Positions 1-11,862 of a stretch of 11,862 nucleotides of DNA are shown piece by piece (positions within the stretch are counted from its first letter, which is position 1; every line of letters starts with the position of its first letter). Position numbers and translations under genes: made by a program. The stretch comes from Nitrospirota bacterium (lineage in GTDB: Bacteria > Nitrospirota > Thermodesulfovibrionia > Thermodesulfovibrionales > Dissulfurispiraceae), in the NCBI GenBank assembly GCA_040754455.1, contig JBFMCP010000059.1, forward strand, positions 1 through 11,862, in the 5' to 3' direction. The notes beneath the pieces were generated by a model, which had not been told where the DNA came from, did not search any database, and worked only from the letters and a program-made list of their open reading frames with translations.

Positions 1-2
1 AA

Positions 3-195
3 GAGCCTCTAACGAAATGAAAGAGCCCGGAGTCGGGCAGGGTAGAGTATGAGAGCGGTTTAGACAGCCTACGCGTAACCAGGGATGGTGAAGCAGGCTG
101 TCTCCCTCGGAGGAATGCGTGGATGTATTCCTCCGAGAATGAGCGATCATACTCTGCCTTCTCTGACTCCCTCTTCCTCATTCCGCTAGACGCTC
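3..195 (+). mobile_element. MITE, copy 1 (193 bp, non-autonomous, IS5-family-like ends)
   Basis: Terminal inverted repeats GAGCCTCTAACGAAATGA (3-20) / TCATTCCGCTAGACGCTC (178-195) match at 15/18. Subterminal inverted repeats 29-52 / 147-170 match at 19/24. TAA follows at 196-198 and AA precedes at the window edge. A near-identical inverted copy lies at 10237-10395. No transposase ORF. Confidence 0.8.
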
Positions 196-230
196 TAAAT
201 ATTCGGTTGCACAAGCTGGAGGATACGACA

Positions 231-2918
231 GTGAACTGGTACCAACTCGACATAAAACATATCTTTCAGGAACTCGGAGGCCGTGAAGAGGGGCTCACCG
301 AGGGCGAGGTGCGGGAGCGGCTTGCCCGGTACGGGCCGAACAAGCTTGCTGAAGAGGAAAAGATCAGCAGGTTCAAAATACTGTTGCATCAGTTTACCAG
401 TCCGCTTATCTATATTCTTCTCATAGCCGGGGTCGTGACCATACTGCTGAGGGAGTACACTGATGCAGGCGTTATTTTCGCGGTGCTGGTCCTCAATGCC
501 ATCATCGGCTTCACCCAGGAATACAAGGCGGAAGAAAGCGTGAGGTCGCTGCGGAAGATGGTGGTGCCGAAGGCGCGGGTAATAAGAGACGGTAAAGAGA
601 GTGAAATCCACAGTGAGGAACTGGTGCCGGGCGATATCGTTCTCCTTGCATCAGGAGCAAAGGTCCCCGCTGACCTGCGCCTGTTCCGGGTCAATGAGCT
701 GAAGATCGAAGAGGCTATGCTTACCGGCGAATCTCTACCGTCTGAAAAGATAGCGGATGCCATCAGGGAAGACCGCCTGCCGCCCGGCGATCAGAGGAAT
801 ATGGCGTTCATGGGAACGGTGGTGGTCAACGGAAGGGCGCGGGGTATTGTGGTCGGCACAGGACAGTCCACGATGCTCGGCAGCATTGCGAGCGATGTAA
901 AAGAAATCGGAGTTACGAAAGCACCTATCCAGGAAAAAATAGACAGGTTCGCAAAGGCGATCGGGCTTATCGTCCTGGGAGCTTCGGCGCTGCTGTTCGT
1001 CGTGGGACTGCTCATCGGCGAGAGTATCAAGGATATGTTCATGACCGCAGTAGCAGCTGCGGTGGCGACGATTCCTGAAGGGCTTCCCATTGTCGTTACC
1101 ATAGCGATGGCGATCGGAGTGGCGCGCATGGCACGGCACAACGCAATCATCCGCAAGCTGCCTGCAGTTGAGACCCTCGGGAGCACCACCGTCATCTGCT
1201 CTGACAAGACAGGGACGCTCACCAAAAACGAGATGACGGTGAAGCTGATTTATGACGGGAAGTCGGTATTCGAGGTTGAAGGTGCCGGGTATGCCCCGAC
1301 AGGCGAGCTGATCCACGAGGGCATGCGTGTGCATATAGAGAAGGAGAAGCGCCTGAAGCAGGTGCTGCGCATAGGGCTCCTCTGCAACGAATCGGATGTT
1401 TATGAGGAGGATGGCCAATATAAGGCCGACGGTGATCCCACCGAGGCCGCTCTGATCGTTGCTGCCCTGAAAGCCGGTCTCAAGGCTGATGAGGAAAGAG
1501 AGCATTATCCCCAGGGGGCGATCATTCCCTTTGAATCAGACCGCGGCTATATGGCGACCCTGCATCGGCACAAAGGGAGGTCTTATGCCTTCGTCAAGGG
1601 CGCACCTGAAAAAATACTCGACATGTGCAGCTACGGTGTGGGCGGAGATGCGGTGAGGAAAAATGAGGTCCTCGATATCGCCGGCGATTTCGCGCGGAAC
1701 GGTTTGCGGGTGCTCGCCCTTGCGTTTAAAGAATTCGGTGCCGCGAAAGAGGACCTTGCCCGCCACGACATCGAGACAGGCTTGACGCTTGCGGGACTGC
1801 AGGGTATGATGGATCCCCCCCGCGAGGAAGTGATCGAGGCGATCCTTGGGTGCAAGCGGGCGGGGATCAGGGTCGTCATGATAACGGGCGACCATGCCGT
1901 CACCGCTCAGGCAATCGCACAAAAGCTCGGTATCAGTAGCGGCGGGGATGAGGTGCTTACCGGCAGGGAGCTTGAGGCGATGAGTGATGATGAGCTCTTT
2001 ATAAAGGTGAAAAGGGTTTCGGTCTACGCCCGCGTTGCCCCCCAGCACAAGTTGAGAATAACGCAACAATTAATAAAACGTGGCGAGATTGTTGCCATGA
2101 CCGGCGATGGAGTCAACGATGCGCCGGCGCTCAAGGCGGCGCATATCGGCATTGCCATGGGCAGGAGCGGCACCGATGTGGCGAAGGAGGCATCGGATAT
2201 GGTCCTCACCGATGATAACTTCGCCAGCATCTTCAATGCCGTCAAAGAAGGCAGGATCGTGTTCGACAACCTCCGTAAAGTGACGTTCTTTCTCATTCCC
2301 ACCGGCATCGCCGCGATCCTCTCGATCATCGGTACGATCCTCACAGGGATGCCGATACCCTATGTCCCGGCCCAGCTGCTCTGGATCAATCTCGTCACCA
2401 ACGGCCTGCAGGACGTGGCGCTCGCCTTCGAGCCGGGGGAGCGGGGCGTTATCGACAGACCTCCCCGGGATCCCAAAGAGGGGATCATGTCGCAGGTACT
2501 GGTGCAGAGGACGGTGCTGGTCGGGCTCATCATCTCTGCGGGAGTCGTCTATAACTTCGTATCGGCGCTGAATGCGGGTGACTCCCTTGAGAAGGCACGG
2601 ACGGTTGCAATGACCACAATGGTGTTCTTCCAGTTTTTCCAGGCCTGGAATTCCCGCTCCGAGTTCCAGTCGGTTTTTATTCTCAGCCCGTTCAGTAATC
2701 CCTTTCTCTTCTACAGCATGATCGCTGCGTTCTTCGCCCAGGTGACGGTGCTCTATGTACCCGCGTTGCAGTGGATATTCCAGACAGAACCGATTACGTC
2801 CGCTGAGTGGATGAGGATACTCGCAGTCGCAATAACGATTATCGCCGCGGTTGAGGCGGACAAGTGGATCAGGAGGAGAGGGAAAGGTACAAACCCTTCT
2901 GCCCGGGTGGTACTTTGA
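231..2918 (+). CDS. Cation-transporting P-type ATPase, type II (PacL/SERCA-like fold), 895 aa
   Basis: Motifs LTGES, IPEGL, DKTGTLT, KGAPE, MITGD and TGDGVNDAPAL. GTG at 231 is preferred over ATG 123: it has GGAGG at 218-222, homolog-like sequence (NWYQLD...GLTEGEV..RLARYGPN) starts there, and ATG 123 lies inside the MITE. Confidence 0.95.
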   Translation: MNWYQLDIKHIFQELGGREEGLTEGEVRERLARYGPNKLAEEEKISRFKILLHQFTSPLIYILLIAGVVTILLREYTDAGVIFAVLVLNAIIGFTQEYKAEESVRSLRKMVVPKARVIRDGKESEIHSEELVPGDIVLLASGAKVPADLRLFRVNELKIEEAMLTGESLPSEKIADAIREDRLPPGDQRNMAFMGTVVVNGRARGIVVGTGQSTMLGSIASDVKEIGVTKAPIQEKIDRFAKAIGLIVLGASALLFVVGLLIGESIKDMFMTAVAAAVATIPEGLPIVVTIAMAIGVARMARHNAIIRKLPAVETLGSTTVICSDKTGTLTKNEMTVKLIYDGKSVFEVEGAGYAPTGELIHEGMRVHIEKEKRLKQVLRIGLLCNESDVYEEDGQYKADGDPTEAALIVAALKAGLKADEEREHYPQGAIIPFESDRGYMATLHRHKGRSYAFVKGAPEKILDMCSYGVGGDAVRKNEVLDIAGDFARNGLRVLALAFKEFGAAKEDLARHDIETGLTLAGLQGMMDPPREEVIEAILGCKRAGIRVVMITGDHAVTAQAIAQKLGISSGGDEVLTGRELEAMSDDELFIKVKRVSVYARVAPQHKLRITQQLIKRGEIVAMTGDGVNDAPALKAAHIGIAMGRSGTDVAKEASDMVLTDDNFASIFNAVKEGRIVFDNLRKVTFFLIPTGIAAILSIIGTILTGMPIPYVPAQLLWINLVTNGLQDVALAFEPGERGVIDRPPRDPKEGIMSQVLVQRTVLVGLIISAGVVYNFVSALNAGDSLEKARTVAMTTMVFFQFFQAWNSRSEFQSVFILSPFSNPFLFYSMIAAFFAQVTVLYVPALQWIFQTEPITSAEWMRILAVAITIIAAVEADKWIRRRGKGTNPSARVVL

Positions 2919-2944
2919 TTCGGCCGATCTATGTAGGTTAAAAT
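2915..2944 (+). promoter_or_regulatory. Possible sigma70 promoter for the rhodanese gene
   Basis: TTGATT (2915-2920) - 18 nt - TAAAAT (2939-2944). Confidence 0.3.
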
Positions 2945-2990
2945 GAATCACCCCGGCGTCGAAGCACGTCATACAGGAGGGAGCGAGGTA

Positions 2991-3383
2991 ATGAGGGCAA
3001 AATTAATAGTACTAGCAGTTGCGGTATTTTCAGTGTTTTCCTTTGCCGCAGCCCAGGAGTTCAAGGATCTCAGGGCGGAAGAGGTGAAGAAGCTGATCGA
3101 TGCGAAGGCAAAGATGCTCCTGGTGGATGCGCGGACGAGGCAGGAGTATGTCGAGGGCCATATCCCCACAGCCGCTAATATCCCTCCCGAGAATATTTAC
3201 GGCATCGATAGACTGCTGCCCAAAGACAAGACGACGCTCCTTGTCTTTTATTGCCGCGGCATCGGCTGAACGCTCAGCACCAATGCAGCGTTCGCTGCAA
3301 AGGCCCACGGTTACAAGAATATCAAAACCTTTCACGGCGGCTTCCCCGAGTGGGTGTCAAAGGGGTATAGAGTAGCGAAATAA
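2991..3383 (+). CDS. Exported single-domain rhodanese/sulfurtransferase, probable selenoprotein (UGA at 3267-3269 = Sec93), 130 aa
   Basis: GAGG RBS before ATG 2991. Signal peptide MRAKLIVLAVAVFSVFSFAAA. Rhodanese motifs LVDAR..EY..GHIPTA and LLVFYCRGIG-[TGA]. The same frame continues TLSTNAAFAAKAHGYKNIKTFHGGFPEWVSKGYRVAK to TAA 3381-3383, which is the canonical rhodanese C-terminal signature (GY......GG..EW...GY). Confidence 0.88.
3284..3299 (+). promoter_or_regulatory. Candidate bacterial SECIS element
   Basis: Stem TGCAGC/GCTGCA with apical loop GTTC. The loop begins 20 nt after the in-frame TGA and starts with GU, as in the bacterial SECIS consensus. Confidence 0.65.
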
Positions 3384-3401
3384 TCTATAGAATACAGGGG
3401 G

Positions 3402-3522
3402 CAGAAGTCAACATCCAGAATTCAGGAGCCGGAAGTCAGAATAAAAAGACAGGTAGATTAAAAAACGGTAAAACCTTTTTATTCTTTTTCTCTGTGCCTT
3501 TATTCCGGCTTCTGGATTTTGG
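3402..3522. repeat. Degenerate heptamer tandem repeat forming an inverted repeat
   Basis: Units CAGAAGT CAACATC CAGAATT CAGGAGC CGGAAGT CAGAATA (3402-3443). 3415-3434 is complementary to 3503-3522 with 17 Watson-Crick and 3 G-U pairs on the + strand. Confidence 0.6.
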
Positions 3523-3851
3523 CCCTCAGGAATTGTGAAGAGCGGCTCTTCGATTGCTTCGCCTTTGCAGGCAGGACACCTGCCGGGCTTCTTCAATCGT
3601 TCCCGCTTCTTGAACGTAAAGCCGCATTTTTTGCACTGCGCGGGAACCACTGCCAGGGGGTGCTCGCTCCTGGCCATCGATTTCTGTATGTGCTCCAGGT
3701 GCTCGTACACCGATTTTTCGGGAATTCTGACCAGAGCGGAGATATCCTTTGCCGTAAGCGTTTGCCCTTTAAGGACGTCTATGATCTCCTGCCGGACGGT
3801 CTCATGCCGCTCGGAAGGGACGGGAGGCTGCTTCGCTCTCTTGTTCATCAT
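3408..3851 (-). CDS. HTH + Zn-ribbon putative transcriptional regulator (COG3357-like)
   Basis: TVRQEIIDVL..LTAKDISALVRIPEKSVYEHLEHIQKS (HTH), followed by CKKCGF and CPACK..IEEP. Start placed at ATG 3851 (or 3848) because the upstream ORF extension does not look coding. The last ~40 aa run through the repeat region. Confidence 0.85.
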   Translation of the reverse strand: MMNKRAKQPPVPSERHETVRQEIIDVLKGQTLTAKDISALVRIPEKSVYEHLEHIQKSMARSEHPLAVVPAQCKKCGFTFKKRERLKKPGRCPACKGEAIEEPLFTIPEGQNPEAGIKAQRKRIKRFYRFLIYLSFYSDFRLLNSGC

Positions 3852-3918
3852 GCACGTAGTATACCCTATAATCATCGCATATGGAGCTGGCGAGCAGGCC
3901 GTCTTTTCACGTAGATTG

Positions 3919-3946
3919 TTGCACCGGAATAACATATACTTAAAAT
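3919..3946 (+). promoter_or_regulatory. Possible sigma70 promoter for the AsmA-family gene
   Basis: TTGCAC (3919-3924) - 16 nt - TAAAAT (3941-3946), upstream of RBS GAGGAGG. Confidence 0.4.
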
Positions 3947-3985
3947 AATGATACAAAGGGACGAAAACACCGAGGAGGAGTACCT

Positions 3986-5701
3986 ATGAGGAAGCTGTTA
4001 TGGATAGGCGGCATACTGGCCGGCGTCGTGGTGGTTATTCTGTTGGGTCTTGCCCTCTTCGTGAAGAGCTATCTCCAGAGCGAACGTCTTAAAGCGCTTA
4101 TTATTCCGCGCATCGAAGCATACACCGGGCGGAAGGTGACCATCAGCGATATACAGGTGTCACTCTTCAAAGGAATCGTTATCAAGGGCATCAGCATCAA
4201 GCAGCAGGATGGTGTCAAGGACTTCATCAGAACCGAAGCATTCATTCTCGATTACAGCCTGCTGCCTCTGTTAAAACGGCAGTTGGTGATCAATAACATA
4301 GAACTGGATACTCCCTCTATAGTGTTACGGAGAGAGAAAGACGGCAGGTACAACTTCAGCGACCTCACGGCACGGGTGGCGCAGAAGAAAGAGAAAGAAG
4401 TAGAGCGGGAGCAGCAGGAGCAGGAGCTGCCGGTATCGATCTTCACCAACAAGATCATCATCCGGAATGCCACGGCTGAGTTTACCGATGCCCTCAACAA
4501 ACTTCCCCATATTGTCGCCCTCGTCCCGAAAACAGAGCTCACCGCCTCACTCGGCAGGGAGACAAAGGGACTGGTCCTGTCCGGCACGGCCGACCTCAAG
4601 AGCGTGACCGCTACGATGGGCAGTCTGCAGACGGTAACTTCCGGCAGGATAGAGATCGAGGAGCGAGCGATCATCGTTGCGCTTACCACCGTGCTCGGTA
4701 AAGATACTATCCGGACATCGGGAACAATAAAAGAGTACCGCACCGCACCCGATCTGCAGCTTAACTTCTCTGCCAAAGAGCTCGACCTCGAGCGGCTTAT
4801 GGCGTTGACTGCAGGAGCAAAGCCAGCTCCTCTTCCTGCACAGGCAAGCAGTGATGCTGCAGAGGAGCGGCTACATCGAGGGTTCGTTGTTCTGGTAAAG
4901 GATGCGCACCAGAGTGAGAAAAAGATGATCAAGGCGGCAGGTGAATTAAAAGTCGACACAGCGCATTATAAAGGATATATCCTGAAAGATGTGATCGCCG
5001 GCTATCGCTACCGCAACGATGTGATGATCATAGACCCGGTACGCATGCGCATTACCGGCGGGACACAGGTGAGCGCAGACGGAACGATGCAGGGGAATCT
5101 TGTCTTTACCCTCGCACCGGGCGGCGGTGATGCTGCAGCGGCAATCAAGAAAACGCTCTCGGGGGTCGGGGATATTGCCCTGAACAGAGTTGCCGTCAAG
5201 CAGACACCCCTCACCGATGCCGTAGCGCGGTTCACCGGGGTCCCGGAACTCAGGAGTCCCCGCTTTGATCGCGGGACATTCAATTTCAAGATCAGGGACC
5301 GGAAAGTAGTCCTCGAAGGCATGCTGGATTCCAGCCACCTTAAAGTTGTCCCCTCGGGAACAGTAGGCTTTAACAAGAGCATCGATATGCTTGCAGACCT
5401 GAGGCTCTCGCCGGGTCTGACTGCCAAGCTCGAGCGGGATGCGAAGGTCACCGGCTATCTCAAGGACCGGGAGGGATGGACCACGATCCCTCTGAGGATA
5501 AGCGGTACGACCGAAAAGCCCTCTGTCAGCCTGAATCCCGCAACAGTACAGAAGCAGCTGCGCAAGGGAATACAGAGCGAACTGGAACGGAGGCTCATGA
5601 GAGAGCTTGCGCCGAAGGATAAGAAGGATAAGGAGAAGGCGCAACCGCCGTCGAAGGGGCCGAGGCCGGAGGAACTATTGAGGGAGCTGTTCGGAAAATA
5701 A
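3986..5701 (+). CDS. AsmA family protein, 571 aa
   Basis: Strong RBS GAGGAGGAG. N-terminal TM anchor, TGRKVTI and LLPLL..QLVI..IEL..P.I.L.R.KDGRYNFSDL motifs. C-terminal IPLRISGT.EKP and helical tail ending in LFGK. Confidence 0.88.
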   Translation: MRKLLWIGGILAGVVVVILLGLALFVKSYLQSERLKALIIPRIEAYTGRKVTISDIQVSLFKGIVIKGISIKQQDGVKDFIRTEAFILDYSLLPLLKRQLVINNIELDTPSIVLRREKDGRYNFSDLTARVAQKKEKEVEREQQEQELPVSIFTNKIIIRNATAEFTDALNKLPHIVALVPKTELTASLGRETKGLVLSGTADLKSVTATMGSLQTVTSGRIEIEERAIIVALTTVLGKDTIRTSGTIKEYRTAPDLQLNFSAKELDLERLMALTAGAKPAPLPAQASSDAAEERLHRGFVVLVKDAHQSEKKMIKAAGELKVDTAHYKGYILKDVIAGYRYRNDVMIIDPVRMRITGGTQVSADGTMQGNLVFTLAPGGGDAAAAIKKTLSGVGDIALNRVAVKQTPLTDAVARFTGVPELRSPRFDRGTFNFKIRDRKVVLEGMLDSSHLKVVPSGTVGFNKSIDMLADLRLSPGLTAKLERDAKVTGYLKDREGWTTIPLRISGTTEKPSVSLNPATVQKQLRKGIQSELERRLMRELAPKDKKDKEKAQPPSKGPRPEELLRELFGK

Positions 5702-5724
5702 CAAAAGCGTCGAGCACGACGCTT
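5701..5724 (-). terminator. Intrinsic terminator between convergent genes
   Basis: Perfect 8-bp stem AAGCGTCG (5705-5712) / CGACGCTT (5717-5724) with a 4-nt loop and a U-rich tail on the minus strand. Confidence 0.6.
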
Positions 5725-5738
5725 ACCTTGCGCAGACC

Positions 5739-7349
5739 CTATTTCTTCCGCGCGCAAACTCTATTTCTTCCGCTTCGTTTTGCATCATAGAGCGCGTCAT
5801 CGGCCCGCTTGCTGAGGGTATCGATGTTATCGCCCTCAGTATATTCAGCAACACCGAAGCTGCAGGTTACTCGCCCGACGGTGGTAAAGCGAAAGCGCTC
5901 GATCTCGGTCCGTACTTTCTCGGACAGTTTCTTTGCACCTTCGATACCTGTTTCCGTCGCCAGTATCACAAACTCCTCACCGCCCCAGCGGGCGAAGATG
6001 TCGGTACCTCTAAGGTTTTCTTTGACGATCATCGCCAGCTCCACCAGCACCGTATCCCCTGCCAGGTGTCCGTAGGCGTCGTTGATCTCCTTGAAGTGAT
6101 CGATGTCGAAGATAATGAGCGAGAGACTGATCTTGTAACGCTCGACCCTCTGCAGTTCCAGCTTGAAGAGATCATTGAACTTCAGCCTGTTGTAGATCTG
6201 CGTGAGTGAGTCTGTTGCCGACAGGTGCTCGACATCCGCGATCGATGTTCTGACGGTCTCGAGGAGAGCGTTGAAGGCCTTGGAGATGGCTCCGATCTCG
6301 TCGTCGGCATGTACCGCAACGCTGCTGCTGAAGTCACGGGTCTGAACGATAGCGGTCATGCGCTCCTGGAGGTGCTCCAGTCTGCCGATAATGGTCCTGC
6401 AAAAGAAGATGCTTAGTGCAGCGAGGACGGCCAGCGCAACTATCATAAGGCCGATAGTGATATTGATATGTTGTATCGCCTTGTCCAAATCCCGTGCCGT
6501 ATCCTGCTTTATCTTTCCGATGCTGTAATCTTCCACTTTTTTGAGGAGATCGATAGAGGCGGTCGCCGCATCAAACCACTGGACTGGATCAACGCCTGTC
6601 ATTCTTTCCTCGGATCGTTCCAGTGCAGCAACGATCATATCTGTGGTCGACTGGACGGCCGGTCCACGAAAGGTCTGATGGTAGTAATTTCTGATGTCGT
6701 CTGCTGTCTCCTGCACGAAATTTCTCGTGTTCCTTTCGTAGGCCCTTCGCAGCGTTATGAGCCGCTCCAGCCGGGAGGTGTCGAAAGCGCCGGCGGCAAA
6801 CACCGCACTCAGGGTTGCGCGGATCTGGCCGAGGTATTCTTTCGCAGTCAAAAGATGTGCATGGGCAAAGAGAATGTCTTTTATCTCATGGAGTCGTGCT
6901 GCTTTTGCGATGCCGGTGATTTCGTCAAGGAGCTCTGCGATCGTGTGCGTGTAGAAGTCCTCGGCCTCGAAGGTGGTGCTGTCGAAGGAATCTATCTGGT
7001 TCCGTGTCGCGGCGAGGTTGCTGAAGAGCGAAAGTATCTGCAGGTCGCTCTTTGAGTGTTTCAGGAACGTGCCCAGCTCCTCGATGCGCTTGTCTGTTTC
7101 GCGTCTCTGCGTGCGCAGCCGGTCGCCGGTCTCCCCGCTTCTGCTCGCAAGGTAAAGGGTGCTCAGTCCCCGTTCTTTCTGAAGCTCATGGATGACATTC
7201 GAGATCTTCTCGGCCTGAAGGACCTTTGCATAAACATCCTTCAGGTTGCTTCTGGACGTCAGTCCTTCTCTGATCTCCTGCTGTATAAAAAAGAACAGCA
7301 GGAGGACCGGCGGTAAGCTGAGCAAAGTTATCTTGGCCCTGATCGTCAT
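5739..7349 (-). CDS. Membrane diguanylate cyclase: NIT (nitrate/nitrite-sensing) domain - TM - HAMP - GGDEF, 536 aa
   Basis: TM1 and NIT signatures HELQKERGLS and KEYLGQIRA. TM2, HAMP (DEIGAISKAFN), TDSLT, DIDHFKEINDAYGH, I-site RGTD and active site RWGGEEF. Confidence 0.92.
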   Translation of the reverse strand: MTIRAKITLLSLPPVLLLFFFIQQEIREGLTSRSNLKDVYAKVLQAEKISNVIHELQKERGLSTLYLASRSGETGDRLRTQRRETDKRIEELGTFLKHSKSDLQILSLFSNLAATRNQIDSFDSTTFEAEDFYTHTIAELLDEITGIAKAARLHEIKDILFAHAHLLTAKEYLGQIRATLSAVFAAGAFDTSRLERLITLRRAYERNTRNFVQETADDIRNYYHQTFRGPAVQSTTDMIVAALERSEERMTGVDPVQWFDAATASIDLLKKVEDYSIGKIKQDTARDLDKAIQHINITIGLMIVALAVLAALSIFFCRTIIGRLEHLQERMTAIVQTRDFSSSVAVHADDEIGAISKAFNALLETVRTSIADVEHLSATDSLTQIYNRLKFNDLFKLELQRVERYKISLSLIIFDIDHFKEINDAYGHLAGDTVLVELAMIVKENLRGTDIFARWGGEEFVILATETGIEGAKKLSEKVRTEIERFRFTTVGRVTCSFGVAEYTEGDNIDTLSKRADDALYDAKRSGRNRVCARKK

Positions 7350-7400
7350 CGATGCCTTTCGTGCTCTTCCTTTTACGGAGTAATACCATTAAAGGGCATC

Positions 7401-7958
7401 TCAATCACAACATCTTTGCAACAACATCGCCTCCTTGATGGCGTGCGCCTTTTCTTTGCTGACAAGCCTTTGAACAATGGCGAGGCCGAAGCAGAGGGCA
7501 GTGCCGGGACCCTTGCTGGTGAGAATGTTCCCATCCTCCACAACGATCCTGTCCTCATAGGTTGCCGTGCCGAGCCGGTCTTTGTAAGAGGGATATGCCG
7601 TGGCACGTTTTCCCGAAAGAACTCCTGCGCTGGCGAGCACATAGGGAGCTGCACAGATGGCACCGGTAAGCTTTCCCTTACTACAGAATTCTTTGATGAG
7701 TCCTTTGACCCGTTCGTCGGCATTGAGGTTGTCCGAACCGGGCTGGCCTCCCGGTAATATGATCATATCGAAGTCGTCAGCCCTAATGGTGTCGACGGTG
7801 GTATCGGGAACTACTTTAACCTTTCGTGCGCTCTCAATCGGGCCGTCATGCAGCCCCGCAATCACCGTTTGTATCTCCGCCCTCCTCAGCACATCGACGA
7901 TCGATACTGCCTCGACCTCTTCAAACCCGTCAGCAAGCACGATTACGACTTTCGGCAT
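7401..7958 (-). CDS. yajL: DJ-1/PfpI family (YajL/ThiJ-type) glyoxalase III / deglycase, 185 aa
   Basis: LADGFEEVE, LPGG.PG, catalytic AICAAP, TAYP and TSKGPGTA motifs; RBS AAGGAGG. Confidence 0.93.
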   Translation of the reverse strand: MPKVVIVLADGFEEVEAVSIVDVLRRAEIQTVIAGLHDGPIESARKVKVVPDTTVDTIRADDFDMIILPGGQPGSDNLNADERVKGLIKEFCSKGKLTGAICAAPYVLASAGVLSGKRATAYPSYKDRLGTATYEDRIVVEDGNILTSKGPGTALCFGLAIVQRLVSKEKAHAIKEAMLLQRCCD

Positions 7959-7992
7959 GTGTTCCTCCTTGCAACAAAGGTATAGTTAAGAT

Positions 7993-8001
7993 ATTGTAGC
8001 A
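7993..8001 (-). promoter_or_regulatory. Extended -10 promoter element for the DJ-1 gene
   Basis: TGcTACAAT on the minus strand, 34 nt upstream of the ATG. Confidence 0.4.
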
Positions 8002-8012
8002 GAAAAAGCCTG

Positions 8013-8819
8013 TTATTCCGCAGCGGCATCAGCCTGCTGCGGATCTTGTTCTGCATTCGCTCCGACGGCGTAGTAAAGGTAGCCGAGGGCGAGGAAAAAA
8101 GAAATGACGGATTTGTAGGGAAATTCTATATCCAATACGACGTGAATGGTTTGCAGGATGATTGCCGGGGTAAAGGAGACGGCTGCCAGGCGGATGAGCG
8201 CCTTGTAATCCAGAGCGACCTCGAACCTCTTGGCAAAATAGAAGCCGACGGAGGCGCAGAAGATGACCTGGAGCGCGTAAAAGAGAAACGAGAAGAAGAG
8301 GGCGAAAGGAAAGACCATGAAGGCGAACCAATGCTTGAACGATTCGGTCCATCCGTAGATCCTGCTCTTGTCGATGATGTAGTGGTCGATCCCCGAAAGG
8401 TCGAACGTGCGTGTCTCGGACGGCGCATCGAGGAAGCCGCTTTTGGCGATCAGCGCGGTTTTGGTGAGCAGTATCGTTGTCGTGCTGCCGGGCGAGGTGG
8501 TTTTGCCGGAGGTATCAATGACAGCGAAGGGCGTCTTCTTGTCAGGTCTGTAAATGGTATACGGCACCGGCTCCTTGATCGACGCCGCGCCGTTGGTAAT
8601 GGTGATGGTCGGGACCTGTTCGATGATATGCGGGGCATTGGCATCGATGATGTCGGCAATGTATGCCTGTGTCTTCATAGTCTCGGGAATCCAGTAGAGC
8701 GCCAGCAGGAAAAGGAGGTAGAGGAACCCGTACCCTTTCCAGTTCTTCCCGATATCGTTATAGAGCGGGCGGGAAAAAAACGACATAAATAGAGAATGTA
8801 TAAAGGTATAGTTTCTCAT
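8013..8819 (-). CDS. DUF1189-like membrane protein, 268 aa
   Basis: SFFSRPLY.DIGKNWKGYGFLYLLFLL N-terminal TM, soluble region (P.ITITNG, VIDTSG) and 3-4 C-terminal TMs with Y.ALIRLAAVSFTP. Start placed at ATG 8819 because the longer ORF overlaps dusB. Confidence 0.75.
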   Translation of the reverse strand: MRNYTFIHSLFMSFFSRPLYNDIGKNWKGYGFLYLLFLLALYWIPETMKTQAYIADIIDANAPHIIEQVPTITITNGAASIKEPVPYTIYRPDKKTPFAVIDTSGKTTSPGSTTTILLTKTALIAKSGFLDAPSETRTFDLSGIDHYIIDKSRIYGWTESFKHWFAFMVFPFALFFSFLFYALQVIFCASVGFYFAKRFEVALDYKALIRLAAVSFTPAIILQTIHVVLDIEFPYKSVISFFLALGYLYYAVGANAEQDPQQADAAAE

Positions 8820-8880
8820 AACAGAATGTATTATAACTAACTTTTGAGTTTCGTGCTTGCTTTTAGATAAAATATCGATT
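8820..8880. promoter_or_regulatory. AT-rich divergent promoter region
   Basis: Plus strand: TTGAGT (8844-8849) - 18 nt - TAAAAT (8868-8873). Minus strand: perfect TATAAT at 8835-8830. Confidence 0.55.
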
Positions 8881-9882
8881 GTGCTTACTATTGGAACATT
8901 GAGGCTGTCGAAGCCCCTTGTACTCGCTCCCATGGCGGGGATAAGCGATCTGCCGTTCCGCCTCATTGCCCGCGAGTTCGGCTGCGAGCTCGCCTTCATA
9001 GAGATGATCAGCGCCCGCGCCCTCGTGTACCGGAACAGGAAGACAAAGGAGATGCTGTCGACGCTCCCGGCGGACCGGCCGCTGGGGGTGCAGCTGCTGG
9101 GGAATGATCCGCGTATCGTCCCGCAGGCACTCGAAAATCTGCGTCCTTATAAATTCGATATCATCGACGTTAACGCCGCCTGTCCGGTCGGCAAAGTAAC
9201 CACCCGCGGTGAGGGCGCCGGACTGCTGAAGACACCTCAGGTACTGCACCGGTTCCTCAAAGCTGTTGTGGCGCATGCCGATGTGCCGGTGACGGTGAAG
9301 CTGCGCGCAGGGTGGGATGAATACTCGATCAATGCCCGCGAAATGGCGCTCCTTGCACAGGATGCCGGCGTGCACGGCCTGTTCATCCATGGGAGGACAA
9401 AAGTTCAGGGGTATAGCGGCAGTGTAGATTACAGGGTGATTGCCGGGGTCAAGCGGGCGCTCGATATCCCGGTGATTGCCAGCGGCGATGCGCTCTCGCC
9501 GCAGCTGATAAAGAAGCTGTTCGATGAGACCGGCTGTGACGGCGTTGCCATAGCGCGCGGCGCATTGGGTAATCCATGGGTATTCCGCGACACGGTTTGT
9601 TTTCTTGAAAATGGTGTGCTTCCTGAACGGCCCTGCCTCGACGAGCTGACCGGTGTCATGCGCCGCCACCTGAGTCTCTGCATTGAGTATTATGGAGAGC
9701 ATATCGGAACAATGATGTTCCGGAAGCTCTTTGCATGGTACATAAAGGGGCTCTCCGATGTGCGGCCGCTAAAAGAGAGGGCGTTTCAGGCAAAGACAAA
9801 AGACGAGATGGTTGCGATTATGGCAACGCTTACGAGTGGAAGAGGCGATTCCTCAAGGGGCAGTGCCTCGTTGGCTGCGTAG
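8881..9882 (+). CDS. dusB: tRNA-dihydrouridine synthase B
   Basis: LAPMAGISD, EMISA, QLLG, DVNAACP, PVTVKLRAGWD, IHGRT, IPVIASGD and ARGALGNPW motifs. GTG 8881 gives a typical MLTIG N-terminus; TTG 8857 is an alternative start. Confidence 0.93.
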   Translation: MLTIGTLRLSKPLVLAPMAGISDLPFRLIAREFGCELAFIEMISARALVYRNRKTKEMLSTLPADRPLGVQLLGNDPRIVPQALENLRPYKFDIIDVNAACPVGKVTTRGEGAGLLKTPQVLHRFLKAVVAHADVPVTVKLRAGWDEYSINAREMALLAQDAGVHGLFIHGRTKVQGYSGSVDYRVIAGVKRALDIPVIASGDALSPQLIKKLFDETGCDGVAIARGALGNPWVFRDTVCFLENGVLPERPCLDELTGVMRRHLSLCIEYYGEHIGTMMFRKLFAWYIKGLSDVRPLKERAFQAKTKDEMVAIMATLTSGRGDSSRGSASLAA

Positions 9883-9902
9883 CTGCTGTATCGTGAACAG
9901 CC

Positions 9903-10100
9903 CTATATTACCCGCTTCTTCAGCCGCTCGGCGTACTCGGTGGCGTGTTCGGCAATATCTTCTGCAAGGTCTTTGATCTGCCGCCGGGTCTTTTTCCCTG
10001 ACTGCGGCGCCATGAGCAGTGCAAGTCCTGCGCCGACAGCCCCTCCCAGGAGAAAAGAGAAGACCGCGACCATTGCGAGGCTTTTTTCCGTCCGTTCCAT
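9903..10100 (-). CDS. YtxH-domain small membrane protein, 65 aa
   Basis: FLLGGAVGAGLALLMAPQSGKKTRRQI is the YtxH signature. RBS AAGGAGGT precedes ATG 10100. Confidence 0.9.
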   Translation of the reverse strand: MERTEKSLAMVAVFSFLLGGAVGAGLALLMAPQSGKKTRRQIKDLAEDIAEHATEYAERLKKRVI

Positions 10101-10134
10101 GGTAACCTCCTTAGGCGGGTTTATACCTATCCCT

Positions 10135-10163
10135 ACCTTATCATGCCCATAGGCCGGAGTCAA
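10135..10163 (-). promoter_or_regulatory. Sigma70-type promoter for the YtxH gene
   Basis: TTGACT - 17 nt - TAAGGT with an extended -10 TG on the minus strand. Confidence 0.5.
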
Positions 10164-10236
10164 GGGCAGCTCATAGCCTACCGCTCGTGGTTTATAACTC
10201 ACGGGAGGATAAAAACCCCGGTATGTGTTAATCTTA

Positions 10237-10395
10237 GAGCATCTAACAGAATGATCACTCATTCTCGGAATGCATCCACGCATTCCTCCGAGGGAGACAG
10301 CCTGCTTCACCATCCCTGGTTACGCGTAGGCTGTCTAAACCGCTCTCATACTCTACCCTGCCCGACTCCGGGCCCTTTCATTTCGTTAGAGGCTC
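10237..10395 (-). mobile_element. MITE, copy 2 (159 bp, internally deleted)
   Basis: Flanked by direct TTA (10234-10236 and 10396-10398); TIRs match at 15/18. Its reverse complement matches 3-125 with one mismatch. Relative to copy 1 it lacks 3 bp in one hairpin and a 31-bp block bounded by TCAT. Confidence 0.85.
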
Positions 10396-10420
10396 TTAAT
10401 TTTCTTTCATCAGCCCTGAG

Positions 10421-11862
10421 CTAGGGGCTACAGGCTATGAGCCTTTCGAATTCTTCCGGAGGCAGGGGCTGCCCGGAGAGATAGCCCTGCATTTCATCGC
10501 ACCGCATGGCCTGGAGGAATGAACGTTGGTCTTCGTACTCCACACCCTCGGCGACCACCTTTATTTTCAAATTATGCGCAAGGACAATGATCGCATGGAC
10601 GATCGCTTTGTTGTCAGTGTCGATCAGGAGATCGCTGATAAAGGATTTGTCGATTTTCAATTTGTGTATCGGGAGCTTTTTGAGGTAGCTGAGTGACGAG
10701 TAGCCGATGCCGAAATCGTCAATCGCACAGCGGACACCCAGCTCGTTCAGGGCCGACAGCTTGTAGGCGGCGGCCTCGATGTTCTGCATGATCGTACTCT
10801 CAGTGATTTCTATACAGAGGAAGCGGGGGTCGAGAGAGGTGTCCCGCAAGACCTCATCGACGGTCTTGACGAGATTGGTATGCTGCAGATGGTGCGCTGA
10901 AAGATTTACCGTTACACAGAGGGGAGCGTATCCTGCGTTCTGCCATGCCTTGTTCTGAGCGCAGGCGGTGCGCAGCACCCATTCATCGATTGCGGTGATC
11001 AACCCGGTCTCTTCAGCGAGGGGGATGAACTGCAGGGGGGTGAGCAGCCCTAGATCGGGATGTCTCCAGCGCACCAGCGCCTCCATTCCGGTGATCTTCC
11101 CGGTGCCGATGTTCACCAACGGCTGGTAGTGCACCGTGAGTTCCTCCTGTTGCAGAGTGTGACGGAGGCCGTGTTCGAGGACGATTTTCCTGAAGGCCTT
11201 TACGTTTATGACAGGGTTATAGAACTGATAGTTGTTTCTGCCCTCCTCTTTTGCATGGTACATCGCGGTGTCGGCGTTCTGCATCAGAATACCGGCATCA
11301 TCCCCGTCATTCGGGTAGATGCTGATGCCGATGCTGACGGTGATGTGGAGTTCGCGGCTGTCGATGCTATAAGGCTGCTTGAACGCCGCGATGATCTTTT
11401 CGACGATGGTGACGATATCCTCCTCATGGTTGACCTGGGAAAGCAGGATCGTGTATTCGTCGCCGCCCATGCGGGCTATCATATCCGCTTCGCGCACGCT
11501 GGCCTTGAGGCGGTGGGCAACGGCGATGAGCAGTTTGTCGCCGAGGGCGTGGCCGAGGGAGTCATTGATGGTCTTGAAGCGGTCGAGATCCAGAAACATC
11601 ACCGCCAGCTTTTTTCCGCTGCGGTGCGCCTGACTCAATGCGAAATCGAGGTGATCGATAAAAAGTATCCTGTTCGGCAGGCCGGTGAGCGCGTCATGGT
11701 ATGCCTGACGCCGTATGGTCTCCTCCATTTGTTTCAGCTCGGTGACATCCTGGGCGGTCCCGAACATTTTTATTACATTGCCCTTTTCATCAGCGACCAC
11801 CTGCCCCCGGCAGTGCAGTATGCGGACGAGCCCGTCCGGCCCGAGGGTCCGGTGGTAATAAT
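10421..11862 (-). CDS. PAS/PAC-GGDEF-EAL diguanylate cyclase/phosphodiesterase, 5'-truncated by the window edge
   Basis: The frame is open to the window end (YYHRTLGPDGLVRILHCRGQVVADEKG..GTAQDVTE = PAC). GGDEF motifs YHDALTGLPNR, DLDRFKTINDSLGH and RMGGDEY. EAL motifs EALVRW, DDFGIGYSSL, KIDKSF, AEGVE and QGY. Confidence 0.95.
   Translation of the reverse strand, partial: YYHRTLGPDGLVRILHCRGQVVADEKGNVIKMFGTAQDVTELKQMEETIRRQAYHDALTGLPNRILFIDHLDFALSQAHRSGKKLAVMFLDLDRFKTINDSLGHALGDKLLIAVAHRLKASVREADMIARMGGDEYTILLSQVNHEEDIVTIVEKIIAAFKQPYSIDSRELHITVSIGISIYPNDGDDAGILMQNADTAMYHAKEEGRNNYQFYNPVINVKAFRKIVLEHGLRHTLQQEELTVHYQPLVNIGTGKITGMEALVRWRHPDLGLLTPLQFIPLAEETGLITAIDEWVLRTACAQNKAWQNAGYAPLCVTVNLSAHHLQHTNLVKTVDEVLRDTSLDPRFLCIEITESTIMQNIEAAAYKLSALNELGVRCAIDDFGIGYSSLSYLKKLPIHKLKIDKSFISDLLIDTDNKAIVHAIIVLAHNLKIKVVAEGVEYEDQRSFLQAMRCDEMQGYLSGQPLPPEEFERLIACSP

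Follow-up and report, generated by a model that had tools for sequence, protein, structure and literature searches.

The window analysed here, a stretch of 11,862 nucleotides, corresponds to contig C59 in the genome of a Nitrospirota bacterium, an assembly of 3.27 Mb in 92 contigs, and between the genes for a P-type cation ATPase and a PF0610-like protein it holds a short gene for a predicted exported rhodanese with an in-frame TGA (Table 1). The earlier note had described the called ORF as stopping at this TGA, five residues past the active-site Cys of the rhodanese, with the frame running on for another 37 codons. Both points are borne out by the sequence: the frame stays open to a TAA, and the read-through product comprises 130 residues. 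The truncation that the note expected of standard annotation is also found, as gene callers end the ORF at position 3269 and the database entry (P0002) is a protein of 92 residues. The TGA is not a sequencing error, for contigs from three other, independent studies (two of hot springs and one of soil) carry codon 93 unchanged. GGAGG-like sequences precede the start codons of the orthologues too.

Table 1. Features of the rhodanese gene and the other genes of the window.
Feature	Position	Strand	Basis or remark
P-type cation ATPase	123-2918		
Shine-Dalgarno-like GGAGG	2976..2980	+	Read directly; 10 nt 5' of ATG
Predicted selenoprotein gene, 130 codons + TAA, TGA-93 as Sec	2991..3383	+	
Start codon ATG	2991-2993	+	
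Predicted Sec-type signal peptide, residues 1-21	2991..3053	+	By eye
Rhodanese homology domain, residues 29-123	3075..3359	+	Pfam PF00581
Cys88 codon TGC, canonical rhodanese active-site Cys	3252..3254	+	
TGA, codon 93, predicted to be read as selenocysteine	3267..3269	+	Conserved TGA / Cys column
SECIS-like hairpin, 6-bp stem + GUUC loop	3284..3299	+	RNAalifold consensus, covariation
True stop codon TAA	3381..3383	+	
PF0610-like ORF	3408-3956	-	
AsmA/DUF748 protein	3986-5701		
NIT-HAMP-GGDEF sensor	5739-7349		
DJ-1/PfpI	7401-7958		
DUF1189	8013-8999		
Dus	8857-9882		
YtxH	9903-10313		
GGDEF-EAL protein	10421-11800		

The surroundings of the gene, compared by Pfam annotation of 100 ORFs across the loci of 12 orthologues (some 12 kb each), are syntenic only in close kin, where the rhodanese gene is convergent with a PF0610-like HTH/Zn-ribbon gene that is followed by AsmA and NIT-GGDEF genes. 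Across these 12 loci there is no recurrent neighbour of the CcdA/DsbD, cytochrome, or sulfur-metabolism kind, and by Pfam no other gene of the window is obviously linked to the rhodanese. With no conserved functional partner, the neighbourhood offers no operon argument. The PF0610-like ORF has a tail of ~40 residues beyond its Zn-ribbon domain that is absent from its 114-residue orthologue in G029, and within its 3' end (3416-3446) sits a dispersed repeat of 31 nt. Complete or partial copies of this repeat, about 30 in all, are scattered over many contigs of the genome, with one immediately past selB (C2:176232); public contigs are interrupted at the repeat, where the depth rises about sixfold.

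The protein matches the rhodanese profile PF00581 at E 7e-19 (68.6 bits versus a cut-off of 22.2) over profile positions 2-101 of 102. This match spans the TGA, in agreement with the earlier proposal that the codons past it encode the missing C-terminus of the domain, so that a product ending at the TGA would be without its last third. The signal peptide proposed by the same note has its features visible by eye in residues 1-21, namely two basic residues (R2, K4), a hydrophobic stretch of 14 residues, and A-A-A directly ahead of Q22; the pattern is kept in 12/12 orthologues with a placeable start codon, and the AlphaFold (AF2) model gives residues 2-19 as a low-confidence helix. Judged from this signal, we infer a periplasmic location for the rhodanese, with a precursor of 130 residues and a predicted mature, secreted single-domain form of about 109 residues. 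No start codon could be placed at two further loci, L025 (G007), with additional in-frame TGAs upstream, and L036 (G050), with an extra TAG near the 5' end; the 5' ends of these orthologues may be mis-assembled, or their starts may be unusual.

The active-site loop reads Y-C88-R-G-I-G-U93-T-L-S. Cys88 is invariant in alignment A2, in which the orthologues also keep U-x-x-S/T. The AF2 model, for which Cys was substituted for Sec in a 19-row input alignment, has a mean pLDDT of 90.6 and shows Cys88 where the central strand ends (strand 83-87, loop 88-94, helix 95-105); its Foldseek matches are the rhodanese structures 3tp9, 3nhv, and 6mxv (E 6e-9). Aligned to 6mxv, with two one-residue gaps, the loop exceeds those of characterised sulfurtransferases by one to two residues and is without their usual Arg at +5. 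Hence, ordinary thiosulfate:cyanide sulfurtransferase activity should not be assumed for this protein.

The TGA is conserved among related genomes. A homologue search of 61 genomes from the same genus, family, and order gave 14 best matches, each from a genome of its own, with identities of 48-99% and one TGA inside every match, and these 14/14 orthologues span several families of the order. The [FY]C-x-G-x-x-U context is found in 13 of them, and the remaining one (G053) has two extra residues in the loop, with U still at its end. Among 33 database homologues, 24 are only 89-98 residues long, and the three of these short entries that we inspected all terminate exactly at the loop motif YCRGIG. 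The seven full-length database homologues (129-142 residues) have Cys at the Sec column in six cases; the seventh, the JGI-sourced P0005, has W both at this column and at the expected stop, followed by 13 extra residues. As W also stands at the stop position, the gene caller evidently took TGA for a Trp codon in this sequence, and P0005 is probably a gene call that hides a selenoprotein. Position 93 is thus occupied by TGA or Cys in these homologues, the lone Trp being a translation artefact. Further Cys forms were sought with a pattern from a 7-row alignment, by which 30 stretches were matched, 19 confirmed, and 17 assigned to the family, from MAGs of other Nitrospirota, Syntrophorhabdus, and Myxococcota; since the pattern demanded Cys, these 17 loci are uninformative on the relative frequency of Sec and Cys.

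The codons past the TGA also behave as coding sequence. Pairwise dN/dS values (NG86) among 13 orthologues, with G053 excluded for its indel and synonymous-saturated pairs dropped, have a median of 0.24 over the 35 codons past the TGA (36 of 78 pairs usable) and of 0.22 over the 60 codons ahead of the Cys (22 usable pairs). By these ratios, purifying selection acts on the stretch beyond the TGA as it does on the stretch ahead of it. A maximum-likelihood tree of 37 Sec and Cys forms has five changes of the Sec label, of which well-supported branches force only one; with about 110 columns and poor resolution, this tree does not tell one Cys-to-Sec switch from several.

Downstream of the TGA, the earlier note had pointed to a hairpin with a GUUC loop at a distance of 20 nt; this holds for the loop (3290-3293), and the stem (3284-3289 / 3294-3299) begins 14 nt past the TGA, the whole lying inside the codons for Ala-Ala-Phe-Ala-Ala. 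Taken alone, the window sequence is unexceptional: its 81-nt fold has z = -1.18, 25 of 200 shuffles fold as well, and the single-sequence minimum free energy structure favours another, non-conserved pairing over the hairpin, so that any significance has to come from comparing orthologues. RNAalifold finds one element in the alignment of the 14 orthologues, with a 6-bp stem and a 4-nt loop, 14 nt after the TGA. Four of the six stem pairs are invariant G-C, which the codon pattern GCN-GCN-NNN-GCN-GCN (Ala-Ala-x-Ala-Ala) forces, leaving two informative pairs, both between third codon positions. The first of these is GC in six sequences, UA in three, GU in two, AU in one, and unpaired in two; the second is UA in six, AU in two, CG, GC, and GU in one each, and unpaired in three. 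The covariation score of 0.224 (for an 8-pair helix) compares with 0.065 for column shuffles and is reached by 0/500 of them, although, as the sequences within each group are akin, this test and the rank test below overstate significance. Sliding the partners by 1-3 columns lowers the score to at most 0.107.

The same 16 nt form a more stable hairpin in the Sec forms than in the Cys forms, with mean energies of -8.6 kcal/mol (14 sequences) and -5.2 kcal/mol (16 sequences), respectively (rank test, p = 2e-4), even though G+C is higher in the Cys forms (64%) than in the Sec forms (55%); this comparison leaves out L081, whose frame is broken after the loop, and two distant Labrys loci. Bacterial SECIS elements follow the rule of a G within the first two loop positions, and a G is found at loop position 1 or 2 in 14/14 orthologues. 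Hairpins at a similar distance after the UGA also occur in five other candidate Sec genes of this genome (two selD genes and three TGA-containing ORFs). No Rfam family is matched anywhere in the window. Taken together, these comparisons support a role of the short hairpin 14 nt 3' of the UGA in helping Sec decoding.

The genome carries the full machinery for selenocysteine, with a tRNA-SeC of anticodon tca, a selA match at 521 bits, a selB match at 376 bits that lies above its cut-off, and two selD genes with one in-frame TGA each. Elsewhere, TGA terminates genes: the neighbouring, upstream ATPase ORF ends on a TGA (2916-2918), and in the G010 orthologue (locus L029, G010:C9) the loop TGA, as Sec, is followed 35 codons later by a second TGA that is the real stop. 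TGA is thus not generally read as an amino acid in this genome.

At least three rhodanese genes of this genome carry a TGA, at two different loop positions. A second selenoprotein candidate, P0035 (G000:C11, locus L090, 868-2235, minus strand), has 455 residues, a signal peptide, a heme-c-type motif CKQCH, and three rhodanese domains, with a loop C-A-G-P-T-U of the C-x-G-x-x-U kind; the matches in many relatives carry one TGA within open frames of 440-500 residues, and no NCBIfam model matches it above cut-off. On contig C16 (G000:C16:53098-53403, plus strand) lies a rhodanese with a TGA at the catalytic position, Y-U-G-S-G-V-R-S, which is of the known UxxG type and has a hairpin after its UGA. 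The closest paralogue (G000:C21, locus L086, about C21:48400-52000) is an exported tandem rhodanese of 252 residues with the loops CNGVKC and CNTGSRS, encoded on the same strand as an adjoining ArsR-family regulator and a Sec-containing selD; upstream at this locus are two unannotated exported proteins of 230 and 181 residues without a Pfam match.

A profile search of a collection of 5.8 billion proteins recovered 3,694 relatives at E <= 1e-8. The rhodanese subgroup with CxGxxC loops to which the earlier note had referred is well represented here: among the best 120 of these relatives, the C-x-G-x-x-C loop is present in 111, three stop at the loop, one has W at the column, and 89 have an N-terminal hydrophobic run. 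From the prevalence of this loop and of the N-terminal runs, the protein emerges as the Sec variant within a large family of exported rhodaneses that have one domain or tandem domains. All family relatives are annotated only as 'rhodanese-related sulfurtransferase'; they include a homologue from Desulfurivibrio dismutans, and the family is spread in sulfur-cycling anaerobes. A profile search of 1.84 billion representatives gave C-x-G-x-x-C in 76/148, with a top list dominated by multi-domain rhodanese repeats. The exported C-x-G-x-x-C rhodaneses of Nitrospirota, Thermodesulfobacteriota, and Myxococcota (38-52% identity) are like the present protein in length, signal peptide, and loop; in contrast, the second position of their loop is a Cys, and no hairpin of comparable stability is found there in their DNA. 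A structural counterpart is the structural-genomics rhodanese BH2092 of Bacillus halodurans (PDB 3nhv, 3o3w), among the top Foldseek matches with a TM of 0.76, whose loop Y-C-W-G-P-A-C aligns without gaps to Y-C-R-G-I-G-U; it differs in having Cys in place of Sec, and its crystallised construct has no visible signal peptide.

Sec-containing rhodaneses are, as had been claimed, a described class: a table in a 2026 review (PMC13188914) lists five forms, of which form 1 has a UxxS motif, forms 2 and 4 UxxG, form 3 CxU, and form 5 (TsoB) UxxxxU. The present gene is therefore an added member of this class, and possibly a new form of it. No curated selenoprotein model claims the protein above cut-off. 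The best-scoring curated family is TsoB (NF045694), with 64.1 bits against a cut-off of 805, and only its rhodanese part is matched (protein residues 16-129 on profile positions 35-157). Both share the x4 spacing between two chalcogen positions and an N-terminal rhodanese after an export signal, when the loops are compared by motif and profile. TsoB, however, has ~572 residues and Sec at both positions, whereas the present protein is a stand-alone one of 130 residues with Cys first and one Sec. The TsoB profile positions of about 184-396 and 420-570, which we read from the family name as DsbD-type membrane and thioredoxin-like parts, match separate ORFs of this genome, and no TsoB above cut-off is present in the genome itself or in 301 genomes of the phylum.

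With forms 2-4, the protein has in common that they are rhodanese-fold selenoproteins of anaerobes. With the form 3 model rhodanese_LYCAU (CxU, NF041203), the protein reaches 48.7 bits, short of the cut-off of 115, and Sec lies here at +5 rather than +2. In the UxxG forms 2 and 4, Sec replaces the catalytic Cys, whereas here Cys88 is retained and Sec follows five residues later. The motif of form 1 (UxxS, exemplar WP_010941598.1) fits the U-T-L-S of the present loop in a comparison by motif only.

The best explanation for these observations as a whole is an exported rhodanese in which UGA-93 is decoded as Sec and Cys88 and Sec93 carry out sulfane-sulfur chemistry, a reading to which we assign a probability of roughly 0.8. 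Its decoding step, that UGA-93 is read as selenocysteine by the SelA/SelB/SelD/tRNA-Sec system, almost certainly holds on the genomic evidence, as the earlier note had suggested: the machinery, the conserved TGA, the Cys homologues, the dN/dS values, and the covarying hairpin all support it, and none of the outcomes that the note had named as refuting it is observed. That the TGA is instead a true stop, yielding a truncated 92-residue product or a pseudogene with the downstream frame a relic, would accord with the behaviour of gene callers and with the stub lengths of 24/33 database homologues. Yet the TGA stands at the same codon throughout the 14 orthologues of several families, the frame behind it is open and appears constrained (dN/dS 0.24), homologues have Cys at that very column, and by the model a product reaching only residue 92 would be without the last helix-strand-helix of the fold, which makes a true stop hardly credible. 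The W of P0005 might in turn be taken for a UGA read by suppression or an alternative code as Trp, Cys, or Gly. This has a next to negligible probability, as P0005 has W at its stop too and so betrays its translation table, TGA terminates neighbouring genes, the genome has the complete Sec machinery along with the conserved hairpin, and homologues carry at this position a Cys, the classic counterpart of Sec.

As to what the selenoprotein does, it would in our reading act in the periplasm on sulfane sulfur, or perhaps on selenium, through its Cys/Sec pair. Such a redox pair is suggested by the TsoB layout with its DsbD-type relay, by the dissimilatory sulfite reductase of the organism (the genome carries dsrA), and by the spread of the family; counting against a firm functional assignment is that neighbourhoods are not conserved beyond close kin. 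The main rival is a selenium-handling role, in which the same selenoprotein would have a selenium or tellurium substrate and would carry or reduce selenium derived from selenite in the periplasm, with a perselenide or selenotrisulfide bound at the Cys/Sec pair. It would thereby feed selenium assimilation or detoxification, by analogy with ExtH of Geobacter. ExtH, a rhodanese-like lipoprotein, is placed by PMC6148476 in a cluster tied to the reduction of selenite and tellurite, and rhodaneses of the ExtH type are linked to selenite reduction; the reference list of PMC13510729 also bears on ExtH. The heavy genomic investment in Sec, with its several TGA-carrying rhodanese genes, and the place of the closest paralogue (first loop CNGVKC), whose neighbours are a gene for an ArsR-type regulator and a selD with Sec, would also fit such a role. 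We consider it rather unlikely, as the rhodanese gene itself has no selenium-related neighbour, the position of the paralogue beside selD has no direct bearing on it, and the ExtH model NF040901 has no match to the protein (P0001) at E <= 1. Longer loops in the rhodanese/Cdc25 fold are associated with phosphorus or arsenic substrates. The loop here, being longer than the six-residue sulfurtransferase loop, could thus hint at a selenoprotein that resembles an arsenate reductase or phosphatase of the Cdc25/Acr2 type, or a redox sensor, rather than a transferase; but the Arg of C-X5-R is absent, with Thr or Gly at +6, and no ars genes lie near the locus, so that a function of this kind seems very improbable.

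For the preferred sulfane-sulfur reading, we envisage that the protein would be exported via the Sec pathway, after which Cys88 and Sec93 would work as a chalcogen pair in the periplasm of this Nitrospirota bacterium, which carries dsrAB. One of the two would take sulfane sulfur from polysulfide, thiosulfate, or S0, its partner would resolve the adduct as an Se-S bond with the sulfur released or handed on, and this bond would be re-reduced via a thiol-disulfide relay of the CcdA/DsbD type. More tentatively, and with appreciable doubt, the C-x4-U loop, which is C-x4-C across the family at large, may mark the turning of a simple persulfide carrier into a two-chalcogen redox enzyme with an intra-loop Se-S bond. 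In sulfur-cycling anaerobes, this enzyme would serve as a periplasmic sulfane-sulfur/polysulfide reductase or would handle insoluble S0, and it would be recharged by a relay of the DsbD/CcdA type. If true, this would give the large, functionally unassigned family of exported rhodaneses a catalytic mechanism of a new kind, common to the stand-alone form, the 455-residue form that combines CxxCH with rhodanese domains, and TsoB as the fused form.

The finding corrects a gene that is truncated in public annotation, and the stubs of 89-98 residues that make up most of its closest database relatives indicate that the selenoproteome of sulfate-reducing Nitrospirota is undercounted. The presence of TGA-carrying rhodanese genes with two loop positions in a single genome makes this organism a good system for the question of selenium preference. 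More generally, the exchange of Cys and Sec points out a redox-active site in the widespread exported C-x-G-x-x-C rhodaneses, namely the second position of their loop. Beyond the annotation itself, the value of the finding thus lies in this second position as a functional key to the family and a testable clue to its role in periplasmic sulfur (or selenium) chemistry.
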